A stretch of 64,000 nucleotides of DNA from Pristiophorus japonicus (taxonomy: Eukaryota): the NCBI RefSeq assembly GCF_044704955.1, contig NC_091977.1:13020001-13084000 (forward strand), written 5' to 3'. The position numbers and the translations under genes were made by a program. The notes beneath the pieces are model-generated. The model saw only the letters and a list, made by a program, of their open reading frames with translations, ran no database searches and was not told where the DNA came from. Below are positions 1-64,000 of the stretch, piece after piece (position 1 is the first letter of the stretch; every line of letters begins with the position of its first letter).

Positions 1-140
1 GGTGGACGCAGATTCAATAATAACTTTCAAAGGGGAATTGGATAAATACTTGATGGGGAAAAATTTGCAGGGCTGTGGGGAAAGGGCAGAGGGAGTGGAA
101 CTAATTAGATAGCTCTTTCAAAGAGCCGACACAGAGACGA
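1..140 (+). mobile_element. CR1 LINE 3' end fragment
   Basis: ORF2 C-terminal-like text (ttcaaaggggaattggataaatacttg) plus 3'UTR, resembling the other CR1 ends in the window. Confidence 0.7.
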
Positions 141-160
141 TCTGTCCTGTATCAGTCAAT

Positions 161-988
161 GGGCTGGATTTCGCATTTTCTGTTTTCGGGGCAATAATGG
201 TGACGGGGTGGGAAAGTTAGCGGCCGGGAATAACATAAGAACATAAGGAATAGGAGCAGGAGTAGGCCATTTGGCCCCTCGAGCCTGCTCTGCCATTTAA
301 TAAGATCATGGCTGATCTGATCATGGGCTCGGCTCCACTTCCCTGCCCGCTCCCCATAACCCTTTACTCCATTATCGCTCAAAAATCTGTCCATCTCCAC
401 CTTAAATATATTCAATGACCCAGCCTCCACAGCTCTCTGGGACTGGGAATAGTTTGCGCTTTAGTATGTAAATTTGGGCATCGCGACCCTGCGTCAGGTG
501 CTGTTCACCGCTCTTGCTGCAAGGATGGGAAACCCTCGAGCTAAAGAGCCGGGCCGGGAGCACTCCAAGAGCGGCCTGGGTGGTCGGGGGGAAACCGACA
601 AATCCCCACAGGAACATTCCTAAAACATGGCCCACACCACCACCACCGCAACACAAACCGCACAAAAATTTAAAACAGGAAACACCCACACTTACATTTG
701 TAGCACTTTACCTTCCCCACCACCGCTGGCTCGGCTGGACCGCTCTGATTTCCCAGGCCGTTATTGCGGGCGCACTTCGGGGCGGACGGGTCGGCCAAGA
801 CTCAAAACTGGCGCCGGTGTCGCAACCAGGGGCGTTACACACCCAGCGCAACTCTTCCCGGCGATGCTGCTCAGCGCCACCACCAAACCCGACCCGAGGG
901 TCGCGGCAGGGCGTTGGAGACCTCACCGACACCTTTCACGCCGCTCCGGGGCGAAAGCCGGAGCACAAAGGACCGGAAAATCCAGCCC
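161..988. mobile_element. PIF/Harbinger-type MITE (non-autonomous DNA transposon)
   Basis: TIR GGGCTGGATTT (161-171) / AAATCCAGCCC (978-988); 3-bp TSD AAT (158-160, 989-991); no coding capacity; interrupted by a CR1. Confidence 0.75.
233..444 (-). mobile_element. 5'-truncated CR1 inserted in the MITE
   Basis: CR1 tail acataagaacataag; 7-bp TSD GGGAATA at 226-232 and 445-451. Confidence 0.85.
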
Positions 989-999
989 AATGATTCTAT

Positions 1000-1225
1000 A
1001 AGAGCAGGGGAGTTATCCCTGGGGTTTTGGCCAATATTTATCCCTCAACCAGTTAAACTGGCCATTAACTCATGGCTGTTTGTTGGATCTTGCTGTGCAC
1101 AAAATGGCTGCCGCGTTTCCTATATTACAACAGTGACTACACAGCAAAAAGTACTTCATTGGCTGTGAAGCTCTTTGGGACGCCCTGAGGTTGTGAAAGT
1201 TGCTATATAAATGCAAGTCCTTTCT
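1000..1225 (+). mobile_element. Deu-domain SINE (SacSINE1-like), 3' half
   Basis: gctgtttgttggatcttgctgtgcacaaaatggctgcc core and L2-like tail gctatataaatgcaagt. Confidence 0.7.
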
Positions 1226-1484
1226 ACGGTCATTTATCATTTGAAAAGTAAATGTGTTCAGTCTAGACCATCAGGTCTTGCAGTTTTATTGTGATATCTG
1301 TGGCTCTGTATTTGCTGTATTGTAATTGTATATTCATTCTCGGGATGTCGTCATCGCTGGCAAGGATGGCATTTTATTGCTGATCCCTAGTTGCCCTTGA
1401 GATGGTGGCGCTGAGCCTTCTTCTTGAACCGTTGCATCACAAGAGCTTTGTGTACAAGACTAACATACTGCCCCTGTCCCACAG

Positions 1485-1871
1485 GCAGCAGTCAATGGTC
1501 AATGTCAAGTCCACAGAAAGTAACCGGTTGGGAAGGAAAGTCTGTCATCTTGTCCTGCAAGTTCACACATCCCAACACTGACTATAGAGGGAGAATCACA
1601 GTCATCTGGAAGATAGAGAAGTATTATGATGGACCGCCTATTTTTAAATGTATAACTGTCGACCAACGCCAGAACTGCATAAATCAGAATGTGACTGATC
1701 CAACTGGAGAGAATCGCTATCCACTGACAGGAGACCCAAGTAAAAATGATGCTTCAATAATGATCCAAAAACTTGTGAAAAATGATAAGAATCAAAATCT
1801 CTGCGGTGTGGAGCTTGATTTGCCCAGACAAGGGTTTGAACATAAACCTGGAACATGTCTACAGGTAATAG
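1485..1871 (+). CDS. Exon: Ig V-set domain 1 of a Siglec-15-like receptor
   Basis: Branch point ACTAAC, acceptor CAG at 1482-1484, donor GTAAGG at 1872; 387 nt, phase 1-1, open. WSMSSPQKV..ILSCKFTHP..DY.G.IT.IWK...Y.GP.IFKC..NC..RY.LTGDPSKNDASI..LCGVEL parallels the Siglec-15 V domain (WSM..VLPCTFTHP..Y.GPLTAIWR..GPQVFRC..GNP..ND.SL..YFCRVEF). Confidence 0.88.
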
Positions 1872-1914
1872 GTAAGGACTTGCCTGTAACTGAACTTCAA
1901 TTCCAAACTGCGTG

Positions 1915-2008
1915 CTGATGAATGGTCATGGACCTGAAACATTAACTCTGTTTCACTCTCTGCAGATGCTCCCTGACCAGCTGAGTGCATTTTCTGTTTT
2001 CATTTCAC
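1915..2008 (+). mobile_element. Penelope-like terminal fragment with degenerate hammerhead core
   Basis: CTGATGA-atggtcatggacct-GAAAC-attaactctg, same sequence as 27549-27610. Confidence 0.7.
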
Positions 2009-2229
2009 TACTAAACTTCTAAACCCCAGTCTGAGACAGAGTGGAACAGGCGTCCAAAACTGAAATTGGGTTAAGGAGAGTGTTTTCTTAATGTCTAATA
2101 CTGGAGGAAGGGTTACAGTCATTCCGCAAGGCCACAATCTACGAACTTGGAGCCTATGAATATTGATTAGATCCTTCTGTTGTTTATGTCGTTAAAATAG
2201 GGGTGAAATCAAAAAGGAAATTAGAAAAG

Positions 2230-2652
2230 CAAGTGGAGGACTGGTGTGGTTTTCTTTGGAGCAGAGGAGGCGGAGGGGAGATTGGATTGAGGCGTATAAA
2301 ATGATGAGGGGCCTAGAAAGAGAGCGTAGGGAAAGGACCCATTTCATTCGCAGAGAGGACATTATCCACGGGCATAGATTTAAAGTAATTGATAGGAAGC
2401 TTAGAGGGGAGTTGAGGAGAACATTTTTCACCCAGAGGGTGGTGGGGGTCTGGAACTCAGTGCGTGAAAGGGTGCTAGAGGCAGAAACCCTCATCACATT
2501 TAATAAGCACTTGGATATGCACTTGAAGCACCGTAACCTACAGGGCTACGGACCAAGAGCTAGAAAGAGGGATTAGGTTGGATAGCACTTTTCGGCCGAC
2601 ACAGAAACGATGGGCCGAATAGCCATCTGTGCTGTAAATTTCTATGATTCTG
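2230..2652 (+). mobile_element. CR1 LINE 3' fragment
   Basis: FSLEQRRRRGDWIEAYKMMRG..RRTFFTQRVVGVWN; tail ttctatgattctgtg. Confidence 0.85.
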
Positions 2653-2809
2653 TGTTAGTTTGTCTAATTTACAATTTTTGATTGCTTATATTTCAGTGCA
2701 GGAGTTTTGTTGATTTAAAGTCCATCTTGGGGAACACTACATGCTCTGTGGAAGCAGAAGGGAGGGGCGGTGAGCTGATTTGAGTTGTTCTCATTGTGTG
2801 AGCTGTGGG

Positions 2810-3235
2810 TCTGTGGGTATCTCTCTCGCATCTGAGTCAGAAGGCTGTGGGTTCAGGTCCTGCTCCAGAGACTTGAAGTGCAAGATCTAGGCTCAGTGCA
2901 GTACTGAGGGAGTGCTGCAGAATCGGAGGGGATGTTATTTGGATGTGATGTTAAACTGAGGCCCCGTCTGCCCTCTCAGGTGAATGTAGAAGATTCTGTT
3001 GCACTATTTTGAAGAAGAACAGGGGAGCTCTGGTTCAATATTTACCCCTTAACCAACATCACAAAAAACAGATGATCTGGTCATTATCACATTGCTGTTG
3101 TGGGAGCTTGCTGTGCGCAAATTGGCTGCCGTGTTTCCTACACTACACCTCAAAAAGTACTTGATTGGCTGTGAAGCTCTTTGGGATGACCTGAGGTTGT
3201 GGAATGCGCTGTAGAAATAGGTCCTCTTTCTTTCT
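2810..3235 (+). mobile_element. Near full-length Deu-domain SINE (SacSINE1-like)
   Basis: tRNA-like head (ctgagtcagaaggctgtgggttcaggtcc), Deu core, L2-like tail. Further copies at about 4730-4925(-), 6785-7295, 30380-30535, 35720-36190, 36375-36530, 47085-47215(-), 55290-55455. Confidence 0.75.
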
Positions 3236-3298
3236 TTACACTTTATGCTCCAATACAATCCAGGGAGGATCTGAGCTTTTATCCATTCCCTCTTCCAG

Positions 3299-3655
3299 GA
3301 GCTGATCCAAGCAGTAGGTCAGTGAATGAGACTGAAGGAGGTTCGGTCACATTGCCCTGCTCCTTCACCCTGGAGCCTGAAGATCTCAGGAACATCGCTG
3401 TGATCTGGATGATAGGGAGCCCGTACGAGCAGGAGGGGTACGTCATCTTTAACCAGTCTTCAAAACTAAACGTCATGACTGCGAATGATCGATTTGAACT
3501 GAGTGGGCATCTGATGAGTGGAAACGCCTCCCTCAGGATCAGAAACCTGAGGGTGACCGACACCAGTACGTACTTCTGTCACGTTGAGTGCAGTCATCGT
3601 ACTCCAGAAAGTGAGATCTGTGCGACACAAGATGAGATATATCTACAAGTATTTG
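3299..3655 (+). CDS. Exon: Ig V-set domain 2
   Basis: Pyrimidine tract and CAG acceptor 3296-3298, donor GTAAGC at 3656; 357 nt, phase 1-1. V-set motifs EGGSVTLPCSF, VIW, RFELSG, NASLRIRNLRVTDTSTYFC. Confidence 0.9.
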
Positions 3656-3727
3656 GTAAGCAAACGTCTGTTTTACCAGCAAAAATGTTCACAGACCCTT
3701 CGAACAGCAATCAGAATAGCTGAGCCA

Positions 3728-4120
3728 TACAACAACAACTTGCATTTATATAGCGCCTTTTCAACGTAGTAAAATGTTCCAAAGCACTTCACAGGAGCAT
3801 TATAAGACAAAAATTTGTTACAGAAGAAGATATTAGCACAGGTGACCAAAAGCTTGGTCAAATGGTAGGATTTAAGGAGCATCTTGAAGGAGGAGAGAGA
3901 AGTGGAGAGGCGGAGAGGTTAAGGGAGGGAATTCCAGAGCTTGGGGCCCACACAACTGAAGGCACAGCCACCAATGGTAGGGCAATGGAAATCAACGTAT
4001 GCACAAGAGGCCAGAATTGGAGGAACGCAGAGATCTCGGACAGTTGTAGGGCTGCAGGAGGTTACAGAGATAGGGAGGGGTGAGGCCATGGAGAGATTTG
4101 AAACCAGACTAAGAAGGTTG
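3728..4120 (-). mobile_element. L2 LINE 3' fragment
   Basis: aacaacttgcatttatatagcgcc tail followed by the L2 3' region, same family as 23444-24030 and 49840-50320. Confidence 0.7.
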
Positions 4121-5279
4121 CTTCTCTGAGTTAGCTGATCACAGCCTGGGCAATATGATTAACCTCAGTCTGACTTGAGTTAAAGCAGGGGGGGGGGGAA
4201 ATCTATCAGGGTGTTGGTCCTTAAATAACAGCCTCTGCTGAAAATGTGTGTGTGTGTGTGTGAGGAGAAAATTGGTCACTGTTTGAAGATTACACATGAA
4301 TCATGGTCACTTGTGTGAGGGAATGGAAGGCAATGGACAGCCAGGAATGCCTATCTCAAGAAGACGTCAACAGTTTTCAGGAAGGGAAGGGGTATTTGTG
4401 AGAAATTAAATAAAAAGATAAAAGTGCTCACTATATGTGTCAGATGTTCAGTGACGATCCAGGAAATAAGCCATTTGGCCTGCCCTAGCTTATTTCCCTT
4501 GTACTTTAACTCTCCCAGCCCAGTAGCCAACTGCATTTTGAATGCCTCTGATGTTCGTGTCTCTGTCACTTTAGCCAGCAGATTATTCCAAAGATTTGCC
4601 ACCATTTGAGTTAATGAAAGTTATTCTAATATCTTATAAATGTCACTAATTTAAATTTATAGCCTCTGGTTGTAATGTCCTGACTTTTTTTGAAGCAAGA
4701 CTTCCCCTCTGCATTATGTGTACTTTTAGAGTGTAGTTACTGTTGTAGTGTTGAGAAACACAGCAGCCAATTTGCGCACAGCAAGCTCCCACAAACAGCC
4801 ATGTGATAATGGGACCAGATAATCTGTTTTAGTGATGTTGTTTGAGGGATAAATATTGGCCAGGACACAAGGGAGTGCTTCCCTGCTCTTCTTCAAAATT
4901 GTGCTGTGGGATCTTTTACATCAGGTGAACACCCAACTAAGCTTGCTTTGTCATGTTAAAAATGTCCTGGGAATGGTTATGTTTCAACCAACATCAAACA
5001 TGTGATCATTACCTCATTTTGATGTACGCAATTAAGATGCTGCATTTCCTACATCGCAACAGTGACTTTCGTCAAAAGTCCTTCATTGGCTGTAAAGCGC
5101 GATAGGTTGTCTTGAGGTCGTGAAAGGCGTTAAATAAATGCAAAGTTTGTTTAACTTTCGTCAATGGATGTGTACAGATTGGTGGGGTGTGGGTAGTGAT
5201 GTGTCCCAGGGAGCAGTGCTGAGACAATATTGTTTTGTTTTCCATTTGTTTCCGACACAATATCTTCTCCAGAACAACG

Positions 5280-5880
5280 ACCGCCTACTTCCACCTCTAT
5301 GACTTTGTCTATCTCTGCCCCTCCCTCAGCCCATCCACTGCTCAAACTCTCATCCATCTCTGCCCCTCCCTCAGCCCATCCACTGCTCAAACTCTCATCC
5401 ATCTCTGCCCCTCCCTCAGACCATCTGCTGCTCAAACTCTCATCCATCTCTGCCCCTCCCTCAGCCCATCCACTGCTCAAACTCTCATCCATCTCTGCCC
5501 CTCCCTCAGCCCATCCACTGCTCAAACTCTCATCCATCTCTGCCCCTCCCTCAGCCCATCCGCTGCTCAAACTCTCATCCATCTCTGCCCCTCCCTCAGC
5601 CCATCCGCTGCTCAAACTCTCATCCATCTCTGCCCCTCCCTCAGACCATCCGCTGCTCAAACTCTCATCCATCTCTGCCCCTCCCTCAGCCCATCCGCTG
5701 CTGAAACTCTCATCCATGCCTTTTGTTACCTCCAAACTCGACGAGTCCAATGCTCCCCTGGCCAAACTCCCATCCTTCACTCCCCATAAACTGGAACTCA
5801 TCCGAAACTCGGCTGCCCATGTCCTAACTGGCACCAAGTCCCGTTTACCCATCACACCTGTGCTCGCTGACCTACACTGG
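5280..5880 (+). mobile_element. L2 ORF2 fragment carrying a tandem expansion
   Basis: TAYFHL..LSPSAAETLIHAF / VTSKLDESNA..LELIRNSAAHVLT..PITPVLADLHW. Confidence 0.8.
5307..5717. repeat. 45-bp minisatellite, 9 units
   Basis: (tccatctctgcccctccctcagcccatccactgctcaaactctca)n. Confidence 0.95.
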
Positions 5881-6622
5881 AGGCGGTGTTGCTTCTTGTC
5901 GTCAATGCCTGCCACAATGGAAGGAAGCAAACGGTAAGATTCTTAGAATGTCAGTGGTGCCTCAGTGGTCAACAGTGAGTGTTACCAACTGAGCCACTGG
6001 CTGTGACATTACAGCAATGAAGAATTTGCATAAGACGTTGGTTACACCAAGTTGGAATATCGTGTGCAATTCTGGACACCCCATTAAAGGAAGGATATCG
6101 GGGCCATGGAAAGGGTTTGACAAAGGTTCTGTAGAATGAGACTGGAACAACGAAGGCTTTAAACCAATGGAGTTTTTCTCACAGGAATGGCGAAGATTAA
6201 GTGGGAACGTAATCGAGCTTTTCAGAAATGCTTTGAAAGGTTATGTTGCTCGATTGGCGAATTGGTTAAAAAGGGCATAGACTGCGGTTCATGATGAGAA
6301 GAATGAAGGGGGAATTCGAGGCGGGTTATTGGAACATGGAATGCTTTACCACAAGTGGCCACTGAGGCAGAGACTATACTGTCACTTAGAAGGGAATTGG
6401 ATAAATATTTATAAAGGAACAATATAAAAGGATAAGTGGAAAGGGCAGGGAAATAGGGGTAGAGAAGGCTCCAGTTGAAGAGCTAGCATGGGTGCAATGG
6501 ACTGAATGGCCTCCTTGTGTGCTGTGAATGCTATGACTATGGCAAGACACGGAGGAGATAGCTCCTGAAGAGCAGTCGGTGTGCAGTGACTGAGAAAGCT
6601 TATTGCACCCTCTGTTTTACAG

Positions 6623-6733
6623 CGTCCCAGCCGGTTAGCCCAACATGGCTGACAGTCATCCTTCTTCTGTTGGCCCTGATGATCCTGATTGCCATCGCCT
6701 GCTTCATCTGGAGAAGCAAAGGATTTTGTACAG
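6623..6733 (+). CDS. Exon: stalk, transmembrane helix and stop-transfer
   Basis: Acceptor ttttacAG 6621-6622, donor GTACCG at 6734; 111 nt, phase 1-1; (A)SQPVSPTWLTVILLLLALMILIAIACFIWRSKGFCT, in frame with the V2 exon. Confidence 0.85.
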
Positions 6734-7470
6734 GTACCGACTAACGTTCATTCACATTCCTAGTGACCCTGACTCTTCCGGTGTCACCCGTGGCTAAGGT
6801 CGGCAACACTCTTGCCTCTGAGTCAGAAGGTCGTGGGTTCAAGACACACCGTGGCTGCAGACGTCACCAGCTCGCGGCAGAGTGGCACAGAGCCTGCTGC
6901 TTCAAAGCTCCCTCCAACTCCAGAGAATTGAGCACAAAATCCAGGCTGGCACTGCGGGAGTGCTCAACTGCCAAGGTGCCATCTTTCAGATGAGACATTA
7001 AACCGGGGTCCTGTCTGCTCTCTCGGGTGAATGTAAAAAATCTCATGCCACTTTTCAAAGACGTTCTTCCCAGGGTACTGACCAATATTTCTGTCTCAAC
7101 CAAGATCACTAAAAAACATATTTATCTGGTCATTTATCACAATGCTGTTTGTGGGATGTTGCTGTGCATACATTGGCTGCCATGTTTCCTACATTACAAC
7201 AGTGGCTACGCTTCAATAGTACTTCAATGGCTGTGAAGCCCTCTGGGACGTCGCGAGGTGGGAAAGGGGCTACATTAATGCAATGTTGTTGTTTCTTTCT
7301 CAGTCAGACTTATATTCACCTGTTGAGTGTTGCTAGATTTTCCAGTGTTGCTGTTGCCCTCGGGTGCTGAGGATCACCTGATGAGGAGGATACGGAGGGA
7401 AAGTGGGGAAGTTCTGTGACCACCGTGTGATTATACCCTGTCCGGTTTTCCTCTCTGCGTTTTGCTCCAG

Positions 7471-7514
7471 GCCATCCTTCATGGACAATGAAGAGTATCT
7501 GTCCTGGAATCTGA
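7471..7514 (+). CDS. Candidate terminal exon (short cytoplasmic tail)
   Basis: Strong acceptor ttttcctctctgcgttttgctccAG at 7469-7470; a phase-1 join gives (G)HPSWTMKSICPGI-stop. Confidence 0.5.
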
Positions 7515-7930
7515 GACAGACAAAGGCAGAGAAAGATATTCACTGAGACAGTGAGACCAAGGCCTGAAATGAGACTGTGGGATAAGGCCATATAAAGGTG
7601 GAATTTGTTCCTTCCCTTGTCTCCTTTTAGTGGAGCCATTGACCCTTTAAATGACAGCCATTTAACATCTTCACTGAAATAGTTAACGTTACTCTTTCAG
7701 ATGCCTCTATCTCTCAGCATAATTTAAGGTCAGAGAGAGAGAGAGATAAATGTAGATTATGAAAGGCAGAGAAATAGAGCTCACGAGACTGATGCAGAAT
7801 GTACAACAGACTTGGTGAGAGTGAGAAATGTACAGATTGTGAGAGCATGTGACTTGGTGAGAGTCTCTCCACATCTGCTCCTATTATCAGCACGAGCAGG
7901 CTGAAGAAATCTGTTCCCACATATTCTAAC

Positions 7931-10900
7931 TTTTATATATGTGGACTTGTATTTACTCTGTACAGCCACCAGAGGGATCATTCCCCGGAGTCCCAAGGGA
8001 CCCCATAATTTCTTGGGAGCACAGGTATTTAAGGAGGCTTCACAGGTTGGAGAGGCACTCTGGAGACCTGCAATAAAAGACTACGGTCACACTTTACATT
8101 GAGATCACAGTGTTCAGTCTGACTCTTTCTCCATACATAACAACAGGCGACGAGATACAGATAGCGAACCCAAAGATGCAGAGAACAGTGGGCATCCTGG
8201 AGAAATTTTCGGAGGGAGATGATTGGGAAACTTTTGTGGAGCGACTCGACCAATACTTCGTGGCCAACGAGCTAGATGGGGAAGGGAACGCTGCCAAACG
8301 AAGGGCGATCCTCCTCACTGTCTGTGGGGCACTAACGTATGGCCTCATGAAGAATCTGCTCACTCCAGCGAAACCCACGGAGAAATCATATGACGATTTG
8401 TGCACAGTGGTCCGGGAGCATTTGAATCCGAAGGAAAGCGTTCTGATGGTGAGGTACCGGTTCTACACATACAAAAGGACTGAAGGTCAGGAAGTGGCGA
8501 GTTATGTCGAAGAGCTAAGATGCCTTGCAGGACATTGCGACTTTGAAGGACATTTGGAGCACATGCTCAGAGACTTTTTCGTACTTGGCATCGGCCACGA
8601 AACCATACTTCGCAAATTTTTGACTGTAGAGACCTTGAGTAAGGCCATAGCGATAGCCCAGGCATTCATTGCCACCAGTGACAATACGAAGCAAATCTCT
8701 CAGCACACAAGTGCTGCTACAAGTACTGTGAACAAAGTGGTGTTGTTTTCGAATCGTAACGTACAGGGCAGGTCATACATACCTGCAGCTACACGTCCGC
8801 AGATGTCTCAGAGTCCACCATCAAGGGTGATGACTGCAAGGCCATTAACACCTTGTTGGCGCTGCGGGGGTGATCATCGTTTCCATTCATGCCGTTTCAA
8901 AGGATACATTTGCAAGGGCTGTGGAACAATGGGACACCTCCAACGCATGTGCAGGCGAGCTGCTAAGCCTGCTAAACCTGCAAACCACCATGTTGCAGAG
9001 GAGGAGAGATCCATGGAGGATCACGACGAACCAGAGCCTCAGATCGAGGAGGCAGAGGTACATGGGGTGCACACATTCACCACGAATTGTCCCCTGATAA
9101 TGCTGAATGTTGAACTAAATGGACTCCCAGTGTCAATGGAGCTGGACACGGGCGCGAGCCAGTCCATCATGGGCAAAAAGACTTTCGAAAGGTTGTGGTG
9201 CAACAAGGCCTCAAGGCCAGTCTTAACTCCAGTTCGCACGAAACTAAGAACTTACACAAAAGAACTGATTCCTGTAATCAGCAGTGCTACCGTAAACGTT
9301 TCCGAGAATGGAGTGTTGCACAAGCTACCACTCTGGGTGGTGTCGGGCGATGGTCCCACGCTGCTCGGCAGGAGCTGGGCGATAGCTGGAACTGGGACGA
9401 CATCTGAGCACTATCGCCCGCTGACAACACTTCATGTGCCCAGGTCTTAAACAAATTTCCTTCGCTGTTCGAACCAGGCATCAGGAAGTTCCAAAGAGCA
9501 AAAGTGCAGATCCACCTAATTCCGGGGGCGCGACCCATCCATCACAAGGCGAGAGCAGTACCATACATGATGAGAGAAAGGGTAGAGATCGAGCTAGACC
9601 GGCTACAAAGAGAGGGCATCATCTTACCAATCGAGTTCAGTGAGTGGGCCAGTCCTATTGTCCCAGTCCTCAAGGGAGACGGTACCTTCAGAATCTGTGG
9701 CGATTACAAAGTAACTATCAATCGTTTTTCCCTGCAGGACCAATACCCACTACCAAAAGCCAATGATCTCTTTGCAACGCTGGCGGGAGGAACGACGTTC
9801 ACGAAGCTGGATCTGACTTCGGCCTACATGACACAGGAACTGGAGGAATCATCGAAGGCCCTCACCTTCATCAACACACACAATGGTCTTTTTGATTATA
9901 ACAGATGCCCGTTTGGAATCCGATCAGCGGCGGCGATATTCCAGAGAAACATGGAGAGTTTACTGAAGTCGGTCCCACACACCGTTGTCTTCCAGGACGA
10001 CATCTTGGTCACAGGTCGGAACACAGTCAAGCATCTGCAGAACCTGGAGGAAGTTCTTAGTCGACTCAACCGCGTGGGGCTCAGGTTAAAACGCACAAAG
10101 TGCATTTTTCTGGCGCCTGAAGTGGAGTTCCTGGGAAGGAGGATTGCGGCGGACGGCATCAGGTCCACCAACGCGAAGACGGAGGCAATTGAGAACGCAC
10201 CGAGGCCACAGAACGTGATGGAGCTACAGTCGTTTCTGGGACTCCTGAACTACTTTGGTAACTTCTTACCGGGTCTCAGCACACTGCTAGAACCACTACA
10301 TGTCTTACGATGAAAAGGGGACAAATGGGTTTGGGGTAAAAGTCAAGAAAATGCCTTTGTAAAAGCGAGAAAATTGTTATGCTCAAACAAATTGCTTGTG
10401 TTGTATGATCCATGTAAGCATTTTGTACTAGCTTGTGATGCGTCGTCATATGGTGTCGGGTGTGTATTGCAACAAGCTAATGACTTTGAGAAACTGCAAC
10501 CGGTTGCTTATTCATCCAGGAGTCTGTCTAAGGCCGAGAGAGCCTACAGCATGATTGAAAAAGAAGCATTAGCGTGTGTCTATGGGGTAAAGAAAATGCA
10601 TCAATACCCGTTTGGGCTAAAATTCGAATTGGGAACTGACCATAAGCCACTTATATCCATGTTTTCCGAGAGTAAAGAGATAAATACCAAAGCATCGGCC
10701 CGCATCCAGAGATGGACGCTCACATTGTCCGCATACAACTACGCCATCCGCCACAGGCCAGGTACAGAAAACTGCGCCGATTCTCTCAGTAGGCTGCCAT
10801 TGCCCACCACGGGGTGGAAATGGCGCAGCCCGCAGATCTAGTCATGGTTATGGAAGCATTTGAGAGTGAGCAATCAGCCGTCACTGCCCGGCAGATCAAA

Positions 10901-12464
10901 ACCTGGACAAGCCAGGACCCCTTATTATCTCTAGTCAAAAGCTGTGTGCTTCATGGGAGCTGGCCCAGTGTCCCAGTGGAAATGCAGGAAGAGATAAAGC
11001 TGTTCCAGCAGCGCAAAGATGAAATGTCTATACAGGCAGACTGCCTTCTGTAGGGCAATCGAGTAGCGGTCCCCAAGAAGGGCAGAGACACCTTCATCAA
11101 TGACCTCCACAGTACCCATCCAGGCAGCGTAATGATGAAAGCGATAGCCAGATCCCACGTGTGGTGGCCTTGTATTAATGCGGACTTCGAGTCCTGTGTT
11201 CACAGATGTAATACATGCTCGCTGTTAAGCAATGTACCCAGGGAGGCGCCGCTAAGTTTATGGTCTTGGCCCTCCAAACCGTGGTCTAGGTACACGTCGA
11301 CTATGCAGGCCTGTTCTTGGCGAAAATGTTCCTTGTGGTTGTAGATGCGTACTCCAAGTGGATTGAGTATAAGATAATGCCGGCTAGCACGTCCGTTGCC
11401 ACTATTGAAAGCCTGTGGCTTTGTTTGCCACTCATGGCTTACTCGATGTCCTGGTGAGCGACATCAGGCCATGTTTTACCAGTGCTGAGTTAAAGAATTC
11501 ATGACCCGTAATGGGATCAAACTTGTCACATCTGCCCCATTTAAACCAGTGCAAACCATCAAGCAAGGCTTGAAGAGGGTAACGGAAGGCTCACTGCAAA
11601 CTCGCCTATCCCAAGTCCTGCTTAGCTACCACACGAGACCCCACTCACTCATTGGGATCCCAGTTGCTGAACTGCTCATGAAAAGAGCATTTAAGACAAG
11701 GCTCTCATTAGTTCACCCTGATCTACATGAACAGGTAGAGAGCAGACGGCTTCAACAAAGTGCATACCATGATAGCGCAAATGTGTCACACGAGATTGAA
11801 GTCAATGATCCTGTATTTGTATTAAATTATGGACAAGGTCCCAAGTGGCTTCCCAGCACTGTCGTGGCCAAAGAGGGGAGCAGGGTGTTTCGGGTCAAAC
11901 TTTCAAATGGACTCATTCACCGGAAACACTTGGACCAAAACAAACTCAGATTCATGGCCTACCCTGAGCAACCCACCTTGGACCCTACCTTTTTTGATTC
12001 CCCAACACATACACCATTGGCAACCGACACCACGGTTGACCACAAAACAGAACCCATCATCCACAGCAGCCCTGCAGGGCCCAACACACCCGGCAGCCCA
12101 GTAAGGCCAGCTGCACAGCAGCCCAGCGAGGGCCCAACAAATGATTCATCAACACCAGCTTTCACACCGAGATGATCAATCAGGGCAAGAAGGGCCGCAG
12201 ATCGACTCACATTGTAAATAGTTACACTATTGTCTTTCGGGGGGGGGGGGGGGGGAATGTTGTTATATATGTGGACTTGTATTTACTCTGTACAGCCACC
12301 AGAGGGCTCATTCCCTGAAGTCCCAAGGGACCCCATAATCCCTTGGGTGCACAGTTATTTAAGCAGGCTTCACAGGTTGGAGAGGCACTCTGGAGACCTG
12401 CAATAAAAGACTAAGGTCACACTTTGAACTCACAGTGTTTAATCTGACGCTTTCTCCATACACA
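7931..12464 (+). mobile_element. Full-length Ty3/Gypsy (Mag-clade-like) LTR retrotransposon, decayed
   Basis: LTRs 7931-8142 and 12261-12464; TSD CTAAC 7926-7930 / 12465-12469; PBS (t>a)ggcgacgag after 8144; G-run PPT before 12261. Confidence 0.95.
8176..12217 (+). pseudogene. gag-pol (two CCHC knuckles, protease, RT, RNase H, integrase) with frameshifts and stops
   Basis: CWRCGGDHRFHSC, CKGCGTMGHLQRMC, LDTGA, FQDD, CDASSYGVG, ARSHVWWP; split over several ORFs. Confidence 0.92.
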
Positions 12465-12576
12465 CTAACCACGAGCAACTTGAGGGGGGGACTTTAATCC
12501 TACCCGTCCACTGGCAACCAGGTTCGCTGGCCAACAATAACTTGCATTTATATAGCACCTTTAACGTAGTAAAATG

Positions 12577-14048
12577 CGCTCCCTCTCCATTGCAGGAAAG
12601 AACTTGGTCATCAGGAGTGAGGTGCTCTCGGTGTTGTACGTGGTGCAGGTCTGGCCCATACCCTGCTCCTGTGCCATGGTAGTCAACCGAGCCGTCTTCC
12701 ATTTCGTCTGGAGATCGAAAATGGACTGTGTCCGCAGAGACACGATGTACAAATCTCTGGACAAGGGGGGAATGGACGTTCCGAACGTGGCCCTCATCCT
12801 GATGGCCACCGTTGTGTGCGGCTGCATCAAGCTGTGCATAGACCCTTCTTACACAAACACCAAGTGTCAGTACGTGCTGAGATTCTATCTGTCCCCGGTA
12901 TTGCGAAGGATGGGTCTGGCCAGGCTGCCGCGGAACGCTCCGAGCAGTTGGACCATGCCTCAGCACCTGTCCTTCGTGGAAAAGTTTTTCAAGAAAAACA
13001 CCTTTGACAACAAGGCCATAAAGCAGTGGTCGGCACGCAAGGTCCTGGACGCCCTACAAAAGAAGGTGATGATGGACCCTGTCGGGTGGTTCCCCGAGCA
13101 GACTATCGAACTCGTTCGGCAGAATGTCTCATCACCAGAACTTTCACACAACCACCAAGACGTAGTTTGGTTGGCGGTGAGAAGGGCCCTACCCATCAGA
13201 TCCTTCATGCACAGCTGGGGTTTTGGAGACACTGCACTCTGCCCCCGAGTTGGCTGTGGTGCGGACGAGACTGTCATCCATCTCCTTTGGGATTGTCCCT
13301 TTGCAAGGCAGGTTTGGAAGGAGATGCAGTGGTTGCTGTCGAGGTTCATCCCAAGCAGCTCCGTAACACAGGATGCTGTGCTCTACGGGCTGTTCCCAGG
13401 GACACACACACCGAGACAGACATCACCTGCTGCTGGAGGGCCATCAACTCGGTCAAAGACGCTCTTTGGTCTTGCCGAAACTTGCTGGTCTTCCAGAGCA
13501 AGGAGATGTCCACGTCTGCGTGTTGCAGACTGGCGCAATCCAAGATCCAGGAGTACGTGCTGAGGAACGCACTTAAAATTGGTGCAGTCGCCGCAAAGGC
13601 ACGGTGGGGAAGAGCCACAGTTTAAAGCCCTTTCGCCCCAGTAAACCCAGGGTCTGGAATCAGTATAAAACTCCCCTCCGGCTGTACTTGTAAACTTTTG
13701 TATACATAGAGCACCGTGATCTGAAAACACCCATGTAGTGCCATGTATAATGCAAGTTCAGCAACTGTTTAGTAATGTATGTTGTAAAGAAATGTAACTG
13801 TACCCTCACCCGTTCCGTGTACTGTATAGTGCCACATGTAACGTAATTTGATGACTGTATTACAATGAATCGTGGATTGTACTGAATTGTACCCTGAAAT
13901 GTAAAGCAAGCAAATGTAGTGAACGGAACTGCCGTCAGCATCCAAATGTATTGTATGGAATTGCTGACCGCATCCAAACGTACTGAACTGCCTTCCAATG
14001 TATCGTGCAAATTTTTATATGAATAAAGTATATATTTAAAAATTTAAA
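12577..14048 (+). mobile_element. 5'-truncated Tx1-clade LINE (family A)
   Basis: LSIAGKNLVI..SLDKGG..CPRVGCGADETVIHLLWDC; AATAAA 14022-14027; A-rich tail; 14-bp TSD AACGTAGTAAAATG 12563-12576 / 14049-14062. Confidence 0.92.
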
Positions 14049-14743
14049 AACGTAGTAAAATGTTCACAGGAGCTTTACTATATCAAATACATTCGGCCGA
14101 AAATTGCGGACGGAGGCTTCCTTCGTATCTCTGTCTCTGACCCGAAGAAATACTACCAGTTTGTGCTGGAGGAATGTAGGATTCCGGTCTGAGACCTTCA
14201 TTCGCTGCGCAGCGCATGGTGACCAGTTTTCCACGGACGAATGCACCTGCTCGAAACAAGTGGGCCTGGACCACCAATCACTATCCAATATTCTCATTGG
14301 TAAAAATGGGAACCCCGTTTGCGCAAGCTCCCATTACTATCAATGAGAATAACACCCGAAAACAAGAAACAAAGCACAATAAATAAAAAAACCCTCACAT
14401 ATTTAAAATTAATTGAAATTAAATGTAATTAGATATTTTAGGAAAAAAAATATTTTTTGTAATTTTTTTTAATGTGTTTTAATAATGTTAAAAATAAACT
14501 TACCTTAATGGACAGGGTTTTTAATATAAAAATGGATGATTACATTTAATTGTTCTATGTTTTAAAAATGTTACGCTGGTAAAAGTAAGCCATACATCTG
14601 CTTTTACCAGGCGTAAAAGTTTGAAGGACATTCGCTGGGCATGAGTGGGCAAATAGCCCAATCTCGCCCGTGTGGATGTCCTTCTTGCGGGGATGCGTAG
14701 AATCTGTTTTGACAGATCAGAAAAGCCAGATCTTGGCACATGC

Positions 14744-16313
14744 ATGCATCCCAGGGTATTAAAAGAGATGGCGGAAGTTATAGCAGATGCATTCGTTATA
14801 ATCTACCAAAATTCTCTGGACTCTGGGGAGGTACCAGCGGATTGGAAAGCAGCTAATGTAATGCCTCTGTTTAAAAAAGGGGGCAGACAAAAGGCAGGTA
14901 ACTATAGGCCGGTTAGTTTAACATCTGTAGTGGGGAAAATGCTTGAAGCTATCATTAAGGAAGAAATAGCGGGACATCTAGATAGGAATAGTGCAATCAA
15001 GCAGACGCAACATGGATTCATGAAGGGGAAATCATGTTTAACTAATTTACTGGAACTCTTTGAGGATATAACGAGCATGGTGGATAGAGGTGTACCGATG
15101 GATGTGGTGTATTTAGATTTCCAAAAGGCATTTGATAAGGTGCCACACAAAAGGTTAATGCAGAAGATAAAGGTACGCGGAGTCAGAGGAAATGTATTAG
15201 CATGGATCGAGAATTGGCTGGCGAACAGAAAGCAGAGAGTCGGGATAAATGGGTCCTTTTCGGGTTGGAAATCAGTGGTTAGTGGTATGCCACAAGGATC
15301 GGTGCTGGGACCACAACTGTTTACAATATACATAGATGACCTGGAAGAGGAGGCAGAGTGTAGTGTAACAAAATTTGCAGATGACACAAAGATTAGTGGG
15401 AAAGCGGGTTGTGTAGAGGACACAGAGAGGCTGCAAAGAGATTTAGATAGGTTAAGCGAATGGGCTAAGGTTTGGCAGATGGAATACAATGTCGGAAAAT
15501 GTGAGGTCATCCACCTTGGAAGAAAAAATAGTAAAAGAGAATATTATTTGAATGGGGAGAAATTACAACATGCTGCGGTGCAGAGGGACCTGGGGGTCCT
15601 TGTGCATGAATCCCAAAAAGTTAGTTTGCAGGTGCAGCAGGTAATCAGGAAGGCGAATGGAATGTTGGCCTTCATTGCGAGAGGGATGGAGTACAAATGC
15701 AGGGAGGTCCTGCTGCAACTGTATAGGGTATTGGTGAGGCCTCACCTGGAGTACTGCGTGCAGTTTTGGTCACCTTACTTAAGGAAGGATATACTAGCTT
15801 TGGAGGGGGTACAGAGACGATTCACTAGGCTGATTCTGGAGATGAGAGGGTTACCTTATGATAGATTGAGTAGACTGGGTCTTTACTAGTTGGAGTTCAG
15901 AAGGGTGAGGGCTGATCTTATAGAAACATTTAAAATAATGAAAGGGATAGACAAGATAGAGGCAGAGAGGTTGTTTCCACTGGTCTGGGAGACTAGAACT
16001 AGGGGGCACAGCCTCAAAATACGGGGGAGCCAATTTAAAACTGAGTTGAGAAGGAATTTCTTCTCCCAGAGGGTTGTGAATCTGTGGAATTCTCTGCCCA
16101 AGGAAGCAATTGAGGCTAGCTCATTGAATGTATTCAAGTCACAGATAGATAGATTTTTAACCAATAAGGGAATTAAGGGTTATGGGGAGCGGGCGGGTAA
16201 GTGGAGCTGAGTCCACGGCCAGATCAGCCATGATCTTGTTGAATGGCGGAGCAGGCTCGAGGGGCTAGATGGCCTACTCCTGTTCCCAATTCTTATGTTC
16301 TTATGTTCTTATG
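14744..16313 (+). mobile_element. 5'-truncated CR1 LINE, RT nearly intact
   Basis: [34 protein letters not shown]; (ttcttatg)n tail; ATGCA duplicated at the ends. Confidence 0.95.
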
Positions 16314-17061
16314 CACCCCGAGAATCGGCATCACGAGGCCTAACTGAGTGCGTGCGCACATCGTAAATAAGAACATAAGAAATAAGAACAGGAGTAGACC
16401 TCAAGCCTGCTCCGTCATTCAATAAGGTCATGGCTGATCTGACCTTGGACTCAGCTCCACTTCCCTGTCCGTTCCCCATAGCCCTCCCTTATTGTTCAAA
16501 AATCTGTCTATCTCCGCTTTAAATATATACAATGACCCAGCCTCCACAGCTCTCTGGGGCAGAGAATTCCATCGATTTACAACCCTCTGAGAGAAGAAAT
16601 TTCTCTTCATCTCAGTTTTAAATGGGCGGCCCCTATTCTAAGACTATGTCCCCTAGTTTTAGTTTCTCCTATGAGTGGAAATATCCTCTCTGCATCCACC
16701 TTGTCGAGCCCTCTCATTGTCTCATAAGTTTCAATAAGATCACCTCTCATTCTTCTGAACTTCAATGAGTAGAGGCCCAATCTCCTCAACCTTTCCTCAT
16801 AAGACAACCCCCTCATCTCCGGAATCAGCCTAGTGAACCTTCTCTGAACAATCTCTAATGCAAGTATATCCTTCCTTAAATACGGAGACCAAAACTGTAT
16901 GCAGTACTCCAGGTGTGGCCTCACCAATACCCTGTACAGTGGTAACAGGACTTCTCTGCTTTTATACTCTATCCCCCTTGCAATAAAGGCCAACATTCCA
17001 TTTGCCTTCCTGATTACTTGCTGTACCTGCATACTAACTTTTTGTGTTTCATGCACAAGGA

Positions 17062-19308
17062 ATCCACCCCGACCAGTCCTACACGGTCCCGGGCCGGACA
17101 ATCCACGATAACATCCATCTGGTCCGGGACCTCATCCATTGTTCCCAGGAGGCTGGTCTGTCGGTCGCCTTCCTATCCCTCGACCAAGAGAAGGCATTCG
17201 ACAGGGTGGATCACGACTATCTGCTCGGAACTCTGCGCGCTTTCGGGTTCGGGACGCATTTCGTCGCCCGGATCCGACTTTTGTACGCCGCCGCGGAGTG
17301 TCTGATTAAGGTTAACGGGTCCTTGACGGCGCCCCTTCGCTTTAGGAGAGGGGTGCGCCAGGGATGCCCCATGTCCGGCCAGTTATACGCCGTTTGCGTG
17401 GAGCCTTTCCTGCGCCTCTTGCGGACGAGGTTGACGGGACTGGCTCTGCAAGGGCCGGGCGTGGAGGTCGTCCTCTCGGCCTACGCCGATGACGTGCTCC
17501 TCGCGGTAGAGGATCCCGCTGACCTGCGGAGGATGCGTGAGTGCCAGGAGATTTACTCGGCCGCGTCCTCCGCCAGGATCAACTGGGAGAAATGTTCCGG
17601 ACTCCTGGTGGGTCAGTGGCGGGTGGACTCCCTGCCGGAGGAGCTCAGGCCTTTTGCCTGGAGCACGACCCATCTCCTCTATCTGGGAGTCTACCTTAGC
17701 CCCGACGAGGAAGCCTGGCCGGCGAACTGGCAGGAGCTGGAGGCCAAGGTCGCCGCTCGCCTAGGGCGCTGGACAGGACTGCTCCGAGTGCTGTCCTACA
17801 GGGGTCGAGCGCTAGTCATAAACCAGCTGGTGGCCGCAATGCTGTGGTACCGGCTGGTCACTTTGACCCCTCCCCCTGCGTTTGTCGCCAAGATACAGAA
17901 GAAGCTGGTGGACTTCTTCTGGAACAACAGGAAGCACTGGGTCTCTGCCGCGGTCTTGAGTCTCCCGCTTGAGGAGGGTGGTCAGTCGTTGGTGTGCGTC
18001 AGCGCCCAGCTCGCGACTTTCCGTCTTCAGACCCTGCAGAGATACCTTTACGTCGAGCCCCCTCCTAGGTGGTGTGCTCTGGCGAGGTATTTCTTCCGCC
18101 AGCAGCGCGACCTCAATTATGACACGCAGTTCCTGTTTGTGAACTTGGGGGGTGTCAGGACCGCCCTCCGGGAGCTGCCTGTCTTTTACAGGGAACTCAT
18201 CAGGGTCTGGAACAAAGTCTCCACCAAGCGCAGCTCTCCGCCGGCTGGAGTGGCGGCCGTCCTGCAGGAACCGCTGCTCGGGAATCCGTACCTCCACGGC
18301 CGGGGTTTCATGTGGCGGTCGGAAGAGAGGGCTGTGGCTGGTGAGGTGACCAGGGTCAGAGACCTGCTCGATGGCGGAGGAGTGGGCTGGATGGCGCCAG
18401 ACACGCTGGCGCGGCGCCTAAACTCTGCCAACGTCCGCCACGCGGCCGATGCCATCGAGTCGCTAAAAACAGCTCTGGGCCCTGACTCCGTTAGGTGCAT
18501 CGAGGAGGCTCAAGCACGTGGGGAGATCCCGTCCGAACTGACCCCCGTCCGGACGGAATTCCTCATCGGCGCCAAACCCCGGAACCTCCCTCGGGGGCCG
18601 GCGCCTCACAACTTGAGCCGCCTCGGGGAAATCCCCTCCGTGCCTTTCAGTTCCGCGCGGAGGGGTTTCCTGTACGGGCTGCTCCTGCACACCCTCAACT
18701 TTGCCATCCTCGCCGGCCGTCCGGACACGCCATGGCGTACCATCTTGCCGTCCGGAGGAGGAAGGGGTCCCCGATGGAGGGCACTCTACGCAGGGGTCCT
18801 CCCACTATTCATCGGGGACTTGGCCTGGAGGGTGGTGCACGGAGCAGTGCCGTGCAACAAATTTTTAAGCCGGTTCACAGACTCCCAGGCCGCCTGCAAT
18901 TTCTGCGGTCTGGAAGAGTCCGTGTTCTATGTTTTTATTGAGTGCACGAGGTTGCAGCCCCTGTTCCATTATTTGAAGGGGCTGCTCCTGAAATTCTGGC
19001 TGCACTTCAGTCCCACTCTCCTGATCTTTGGACACCCTGTGCGGAGGGGAGCGGGTAGGTCCGAAGGCCTCCTCGTAGGACTGCTCCTGGGCACGGCCAA
19101 GGGTGCCATCAGCCGGTCCAGGCAGCGGGCGGTCGAGGGGGTCGTTCAACCTGACTGCCTGCCTCTCTTCCGCTCTTACATCCGGTCCAGGGTGTCCTTG
19201 GAGATGGAGCACGCGGTGTCCACCGGTACGCTCGCGGCCTTCCGCGAGAGGTGGGCACCGGAGGGACTGGAGTGCATCATCACGGCCGGCAACCAAATTT
19301 TAATTTGA
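17062..19308 (+). CDS. Uninterrupted partial ORF2 (RT and C-terminal zinc knuckle; no endonuclease, no native start)
   Basis: IHPDQ, SLDQEKAFDRV, GVRQGCP, YADD, YLGV, CNFCGLEESVFYVFIEC (knuckle His replaced by Tyr). Confidence 0.8.
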   Translation: MHPDQSYTVPGRTIHDNIHLVRDLIHCSQEAGLSVAFLSLDQEKAFDRVDHDYLLGTLRAFGFGTHFVARIRLLYAAAECLIKVNGSLTAPLRFRRGVRQGCPMSGQLYAVCVEPFLRLLRTRLTGLALQGPGVEVVLSAYADDVLLAVEDPADLRRMRECQEIYSAASSARINWEKCSGLLVGQWRVDSLPEELRPFAWSTTHLLYLGVYLSPDEEAWPANWQELEAKVAARLGRWTGLLRVLSYRGRALVINQLVAAMLWYRLVTLTPPPAFVAKIQKKLVDFFWNNRKHWVSAAVLSLPLEEGGQSLVCVSAQLATFRLQTLQRYLYVEPPPRWCALARYFFRQQRDLNYDTQFLFVNLGGVRTALRELPVFYRELIRVWNKVSTKRSSPPAGVAAVLQEPLLGNPYLHGRGFMWRSEERAVAGEVTRVRDLLDGGGVGWMAPDTLARRLNSANVRHAADAIESLKTALGPDSVRCIEEAQARGEIPSELTPVRTEFLIGAKPRNLPRGPAPHNLSRLGEIPSVPFSSARRGFLYGLLLHTLNFAILAGRPDTPWRTILPSGGGRGPRWRALYAGVLPLFIGDLAWRVVHGAVPCNKFLSRFTDSQAACNFCGLEESVFYVFIECTRLQPLFHYLKGLLLKFWLHFSPTLLIFGHPVRRGAGRSEGLLVGLLLGTAKGAISRSRQRAVEGVVQPDCLPLFRSYIRSRVSLEMEHAVSTGTLAAFRERWAPEGLECIITAGNQILI

Positions 19309-19543
19309 TTTTACGTTTTAAAGTTTAATTTGTTTTAATTGCCGGTGCTTTTAGTGTCCCCCTCTCCTTTTATAGGGGGCACTGGGGAAAATTGTGATTT
19401 TAGTGCCCAAAAAAAAAACCAAAAAAAGAAAAACACAAAAAAAAAAGGGGGGAAAAAAAAAGGCCTTGTAAATGTCTGGAGTGTCACCCAGGTCGGGTGG
19501 CACCGTTTAATGTTTTATGTTTTGCAGGTGAACTCCAAAAAGA
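17062..19543 (+). mobile_element. Tx1-clade LINE (family B), copy 1, starting at the RT domain
   Basis: Flanked by GTTTCATGCACAAGGA at 17046-17061 and 19544-19559; GC/CpG-rich; 3'UTR with A-tracts. Confidence 0.93.
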
Positions 19544-19559
19544 GTTTCATGCACAAGGA

Positions 19560-21806
19560 ATCCACCCCGACCGGTCCTACACGGTCCCGGGCCGGACAAT
19601 CCACGATAACATCCATCTGGTCCGGGACCTCATCCATTGTTCCCAGGAGGCTGGTCTGTCGGTCGCCTTCCTATCCCTCGACCAAGAGAAGGCGTTCGAC
19701 AGGGTGGATCACGACTATCTGCTCGGAACTCTGCGCGCTTTCGGGTTCGGGACGCATTTCGTCGCCCGGATCCGACTTTTGTACGCCGCCGCGGAGTGTC
19801 TGATTAAGGTTAACGGGTCCTTGACGGCGCCCCTTCGCTTTAGGAGAGGGGTGCGCCAGGGATGCCCCATGTCCGGCCAGTTATACGCCGTTTGCGTGGA
19901 GCCTTTCCTGCGCCTCTTGCGGACGAGGTTGACGGGACTGGCTCTGCAAGGGCCGGGCGTGGAGGTCGTCCTCTCGGCTTACGCCGATGACGTGCTCCTC
20001 GCGGTAGAGGATCCCGCTGACCTGCGGAGGATGCGTGAGTGCCAGGAGATTTACTCGGCCGCGTCCTCCGCCAGGATCAACTGGGAGAAATGTTCCGGAC
20101 TCCTGGTGGGTCAGTGGCGGGTGGACTCCCTGCCGGAGGAGCTCAGGCCTTTTGCCTGGAGCACGACCCATCTCCTCTATCTGGGAGTCTACCTTAGCCC
20201 CGACGAGGGAGCCTGGCCGGCGAACTGGCAGGAGCTGGAGGCCAAGGTCACCGCTCGCCGAGGGTGCTGGTCAGGACTGCTCCGAGTGCTGTCCTACAGG
20301 GGTCGAGCGCTAGTCATAAACCAGCTGGTGGCCGCAATGTTGTGGTACCGGCTGGTCACTTTGACCCCTCCCCCTGCGTTTGTCGCCAAGATACAGAAGA
20401 AGCTGGTGGACTTCTTCTGGAACAACAGGAAGCACTGGGTCTCTGCCGCGGTCTTGAGTCTCCCGCTTGAGGAGGGCGGTCAGTCGTTGGTGTGCATCAG
20501 CGCCCAGCTCGCGACTTTCCGTCTTCAGACCCTGCAGAGATACCTTTACGTCGAGCCCCCTCCTAGGTGGTGCGCTCTGGCGAGGTATTTCTTCCGCCAG
20601 CAGCGCGACCTCAATTATGACACGCAGCTCCTGTTTGTGAACTTGGGGGGTGCCAGGACCGCCCTCCGGGAGCTGCCTGTCTTTTACAGGGAACTCATCA
20701 GGGTCTGGAACAAAGTCTCCACCAAGCGCAGCTCTCCGCCGGCTGGAGTGGCGGCCGTCCTGCAGGAACCGCTGCTCGGGAATCCGTACCTCCACGGCCG
20801 AGGTTTTATGTGGCGATCGGAAGAGAGGGCTGTGGCTGCTGAGGTGACCAGGGTCAGGGACCTGCTCGCTGGCGGAGGAGCGGGCTGGATGGCGCCAGAC
20901 ACGCTGGCGCGGCGCCTAAACTCTGCCAACGTCCGCCACGCGGCCGATGCCATCGAGTCGCTAAAAACAGCTCTGGGCCCTGACTCCGTTAGGTGCATCG
21001 AGGAGGCTCAAGCACGTGGGGAGATCGCGTCCGAACTGACCCCCGTCCGGACGGAATTCCTCATCGGCGCCAAACCCTGGAACCTCCCTCGGGGGCCGGC
21101 GCCTCACAACTTGAGCCGCCTCGGGGAAATCCCCTCCGTGCCTTTCAATTCCGCGCGGAGGGGTTTCCTGTACGGGCTGCTCCTGCACACTCTCAACTTT
21201 GCCATCCTCGCCTGCCGTCCGGACACGCCATGGCGTACCATCTTGCCGTCCGGAGGAGGCGGGGGTCCCCGATGGAGGGCACTCTACGCAGGGATCCTCC
21301 CACTATTCATCGGGGACTTGGCCTGGAGGGTGGTGCACGGAGCAGTGACGTGCAATAAATTTTTAAGCCGGTTCACGGACTCCCAGGCCGCCTGCAATTT
21401 CTGCGGTCTGGAAGAGTCCGTGTTCCATGTTTTTATGGAATGCACAAGGTTGCAGCCCCTGTTTTATTATTTGAAGGGGCTGCTCCTGAAATTCTGGCTG
21501 CACTTCAGTCCCACTCTCCTGATCTTTGGGCACCCTGTGCGGAGGGGAGCGGGTAGGTCTGAAGGCCTCCTCGTAGGACTGCTCCTGGGCACAGCCAAGG
21601 GTGCCATCAGCCGGTCCAGGCAGCGGGCGGTCGAGGGGGTCGTTCAACCTGACTGCCTGCCTCTCTTCCGCTCTTACATCCGGTCCAGGGTGTCCTTGGA
21701 GATGGAGCACGCGGTGTCCACCGGTACGCTCGCGGCCTTCCGCGAGAGGTGGGCACCGGAGGGACTGGAGTGCATCATCACGCCCGGCAACCAAATTTTA
21801 ATTTGA
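19560..21806 (+). CDS. Uninterrupted partial ORF2 (RT and CCHC)
   Basis: Same motifs as copy 1; intact CNFCGLEESVFHVFMEC. Confidence 0.8.
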   Translation: MHPDRSYTVPGRTIHDNIHLVRDLIHCSQEAGLSVAFLSLDQEKAFDRVDHDYLLGTLRAFGFGTHFVARIRLLYAAAECLIKVNGSLTAPLRFRRGVRQGCPMSGQLYAVCVEPFLRLLRTRLTGLALQGPGVEVVLSAYADDVLLAVEDPADLRRMRECQEIYSAASSARINWEKCSGLLVGQWRVDSLPEELRPFAWSTTHLLYLGVYLSPDEGAWPANWQELEAKVTARRGCWSGLLRVLSYRGRALVINQLVAAMLWYRLVTLTPPPAFVAKIQKKLVDFFWNNRKHWVSAAVLSLPLEEGGQSLVCISAQLATFRLQTLQRYLYVEPPPRWCALARYFFRQQRDLNYDTQLLFVNLGGARTALRELPVFYRELIRVWNKVSTKRSSPPAGVAAVLQEPLLGNPYLHGRGFMWRSEERAVAAEVTRVRDLLAGGGAGWMAPDTLARRLNSANVRHAADAIESLKTALGPDSVRCIEEAQARGEIASELTPVRTEFLIGAKPWNLPRGPAPHNLSRLGEIPSVPFNSARRGFLYGLLLHTLNFAILACRPDTPWRTILPSGGGGGPRWRALYAGILPLFIGDLAWRVVHGAVTCNKFLSRFTDSQAACNFCGLEESVFHVFMECTRLQPLFYYLKGLLLKFWLHFSPTLLIFGHPVRRGAGRSEGLLVGLLLGTAKGAISRSRQRAVEGVVQPDCLPLFRSYIRSRVSLEMEHAVSTGTLAAFRERWAPEGLECIITPGNQILI

Positions 21807-22006
21807 TTTTACGTTTTAAAGTTTAATTTGTTCTAATTGCCGGTGCTTTTAGTGTCCCCCTCCCCTTTTATAGGGGGCACTGGAAAAAATTTGATTTTAG
21901 CGCCAAAAAAAAGGAAAAAAAAAAGGGGCCTTGAAAATGTCAGCTGTGTCACCCAGGCGGGTGGCACGGTTTAATGTTTATGTTATTTTCAGGTAAACTC
22001 AAAAGA
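19560..22006 (+). mobile_element. Tx1-clade LINE (family B), copy 2, tandem
   Basis: Same 5' start as copy 1; followed by a third GTTTCATGCACAAGGA at 22007-22022. Confidence 0.93.
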
Positions 22007-22183
22007 GTTTCATGCACAAGGACCCCTAGGTCTCTCTCTATTGCAGCACTTTGCAATTTTTCTCCATTTAAATTATAATTTGCTTTTCTATTATTTCTGC
22101 CAAAGTGGATAACCTCACATTTTCCCACAGTATACTCCATCTGCCAACTTTTTACCCACTCACTTAGCCTATCCATATCCTTT

Positions 22184-22912
22184 TAGAAACATAGAAACAT
22201 ATAAAATAGCTGCAAGTGTAGGCCATTCGGCCCTTCGAGCCTGCATCACCATTCAAAATGATCATGGCTGATCATTTTTGCAACTTTAGTACCCCATTCC
22301 TGCTTTCTCTCCATACCCCTTGATCCCTTTATCCATAAGGGCCACATCTAACTCTCTTTTGAATATATCTAACGAACTGGCCTCAACAACTTTCTGTGGT
22401 AGAGAATTCCACAGGTTCACAATTCTCTGAGTGAAGAAGTTTCTCCTCATCTCGGTCCTAAATGGCTTACCCCTTATCCTTAGACTGTGACATCGGGAAC
22501 ATTCTTCCTGCATCTAACCTGTCCAATCCGGTCAGAATTTGATATGTTTCTGTGAGATCCCCTCTCATTCTTCTAAATTCCAGTGAATATAAGCCTAGTC
22601 GATCCAGTCTTTCTTCATATGTCAGTCCTGCCATCCCGGGAATCAGTTTGGTGAACCTTCGCTGCACTCGCTCAATAGCAAGAATGTCCTTCCTCAGATT
22701 AGGAGACTAAAACTGAACACAATATTCCAGGTGAGGCCTCACCAAGGCCCTGTAAGACCTCCCTGCTCCTATACTCAAATCCTCTCGCTATGAAGGCCAA
22801 CATGCCATTTGACTTCTTCACCGCCTGCTGTACCTGCATGCCAACTTTCAATGACTGATGTACCATGACACCCAGGTCTCGTTGTACCTCCCTTTTTCCT
22901 AATCTGTCACCA
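22184..22912 (-). mobile_element. CR1 of a second subfamily nested in the split CR1
   Basis: (atagaaac)n tail; host CR1 resumes at ttgcagatttttt (22913). Confidence 0.85.
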
Positions 22913-22935
22913 TTGCAGATTTTTTGTGTCCTCCT

Positions 22936-23170
22936 TGTTATGTATTGATGTGTGTATCGTCCTGGTACCTTAAACGTATAATAAGCACAATGGTACACCA
23001 CAGAGGGCCTGTGGTGAGAGACCTGAAAGTACCTGCAAGAGGCAGTATAAAAGGCTGCCCACCACACCTGAGAGTCACTCTGGAGCAGTTCGATAAAGGA
23101 CCAAGGTCACAGCAGTTAGATCAACACCAGACCGTGTGGAGTCAGTGATTTGTGTGCCACATACATCACA
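22936..23170 (+). mobile_element. Solo LTR (Gypsy)
   Basis: TGTT...CACA termini; TSD CTCCT/CGCCT; TATAAAA box; tcactctggag..accaaggtcacagcagtt shared with the LTR at 61251-61453. Confidence 0.85.
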
Positions 23171-24317
23171 CGCCTCACAATTTACTTTCCCACCCATCTT
23201 TGTATTATCAGCAAACTTGGCTATATTACACTTGGTCCCTTCATCCAAGTCATTAATATAGATTGTAAATAGTTGAGGACCCAGCATCAATCCCTGTGGC
23301 ACCCCACTAGTCACTGTTTGCCAACTGGAAAATGACCCATTTATCCCGACTCTCTGTTTTCTGTTAGATGGCCAATCCTCTATCCAGGCTACTATATTAC
23401 CCCAAATCCTGTGAGCACCCGACGAGGCCACAATTTTCGGTCCATTATTGACACTGAGCCAAAGAACGAGAGATTAGGACAGGTGACCAATAGCTTGGAA
23501 AATGTGATAGGTTTTAAGGATAGTCAAAGGAAAAGGAAGAGGCGGAGAAGTTTAGCGTGAGAATTAGGACCTAGACTGCTGATGGCACGGCCGCCAATAA
23601 TGGGGCGATTAAAATCGTGGATGTACTAGAGGCCAGAGTTAGAGGGACGCAGATTTCTCGGAGAGTTGTAGGGCTGGAGGAGGTGAGCGAGATCAAGAGG
23701 GGCAAGGCCATGGAAGGATTGGAAAACAAGAATGAGAATTTTAAATTTGAGGCATCGGTGTAGCTCAGCGGGCACAGGGGTGGTGGCGAATGGTACTTGG
23801 TGCCGGGTCAGGTGAAAAGGTTGAGGGTTCAGCAGCTGATGAGCTGAGGCAGAGGCGAGACAGGCGATGTTCCGGAGGTGGAAGTAGGCTAGGGAGTTTG
23901 TGGAGTTTGTGGCAGGGACCGAAGACAATGGCTTTGTTCTTCCTAATGTTGAACTGAAGGAAATTGGAGCTTCTTGAGGATGTCGGACAAGATGTGTGAC
24001 AACACAGAGGAGAGGTCATAAGAGGTCAAAGAGAGGTTATTAAGGAAGTGGTAACAGGGCACTTAGAAAATCATAATAAGAATCAACATGGTATTATGAA
24101 AGGGGAATCGTGTTTGACAAATTTATTAGAGTTTTTTGAGGATGTAACTATCAAGCTAAACGGGAACCAGTGGTTGCAGTATAACTGGATTTCCAAAAGA
24201 CATTCAATAAGTTGCCACATAAAAGGTTGTTACACAAGATAAGGACTCATGGGGTTGGAATAATGTATTAGCATGGACAGAGGATTTGTTAACGGACAGA
24301 CAACAGAGACTTTCAGT

Positions 24318-26460
24318 TGTGGCGGGAGGCCGCGTGGTCCCCGTGGATCCTGGACCATGGTCTGGAGACCCCGGACCACCGACTGTGTGTACCCTCCCTG
24401 CCTTTCTTTGCAACGTTGCAGGGTTCTCCTATAGGGGGCAATCTGATGGGATGAGCATTTCGTCTTTGCGACGGATAAGCTGAAACATCCCGTCTAGCGG
24501 TTCGCCGTTAGCAGGCGGTAACGTGGGATCCTGACTGGTCCAGGTCCTAAACTGGGGGGCGGTTACGGTTGACCCCTCGCTTTCTAGCACTTCCACAACA
24601 ACGAGCAGATCTGCGGGCTGCGCCGTTTCCACCCCGGTAGTGGGCAACGGTAGCCGACTGAGGGCATCAGCGCCGTTCTCAGTGCCTGGCCCGTGGCGGA
24701 TCACGTTACAGTGCACAGACTGTTAGACATATTCGAGACAAAGCATTGATAATAGTGCCTCTACTCTCCAAAAACTGAGAGATTGGCAGCTTGTCTGACT
24801 CTCGAGCAAATATTGGGACACTCTTTGGTACGTCTCTTTTGTCCCGTGAAGGCAGGCTACTGCCTTGGATAACTTATTGGATACATGTACAACCGGTTGG
24901 GGCTCACCCGCTACTTTGGCTTGCTGCACAACACGCCCGACCCCGTGTGATAACACATCACTTGCTACAAGTACTTTGTTAGATACATATATAACCGGTT
25001 GGTGTTCGCCTGCTACTTTGGCTTGTTGTAAGGTACCCCCGACCCCATATGATAATACATCATTGGCCGCGAAAGAGCGCTCACATGGGTTACACAGTGC
25101 AAACAACTTATTGGTACGTAGTGGGTTCCTGGCCTTCTGAGCGGGGCTGCCCCTTTACCTTTGCCCCAAGCCCAGTCGTCTTTCTTGCTGGGCAACGCAT
25201 GCCTCTGTTTCATTGCGGCGACATCCCGTGGTCTGGACGCTCTCTTGTCCCGTGGTCTGGACGCGCTCTCGTCCCATGGTCTGGATGCTCTTTCATTCCG
25301 TGGTCTGGACACACTCTCATCCGTGTCCGTGATGCCGACTGCCGCGATCTTCCTCCCCAGGGATTTTGCCTCTGGCGTCGGGAAGACCCATTCGGATCGT
25401 TTCGGCCGGAGTCACACTCTGCTTGGTCGACCTGGACCCTCTTCCATCGTCACGAAGAGGTCGTCGGCTTTGGGTGGTGGGTACCACGCCTGTACCGTGG
25501 CTTGGTTGATCTTTACCTCCTCGAAGTCGTGGTGAGCGGCTTGTGCCTCGGAAATCTGCAAATGGATCTGCACTTCGATGCCTGGATCAGCTGAAGGTGG
25601 GGGCTTGCTCAGCCTTTGAGCAAGGGAGACGTCGTTCGCCGGGGAAGGTACACAGAGGTCTTCCCAGTTGCATCGAATCTTCCCCATCCACCTTCTATCC
25701 AGCAGCTTTGCCTGAATCGGGATCAGCTTGGGTCGTTGTGCTCTGTCGCCCCACAGCCTCTTGAATGCCTTCTGACTCATTATTGATTGACTCGCCCTCA
25801 TGTCCAATTCCATGGAGACTGGCGTGCCGTTAAGTTTAACTTTTAACATTATCGGAGGGCTTTTGGTGGTGAAGGTGTGTACCCCATATACTTCCTCTTC
25901 ATTCTCAGGTTGAGTTGCCTCTCCTGCTTGCTCAGCGTGACCCTCGCTGGATCGGTCGTCCTCTCCTGACTCTGCCACGTGGTGAGTCACAGGTCGTTTG
26001 CACATTCACTGGAGCTGCCTCATTGTTCCACAGCCCTTGCACACATAGGGCTTGAAGTGACATTGATGGGCTCTCTGACTGCCCCCACAACGCCAACATG
26101 GCGTTAATGGATACGCAATCACGCCCCACGGCGGACTCTGAGTCACCCTAGGTCTGGCCCCTGCGATCGTGTAGGCCCTGCCATGTACAGTTTTGCCTGC
26201 TGAAAGCATTATTTTATGCAGAGTACTTGCTGGTGAGCTTCGATTCTGTGAAGATAGCTGTTTCGTGTTGTAGCTCGTGGATATGAAGGCCTGGGCTATC
26301 GTGATGGTCTTGCTCAGATCTAGGGATTCGGCAGACAGCAGTTTGTGAAGAATGACCTCGTGGCCGATTCCAAGCACGAAAAAGTCCCGCAACATTTCCC
26401 CCAAAGATCCTGCAAATTTGCACTGTCCCGCAAGGCATCTTAGGTCGGCGACGTCATAGC
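24318..26460 (-). mobile_element. Internally deleted and rearranged Mag-like Gypsy fragment, no LTRs
   Basis: gag knuckles, dead protease (LDMRA), RT core missing, duplicated RNase H start, ADALSRLP. Confidence 0.8.
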
Positions 26461-26918
26461 CAAGGGGGTAAGTGATTGGCTGGTGATTGTTGAGTAGTTT
26501 TTTCTTTTTCTTTTCTTTATCAGTAAGCAACCTTTAGCATTATTGTTGCCAAATTAAGTTAATCTAGGGGTTAAGTCATGGCAGGAGAGCTTGGACACAT
26601 GTTATGCTCCTCCTGTACTATGTGGGAAGTCAGAGACGCTTCCAGTGTCCCTGACGACTACATATGCGGGAAGTGTATCTGGCTGCAGCCCCTGACAGAC
26701 CACATTGCGGCATTGGAGCTGCGGGTGGATTCACTCTGTAGCATGCGCGATGCTGAGGATGTCGTGAATAGCACGTTTAGTGAGTTGGTCTTACCGCAGG
26801 CAAAGATTACACAACCAGATAGTAAATGGGTGACCAACAGGAAGAGTAGTGGAAGGAAGATAATGCAGAGGTCCCCTGCGCTCGTCCCCCTGCGAAACAG
26901 ATACACCGCTTTGGGTAC
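26461..26918 (+). mobile_element. CR1 5'UTR and ORF1 N-terminus (zinc finger / leucine zipper)
   Basis: ATG 26578: MAGELGHMLCSSCTMWE..CGKC..IAALELRVDSL..LRNRYTAL; abuts an opposite-strand CR1 ORF2 piece (26919-27020). Confidence 0.8.
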
Positions 26919-27069
26919 TATAATTACCCGTTTTCTCTCTCCCTCCTTTATTAAACAGTGGTGTTACATTAACTAACCTCCAGTCCATAGGAACCGATCC
27001 AGAGTCGATAAATGTTGGAAAGAATCCAACAGCCCATTATCAAGAATAACAACCTCCATTATCATGTTA

Positions 27070-27610
27070 CGGAACACTTCCATTCAGTCCGTAAGCGTGA
27101 CCCCGAGCTTCCGGTCGCCTGTCATTTTAATTCTCCGTCCCACTCCCACTCTCACCTCTCGGGCCTCGACCTCTGACACAGTTCCGGTGAAGCTCACCGT
27201 AATCTTGAGGAACAGCACCTCACCTTTCCGTAAAGCATCAAACAGCCTTCTGGACTCAGCATCGAGTTCAAGAATTTCAGATCATAAAATCTGCCATTGT
27301 TTTTTCGGACAGCAGCTGTTGGTAATGATTCTGCTATTCCCATTTACACCTCCTCGAGACCCATCTTTTGTTTCGTTACTTGTCCCATTACCCTCTCCTT
27401 TTGCCTTGCACCATCATCCCCTTTGTCATTTAATCTCTCCTGCCTTGCACCCAATCACACACCTCCCCTTTTGCTCTTTCCTCCCCTCCCTCACCCCTTT
27501 CCCTGCTCCTGGACTTAAAACCTGGCACATCTGTAGCTTTTTCCAATTCTGATGAAAGGTCACTGACCTGAAACGTTAACTCTGTTTCTCTCCCCACAGA
27601 TGCTGCCTGC
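27070..27610 (+). mobile_element. Penelope-like element 3' end (GIY-YIG C-terminus and terminal repeat)
   Basis: EHFHSVRKRDPELPVACHFNS..RNLEEQHLTF..QPSGLSIEFKNFRS-stop. Confidence 0.8.
27545..27581 (+). ncRNA. Minimal type I hammerhead ribozyme motif
   Basis: aatt CTGATGA a aggt-cactg-acct GAAA cg TT aact; catalytic core intact, stem I 3/4 paired. Confidence 0.7.
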
Positions 27611-27641
27611 ATTTAATATTTATTATAAGCATGCACGGTGT

Positions 27642-28720
27642 AAGAACATAAGAATTAGGAGCAGGAGTCGGCCATTCAGCCCCTCAGGCCTGCTCCATCA
27701 TTCATGCCTAATCTTCTAGCTCAAATGCACTTGCCTGCACAATCCCCATATCCCTTGATTCCCTTAATATTCAAAAATCTATTAATCTCTGTCATGAATA
27801 TACTCAACGACTGAGCATCCACAGCCCTCTGGAGTCGACAATTTCAAAGATTCACCATCCTCTGAGTGACAACATTTCTCATCATCACAGTCCCTTATTC
27901 TGAGACTGTGACCCCTGCTTCTATACTCCCCAGCCAGAGAAAACATCCTCCCTGCATCTATCCTGTCAAGCCCTGTAAGAATTTTGTGTTTCAATGAGAT
28001 CATCTTTCATTCTTTAAACTCTAGAGAATATAGGCCTAGTCTACTCAATCTCACCTCATAGGGCAATTCCTCCATCCCAGGAATCAGTCCGGTGAACCTT
28101 TGTTGTGGTGTAAGTGGTAGGGACTGTAATTATAAATGTAATATAAATATAAAATAGTATAAATGGAGGGACCTGGCTCAGGGACACCTGAATCCCAGAT
28201 TGAAAACTAAACCAGCGCCAGTGTGTGAAACGGTTACAGACTCGCATTAGGAACATAGGAACAGGAGGAGGCCATTCAGCCCCTCGAGCCTGCTCCGCCA
28301 TTCACTTAGATCATGGCTGATCTGCACCTCAGCTTCATTTTACCCGCTTTGGTTCCATATCCTTCAATACCCTTAACTAACAAAAATCATATCTATCTCA
28401 GTCTTGAAAGCTACAATTGCCCCCCCCTCCCTCCCCCCGCCACAGCATCCATAGCCTTTTTGGGGAGCGAGTTCCAGATTTCCACTACCCTTTGTGCGAA
28501 GAAGTGTTTCCTGATTTCATTTCTGAATGGCCTAGCTCCAATTTTAAGATTACGTTCCCTTGTTCTTAATATCCCCTAGTTTCCCCGTCTCTACTCTATT
28601 AAATCCTTGTAAGATGTTAAACACCTCTATCAGATCACCCAGTAATCTTCCAAACTCAAAGGAATGCAAGCCAAGTTTATAGAACCTGTCCTCATAATTT
28701 AACCCTTTTGGCCCCTGTCT
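27642..28720 (-). mobile_element. Two CR1 3' fragments (27642-28105, 28248-28720)
   Basis: taagaacataaga / taggaacatagga tails and ORF2 C-terminal motifs. Confidence 0.8.
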
Positions 28721-29063
28721 AATTCCTGAAGAGCGGTGCACAGAACTGAACGCAATTACTCCAGATGGGTCTGAGCAAGGCTCTGTACGTCTTTGAAGTA
28801 TTCGAAGAAATCTGGAGTTATGGGCATCTTGAAAGGGGCAACACATTGAGCTGGCTGAACAATTATATCCCAGTGCGTCACAGAGCTCGATAGAGAATGG
28901 AGGCTGAGTCAAAGATGCAGAGATTAGGATGAAACAAAAAGAAAAACAGAAAGTGCTGGAAACACTCCGCAGGTCAGGCAGCATCTGTGCAGAAGGAACT
29001 AACGATAGCGCTTCAAATATTATGACCCTTTGTTGTGATGAAGAGTCTAAGTCCTGAAACATC

Positions 29064-29248
29064 GGGGGCCATTTTAACCCGACCCACCGGTCGGGATGGA
29101 GGGGAATCGGTAACACGCTGGTTTTACATCACGCCCGATCTTGCTGCCCAGTGAAGTCATCGGAGAGCAATATTGGGCGGGGTGTAAAGCCGACGTTCCA
29201 CCCAATCCCGGGGGTTTTCGCCCGGTGAGTGAGGTTGGAATTGCCCCC
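29064..29248. mobile_element. Short MITE inserted in a Penelope terminal fragment (about 28930-29305)
   Basis: TIR GGGGGCCATTTTAACC / GGTTGGAATTGCCCCC (13/16); TSD not clear. Confidence 0.65.
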
Positions 29249-29309
29249 GATAACTTCTCTTCCTTCGTCCACAGATACTGCCTGAGCTGCATCTTCTGTT
29301 TCTGTTTAT

Positions 29310-29975
29310 GAGGGGGTGACCAAAAGGTTCATCCGAGAGCCGGGCTTTAATGAGGGTTTTAAAGGCGGAGCAGGCTCGAGGGGCCAAGTGGCCTACTCCT
29401 GCTCCTATTTCAAATGTTTTGATGGAGGATTTTAGGGAAAGGAATTCCACCTTGTGGGACCTAGAGGCATGGCAGCCAATGGGGGAGTCCGAAGGAATGG
29501 GTTCACACAAGAGGTCGGAGTCAGAGGAACAGAGAGTTATGAGGGGTGGAGGTTGTAGGGCTGGAGGAAGGTACAGCGATAGGGAGAAGTGAGGCCATGG
29601 AGGGTTTTTAAACACAAGGGTGAACGTTTGAGACCATTGGGAGACCTGGAGCCAGCGCAGGTCAGCAAGGCTAGGTGTGATGGGCGAGCAGGACTTGGTG
29701 TGGGATAGGGTACAGGCAGTAGAGCATTGGATGGGCTGAAGTTGATGGTAGGGTGGAGGATGGGAGGGCGATTGGGAGAGAATTGGAATAGTTCAATCTG
29801 GAAGTGACGAAGGCAAATTATGAGGGTTACAGCAGCAGGCGGGCTGAGGTAGGGGCAGAGGCAGGTGATGTGAGGGAGGTGGAAATAGGCACCTTTCATG
29901 ATGGCGAGGGAATGGGTTCGGATATCGGCTATGGGTCATATAGAATACTGAGGTAGCAAACATTTGGTCTAGCCT
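29310..29975 (-). mobile_element. L2 fragment
   Basis: MKGAYFHL..LCPYLSPPAAVTLI; same family as 5280-5880. Confidence 0.7.
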
Positions 29976-31363
29976 GAGACACTAAAAGCTATTTGGGTTG
30001 AAATTGCGCTGTGTAATATTAATAAAAAATATGTCAACATAAGTACTTCTACTGGCTGCTACTGTAATGAAACCTTTGCTAAAATAGGCAACAAAAATAT
30101 TGCATATGAGTAAATTCATATGTTTTTGACTAATATCACACAACAATCTCCACAGACTGTGTGCAGGGCAGTAATGACGTCTGTACAATTGTGAAATTTT
30201 AACAATTGGCAACAGTAGTAGGGGCTCCATTGGCCTCAGCATCCATGAGTGAAGGGTGGGCCACATGGGGCGTGTAGAGGGGGGCGGAGAATTCATCAAG
30301 GTATTCATGCACTGTCTAGTGACTTTTGCTGGAAAGTGCATGTGTGTGTGGAGAGTCATGTTGGAACAGGATTGGACTCTTGCTGTTTGTGGGATCTTGC
30401 TGTTCTCAAATTGGCTGTCGTGTTTCCCCACAAAACAAGTGTGACTACACCTCAAACACTATATATTGTTTGTGAAGCACTTTGGGACATTCTGAGGGTG
30501 GGAAAGTTGCTATATAAATGCAAATTATTTTCTTTCTGGAACTATTTATCCATTAATTATCACCTTTTGAAATATATAATCAGATTCAAAAATCCGATAC
30601 TGTTGCCATAAGAAAGTTTTCTTTTGCTTTAGAGACAATTCCTGAACCTGCCTTCACGGAAAATCTACGTTGGTCACCGTGGAAACGTCACATTGGAGCA
30701 GATGATGTTTCCAGAGTTTAAAGCTACCAAAAGTTTTCTTCAGTTTTTCCTTAGCTAGTTTTAAAATGTATTGTGGCACAGTAAAAGTGTCACTTGATGT
30801 CTCCCTGTTGCTTTGCCTCATTCCTGGTATCTTTCATTCATTTTAATATTGGCAGTGTTTTGCACCTGCAGGTCAACCGAGGAAATGAGCAAGAGCTGGT
30901 CAACTGGGTCAGGACATCTGGCAATGCAAATACAAGTCTCAATGTAGACCTTATGATGTGTGAAGATAAGGGGATAGACTGAAAGTGCAGTGGGAGCTTG
31001 TCACAACCTATCTCAAACAGGTTATTTTAGGTCCAACATTGTGCAACTAGACAGGGTTAATTCATGACATTGTAGTAAAGGGGAAGAGTGATCATAATAT
31101 GATAGAATTTCATATTAAGTTTAAAGTGATTTAGTTAAATCTGAAACTAGGGTCTTAAATCTAAACAAAGCAAACTACGTAGATATGAAGGGAAAGTTGG
31201 CTAAGGTAGTCTGGGAAACTGCATTAAAAGGTAGTTAAGCAATGGCTAGCATTTAAAAAATTAATGCATAAATTACAATAAATATGCATTCCTTTAAACG
31301 ACAAACACCCCACAGTAACAGTGGTCCAATCGTGGCTAACAAGAGAAGTTAAAGATAGTATTA

Positions 31364-33319
31364 CAGTTCGAATTCTGGACACCTCGGGGCCGAGGCCGTT
31401 CCGGATTCCGGGTATTTCCGGATTGGGGAGGTAGGTAGGATAGGAAAGTGGGGGATCGGTCGGGTCGCCGGAGGTTTGGGGGGGGTGGTCGGTCAGGCCA
31501 CCAGAGGTTGAGGGGGGGGTCGGTCAGGCCACCAGAGGTTGGGGGGGAGGGGGTCGGTCAGGCCACCAGAGGTTGGGGGGGAGGGGGTCGGTCAGGCCAC
31601 CAGAGGTTGGGGGGGAGGGGGTCGGTCAGGCCACCAGAGGTTGGGGGGGAGGGGGTCGGTCAGGCCACCAGAGGTTGGGGGGGAGGGTGTCGGTCAGGCC
31701 ACCAGAGGTTGAGGTGGGGGGTCGGTCAGGCCACCAGAGGTTGGGGGGGGGGGTCGGTCAGGCCACCAGAGGTTGGGGGGGAGGGGGGAGGTCAGGCCAC
31801 CAGAGGTTGAGGGGGGGGGGGTCGGTCAGGCCACCAGAGGTTGAGGGGGGGGGGTCGGTCAGGCCACCAGAGGTTGGGGGGAGGGGGGAGGTCAGGCCAC
31901 CAGAGGTTGAGGGGGGGGGGGTCGGTCAGGCCACCAGAGGTTGGGGGGGAGGGGGTCGGTCAGGCCACCAGAGGTTGGGGGGGAGGGGGTCGGTCAGGCC
32001 ACCAGAGGTTGAGGGGTGGGTCGGTCAGGCCACCAGAGGTTGGGGGATCGGTCAGGCCACCAGAGGTTGGGGGGAGGGGGTCGGTCAGGCCACCAGAGGT
32101 TGGGGGGGGGTCGGTCAGGCCACCAGAGGTTGGGGTGGAGGGGTCGGTCAGGCCGCCAGAGGTTGGGGTGGAGGGGTCGGTCAGGCCGCCAGAGTTTGGG
32201 GGGGAGGGGGTCGGTCAGGCCACCAGAGGTTGGGGGGGAGGGGGTCGGTCAGGCCACCAGAGGTTGGGGGGGAGGGGGTCGGTCAGGCCACCAGAGGTTG
32301 GGGGGGAGGGGGTCGGTCAGGCCACCAGAGGTTGGGGGGGAGGGGGTCGGTCAGGCCACCAGAGGTTGGGGGGGAGGGGGTCGGTCAGGCCACCAGAGGT
32401 TGGGGGGGAGGGGGTCGGTCAGGCCACCAGAGGTTGGGGGGGAGGGGGTCGGTCAGGCCACCAGAGGTTGGGGGGGAGGGGGTCGGTCAGGCCACCAGAG
32501 GTTGAGGGGTGGGTCGGTCAGGCCACCAGAGGTTGGGGGGGGGTCGGTCAGGCCACCAGAGGTTGGGGGGGAGGGGGTCGGTCAGGCCACCAGAGGTTGG
32601 GGGGGGGTCGGTCAGGCCACCAGAGGTTGGGGGGGAGGGGTCGGTCAGGCCGCCAGAGTTTGAGGGGGGTGTTGGTTGGGCCGCAGGAGGTCGGGGTGGG
32701 GTCAGCCAGGCCAAGGCCGGGTGCGGGGTGGGGGGGGGGGCAGATCGGGCCAAGGCCGGGTCGGAGGGGAGAGATTGGGCCGCCAGAGGTCGGGGGGTGC
32801 GTGGATTAGGCTGAGGTCATGGGGGGAGGTCGGGCAGCTGGAGGTCGGGGGTGTCGGTCGGGCTGCAGGCCAGGAGTGTTGGTCGGACCGATACCGGGGG
32901 GAGGTCGAGCCGAGGTCGGTGAGGGGGGTCGGTCGGGCTGTTGGAGGTTGCGGGGGGGGGTCGGTTGGGCCGAGGCCGGGGGGGGGGGGGTGTGGTGCAG
33001 GGGTGGGGGAGCAGGTGGGGAGGTCAGGCCACAGGAGGTCGGGGGAGTTGGCCGGAGGTCAGGTGGCGGCCGGAGGTAGTGTCGAGGCGGGGGGGGAGGT
33101 CGGGTAACTGAGGTCGGTGGAGGTTGGGCCGAAGGCCAGGGGAGGTCGGGCGACCAGGAGCTGGGGGTGGTCGGGCCGAGGTCGGGGGAGGCCGGTGGCC
33201 AGGGCAGGGGAGTTCGGATGTCAGAACATCTTGCAGTTTCCGGATGACCCCGCCACGTATTGGCGCTGTGTCCCGATTCCGGAACATTCTGGAACTTCGG
33301 ATTTTGGACGTCGCACCTG
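31364..33319. mobile_element. Non-autonomous DNA transposon-like insert (CAG...CTG ends after TA; subterminal TCCGGA motifs)
   Basis: Interrupts a colinear CR1; TCCGGA-like repeats at both ends; right-hand TA not preserved. Confidence 0.5.
31480..32670. repeat. G-rich minisatellite, roughly 38 units of 26-32 bp
   Basis: (G5 TCGGTCAGGCCACCAGAGGTT G7 A)n with variable G-runs. Confidence 0.95.
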
Positions 33320-35884
33320 GATTTCAAAGGAAGAGACGTATAATGTCGCCAAAAAGAGTAGTAAGCCTGAGGATTGAGAGGATTTTAGAATTCAGCAAAG
33401 GAGGACCAAGAAATGCATAAAGGGAAAATAGAATCTGAGAGTAAACTAGCGAGAGACATAAAAACAGACTGTATAGGTATGCAAAAAGGAAAATATTAGC
33501 AAAAGCAAACATGGGTCCCTTACAGGCTGAGACAGGAGAAATTATAATGGGGAATAAGGAAACTGCGGAGAAATTACAAAAATCTCCCTGGAAATGGTGG
33601 AGAACCAAGGGTCCATTGAGAATGAGGAACTGAAAGAAATTAGTATTAATGAGAAATTAATGGGACTGAAAGCCGATAAATTCCCTGGACCTGATGACCT
33701 ACATCCTAGAGTTTTAAAAGAGGTGGCTATAGAGTTAGTGGATGCATCGGTTGTCATCTTCCAAAATTCTATAGAATAGAACAGTTCCCGTGGATCGGAG
33801 GCTAGCAAATGTAATCCCACTATTTAAGAAAGGAAGGAGACAGAAAATGGGGAACTACAGACCAGTTAGCCTGACATCAGTAGTAGGAAAAATTCGGGTT
33901 GGCAGGCTGTAACTAGTGGGGTGCCGCAAGGATCAGTGCTGGGGCCTCAGCTATTCACAATCTCTATCAATGATTTGGATGAGGGGACTAAATGTAATAT
34001 ATCCAAGTTTGCTGATGATACAAAGTTAGGTGAGGAATGTAAGTTGTGAGAAGGATGCAGAAAAGCTTGAAGGGGATATAGGCAGGCTAAGTGAGTGGGC
34101 AAGAACATGGCAAATGGAATATAATGTGGAGAAATGTGAAGTTATCCACTTTGGTAGCAAAAATAGAAAAGCAGATTATTTTTAAATGGTGAGAGATTGG
34201 GAAATGTTGGTGTTCAGAGGGACCTGGGTGTCCTTGTACACGAATCACTGAAAGTTAACATGCAGGTACAGCAAACAACTAGGAAAGTGAATGGTATGTT
34301 GGCCCTTATTACGAGAGGATTTGAGTATAAGAGTAAAGACGTCTTACTGCAATTATATAGGGCCCTGGTGAGACCGCACCTGGAGTACTATGTTCCGTTT
34401 TGGTCTCCTTCCCTAAGGAAGGATATACGCGCCATAGGGCAAGTGCAACGAAACTCCACCAGACTGATTCCTGGGATGGGGGGGATTGTCCCGTGAGGAG
34501 AGATTGAACAGACTCAGCCTATATTCTCTAGAGTTCAGAAGAATGAGAGGTGAACTCATTGAAACGTACAAAATTCTTACAGGGCTTGACAGGGTAGGTG
34601 CAGAGAGGATAGGGAGTCTAGAACCAGGGGTCACAGTCCCAGAATAATGTGTTGGCCATTTAGGACTGAGGTGAGGAGATATTTCTTTACTCAGAAGGTG
34701 GTGAATCTTTGGAATTCTCTACCCCAGGAGGGCTGTGGAGGCTCAGTCTTTAAGAATATTTAAACTAGAGATCGATAGATTTTTGGATATTAAGGAAATC
34801 AGGAATTATAGGGATAGTGCAAGGGAAGTGCAGTTGAGGTTGAAGATCAGCCGTGATCTTATTGAATGGCGGAGCAGCCTTGAGGGGCCGAATGGCCTAT
34901 TCCTGCTCCTATTTCTACTGTTCTTATGTTCTTATTCCATCAATTTTACTGCCGGGGGAACAATAGTTTGCAGCAGTGAAAGATTTAGAAATAATTGAAA
35001 GATGGGTGCGATGCTGTAGGCATGAGATGAGATGAAGCAATTAATGGTGCTGGTCTGGAACAGATTGATAGTGGGTCAAAACTTGGAGAAGGGATACACT
35101 TTCAAATGCGCAACGCAAGAATTACAAAGTGGGAAAGAAACACAACAGAAATAAAAGGAAACCCATGTGGCCAACAAAGGAGTAATCTTAGAACCATAGA
35201 ACCATACAGCATAGAAGGAGGCCATTCGGCCCATCATATCAGTGCCAGCAATTTGCAGGAGCAATCCAATTAGTCCCACCCCCCTGCTCTTTCCCCATAT
35301 CCTGTAAAATATTTTTCCCCTTCAAGAAATGCAAGGAATGCAATGACCTGTAACGGCCATTTCAAATCCACGCTGGCTCTCTCTGATCAGCTTATGTCTG
35401 TCCAAGTGCTCAGGAATAGATTGAATTATTTCTCTGTTACAATAGGCTATTATTTGCTTTTGCTATCAATTTTTTTAACATAAGATTTATTGCAAAATGA
35501 TCTTATTGTTTGTAATTGATGATAGTGCTAACTTTTGTAATAAATGTGGTTCTGCACCTACCTAACCAAGTTGTTCAATTTATTCTGATTTTCGCACTGA
35601 GGAATTATATAAAAGCCAATTCCAGGCGAACCCATCCCTATCCAAGCAAAAAAATCATAGTTTGGTAAATAATGGTTCATTCACTGCCACTGCATAGAAA
35701 ATCAAATCCACGGAACTGTTTCGAAGAAGAGCAGGGGAATTCTCCCTGGTGCGCTGGCCAATATTTATCCCTCAACCAATTTCACTAAAAAGAATGATCT
35801 CATTGCTGTTGGTGGGAGCTTGCTGTGTGCACACTGACTGCCTCGTTTCCTATATTACAATAGTAACTACACTTCAAAACTACT

Positions 35885-36105
35885 GAAGCAAAATACTGCG
35901 GATGCTGGAATCTGAAATAAAAACAGAAAATGCTGGAAATCTCAGCGGGTCAGGCAGCATCTGTGGAGAGAAACAGAGTTAATGTTTCAGGTCTGTGACC
36001 CTTGGTCAGAACCAGAATCGAAGGGTCATCGACCTGAAACATTAACTCTGTTTCTCTCCACAGTCGCTGCCTGACCCGCTGAGATTTCCAGCATTTTCTG
36101 TTTTT
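35885..36105. mobile_element. Fold-back Penelope terminal-repeat insertion in a Deu-SINE
   Basis: About 87-bp inverted arms (35915-36003, 36021-36106); TSD ACTTCAAAA(C/A)TACT 35871-35884 / 36106-36119. Confidence 0.8.
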
Positions 36106-36814
36106 ACTTCAAAAATACTTAATTGGCTCTAAAGCACCTTGGGACACCCTGAGGTCATGAAAGGTACTGTATAAATACAAGTTCTTTCTTATTTCTATTG
36201 TACAGAGTCCCACAATGTCCCAACCACTCTTACTGTGTAGAATTCCAATAGACTCAAACCCCTTTACATTCACCCCCATTGTACAGAATTCCAATGCACC
36301 AAGCCGTTTCCTATACCATCACATTATATAGAATTCCAATGGACCAAAACACCCATCACTTCCATTGTGCAGAGGTTTGTAGCCTATGGTGTTTGTATAT
36401 TAAACCCATCTCTGTTCACCATTTTCTATATTACAACAGTGACTACATTTCAAAAATATTTCATTGGTTGCAAAGCATTTTGGATGTCCCGAGGTCTTAA
36501 AAGGCGCAATATAAATGCAAGTCTTTCTTTTTACCAGTTGGTCAGTATAAGTTTTTGCATATTAGTTCATGTTCTAAACATGGATATAATGCATTCCTTG
36601 AACTAAACTGAAAATTCAAATACATATATAGCTGGACTTTATTATTATATGATAGTGGTACACGATAAATCTGAGATAGCTTTTGATTGTGCTTTTTGAT
36701 TCGTCCTCAGGATTTGAGTGTCTATGGTCAGGCCAGATTTTATTGCCCATCTCTAGTTGCCCTGAAAGGTGATGATGGCCTTCTTGAGCCAATGATCAAT
36801 CCTGAGAACGCTGG

Positions 36815-37092
36815 GATAGTGATTATGTTACTGGGCTAGTAATCCACAGGCCTGGTCTAATGAACCAGAGACGCGAGTTCAGAATCCCACCACGGCAATT
36901 AATTAAATAAATCTGGAATAAAAAGCTAGGATCAGTAATGGTGATCATGAAACTATCGGATTGTCATAAAAATCCAACTGGTTCACTAATGCCCTTTAGG
37001 GAAGGAAATCTGCTGCCCTTACCCGGTCTGGCCTATATGTGACTCCAGACCCACAGCAATGTGGTTGACTCTTAACTGCCCCTCTGAAATGG
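36815..37092 (+). mobile_element. tRNA-derived SINE, family not assigned
   Basis: B-box-like gagttcagaatcccacc; core ggaaggaaatctgctgcccttacccggtctggcctatatgtgactccagaccc. Confidence 0.6.
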
Positions 37093-37759
37093 ATGTTTGG
37101 AATTCTCCGCCCCAGAGGCTGTGATGCTCAGTCATTGAGTATATCCAAGACTGAGATCGATAGATTCTTGGGCACTCGGGGAATCAAGGGATATGAGGAA
37201 AGTGGAGTTGAGGTCGAAGATCAGCCATGATCTTATTGCATGGCGGAGCAGGTTTGAGGGGCTGAATAGCCTACCCCAGTCCAATTTCTTACGTTATCAT
37301 GCAGTATTTAAAAGCAATTCGCTGGATAGCTCTGTACAATTTTTTACAGGACCTCACAAACTGAAGGATAATTTTCCAGTTGTTGGGCAAATCGGTTGAA
37401 CAATTGAGACACTTTCACATGTTCCCGCACTGATGGAGTGATTTGTTGACTGGGTCTTGGCATGACAGCGTCCATTGTGGAGCACAGGGTGAAGGATGGA
37501 TGGAGTGCCTAATGCACTGGCCAGATGTGGACGTCCAGAGTCGGGCGAAAGATGTGTGAGCACCTCCTGCGATCAACGGAAACAAGGTCAGATAAATGGA
37601 GTTGGTGCACAAATGGCTGGAGTTTGCCAGGGGAAGACTTCCCTCTACTTTCTGCTGCTGGTGCCTGTGTTAGACCTTACAATGAAAGGTAAATCTCTGC
37701 AGATAGATCATTAAATAGATTCAGAGAGGGATAGATGTTGGATAATAGATGATGGCACA

Positions 37760-37773
37760 CTGCCATCTAGTGG
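37760..37773 (-). promoter_or_regulatory. CTCF consensus motif
   Basis: CCACTAGATGGCAG on the minus strand in apparently non-repeat sequence. Confidence 0.55.
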
Positions 37774-38029
37774 TTGAAGAGTGACTGTAGCTTTTTTGGT
37801 AAGCTCGGGAATTTCACAAGGTTAGTTTCAGGGGCTTTGTAACAGGAAGTTATAGCAAGATGTCGGTTTAATAAGGAGCACTTTACTCACTCATACCTGA
37901 TTGGCTCAGACTTCACATTGATAAAAGAACAAGAAATCACAGCTGAACGGGAACGGAATGCGTCCGACATAAGAGAGCAACAAGGAATGAAAATGATCGT
38001 TCTGATAGAATTTCCAATCACAATACAAC

Positions 38030-39537
38030 AGCTTCAGTAACCAATAGCAAGGAGGAGGCGTGTAACCAATAGAGAGGGAGGAACTAAAGACAATCACTAT
38101 CACAAAAGAAGTAGTACTTGGTAAAACAAGCAGGAAACTATAGACCAGTTAGCCTAACATCTATGGTTGACAAAATGCTGGAGTCTATTTTTAAGGAAAC
38201 AGTAGCAGGACATTTGGAAAAGGATAATTCAGACAAGCAGAGACAGCATGGTTTTATGAAAGGGAAATCATGTTTGATAAATTTGCTGGAGTTCTTTGAG
38301 GATGTAACAAGCAGGGTGGATAAGGGGGAACCAGTGGATGTGGTGTATTTGGATTTCCAGAAGGCATTCGATAAGCTGCCACATAATAGGTTACTGCACA
38401 AGATAAAAGTTCACGGGGGTGAGGGCAATATATTAGCATGGATAGAGGATTGGCTAATTAACAGAAATCAAAGAGTCAGGATAAATGGGTCTTTTTCCAA
38501 GTTGGCAAACAGTAACTCGTGGGGTGCCGCAGGGATCGGTGCTGGGGCCTCAACTATTTACAATCTATATCAATGACTTGGATGAAGGGTGTAATGTAGC
38601 CAAGTTTGCTGATGATACAAAGATGGGTGGGAAAGCAAATTGTGAGGTGGACACAAAAATTCTGCAAAGGGATATGGACAGGCTAAATGAGTGGGCAAAC
38701 ATTTGGCAGATGGAGTATAATGTGGTAAAATGTGAGGTTATCCACTTTGGCAGAAAAATAGAAAAGCAAATTATTATTTAAATGGAGAAAAATTGTAAAG
38801 TGCTGCAGTACAGAGGGACCTGGGGGTCCTTGTGCATGAAACACAAAAAGTTAGTATGCAGGTACAGCAAGTAATCAGGAAGGCAAATGGAATGTTGACC
38901 TTTATTGCAAAGGGGGATGGAGTATAAAAGCAGAGAAGTCTTGCTACAACTGTACAGGGTATTGGTGAGGCCACACCTAGAGCACTGCATACAGTTTTAG
39001 TCTCCGTATTTAAGGAAGGATATACTTGCATTGGAGGTAGTTCAGAGAAGATTGACTAGGTTGATTCCGGCAATGAGGGGGTTGACTTATGAAAATAGGT
39101 TGAGTAGGTTGGGCCTGTACTCATTGGAGTTCAGAGGATGAGAGGTGATCTTATCGAAACATTTAAGATAATGAGGGGGTTCAAGAAAGTGGATGCAGAG
39201 AGGATATTTCCAGTTATAGGGGAAACTAGAACTAGGGGGAATAGTCTCAGAATAAGGGGCTGCCCAGTTAAAACTGAGATGAAGAGGAATTTCTTCTCTC
39301 AGAGGGTTGTAAATCTGTGGAACTCTCTGCCCCAGAGAGCTGTAGAGGCTGGGTCATTGAATATATTTAAGGCGGAGAGAGACAGATTTTTGAGCAATAA
39401 GGGAATAATGGGTTATTGGGAGCGGGCAGGGAAGTGGAGCTGAGTCCATGATCAGATCAGCCATTATCTTATTAAATGGTGGAACAGGCTCGAGGGGCCA
39501 AATGGCCTAATCTTGTTTCTATTTCTTATGTTCTTAG
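38030..39537 (+). mobile_element. CR1 LINE, frameshifted
   Basis: RT motifs across ORFs 38118, 38485 and 39138; 3' tail. Confidence 0.9.
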
Positions 39538-39974
39538 GTTCAATCAAATCACTTCAAATCCTTATTGGCAATCTTCTTGTCGGCCATCTGGAACTCGTGC
39601 TAGCTGAGAAACTTAGTACTGAAAATAATGTTTGTGACCTGATAATTCTGTCGTTATAAAAGTAGTTCCCCACAATTCACTGTGAGCAATGTTACCGGAC
39701 GGCCCACTGGTGTAACCTCCTAAAACTTGCATTTATGGAGCACCTTATCATATCAAACCATCTTACAGTGCTGCAGGCAATGTATTACTGTTGCTTTGTG
39801 GAGTGCAGTGATTGTTGCAGGCAAGCGACTTTGTGTGTCAGTTGGCTCAGTGGGTAGCATTCTCACCTCTGAGCCGGACAGGTGTGGTTCAAATCGCATT
39901 CCAGAGACTTGGCCCTGAAATCACAGTTCCTTCGTTCGACTCAATTCGAGAGGAAAGATGCAATCGTTATGGTG

Positions 39975-40547
39975 ACTATTGGAGACAGTACCTTCCACCA
40001 GCGATGTTCCCGCAAGATCCTGCAAATCCCCTGGGAGGACAGACGCACAAACATTTGCGTCCTCGACCAGGCCAACATCCCCAGCATTGAAGCACTGACC
40101 ACACTTGATCAGCTCCGCTGGGCAGGCCACATCGTTCGCATGTCAGACACAAGACTCCCAAAGCAAGCACTCTACTCGGAACTTGTCCACGGTAAACGAG
40201 CCAAAGGCGGGCAGAGGAAACGTTACAAGGACACCCTCAAAGGCTTCCTGATAAAGTGCAACATCCCCACTGACACCTGGGAGTCCTTGGCCATAGACCG
40301 CCCTAAGTGGAGGAAGTGGATTCGGGAGAGTGCTGAGCTCCTCGAGTATCATCGTCGAGAGCATGCAGAAATCAAACGCGAGCAGCGGAAGGAGCGTGAG
40401 CAAACCAAGCTCCCTGCCAACCCTTTCCCTCAACGACTATCTGTCCGACTTGTGACAGAGACTGTGGTTCTCGTATTGGACTGTACCGAAGAACTCATGC
40501 CAAGAGTGGAAGCAAATCTTCCTCGATCCCGAGGGACTGCCTATGAT
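39975..40547 (+). mobile_element. RTE-clade LINE 3' fragment
   Basis: FHQRCSRKILQIPWEDR..QLRWAGHIVRM.DTRLPKQALYSEL..GGQRKRYKDTLK. Confidence 0.88.
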
Positions 40548-40662
40548 ATATTTCACTGCATTTATTTGTTATTTCAGAGAGACACACATAATACTGTATT
40601 TGTGCATTCTGCACAGACAAGTCTATAAACAAGCTCTACGAAGCCAGTATCTGAAGGTTGAC

Positions 40663-41635
40663 ACCAAACTATTTACAATCTATATTAACGACTTGAAAAA
40701 AAGGACTGAGTGTAATGTAGCCAAGTTTGCTGACGATACAAAGATGGGAGGAAAAGCAATGTGTGAGGACACAAAAAAATCTGCAAAAGGACATCGACAG
40801 ACTAAGTGAGTGGGCAAAAATTTGGCAGATGGAGTATAACGTTGGGAAGTGTGAGGTCATGCACTTTGGCAGAAAAACTCAAAGAGCAAGTTATTATTTA
40901 AATGGAGAAAGATTGCAAAGTGCTGCAGTACAGCGGGACCTGGGGGTACTTGTGCATGAAACACAAAAGATAATATGCAGGTACAGCAAGGCCAGGAAGG
41001 CCAATGGAATCTTGGCCTTTATTGCAAAGGGGATGGAGTATAAAAGCAGGGAAGTCTTGCTACAGTTATACAGGGCATTGGTGAGGCCACACCTGGAATA
41101 CTGCGTGCAGTTTTGGTTTCCATATTTAAGAAAGGATATACTTGCTGTGGAGGCAGTTCAGAGAAGGTTCACTAGGTTGATTCCGGGGATGAGGGGGTTA
41201 ACTTATGAGGAAAGATTGAGTAGGTTGGGCCTCTACTCATTGGAATTCAGAAGATTGAGAAGTGATCTTATCGAAACGTATAAGATTATGAGGGGGCTTG
41301 ACAAGGTGGATGTAGAGAGAATGTTTCCATTGATAGGGGAGACTAGAACTAGGGGGCATAATCTTAGAATAAGGGGCCGTCCATTTAAAACTGAGATGAG
41401 GAGGGTTGTGGATCTGTGGAATTCGCTGCCTCAGAGAGCTGTGGAAGCTGGGATATTGAATAAATTTAAGACAGAGATAGACAGTTTCTTAACCGATAAG
41501 GGAATAAGGGATTATGGGGAGCGGGCAGGGAAGTGGACCTGAGTCCATGATCGGATCAGCCAAGATCATATTAAATGGTGGAGCAGGCTTGAGGGGCCGT
41601 ATGGTCTACTCCTGCTCCTATTTCTTATGCTCTTA
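40663..41635 (+). mobile_element. CR1 LINE 3' portion
   Basis: [21 protein letters not shown]; tail. Confidence 0.9.
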
Positions 41636-42348
41636 AACTCAACCCTAAACATGGTGGTTTGGAAGATCAAAGATATCTGGGTTTGAGGTTCTCCCACACT
41701 TACTGAGTGATACCGAAACACAGACCACAGGAACAGAAGTGACAGAGTGACTTGTGTTCTGCTGACTTTAGTCTGTTTCCAAGTTTAATGTCTGGACTGT
41801 GTCTCCCTTACTGAGCGAGTTGGAGATTTTCAGTCCATTGACATCACACTTACCGCAGTGTTAAATCTAGATCAGAATTTCAGCCATTCCACCAGTCAAA
41901 TCATAGAATGATTTAATCTTACAGCACAGAAGGAGGCCATTTGGCCCATCGAGCCTGTGCTGGCTCTTGTAAAGAGTTATCCAATTAATCCCGCACCCCG
42001 CCCTTTCACCATAGCCCTGCAATTGTTTCCCCTTCAAGTATTTACCCAATTCCCTTTACAAGGAGCAGTTGGGGTGAATAGCACAGATGCATTTAAGGCA
42101 AAGCTAGATATACACATGAGGGAGGAAGGAATAGAAGGATATGCAGATAGGGTGAGATGAAGAGGCTCGTGCAGAGCATAAACACCGGCATCGACCTGTT
42201 GGGCCGAAAGGCCTGTTTCTGGGCTGTAATGGACTGGGAGCAGGTTTAATAAATGAAATGTTGAAAAGTTTGAGCTGCCAAACTCCAGATTGGAATCAGA
42301 ACACCGAGGGAAGCCATCGAGGAAGCTCAGACCACTGAATATGTTGGT

Positions 42349-45300
42349 TATTGTGTTCCTAACACAGATGAGACTGCACACAGGGAGGTTAAAGCAACAG
42401 TGACCTCAGTTTTTACTAAGACACTCCAGCGTGAGGAACAGGCCTTAGGGGCCGGCTCATATACAGTGCTCCCAAGGGATGCTGGGATACCTTGGGACTT
42501 CAGGGGATGCGCTCCCTGGTGGCAAAACATGGGAGTGCATGCTTTACAGATACACAACATTACTCCCCCCACCAAAGTCAAAGTGAAAACTATTTACAAG
42601 GTGAGGCGGTCGGGAGCCTTTCTTTCCCTGGTGGACCGCCTCGGTACAAATGTCTGTTCTGGTGTGTTGGCTGTGCCCTCGCTGGGCTGGCGTGTTGTTG
42701 GCCCTGCAGGGCTGCTGGGTGAGCCTGGCCTTGCTGGGCTGTTGGGCGTGATGGGTTCGATTTCCTGGTCCGGGGTGGTGTGGTTGATCCTTTGGGAGTG
42801 TGATGTGGGTTGTTCAGGGCAGTCTGTGAACCGCAGCCTCGTTTGGTCCAGGTGCTTTCTGCAAATTTGTCCATTGTCTAGTTTGACTACAAACACCCTA
42901 TCCCTTCTTTAGCTATCACCGTGCCCGCGATCCACTTGGGACCATGTCCATAGTTTAGCACATACACAGGGTCATTCAGATCAATTTCCCGTGACACAGT
43001 TTAAATTTTGTTGCTGCCACCTGCTCTCTATCTGATCATGCAGGTTGGGGTGAACCAGCGAGAGTCTGGTTTTAAGTGTCCTTTTCATGAGTAGCTCAGC
43101 CGGGGGCACCCCTGTGAGTGAGTGGGTCTCGTGCGGTAGCTGAGCAGTACTCGGGACAGGCGGGTTTGGAGTGAGTCTTCTGTGACTCGTTTAAGGCTCT
43201 GTTTGATTGTTTGTACTGCCCGCTCTGCCTGCCCATTGGAGGCTGGTTTAAACGGGGCCGAGGTGACATGTCTGATCCCGTTGTGGGTCACAAATTCTTT
43301 AAATTTGGCACTGGTGAAACATGGCCCGTTGTCACTGACCAGTATGCCAGGCAGGCCGTGGGTGCCAAACATGGCCCTCAGGCTTTCAATGGTGGCGGTG
43401 GCGGTGCTTCCCGACATTATTCCACATTCAATCCATTTTGAAAAAGCATCCACCACCACCAAGAACATTTTACCGAGAAATGGGTCTGCATAGTCGACAT
43501 GGATCCTCGACCATGGTCTGGAGGGCCAGGACCACAAACTTAGTGGTGCCTCTCTGGGCGCGTTGCTCAACTGAGCACACACGCTGCATTGCCGTACACA
43601 GGGCTCTAAGTCAGAGTCGATACCGGGCCACCACACGTGGGATCTGGCTATCGCTTTCATCATTACTATACCCGAGTGTGTGCTGTGGAGATCCGAGATG
43701 AACGTCTTCCTGCCCTTTTTGGGTAGCACTACGCAGTTACCCAACAACAGACAGTCTGCCTGAATGGACAGCTCGTCCTTTCGCCATTGGAACGGCTTGA
43801 TTAGCTCTTGCATTTCACCGGGGATGCTGGCCCAGCTCCCATGCAGTACACAGTTTTTTACTTGGGACTTGGCTGGTCCAAGTCCTAATCTGGCGGGCCG
43901 TGACAGGTGATTTATCATTTTCAAATGCTTCCATGACCATCAACAAATCTGCGGGCTGCGCCACCATCAACAAGTTTGCAGGCTGCGCCATTTCCACCCC
44001 CGTGGTGGGCAATGGTAGCCGACTGAGAGCATCCACACAGTTCTCGGTGCCTGGCCTGTGGTGGATGGTATAGTTATACGCTGATAGCGTGAGTGCCCAC
44101 CTTTGTATGCGGGCTGAGGCATTAGTATTTATCCCCTTGTTTTCAGCGAACATGGATATGAGGGGCTTGTGATCAGTTTCCAGCTCAAATTTGAGGCCAA
44201 ACAGGAACTGATGCATTTTTTTTACCCCAAACACACACGCTAATGCCTCTTTCTCAATCATGCTGTAAGCCCTCTCGGCCTTAGACAAGCTCCTGGAGGC
44301 ATAGGCGACAGGTTGCAACTTCCCCGCAATGTTAGCTTGTTGTAATACACACCCGACTCCGTACGACGATGCATCACATGCTAGCACAAGTCTTTTACAC
44401 GGGTTATACAATACAAGCAGCGTGTTGGAGCATAAAATGTTTCTGGCTTTCACAAAAGCTATTACTTGTTTTTTTTCCCCATACCCAGTTCTCACCTTTA
44501 CGCAATAACATATGTAGGGGCTCTAAGGGGGTGCTTAACCCCGGTAGGAAGTTACCAAAATAGCTGAGGAGTCCCAGGAATGACCGCAGCTCCGTGATGT
44601 TCCTGATAGCCTCTGTCTTGGCGTCTGTGGGCCGAATGCCGTCCGCCGCGATCTTTCTTCCCAAAAATTCCACTTCTGTTGCCATGAAGACACATTTCGA
44701 CCTCTTCAGCCGCAGCCCTATGCGATCCAGTCGCTGGAGGACCTCCTTCAGGCTTTGTAGGTGCTCGACGGTGTCCAGACCCGTGACCAATATGTCGTCC
44801 TGAAAAACCACCTTGCGTGGTACCGACTTGACTAGGCTCTCCATGTTTCTCTGGAAGTTTGCTACAGCCAAACGGGCATCTGTTGTAGTTGAACAGTCCC
44901 TTGTGCGTGTTGATGCAGGTGAGGCCCTTCGAAGACTCCTCCAACTCCTGTATCATGTAGGCTGAAGTCAGGTCGAGCTCGGTGAACGTCTTGCCTCCTG
45001 CCAGCATCACAAATAGGTCGTCTGCCTTAGGTAGCAGGTATTGGTCCTGTAGCAAGAAACGATTAATAGTTACTTTATAATCGCCGCAAATCCTGACCGT
45101 GCCATCACTTTTGAGTACTAGAACAATCGGGCTGGCCCACTCACTGAATTCCACTGGGGAGATGATGCCCTCGCGTTGCAGCCTGTCCAACTCGATTTCT
45201 ACTCTCTCCCTCATCATGTGAGGTACCGCTCGCGCCTTGTGGTGAATGGGTCATGCCTCTGGGACCAAGTGGATCCGCATCTTCGCCCTGGAAAAGTTCC

Positions 45301-46857
45301 AATGCCTGGCTCAAAAAGGGAAGGAAATTTGTTAAGAACCTGGGTACATGGGGCCTCATCGACATGTGATAGCGCTCGGATGTCATCCCAGTTCCAGCGG
45401 ATTTTGCCCAGCCAGCTCCTTCCAAGCAGTGTGGGGCCATCGCCCGGGACAATCCAGAGTGGCAGTTCATGCCCCGTGCCCTCGTAGGTGACCTTGACCA
45501 TGGTGCTGCCCAGGACAGTGATGAGCTCTTTGGTGTACGTTCTCAGTTTCGTGTGGATGGGGCTCAGGGCTGGTCTGAGTGCCTTGTTGCAGCACAGTCT
45601 CTCAAACATCTTTTTACTCATGATGGATTGTCCAGTTTCATGACTATGGGTAAGCCATTCAATTTTACGTTTAGCATTATAGGTGGACATTTCGTCGAAA
45701 ATGTGTGCACCCCGTGTACTTCAGCATCTGCCTCCTCTCTCTGAGGCTCAAAATTGCTTTGATCCACCATGGACCGATCTTCCTCTGCCACGTTGTGGTT
45801 AGTAAGTTTTGCAGAGCTTGCAGCTTATCTGCAAGCTCGTTGGTGGTGCCCCATTGTTCCACAGTTCTTGCAAACATACCCTTTGAAGTGGCATGAATAG
45901 GCTGAATGGAAGCCTCCACAACGCCAACAAGATGTGAATTGCCTTGCATTCATCCTTTGTGGACTCTTGAGTCATCTGGGTCACCTGAGGCCTGCTGGCA
46001 GTTGTAGACTCGTGGGTTCTGCCCTGTACATTTTTGCTCACAAACACAGTTCCAGTTAATTTGTGAACATTGCTAACACTTGTGTGCTGAGAGATTTGTT
46101 TAGTGTTATCACTGTTGGACATAAACACCTGTGCTATCGCAATGGCCTTACTGAGGGCTGGTGTCTCTACAGTCAAAAGTTTTCGTAGAATGGTCTCGTG
46201 GCCAATGCCCAGGACAAAAAAGTCTCTGAGCATCTGCTCCAGGTAGCCATCAAACTCACATTGTCCTGCAAGTCGCCTTAGCTCGGCGACGTAGCTCGCC
46301 ACTTCCTGACCTTCAGATCACTGGCACGTGTAGAACCGATACCTCGCCATCAGCACGCTCTCCCTCGGGTTAAGATGCTTCCGAACCAGTGTACACAGCT
46401 CCTCATACGACTTATCTGTGGGATTCACCAGAGCCAGAAGATTCTTCATGAGGCTGTCGGTCGGTGCCTCGCAGTCCGTGAGAAGGACCGCTCTCCTTTT
46501 TGCAGCGCTTCCTTCTCCGTCCAGCTCGTTGGCTACAAAGTCTAGCTATTCAACATAGGCTTCCCAGTCCTCACCCTCCGAGAACTTCTCCAGGATGCCC
46601 ACAGTTTGCTGCATCTTTGCGTTGGATTCGTATACTCGGCGCCAGTTATTGTGTTCCTAACACAGATGAGACTGCACACAGGGAGGTTAAAGTAACAGTG
46701 ACCTCAGTCTTTATTAAGACACTCCAGAGTGAGGAACAGGCCTTAGGGACCGGCTTATATACAGTGCTCCCAAGGGATGCTGGGATCCCTTGGGACTTCA
46801 GGGAATGCGCTCCCTGGTGGCGGAACATGTGAGTGCATGCTTTACAGATACACAACA
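42349..46857 (-). mobile_element. Full-length Mag-like Gypsy provirus, decayed
   Basis: 211-bp LTRs 42349-42559 and 46647-46857; TSD TTGGT 42344-42348 / 46858-46862; PBS tggcgccgag; PPT. Confidence 0.95.
42594..46614 (-). pseudogene. gag-pol with many frameshifts
   Basis: FQDD, CDASSYGVG, RIHVDY..SDNGPCF..SNGQAERAVQ. Confidence 0.9.
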
Positions 46858-47220
46858 TTGGTCTTCTTGTGACCCTGTCATTCAGAATTCAGCATTAATT
46901 CCATCAGCTGAGCTGACTGCACAACACTGAACTTACTGCTGTCTCCTGCCCACGATCACAGGGGATCAGACTATCTGGGTTTAAATGGGAGACAAGACTT
47001 TCCCTTCAGATTAGTTTGTAATTTCATTTTTGTGTCATTGGCTTTTTAATTACTGAAACTCAAAATAGTTTCAGGAGAAGAAACGATTAATTTGCATTTA
47101 TATAGCGCCTTTCACGAACTCAGGATGTCCCAAAGCGCCTTACACCCAATTAATTGCTTTTGAAGTATAGTCACTCGTGTAATGCAGGAAATGCGGAAAT
47201 CAATTTGCGCACAGCAAGCG

Positions 47221-48600
47221 GTGGCTCCGAACGGCAATCTAAGCACCTACCTGATGTTCCTGGATCCATGGAGACTCGCGTTCCTGGACTTCCATGTGTA
47301 GACATGCATAGAGGCCCCCATAGCCCAGGGCCACAGGCGGTTCACAAGCAGCACTGGGATCACATGGGCCAGCCCAATCAAGAAAGAAGGGGTTTCCCCA
47401 TTCATGATATGGGGATTCCGTACATACGGAGTAAGCATGAATGAGGATCACATAAAAAACCACACTTACAGAACAAATAAAAATGTTTTTATTACATATT
47501 TAAAATTAATTAAAATATAATTTAGTTAAACATCTAAAACAAAAATTAATTTTTTGGGAAAAATAAATTTAAATGCGTTAAAGGGGCTAAAATAAATGAT
47601 TGTATAGGTTTTAAATCTTTAAATAATTGAAAAAAAATTATTTTTGTATTCATTTACATTCTTAAGAATTTCACAGGCATTTGTTGGGCCGCAGTTGGGC
47701 AATAGCCCAACTTTCTGCCTGCCGAGGCCCTTTTCCTGGGGATGGCTATGATTCTTGACAGATCGAAAGTTCTGGGTTTTCGCGCATAGAAACATCGAAA
47801 AATAGAAAATAGGTGCAGGAGTAGGCCATCTGGCCCTTCGAGCCTGCACCACCATTCAATAAGATCATGGCTGATCATTCACCTCAGTACCCCTTTCCTG
47901 CTTTCTCTCCATACCCTATGATCCCTTTAGCCGTAAGGGCCATATCTAACTCCCTCTTGAATATATCCAACGAACTGACATCAACAACTCTCTGTGGTAG
48001 GGAATTCCACAGGTTAACAATTCTCTGAGTGAAGAAGTTTCTCCTCATCTCAGTCCTAAATGGCTTACCCCTTATCCTTAGACTGTGTCCCCTGGTTCTG
48101 GACTTCCCCAACATCGGGAACATTCTTCCTGCATCTAACCTGTCCAGTCCCATCAGAATTTTATATGTTTCTATGAGGTCCCCTCTCATCCTCCTAAACT
48201 CCAGTGAATAAAGGCCCAGTCGATGCAGTCTCTTCTCATATGTCAGTCCTGCCAGCCCGGGAATCAGTCTGGTGAACCTTCGCTGCACTCCCTCAATAGC
48301 AAAAACGTCCTTCCTCAGATTAGGAGACCAAAACTGAACACAATAGTCCAGGTGAGGCCTCACCAAGGCCCTGTAATACTGCAGTAAGACCTCCCTGCTC
48401 CTATACTCAAATCCCCTACCTATGAAGGCCAACATTTCATTTACCTTCTTCACCGCCTGCTGTACCTGCATGCCAACTTTCAATGGCTGATGTACCATGA
48501 CACCCAGGTCTCACCCAAGCATGCGCCTCGCAGGGCCCCCACAGTTGGGCACGCACCAAGTATACAACCATAGGCACTGGAAAATACCGGCCGATAAGTT
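47221..48600. mobile_element. MITE remnant related to 14094-23443, interrupted by a CR1
   Basis: Shared blocks gggcaatagcccaa and ttgacagatc; AT-rich centre; termini not resolved. Confidence 0.55.
47788..48512 (-). mobile_element. 5'-truncated CR1
   Basis: ORF2 C-terminus; GCAT duplicated at 47784-47787 / 48519-48522. Confidence 0.9.
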
Positions 48601-48604
48601 GCGC

Positions 48605-49500
48605 AGTCCGGATGGAATGCATCCTAGGTTGCTGAGGGAAATAGGGTAATGACTATAATCTTCCAATCCTCCTTGGCTACAGAAGACTGGAGAATTGCAA
48701 ATATTACACCCTTGTTCAAAAAAGGGTGTAAAGATAAACCCAGCAACTGCAGGCCAGTCAGTTTAACCTCGATAGTGGAGAAGCTTTTAGAAACAGAAAT
48801 CAGGGACAAAATTAACAGTGAGTTGGACCAGTGTGGGTTAATTAAGGAAAGCCAGCATGGATTTGTTAATGGCAAACCATGTTTAACCAACTTGATGCGA
48901 GTTTTTTGATGAGGTAACAGAGGAGGCTGACAGGGCAATGCGGTTGACATGGTGTACATGGACTTTCAAAAGGCGTTTGATAAAGTGCCGCATAATAGGC
49001 TTGTCAGCAAAATTGAAGCCCATGGAATAAAAGGGGCAGTGGCAGCGTGGATACAGAATTGGCTAAAAAATAGAAAACAGAGAGTTACAGTGAATGGCTG
49101 TTTTTCGGACTGGAGAGCGATATATGGTGTTCCCCATGGTTCAGTTCCAGGACCACTGCTTTTCTTGATATATATTAATGACTTGGTCTTAGGCACTATT
49201 TCAAAATTAACAGATGACACAATACTTGGAAGTATAATGAACAGTGAGGAGAATAGTGATACACCTCAAGAGGACATAGAAAGGCTGGTGGAATGGGCAG
49301 ACACATAGCAGATAAAATTTAACACATGAAAGTGCAAACTGATACATTTTGGTAGAAAGAATGAAGAGAGGAAATATAAACTAAAGGGTACAATTCTAAA
49401 GAGCTCCATGAACAGAGAGACCTGGGGGTATATGTGCACAAAGCGTTGAAAGTGGCAGGATAGGTTGAGAAAGCAGTTAATTAAGCTTAAGGGATCGTGG
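48605..49500 (+). mobile_element. Old CR1 RT fragment
   Basis: [26 protein letters not shown]. Confidence 0.85.
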
Positions 49501-49839
49501 GCTGAGTATTTCCAACATTTTCTGTTTTATTTCAGACTTCCATAGTATGATTACAGCACAGAAGGAGGCCATTCAGCCCGTCGAGCCCATGTCAGCTCTC
49601 TGCAAGAACTCATCGGCTAGTTCCACTTCCCCCGCCCTTTGTCCGTAGCCCTGAAAATTTTTTTCCTTCAGGAACTTATCCAATTCCCTTTTGAAAGCCG
49701 TGATTCTGCCTCCACCTCCTTTCAAAAGTACTTCAATGGTTGAGAAACACTTTGGGAAATTCCGAGGTCATGGGACGTTTTACTATGTTGAAGGTGCTGT
49801 ACAAATGATCGAATGGCCTTTGACTGGCCAAATTGCCTC

Positions 49840-50322
49840 CTTCCGCCCATGTCCTAACTCGCACCAAAGTCCCATTCATCCATCACCCCTGTGCTCGCTG
49901 ACCTACACTGTCTCCCGGTTAAGCAATGCGTCGACTTCAAAATTCTCATCCTTGTTTTCAAATCCCTCCACGGCCTCGCCCCTCCCTATCTCTGTAATCT
50001 CCTTCAATAACCCCCCCTCCCCCCACATGTCTGCGCTCCTCTAATTCTGGTCTCTTGAGCATTCCTGATTATAATCGCTCAACCATTGGTGACCGTGCCT
50101 TCTGTTGCCTAGGCCCTAAAGCTCGGGAATTCCCTGCCTAAGCCTCTCCGCCTCTCTTTCCTCCTTCAAGACGCTCCTTAAAACCGACCTCTTTGACCAA
50201 GCTTTTGGTCACCTGCGCTAATTCTCCTTATGGGACTCGGTGTCAAATTTCTTTACTTCATAATACTCCTGTGAAGCGCCTTGGGACATTAAAGACGTTG
50301 TAACCGAATACAAGTTGTTTTT
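49840..50322 (+). mobile_element. L2 3' end
   Basis: PITPVLADLH..FKILILVFKSLHGLAP-like text; tail atacaagttgtt. Confidence 0.75.
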
Positions 50323-50439
50323 GTTGAAATATTGAGGATCTCTTGTGAAGGACTTTTGCTACTTCTTTTAAAGGTGACTAAAATAATGGACTTGGAATGA
50401 AACCTTTGCTTTCTTGAGCAAGAACTCAGCTGTCAGGTT

Positions 50440-51320
50440 GACTGACATCAGGATGCCCATTGTCCAGGATGGTGTGAGAGAGAAACGTGTGTTAGCCCGG
50501 ATGAAACGGAGTTGCGTAAGATTATACCTGAAGTAATTGACGAGCAGAAACCAGGCGGGAGGTTGCAGAGATCCAGAAGCAAGGTCTGCAAACTGTTGAG
50601 AGATTCTTTGATCACTAAACAGCAGATTTTGGAGAGGAAACCACATCTATGGGTTCATTCTACGAGGTTTTTCAGGAGAACCACATCAGACATTGGAACA
50701 AGATGGCATAAGAAAGGAAGCTTTGTTTTCTCCCCGAGTCAAAGAATCCGATCAATTCTTTTTCCTGAGTTGTACTCGATTGAAAAGGAAAAGATTGTAT
50801 GAAAAGTCGCTTTCTTTCCAGTTCAAACCGTGTGTTATAATAACATTCTTCAAAGTTAGAAAATAACTACAGTGTCTCGCTTGATTGCTTTTGTAGTCTG
50901 AAGAAGAGGGGGAAGTAATCTTACAGGCGAATATATAGATGCCTAATCGGAGAGACATGGCGGAACATCTTTAAAGGTTAGTGACCTGCTTGGAGAGGCA
51001 GCTCCTTTGAGTCATTGAGCCCAGATCCTGAAAGTTGAATTTCCGCACACCCTGACAGAGGTCAGAACCGAAGTTATGGTGCAAGGATTGCTCTTAGTGA
51101 CTAAGGTTGTAAAACCCAGGCTGTTTGGACATCTCAGAAAGGTGTGTCAAATATTTAAAAGAAATTAAACAAACAGAACAAGAAGACAATGAAAGAACTC
51201 AGAGGAAAGAAAAAGGACTCCAGGAACTGAAAGGTAAGATTGTTGAGCAACAAGCTGCTGCAGTAACTTGCTCAGAAGCTCTTCAAGTTTGTAGAAAGGG
51301 AATGTCTCAAAACTGAGGAT
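50440..51320 (+). pseudogene. Possible fossil of a hAT-like transposase C-terminal half
   Basis: Broken frames: DIGTR; HL*RLVTCL; LSH then DPES*IS (compare LSHGNADPERGFS-type motif); charged coiled tail YLKEIKQTEQED..GLQELK. Confidence 0.35.
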
Positions 51321-52024
51321 GAGATGTTCAGTGAGAAGGAGAAACGTGAGTGGAGTAAAGATGGTCTGAAATAATGTGGAAAGGGGGCTGCAGGGTTGGG
51401 ATCATCAGAGAGAGAGGCAGTTGTAATGGTTCAGGAACCGAGAATACGAACCTCATCTGGTTCCCCAGCGCCCCCTTCCCCTGTACTCCATGTCACTGCA
51501 CCCCTGCAATATACCAACTGAAGGTAGTCCTGCTTTGTCTCATTCGGTGTGTTGTATTGATAAGAAAATGACAACAGTTAATTCAGCCTGGAAGTACTGG
51601 ATTAAATTTAGTAATATTATCCTGATCATTGCGCAACTATTTAAAATGACTGCTTTTTTTAGATTTGCGTACAGCAAGTCTGAAACTAGTGTTGTGGTGA
51701 CTGACTCTACTCACTTCTGCTTTTTATTCCCCCCCCCCCCCCCCCCAAGGGTTTTCCAATAAATAATTAACTCCTTACTTCTCTTTAGCCAAATTGCAAT
51801 GCTAAATGTAAAGACATGGGGCACAAAATTGGGCCTGGTAGCTGCCGTGGATTGGGCGCTATGGGGGCCGTTCGGGAACCATAATGGTGTCTGCTATTGT
51901 TCACTGGAATTATGCAGAACAGACAGACCATATTGACACCAGCGCTGCCATTTTGAAGCTCCACTCTCGAGCCGACACCCTTTATTAAGCTCGCACAGCT
52001 GAACGCACATTAAGCAGCAGGAAG

Positions 52025-54695
52025 GAACATAGAAACATAGAAAGTAGGTGCAGGAGTAGGCCATTCGGCCCTTCGAGCCTGCACCACCATTCAATATGAT
52101 CATGGCTGATCATGCAACATCAGTACCCCATTCCTGCTTTCTCTCCATACCTCTTGATCCCTTTAGCCGTAAGGGCCACATCTAACTCCCTTTTGAATAT
52201 ATCTGGCCTCAACAACTTTCTGTGGTAGAGAATTTCACAGGTTCAGAATTCTCTGAGTGAAGAAGTTTCTCCTCATCTCAGTCCTAAATGGCTTACCCCT
52301 TATCCTTAGACTGTGATCCCTGGTTCTGGGCTTCCCCAACATCGGGAACATTCTTCCTGCATCTAACCTGTCCAATCCCGTCAGAATTTTATGTTTCTAT
52401 GAGATGCCCTCTCATTCTACTAAATTCAAGTGGATATAAGCCTAGTTGATCCAGTCTTTCTTCATATGTCAGTCCTGCCATCCCGGAAATCAGTCTGGTG
52501 AACCTTCGCTGCACTCCCTCAATAGCAAGAATGTCCTTCTCAGATTAGGAGATCAAAACTGCGTACAATACTCAAGGTGTGGTCTCACCAAGGCCCTGTA
52601 CAACTGCAGTAAGATCTCCTTGCTCCTATACTCAAATCCCTTCGCTATGAAGGCCAGCATGCCATTTGCTTTCTTTACTGCCTGTTGCACCTGCATGCCT
52701 ACCTTCAATGACTGATGTACCATGACACCCAAGTCTCGCTGCACCTCCCCTTTTATTAATCTGTCACCATTCAGATAATAATCTGCCTTCCTGTTTTTGC
52801 CCCAATGTGGATAACCTCACACTTATCCACATTATACTGCATCTGCCATGCATTTGTCCACTCACCTAACCTGTCCAAGTCCCCCTACAGCCTCCTAGCA
52901 TCCTCCTCCGTGTCGCACTGCCACCCAGCTTAGTAACATCTGCCAACTTGGAGATATTACATTCAATTCCTTCGTCTAAATCATTGATGTATATTGTAAA
53001 TAGCTGGGGTCCCAGCACTGAACCCTGCGGCACCCCACTAGTCACTGCCTGCCATTCTGAAAAGAACCTGTTTATTCCCACTCTTTGCATCCTGTCTGCC
53101 AACCAGTTCTCTATCAACATCAGTACATTACCCCCAATACCATGTGCCTTAATTTTGAACACTAACCTCATGTGTGGGACCTTGTCAAAAGCCTTTTGAG
53201 AGTTCAAATACACCACATCCACTGGTTCTCACTTATCCACTCTATTAGTTACATCCTCCAAAAACTCTAGAAGATTTGTCAAGTATGATTTCCCTTTCAT
53301 AAATCCATGCTGACTTGGACTGATCCTGTCACTGCTTTCCAAATGCGCTGCTATTTCATTTTTAATAATTGATTCCAGCATTTTCCCCACTACTGATGTC
53401 AGGCTAACCGGTCTATAATTACCCGTTTTCTCTCTCCATCCTTTTACATTAGCTACCCTCCAATCCATAGGAACTGAACCAGAGTCCATGGAATGTTGGA
53501 AAATGATCAACAATTCATCTACTATTTCTAGGGCGACTTCCTTAAGTACTGTAGGATGCAGACTATCAGGCCCTGGGGATTTATCGGTCTTCAGTCCCTT
53601 CAATTTCCCTAACGCCATTTCCTGACTAATAAGGATTTCCCTCAGTTCCCCCTTCTCGCTAGACCCTCGGTCCCCTAGTATTTTCGGGAGGTTATTCGTG
53701 TCTTCCTTAGTGAAGACAGAACCAAAGTATTTGTTCAATTGGTCTGCCATTTCCTTGTTACCCATTATGAATTCCCCTGATTCTGACTGCAAGGGACCTA
53801 CATTAGACTTCACTAATCTTTTTCTCTTCACATATCTACAGAAGCTTTTGCAGTCAGTTTTTATGTTCCCTGCAAGCTTCCTCTCATAGTCTAGTTTCCC
53901 CCTCCTAATTAAATCCTTAGACCTCCTCTGCTGAATTCTAAATTTCTCCCAGTCCTCAGGTTTGCTGCTTTTTCTGGCCAATTTATATGCCTCTTCCTTG
54001 GATTTAACACTATCCCTAATTTCCCTTGTTAGCCACGGTTGAGCCACCTTCACTTTTTTATTCTTACGCCACACAGGGATGTACAATTGTTGTAGTTCAT
54101 CCATGTGATATTTAAATGTCTGCCATTGCCTTTCTATCGTCAACCCTTTAAGTATCATTCTCCAGTCTATCCTAGCCAATTCACGTCTCATACCATCGAA
54201 GTTTCCTTTCTTTAAGTTCAGGACCCTAGTCTCTGAATTAACTGTGTCACTCTCCATCTTAATGAAGAATTCTATCATATTATGGTCACTCTTCTCCAAG
54301 GAGCCTCGCACGACGAGATTGCTAATTAATCCTCTCTTGTTACACAAGACCCAGTCTAGGATGGCCTGCTCGCTTGTTGGTTCCTCGACATATTGGTCTA
54401 GAAAACCATCCCTTATACACTCCAGGAAATCCTCCTCCACAGTATTGTTACTAGTTTGTTTAGCCCAATCAATATGCAGATTAAAGTCACCCATGATAAC
54501 TGCTGTACCCTTATTGCACGCATTCCTAATTTCCTGTTTGATGCCATCCCCAACCTCCCTACTACTGTTTGGTGGTCTGTACACAACTCCCACTAATGTT
54601 TTCTGCCCTTTGGTGTTTCGCAGATCTATCCATATAGATTCCACATCATCCACGCTAATGTCCTTCCTTACTATTGCGTTAATCTCCTCTTTAAC
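52025..54695 (-). mobile_element. CR1 LINE with partial APE endonuclease and RT
   Basis: [29 protein letters not shown]; (atagaaac)n tail; inserted after a MITE-like end at 51818. Confidence 0.93.
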
Positions 54696-55093
54696 CCTCA
54701 CGATCATCAACTACTGACAGGTTAGTTGCTGGATGATTTCTTCTTACTGTTGCTACAACTCTACAAGTGTTCGGTGCTTTGCCTTGTTTTTTCAAGTTGC
54801 AAAGGTCTCCAGGGAGTGGTATGGCAGGAGCTGAAGAAATTTTTGCTGACTTCAAGGATTCTGCGCAAACCAGTTGCTCCCAGGCATGGGTGCACTTTGC
54901 AGACATTGATCTGACAGGGGAGGGAGTAAAAGGGACTTCCTGATCTGAAGCTGGCTGGTAAATATATCATCTCTTTTTATTTCCTTTGTTAACCGCAGAT
55001 TTAAGAAGGGTGCAACGAGAAGTAACGAGGAACCGTCACAGTTCCACAGAGTGGGTGGTCGGCCGTCAGGGAGTTCTGGGTGCTGAAGGAGTG

Positions 55094-55166
55094 ATGAGAT
55101 CGCTGTGCATTGTGTTTTGTGCGCTCGCACTGATCGTCTCAGCAGAACATACGTATTCTCCAAGAG
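55094..55166 (+). other. Signal-peptide-like reading frame (candidate leader exon)
   Basis: MRSLCIVFCALALIVSAEHT in apparently unique sequence; no canonical phase-1 donor seen. Confidence 0.3.
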
Positions 55167-55519
55167 GAAGCAGGAACCCATTTCTTTCTTTATTATGAGC
55201 TATGGGGAAAGAGCAGGGGATGTAATTAGAGCGGTATTTCAAAGAGCTGGCATCGGCACAACATTTATCTCTAAAACTGGTGGCATGGCCATTTACTTCA
55301 TTGCTGTTTGTGGAACATTGCTGTACATAAATTCACTGCTGCATTTCTATATATTACAGCAGGGATTACACTTCAAAAGTGCTTCATTAGTTGTAAAGGG
55401 CTTTGGGACATCCTGAGGTTGTGAAAGATTCCATATAAATGCAAGTCTTTCTTTTCTTTTGTTTTAAGGGATGGGATGGGATAAACATCAGTCCAGGAAA
55501 GAGCAGGCACAGACAGGGT

Positions 55520-58500
55520 TTTTTTTAAATTTCAAAATATACTTTATTCTTATAAAAATTTGTACAGTACATTCAAAAGCAGTTCAGTACATTTAGCTGC
55601 GGTCAGCAATCCCATACACTACATTTGGGTGCTGACGGCAGTTCCGTTCGATACATTTCCTTGCTTTTCAATTCAAGTACAATTCGGAACAATACGGGAT
55701 ACATTGTAGTACATTCGGCAAATGACATAACATGTGTCACTATACAGTACACGGAATGGGTGACGGTACATTTACATTTTTCTTTTCAACGTGCATTACA
55801 AAACAGACCTTGCATTGTACATGGCACTACATAGGTGTTTACAGACCATGGTGCTCCATGTACACAAAAAAAAGAAGTTACAAGTACAGCCCGAGGGGAG
55901 TTTTATACTGATTCCAGCCCCTGGGTTTTCCGTGACGGAAGGGCTTTAAACTGTGGCCCTTCCCCACCGTGCCTTTGCGGCGACTGCACCAATTTTAAGT
56001 GCGGCCCTCAGCACGTAATCCTGGATCTTGGATTGCGCCAGTCTGCAACACGCAGACGTGGACATCTCCTTGCTCTGGAAGACCAGCAAGTTTCGGCAAG
56101 ACCAAAGAGCGTCTTTCACTGAGTTGATGGCCCTCCAGCAGCAGATGATGTCTGTCTCGGTGTGTGTCCCTGGGAACAGCCCGTAGAGCACAGGGTCCTG
56201 TGTTACGGAGCTGCTCGGGATGAACCTCGACAGCAACCACTGCATCTCCTTCCAGACCTGCCTTGCAAAGGGACAATCCTGAAGGAGATGGGTGACAGTC
56301 TCGTCCGCCCCGCAAACGACTCGGGGGCACCGTGCCGTGCTGCTGAGACGTCGGCTGTGCATGAACGCTCTGACGGGTAAGGCCCTCCTCACCGCCAACC
56401 AAGCTACGTCTTGGTGCTTGTGTGAAAGCTCTGGCGATGAGGCGTTCTGCCAAACAAGTTCGACAGTCCGCTCAGGGGACCACCCGACAGGGTCCACCCT
56501 CTCCTTCTTTCGTAGGGCGTCCAGGACCTTACGTGCTGACCACTGTTTGATGGCCTTGTGGTCAAAGGGGTTTTTTGTGAAAAACTTTTCCACGAAGGAC
56601 AGGTGGACAGGCATGGTCCAACTGGTGGGGGCGTTTCGCGGCAGCGTGGCCAGACCCATCCTTCACAACAATGGGGACAGGTAGAAACTCAGCACGTAGT
56701 GACACTTGGTGTTTGCGTACCGGTGGTCAGTGCACAGCTTGATGCAGCCGCACACAAAGGTGGCCATCAGGATGAGGGCCACGTTCGGAACATCCTTTCC
56801 TCCACTGTCCAGAGATTTGTACATTGTGTCTCTGCGGACACGGTCCATTTTGGACCTCCAGACAAAGTGGAAGACGGCCCGGGTGACTGCCGCGGCACAG
56901 GAGCGTGAGATGGGCCAGACCTGTGCCACGTGCAGCAACCCCGAGAGTACCTCACTCCTGATGACCAGGTTCTTTCCTGCCATGGAGAGAAAGCGCATCT
57001 TCCACCATCCCAGTTTTTGCTTCACTTTGGCAATACACTCTTCCCAGTTTTTGGCGCACGCCCCGTCCGCTCCGAACCATATTCCCAACACCTTCAGGTA
57101 ATCTGGCTTAACGGTGAAGGGAATAAAGGATCGGTCGGCCCAGTTGCCAAAGAACATGGCCTCGCTCTTGCTGTGATTGACCTTCGCTCCCGAGGCCAGT
57201 TCAAACTGGTCGCACATTGTGAGCAATCTGCGGACCGACTGCGGATCCGAACAATAGATGGCGACGTCGTCCAAGTACAGGGAGATCTTGACCTGAGCGC
57301 CTCCACTGCCTGGGATCGTCACCCCTCTAATGCCCGCATCCTTCCTGATGGACCCGGAAAAGGGCTCGATACAACACAAACAAGGCAGACAAGAGAGGAC
57401 AGCCTTGCCTGACTCCAGACCTGATCACAAAGCTTGTAGTTTCCCACCCGTTGATTAGAACTGCGCTACTGATGTTTCTGTAGAGCAGTTGGATCCAATT
57501 GTGGAAACCCTCCCCAAACCCCATTTTGGAGAGCACGTCCATCAGGTACGTGTGCGATATCCTGTCAAAGGCCTTCTCCTGGTCTAAGCTGATTAAGCAG
57601 GTGTCCACCCCCCTGTCCCGCATGTAGGCGATCGTAGCGCCAGGCTATCAGAGATCTTCCTGCCGGGGACAGCGCAGGTCTGGTCCGGGTGAATCACCAG
57701 CTCAAGAGCAGACTTGACCCTGTTGGCGATGACCTTTGACAGGATCTTGTAGTCCACATTGAGCTGCGAAATGGGCCGCCAGTTTTTGATTTCCTCCCTC
57801 TCCCCCTTCTGCTTGTAGATGAGGGTGATGATGCCTTTCCTCATCGATTCTGACATGCTGCCAGCCAGAAGCATACCCCCGTACACTTCCAGCAGGTCTG
57901 GGCCCATCCAGTCCCACAGAGCCGAATACAACTCGACCGGTAAGCCGTCGCTTCTGGGAGTTTTACTCGTCGCAAGGGACCAGACGGCCTTTGTCATCTT
58001 GTCCAGAGTTAACGGGTGGTCCAGACTCTCCCGCTCGCTGTCGTTTAGGACCTCCGTGATAGACAACAGGAACAACTGGGAGGCCGCGCGGTCTGTGGGC
58101 TTGATGTCGTACAGCTTGGCATTGAAGGATTTGCTGATCCTCAGCAGGTCAGGCTGCGAAAACGTCACAGAACCGTCTTCTTCCTTTAGGCTGGTGATCA
58201 CAGAGCTCCCCCTGTGTACCTTTTGGAAGAAGAAGCGTGAACACGTCTCATCCTGCTCAGCGGAGCGGACTCTGGAGCGGAAAATGATTTTGGAGGACTC
58301 TGAGGCAAAGAGCGAGGCTTGCTGGCCCTTCACCTCTTGGAGTTCCTCCGTGACATCGACCCCCATCGACTGCAGCAGGAGCAGGTTTTGCATGCTCTTC
58401 TGGAGTTGGGACAATTCCCTCTGTCTCCTTCTCGCCTCCTGAACACCTTTGAGGATGAAGAACCTCTTGATGTTTGTCTTGATTGTTTCTCACCAGTGAA

Positions 58501-58625
58501 ACCAGAAAGTTGGCAGAGGGATATGGAAGCTGAACGTGAAACTGTTGACTCCGGAAAATGTGGAGGAACTCAAGAGGGATTACAAAGGTTGGAGAACCGT
58601 AAAACCCCTCTGCGATTCCCCGATG
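55520..58625 (-). mobile_element. Tx1-clade LINE (family A) with inverted 5' segment
   Basis: Poly-T and tttatt at left; NWRPIS, IHPDQ, SLDQEKAFD, YLDD; inverted 58499-58625; TSD AGACAGGGT 55511-55519 / 58626-58634. Confidence 0.92.
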
Positions 58626-58667
58626 AGACAGGGTGGGACAGGGTGAGACAGGGTGAGACAGGGTGAG

Positions 58668-61453
58668 TACAGTCATACGCAGATAATGTTAGTGCCCATC
58701 TTTGGCTGCAGGACGAAGTATTGGTGTTAATACCTTTGCTTTCTGAGAACAGCGAAATGAACGGTTTGTGGTCGGTTTCAAGCTCGAACCGGAGTCCAAA
58801 TAGGTATTGGTGCATTTTCTTAACCCCGTATACGCATAATAATGCTTCTTTCTCAACCATACTGTAGGCTCTTTCAGCCTTAGATAAACTTCTGGACGAA
58901 ATGCAACCGGTTGCAGTTTGCCTGACACATTGGCTTGCTGTAACACACAACCGACCCCGTACGAAGATGCATCACAAGCCAGTACTAAACATTTACACGG
59001 GTCATACAATACAAGTAACTTGTTAGAACACAGCAGGTTACTGGCTGTCTCTTGAGATTTACCCCAAACTCAGTTGTCACCCTTGCGTAGCAATAAATGC
59101 AAAGGTACCAGCAAAGTGCTCAACCCCGGTAGAAAGTTACCAAAATAGTTGAGGAGTCCCAGAAATGAACGCAGCTCCGTGGTCTGGGTGCATTCTTGGA
59201 GTCCATGGGTCTGATGCCGTCCGCCGCAATCTTTTTCCTCAGAAATTCGACCTCTGGCGCCAGGGAAACACACTTGGAGCGTTTCAGCCTGAGTCCCACT
59301 CTGACTAGTCACTTGAGAACCTCTTCCAGGTTGTGCAAGTGTTTGGTGGTGTTGCGACCAGTGATCAAGATGTCGTCTTGAAACACAACGGTGTGCGGAA
59401 CGGATTTCAACAGACTCTCCATGTTCCTCTGGAAGATGGACGCAGCCGAGCGAATCCCAAAGGGACATCTGTGGTACATGAACAGTCCTTTGTGGGTGTT
59501 GATGCACGTCAATTTTTTTGAAGGTTCAGCCAGCTCCTGTGTCATGTAAGCAGAGGTTAGATCCAGCTTGGTGAACGACTTCCCCACTGCTAGCGTTGCG
59601 AACAGGTCATCCGCTTTGGGTAGTGGGTACTGGTTCTGTAACGAGACTTGGTTGATCATTACCTTGTAGTCCCTGCAGATTCTGACCATCCCATCGCTCT
59701 TCAACACTGGAACAATTGGACTGGCCCACTCGTTGAACTCAACTGGTGATATGATTCCTTCTCGTTGAAGTCTGTCCAGCTCGATCTCGACTTTCTCTCG
59801 CATCATGTATGGAACCGCTCGAACCTTGTGATGAACGGGTCGTGCATCAGGGACTAGATGGACCTGCACTTTGGCGCCTGTGAAGTTGCCGATGCCTGGC
59901 TCGAATAACAACGGGAATTTGTTTAGCACTTGGGCGCACGAGGCGTCATCCTAAGAAGACAGTGCTTTGATGTCGTCCCAGTTCTATCGGATCTTTCCTA
60001 GCCAGCTTCTGCCGAACAGCATTGGGCCATCGCCTGGTACAATCCATAGTGATAAATCATGCACAGTTCCATCGTACGTTACCTTCACTGCCGCACTGCC
60101 AATGACTGGTATGAGCTCTTTGGTGTAAGTGCACAGCTTGATGTGGATCGGGCTTAGCTTTGGCTTTTGGGCCTTGTTACCCACAGTTTCTCAAAAGCCT
60201 TCTGGCTCATAATTGACTGACTCGCCCCCGTGTCCAATTCCATGGAAACTGGAATGCCGTTTAATTTGACTTTCAACATTATCGGAGGGCTTTTGTTGGT
60301 GAAGTTGTGTATCCCATACACTTCTTCTTCAATCTCGGGTTGAGTTCAATCTCTCTTACTCATGCAGCGTGATCTGCGCCAGATCGGTCATCTTCTGCTG
60401 ACTCTGCCACTTGGTGAGTCGCAGTACGTTTGCACATTCACTGGAGGTGCCCCATTGTTCCACAGCCCTTGCACACGTAGTTCTTGAATCGACATTGATG
60501 GGCTCGATGATTACCCCCACAGCGCCAACATGGTGTTAATGGATTCGCATTCACGCCCCACAGCGGACTCCGAGTCATCCTAGGTCTGGCCTCTGCGGGC
60601 GTGTAGGCCCTGCCATGTACAGTTCTGCCCGCTGTAGGTATTATTTTGTGCACAGTACTTGCCAGTGAGCTTCGATACTGCAAAGATATCTGTTTAGTGT
60701 TATCGTTCGTGGGCATGAAAGCCTGGGCTATCGTGATGGCCTTGCTCAGATCTGGGGATTCAGCAGACAGCAGTTTGCGAAGAATGACCTCGTGGCCGAT
60801 TCCAAGCATGAAAAAGTCCTGCAACATTTCACCCAAAAATCTAGCAAATTTGCACTGTCCCGCAAGGCGTCTTAGGTCGGCAACATAGCTCGCCACGTTC
60901 TGGTCCTCGGAGCAATGGTGCATGTAAAAGCGATACCTGGTCATTAAGATGCTCTCCTTTGGCTTGGGGTGTTCCCGAACCAGCGTGCATAACTCTGCAT
61001 ATGTCTTGACCGTTGGTTTTGTCGGTGCTAGCAGATTTTTGACGAGGCGATATATCGTGGACCCACAAATGGTGAGGAGAATCGCCCTGCGCTTGACCGC
61101 AGTATCTTCCGTATCCAGCTCGTTGGCCACGAAGTACTGGTCAAGGCGCTCAATGAAGGCTTCCCAATTATCACCCTCAACAAATCTCTCAAGAATACTA
61201 ATGGCAGCCATAACCGCGTGAAAGTTCGTGATCTTTTACTCGTCGCCAATTGTTATGTTCAGAATAACTCCACAAGACTGTATACTGTAAGCTCAAACTG
61301 CTGTGACCTTGGTCTCTTTAATGTAACTCCAGAGTGAGGAAGCAGCATGGTAGACTGCCTTTGGTACCTGTTTGCCCAGGGTGTGCAGGGTCTCCAACAG
61401 GTGCGCCTCCTGGTGTCAAGTCTTACACACTAGTAAAGTTTACATACATAACA
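58668..61453 (-). mobile_element. Mag-like Gypsy, 5' LTR (61251-61453) to RNase H; integrase and 3' LTR missing
   Basis: PBS tggcgacgag; gag ATG 61211; knuckles; FQDD; CDASSYGVG. Confidence 0.9.
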
Positions 61454-61577
61454 AGTCGTTTCCTCCACTTATCACACAAACACAGCCCGACTCTTTTTCT
61501 GTTGATTATCCTCTACGGTTCTCTGCAGATTATATATTTCTAGTGTATATAAGAACAACAATTTATATAGCACCTTC

Positions 61578-64000
61578 ATAAGAACATAAGAAATAAGAGC
61601 AGAAGTGGGCCATTTGACCCCTCGAGCATGCTCCGCCATTGAATAAGATAATGGCTGATCTGATCTTGACCTCAACTCCACTTCTCTTTCCGCTCACCAT
61701 AAACCTTGCTTTCCTTATCGTTCAAAAATGTGTCTATCTCCACCTTAAATATATTCAATGACCCAGCATCCACAGCTCTCTGGGTAGAGAATTCCACAGA
61801 TCCACGACCCCCTGAGAGAAGAAATTCCTCATCATTTTAAATGGGCGATCCCTTATTCTGAAACTATGCCCTCTAGTTCTAGATTCCGCTATGAGAAGAA
61901 ACATTGTCTCTGCATCTACCCTGTCAAGCCCCCTCATAATTTTATTGATTTCAATAAGATCACCTCTCATTCTTCCAATGAGTATAGGCCCAACCTTTCT
62001 TCATAAGACAACCCCTTCATCTCAGGAATCATTGGAATCCATTGGCCTTTCTGATCACTTGCTGTACCTGCTTACTAACCTTTTGTGTTTCATGCACAAG
62101 GACCCCCAGGTCCTGCTGTACTGCAGCACGTTGCAATCTTTCTCCATTTAAATAATAACTTGCTCTTTGATTTTTTTTTGCCAAAGTGTATAACCTTACA
62201 CTTTCCAACATTATACTCCATCTGCCAAATTTTTGTCCACTCACTTAGCCTGTCTATATCCTTTTGCATATTTTTTGTGTCCTCCTCACACATTGCTTTT
62301 CCTCCCATCTTTGTATCGTCAGCAAACTTGGCTACGTTACATTCGGCCCCTTCTTCCAAGTCATTAATATAGATTGTAAATAGTTGGGGTCCCAGCACTG
62401 ATCCCTGCGGCACCCCACTAGTTACTGGTTGCCAACCCGAGAATGAACCATTTATCCTGACTCTCTGTTTTCTGTTCGTTAGCCAATCCTCTATCCATGC
62501 TAATATATTACCCGCAATCCAGTTAACTTTTATGTTGTGCAGTAACCTTTTATGTGGTACCTTGTCAAATGCCTTCTGGAAGTCCAAATACACCACATCC
62601 ACTGGTTCCCCTTTATCCACCCTGTTTGTTACATCCTCAAAGAATTCCAGCAAATTTGTCAAACATGACTTCCCCTTCATAAATCCATGCTGACTCTGCC
62701 TGACCGAATTTTGCTTTTCCAAATGTCCTGCTACTGCTTCTTTAATAATGGACTCCAACATTTTCCCAACCACAGATGTTAGGCTAACTGGTCTATAGTT
62801 TCCTCCTTTTTGTCTGCCTCCTTTTTTAAATAGGGAAGTTACATTTTCAGTTTTCCAATCTGCTGGGACCTCTCCAGAATCCAGGGAATTTTGGTAAATT
62901 ACAACCTGTGCATCCACTATCCCTGGTGTGACTTCTCTTAAGACCCAAAATGCAAGCCATCAGGTCAGGGGAATTATCTGCCTTTCGTCCCATTATCTTG
63001 CTGAGTACCACCTCCTTAATGATTGTGATTATGTTAAGTTCCTCCCCCCCCTCTATAGCCCCTTGACTATCCATTGTTGGGATATTGTTAGTGTCTTCTA
63101 CCGTAAAGATTGATACAAATTATTTGTTCAGAGTTTCTGCCATTTCCATGTTCCCCATTACTAATTCTCCGGTCTCATCCTCTAAGGGACCAACATTTAC
63201 TTTAGCCACTTTGCCTTTTTATATATCTATAGAAACTCCTACTGTTAGTTTTTATATTTCTTGCTAGTTTACTCTCATAATCTATCTTCTCTCTCTTTAT
63301 TTATTTTTTTCGTTGTCCTTTGCTGATTTCTAAATATTTCCCAATCCTCTAGCTTACCACTAATCTTCGCAACATTGTATGCCTTTGTTTTCAATTTGAT
63401 ACCATCCTTTACTTCTTTACTTAGCCACAGGTGGTTTATTCTTCTTTAGAGCCTTTCTTTCTCACTGGTATATATTTTTGCTGGGCATGATGAAATATCT
63501 CCTTAAATGTCTGCCGCTGCTTATCTACCATCTTACCTTTTAATCTATTTTCCCAGTCCACTTCAATTCTGCCTTCATACCTTTGTAATTGCCTTTATTT
63601 AGATTCAGGACACAGATTTGAGACCCAACTTTCTCACCCTCAAACTGAATTTGAAATTCTACCATGCTATGATCACTCTTTCCTAGAGGATCCTTTATTA
63701 TGAAATCATTAATTAATCTGGTCTCATTACACGGTACCATGCTGCTTGGCTTGACTCTATTATGATTTTCTAAATTTTCCAAACGGACTCCAGCATTTTC
63801 CCAACGACAGATGTTAGGCTAACTGGTCTATAGTTTCCTGCTTTCTAAGATAGCCTGCTCCCTGCTTGGTTCCACAACGTATTGTTCTAAGAAACCATCC
63901 CGAATAAACTCTATGAACTCATACTCAACGCTACCTTTGCCAAGTTCATTTGTCCAATCAATAAGAAGATTAAAATCACCCATGATCATTGCACTACCAT
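61578..64000 (-). mobile_element. CR1 LINE running off the window, with internal deletions
   Basis: Tail ataagaacataaga; RT motifs; SDH and GDFN endonuclease motifs near the end. Confidence 0.92.

What the first reader, a model, noticed from the sequence alone, without database searches (positions are those of the whole stretch)
1485..7514. Siglec-15-like receptor with V-V-TM layout, no essential Arg and no TM lysine
Seen: the F-strand motif reads NLCGVEL in V1 (GGT 1805-1807) and YFCHVEC in V2 (CAC 3580-3582); each codon is one substitution from Arg. V1 keeps the extra Cys pair (FKC..NC). The TM helix is uncharged. Known: Siglec-15 is V-C2-TM, binds sialic acid through the Arg of YFCRVE, and couples to DAP12 through a TM Lys. 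Inference: this is a lineage-specific paralogue that has lost sialic acid binding and adaptor coupling (decoy, ligand or new specificity), probably one member of a multigene family.
Basis: partly seen in the sequence, partly recalled or inferred. Interest (0 to 1): 0.7.

Follow-up and report, generated by a model that had tools for sequence, protein, structure and literature searches.

The report
Broken shark Siglec-15-like receptor copy
This is a damaged, likely dead copy of a shark immune-receptor gene related to Siglec-15: its first splice site is mutated and the inhibitory tail exons are missing, while an intact sister gene 270 kb away keeps the sugar-binding arginine, so the odd features likely reflect decay plus family-normal design rather than a new kind of receptor.

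Summary
The exons, motifs and uncharged TM helix are real. V-V-TM with an Arg-less second domain and a neutral helix is the normal inhibitory form of a shark/ray paired-receptor family, so V2 His and the missing TM Lys are not losses. An inverted sister gene 270 kb away (V1 87%, V2 93%, TM exon identical) keeps YFCRVEL, and its exons join in frame to a tail with three ITIM-like motifs. Only V1 Arg>Gly is derived in the window copy, together with Tyr104Asn (0 of 399 homologous domains) and Arg79Pro (0 of 424). Its leader exon, 7 kb upstream of the window, has the donor GT changed to TT, and the ITIM exons have no copy here. Best reading: a recent duplicate, now a pseudogene, patchily homogenised with its sister by gene conversion (0.8). 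Against: open frames, and private changes enriched in exons (p=0.007). Expression untested. The scan reported this family before, in this cluster and in other genomes.

The parts
1..1484 (+). 3' end of intron 1. The leader exon lies before the window (G000:C1:13012973-13013024, 7027 bases before window start; locus L047) and its splice donor at C1:13013025-13013026 reads TT where the sister and three other copies have GT
1..1717 (+). Tract nearly identical to the sister gene, beginning about 434 bases before the window (24 differences in 2151 aligned bases), likely gene conversion
1485..1871 (+). V1 exon, Siglec-15-like V-set with extra Cys pair; private changes R79P, R85S, T101K, Y104N, F105L, R107G and others
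1796..1807 (+). F-strand codons AAT CTC TGC GGT (N-L-C-G); sister TAC TTC TGT CGT (Y-F-C-R)
3299..3655 (+). V2 exon, V-set, YFCHVEC shared with sister; belongs to the Arg-less second-domain clade of cartilaginous fish
5311..5717 (+). 45-bp minisatellite (9 copies) in intron 3; not a stalk exon
6623..6733 (+). Transmembrane exon, uncharged helix, identical to the sister's; flanks also near-identical (1/73, 1/127)
7471..7514 (+). Likely relic of the first cytoplasmic exon, running to TGA (tail about 20 aa, no tyrosine motif); homology with the sister ends at 7456
7933..12462 (+). Gypsy-type LTR retrotransposon just downstream (LTRs 90.7% identical over 205 bp; protease, RT, RNase H in broken frames); AATAAA at 8072 is the first such signal after the stop

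Best explanation
The window holds a damaged duplicate, likely a pseudogene, of a shark V-V-TM Siglec-15-like receptor gene whose intact, predicted inhibitory sister lies 270 kb away on the opposite strand. Shown: the sister (called B here; C1:13340794-13236762, minus strand) has leader, V1 with the essential Arg, V2, neutral TM and three in-frame exons with TIYSIV, CTYADI and VIYATL; the window copy has a GT>TT leader donor, V1 changes unseen in homologues, and no copy of those tail exons. Inferred mechanism: B binds sialylated self ligands through V1 Arg and recruits phosphatases through its ITIM-like motifs; a segmental duplication made the ancestor of the window copy and of a third copy C (frameshifted, lacking most of V2 and the TM); the window copy lost its 3' exons near an LTR insertion and its leader splicing, so no signal-peptide-bearing protein would be made; freed from selection, V1 lost Tyr104 and Arg107. 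Gene conversion with B has since homogenised three patches (intron 1 + 5' V1, V2, TM), which is why most of the gene looks intact.
For: Leader donor TT versus GT in the 4 other copies found; of 5 alternative GT/GC sites before the stop, 4 are out of frame and the fifth (TTT|GTTTTC) would leave an 8-residue leader; no other convincing leader between it and V1 (3 loose candidates: one with a weak GTGGAC donor, two from one ATG in a high-copy repeat). Asn two before the F-strand Cys in 0 of 399 homologous domains (Tyr 371), Pro at position 79 in 0 of 424. Private V1 changes 9 non-synonymous: 2 synonymous (hand count) against 305:79 sites, i.e. no purifying selection seen. B's tail exons are single-copy in 485 kb fetched and, for the two tested, in the genome. 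In 51 family proteins, 24 of 24 scorable neutral-TM forms keep the V1 Arg against 4 of 11 TM-Lys forms, so neutral TM + no Arg is off-pattern. Neighbours are broken too: copy C frameshifted, a V-V-C2 gene in pieces with stops in 2 of 4 internal tail exons, a frameshifted V-C2 copy at 13.195 Mb. Conversion: 24/2151, 9/478 and 2/311 differences in three patches against 4-15% elsewhere, flanks as identical as exons.
Against: V1, V2 and TM frames are open with intact splice sites. Private substitutions are enriched in exons, 18/444 versus 15/951 non-exon sites (Fisher p=0.007), which plain decay does not predict; conversion between B and C or earlier diversifying selection could explain it but was not shown. 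The dN/dS count is small (11 changes) and cannot tell neutrality from positive selection. The TT rests on one assembly, with no reads and no second haplotype for this copy. The upstream flank is well kept (8 private changes in 461 sites). B's own model is not fully resolved (a 28-nt phase 1-to-2 exon has no partner found; no database protein for B). The 24/24 versus 4/11 tally counts isoforms and kin, not independent events.
Confidence: 0.8

Rival explanations
1. Expressed decoy: an Arg-less, ITIM-less receptor made by truncation at an LTR (poly(A) signal at 8072), spliced through a non-canonical or undiscovered leader, that binds a new ligand or soaks up pathogen adhesins aimed at the sister.
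For: Open V1-V2-TM frames and a plausible last exon; private changes cluster in the F-G strands, the ligand face of Siglec-15 (10 of 153 sites; PMC10264397 passages); Arg>Gly by the same CGT>GGT change occurs in two other cluster genes, one with a database protein (P0009).
Against: Dead leader donor with no good rescue; Y104N and R79P unseen in about 400 homologues; the other two Gly copies lie upstream of TM-Lys exons, i.e. the activating class, unlike this one.
Confidence: 0.1
2. Null allele or assembly error: the locus is a working tail-less or differently tailed gene in other individuals, and the TT donor (perhaps more lesions) is private to this haplotype, as with human SIGLEC16/SIGLEC16P.
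For: Precedent of segregating null alleles in paired Siglecs (PMC5701461, PMC7379906 passages); only one haplotype of this copy is in the assembly.
Against: Lesions are several and spread over leader, V1 and the 3' end; the donor change sits among 7 private changes in 58 sites plus a 1-nt gap, more than one error or one recent mutation would give.
Confidence: 0.07
3. Chimeric inhibitory gene: the TM exon splices 84 kb or more downstream into orphan phase-1 ITIM-like exons of a broken V-V-C2 gene on the same strand (C1:13.088-13.133 Mb).
For: Same strand, compatible phase, no V or TM exon found between.
Against: Two of the four internal exons carry stops; a good acceptor at 7471 and an LTR poly(A) signal come first; the leader is still dead.
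Confidence: 0.03

Closest known systems
Human Siglec-15 (PDB 7zoz; PMC10264397 and PMC7226832, passages read)
   Same: V1 sequence and fold, B-F disulfide plus the extra C'-C'' Cys pair, position of the essential Arg (R143) on strand F; V1 falls in a Siglec-15-containing clade apart from MAG/CD33-like/PILR rows (97/92).
   Different: V-V instead of V-C2; neutral TM and, in the sister, ITIM-like tail instead of TM Lys/DAP12; window copy has Gly at the Arg site. Not shown to be the orthologue: the order within the clade is open.
Unnamed shark/ray V-V-TM paired receptors, auto-named 'Siglec-15/-12/-10', 'JAML-like', 'pIgR-like', 'A33-like' (e.g. P0011, P0015, P0018)
   Same: Exon layout, Arg-less V2 (V2 clade 100/97), neutral-TM ITIM class, same genomic cluster as P0009 and P0056 (98-100% matches in V and C2 exons).
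   Different: The window/B/C V1 is its own long branch (100/99), only 30-39% identical to these V1s and 45% at best to lungfish Siglec-15; its V2 sides with the V-V-C2 subfamily (97/85). No close orthologue was found.
Human SIGLEC16P / SIGLEC11, SIGLEC17P, SIGLEC12 (PMC5701461, PMC7379906, passages read)
   Same: Opposite-strand paralogues homogenised by gene conversion with a non-functional partner; Arg loss going together with gene disruption.
   Different: SIGLEC16 is the activating partner; the window copy carries the inhibitory-type TM. These are CD33-related genes of another lineage: analogy, not membership.

Membership tests
Siglec-15 (strict) | N-terminal V-set most similar to Siglec-15, with extra Cys pair | tested here: met
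   C95-C104 described in PMC10264397
Siglec-15 (strict) | Essential Arg on strand F (R143) | tested here: not met
   Gly (GGT 1805-1807); met in the sister
Siglec-15 (strict) | V followed by one C2 domain | tested here: not met
   second domain is V-set; no C2 exon found between V2 and TM in either copy
Siglec-15 (strict) | TM Lys for DAP10/12 | tested here: not met
   feature from PMC7226832. The shark V-C2 proteins auto-named Siglec-15 lack it as well (P0056, P0060-P0067)
Siglec-15 (strict) | Orthology by tree and conserved synteny | tested here: inconclusive
   branching within the clade is open; flanking non-family genes were not examined
Siglec (functional) | Binds sialic acid | not testable with these tools
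   predicted lost from R143A data
Shark V-V-TM paired receptors, inhibitory class | Leader-V1-V2-TM phase-1 exon chain with Arg-less V2 | tested here: met
Shark V-V-TM paired receptors, inhibitory class | Neutral TM | tested here: met
Shark V-V-TM paired receptors, inhibitory class | ITIM-like tail exons | tested here: not met
   absent from the window copy; present in the sister
Shark V-V-TM paired receptors, inhibitory class | V1 Arg kept | tested here: not met
   24 of 24 scorable neutral-TM proteins keep it; the window copy does not
Unprocessed pseudogene | Disabling lesion with an intact paralogue as source | tested here: met
   GT>TT donor, missing 3' exons
Unprocessed pseudogene | No purifying selection | tested here: inconclusive
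   9 N: 2 S against 305:79 sites; few changes; exon enrichment p=0.007
Unprocessed pseudogene | No functional transcript or protein | not testable with these tools
   needs RNA data for this species
PILR / MAG / CD33-related | V1 groups with these | tested here: not met
   they form the other side of the 97/92 split (midpoint root, long branches)

The most novel reading that the evidence does not exclude
The copy is expressed as a signalling-dead decoy twin of an inhibitory Siglec-15-like receptor: cut short at an LTR, kept near-identical to its sister in V2, TM and the 5' half of V1 by gene conversion, and selectively rewritten only on the F-G ligand face, while also feeding sequence back into the live gene.
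Probability: 0.1. Interest if true: 0.6.

Novelty: new member of a known kind. Interest (0 to 1): 0.25.

Why it matters
As a gene it is likely dead, so it matters little alone. It is a clean example of birth-and-death with gene conversion in a shark Siglec-15-like cluster, paralleling SIGLEC11/16P, and a warning that Arg loss in such clusters can be decay. The better target is the sister gene B: an intact-looking V-V-TM receptor with Arg and three ITIM-like motifs, on its own branch, for which no database protein was found. The family shows that the Siglec-15 lineage has inhibitory members in cartilaginous fish; five literature searches (listings only) showed no paper describing it, which is weak evidence given the library's limits.

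Tried and rejected
RNA evidence: no RNA holder listed; no evidence either way, and no reads could be laid to check the TT. Protein searches with window V1 (longer) and sister V1 (near) gave no hit; weak evidence only. AlphaFold model of window V1 is confident (pLDDT 86.8) but is driven by the alignment and cannot judge Y104N or R79P; used only for the fold match. A mucin-like stalk exon at 5273-5933 was rejected: out-of-phase donor, stop at codon 2 in the sister, sequence belongs to a dispersed repeat. Alternative tail frame (..NEEYLSW..) needs an extra phase-shifting exon, none found; not adopted. C2 exon between V2 and TM: none. Direction of conversion in the 5' tract: 22 of 464 differences to copy C against 18.0 expected if window-to-sister and 30.9 if sister-to-window (likelihood ratio about 3; intron only 11 of 231, ratio 1.7): inconclusive. 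Partner exon for B's 28-nt exon not found. Paper search returned off-topic shark papers. Supplements of the four papers were not looked at. Look-ups of earlier notes near the window and by sequence gave nothing. No complex prediction was sent.
Full report
Observation. Both Ig exons are V-set. V1's best solved relative is Siglec-15 by sequence (7zoz, E 4.8e-17, 3 hits in all) and by fold of a predicted model (pLDDT 86.8; E 4.7e-12, TM 0.84); NLCGVE aligns to YFCRVE, the R143 site (PMC10264397 passages). V2 alone is a generic V-set. No other Ig exon was found in the window.

Setting. The window is G000:C1:13020001-13084000. V1 has 23 matches in the genome, 15 of them on C1 between 11.21 and 13.29 Mb. 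Database proteins P0009 and P0056, labelled as shark proteins, match neighbouring V and C2 exons at 98-100%, so the host is a shark. A profile search returned 97 longer proteins, the larger part from sharks and rays. I took 51 cartilaginous-fish V-V-type proteins of these 97: 14 had no TM, 25 a neutral TM (many with ITIM-like tails) and 12 a TM Lys. None of the 48 V2-type motifs found has Arg; the first V1-type motif has Arg in 24 of 24 scorable neutral forms and 4 of 11 scorable Lys forms (one of each class had no motif; rows include isoforms and kin). So V-V-TM, an Arg-less V2 and a neutral helix are family-normal. His in V2 is shared with V-V-C2-type proteins of a chimaera, a skate, a ray and another shark and with a V-V-C2 gene in this cluster; the tree puts window V2 with these (97/85) inside a V2 clade (100/97), and V1 on its own branch (100/99) within an unresolved Siglec-15-containing clade (97/92; 64 rows, 125 columns, midpoint root). 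The best identity of V1 among the top hits in 232 proteins is 45% (lungfish Siglec-15).

The sister. Copy B, 270 kb away on the minus strand, has V1 87% and V2 93% identical, YFCRVEL and YFCHVEC, an identical TM exon, a leader with GTGAGT donor and downstream exons with TIYSIV, CTYADI and VIYATL that join in frame to a 349-residue protein. A further 28-nt exon has no phase partner found, and B lacks the homologue of window 7457 onward, where a LINE-like piece sits, so its model is provisional. Copy C (C1:12571341) keeps Tyr and Arg but has a 1-nt deletion at codon 110 and lacks most of V2 and the TM. With B and C agreeing, Arg107Gly, Phe105Leu, Tyr104Asn, Thr101Lys, Arg85Ser and Arg79Pro are private to the window copy.

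Lesions. (1) The leader exon lies 7027 bases before the window start (C1:13012973-13013024). Its donor reads TTGAGT, against GTGAGT in B and GTGAGC in C and in the two copies on small contigs (5 copies found in all). Read-through stops after two codons; 4 of 5 alternative GT/GC sites are out of frame and the fifth is a very poor match that leaves 8 residues of leader. Three loose leader candidates in intron 1 are unconvincing. (2) Among 429 homologous domains aligned, 0 of 399 with the F-strand Cys have Asn two residues before it (Tyr 371, other aromatic or aliphatic 26, His 2) and 0 of 424 have Pro at position 79; that this Tyr packs into the Ig core is recalled knowledge. (3) B's tail exons have no second copy in 485 kb fetched (three exons tested) nor, for two tested, in the genome. 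The window copy instead has an acceptor at 7471 whose reading resembles the family's first cytoplasmic exon (rank 1 of 177, post hoc) and runs to a stop at 7514, followed by a Gypsy-type element (7933-12462) whose LTR holds the first AATAAA (8072). The neighbourhood holds other wrecks.

Evolution. Window and B differ at 23 of 1918 bases in intron 1, 1 of 233 in 5' V1, 9 of 357 in V2 (0 of 36 and 0 of 85 in its flanks) and 0 of 111 in the TM exon (1 of 73, 1 of 127 in flanks), but at 25 of 154 in 3' V1 and 4-15% in other blocks. At the leader flank window and C are closest (8 and 11 private changes against 26 in B). This pattern is read as gene conversion; it means that the perfect TM exon is no sign of function. 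Direction leans window-to-B by a likelihood ratio of about 3, inconclusive. Private V1 changes are 9 non-synonymous to 2 synonymous against 305:79 sites. Against plain decay: private changes are denser in exons than outside (18 of 444 versus 15 of 951, p=0.007), bunched in the leader (7 of 58) and 3' V1 (10 of 153); B (12) and C (6) are also raised in 3' V1, which suggests diversifying selection on the F-G face while the copies were alive, or conversion between B and C. This remains unexplained. Arg is replaced in 5 of 12 cluster V1 exons inspected (3 Gly by CGT>GGT, 2 Leu); the two other Gly genes lie upstream of TM-Lys exons.

Mechanism. Shown: anatomy, lesions, homology, identity patches. 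Inferred: B works like an inhibitory Siglec (Arg-dependent sialic acid binding, ITIM signalling); the window copy arose from it by segmental duplication, lost its tail and its leader splicing, makes no surface protein and drifts, with conversion masking part of the decay (0.8). Rivals: expressed decoy (0.1), null allele or assembly error (0.07), chimeric long-range tail (0.03).

Comparison and novelty. It works like human SIGLEC16P or SIGLEC17P: a dead paralogue beside a live one, with conversion and Arg loss (PMC5701461 and PMC7379906, passages). It is not Siglec-15 in the strict sense: no Arg, no C2, no TM Lys (PMC7226832 passages). Five paper searches listed no description of the shark family (listings only), but the scan has reported it several times on other DNA. 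Verdict: a real but ordinary feature, a likely pseudogene in a little-described cluster; interest 0.25.

Noticed in passing
G000:C1:13340794-13236762 (minus; loci L069, L044, L063, L065, L066, L101): Sister gene B: intact-looking leader-V-V-TM receptor with the essential Arg and three ITIM-like motifs, own branch in the tree, no database protein found; its F-G loop is strongly diverged from the two dead copies.
   Followed up: partly
G000:C1:12918390-12940930 (minus; L007, L017, L058): Gene matching P0009: V1 YRCGVEL (Arg>Gly) with a TM-Lys exon that the database isoform skips, i.e. an Arg-less activating-type receptor with a possible secreted form.
   Followed up: partly
G000:C1:12964850-12965830 and 13088155-13132632: A broken V-V-C2 inhibitory-type gene: C2-TM exon on the minus strand next to an inverted V2 fragment, and its ITIM-like tail exons on the plus strand 120-170 kb away, two with stops; the window gene shares their plus orientation while neighbours are on minus, suggesting an inversion.
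   Followed up: partly
G000:C1:12756232-12765253 (minus; L005, L023, L055): V-V-C2 gene with a TM Lys and V1 motif YICLVDL (no Arg); C2 and TM lie in one exon.
   Followed up: no
G000:C1:12716174-12735516 (minus; P0056) and 13185812-13197151: The V-C2 gene auto-named Siglec-15 has Arg but a neutral TM, as do its shark relatives P0060-P0067; a frameshifted partial copy lies at 13.19 Mb.
   Followed up: partly
window 5311-5717: 45-bp minisatellite grown out of a dispersed-repeat fragment, 9 units here and 13 in the sister; gives long spurious Pro/Ser-rich open frames.
   Followed up: yes
window 31451-32669: G-rich 34-bp tandem array, 37 copies, strong GC skew.
   Followed up: no
window 17062-17936 and 19560-20434: 875-bp direct repeat pair 99% identical to a stretch at C1:13367341-13368215; looks like the ends of a young LTR element.
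   Followed up: no
L047:2840-2960 (just upstream of the leader exon): ETS-like sites (TTCCT cores) conserved in all three copies; the motif label is recalled, not tested.
   Followed up: no
contigs C4093 and C4015: Small contigs repeat the 12.43-12.62 Mb part of the cluster (alternative haplotypes or further copies), so copy counts are uncertain.
   Followed up: no
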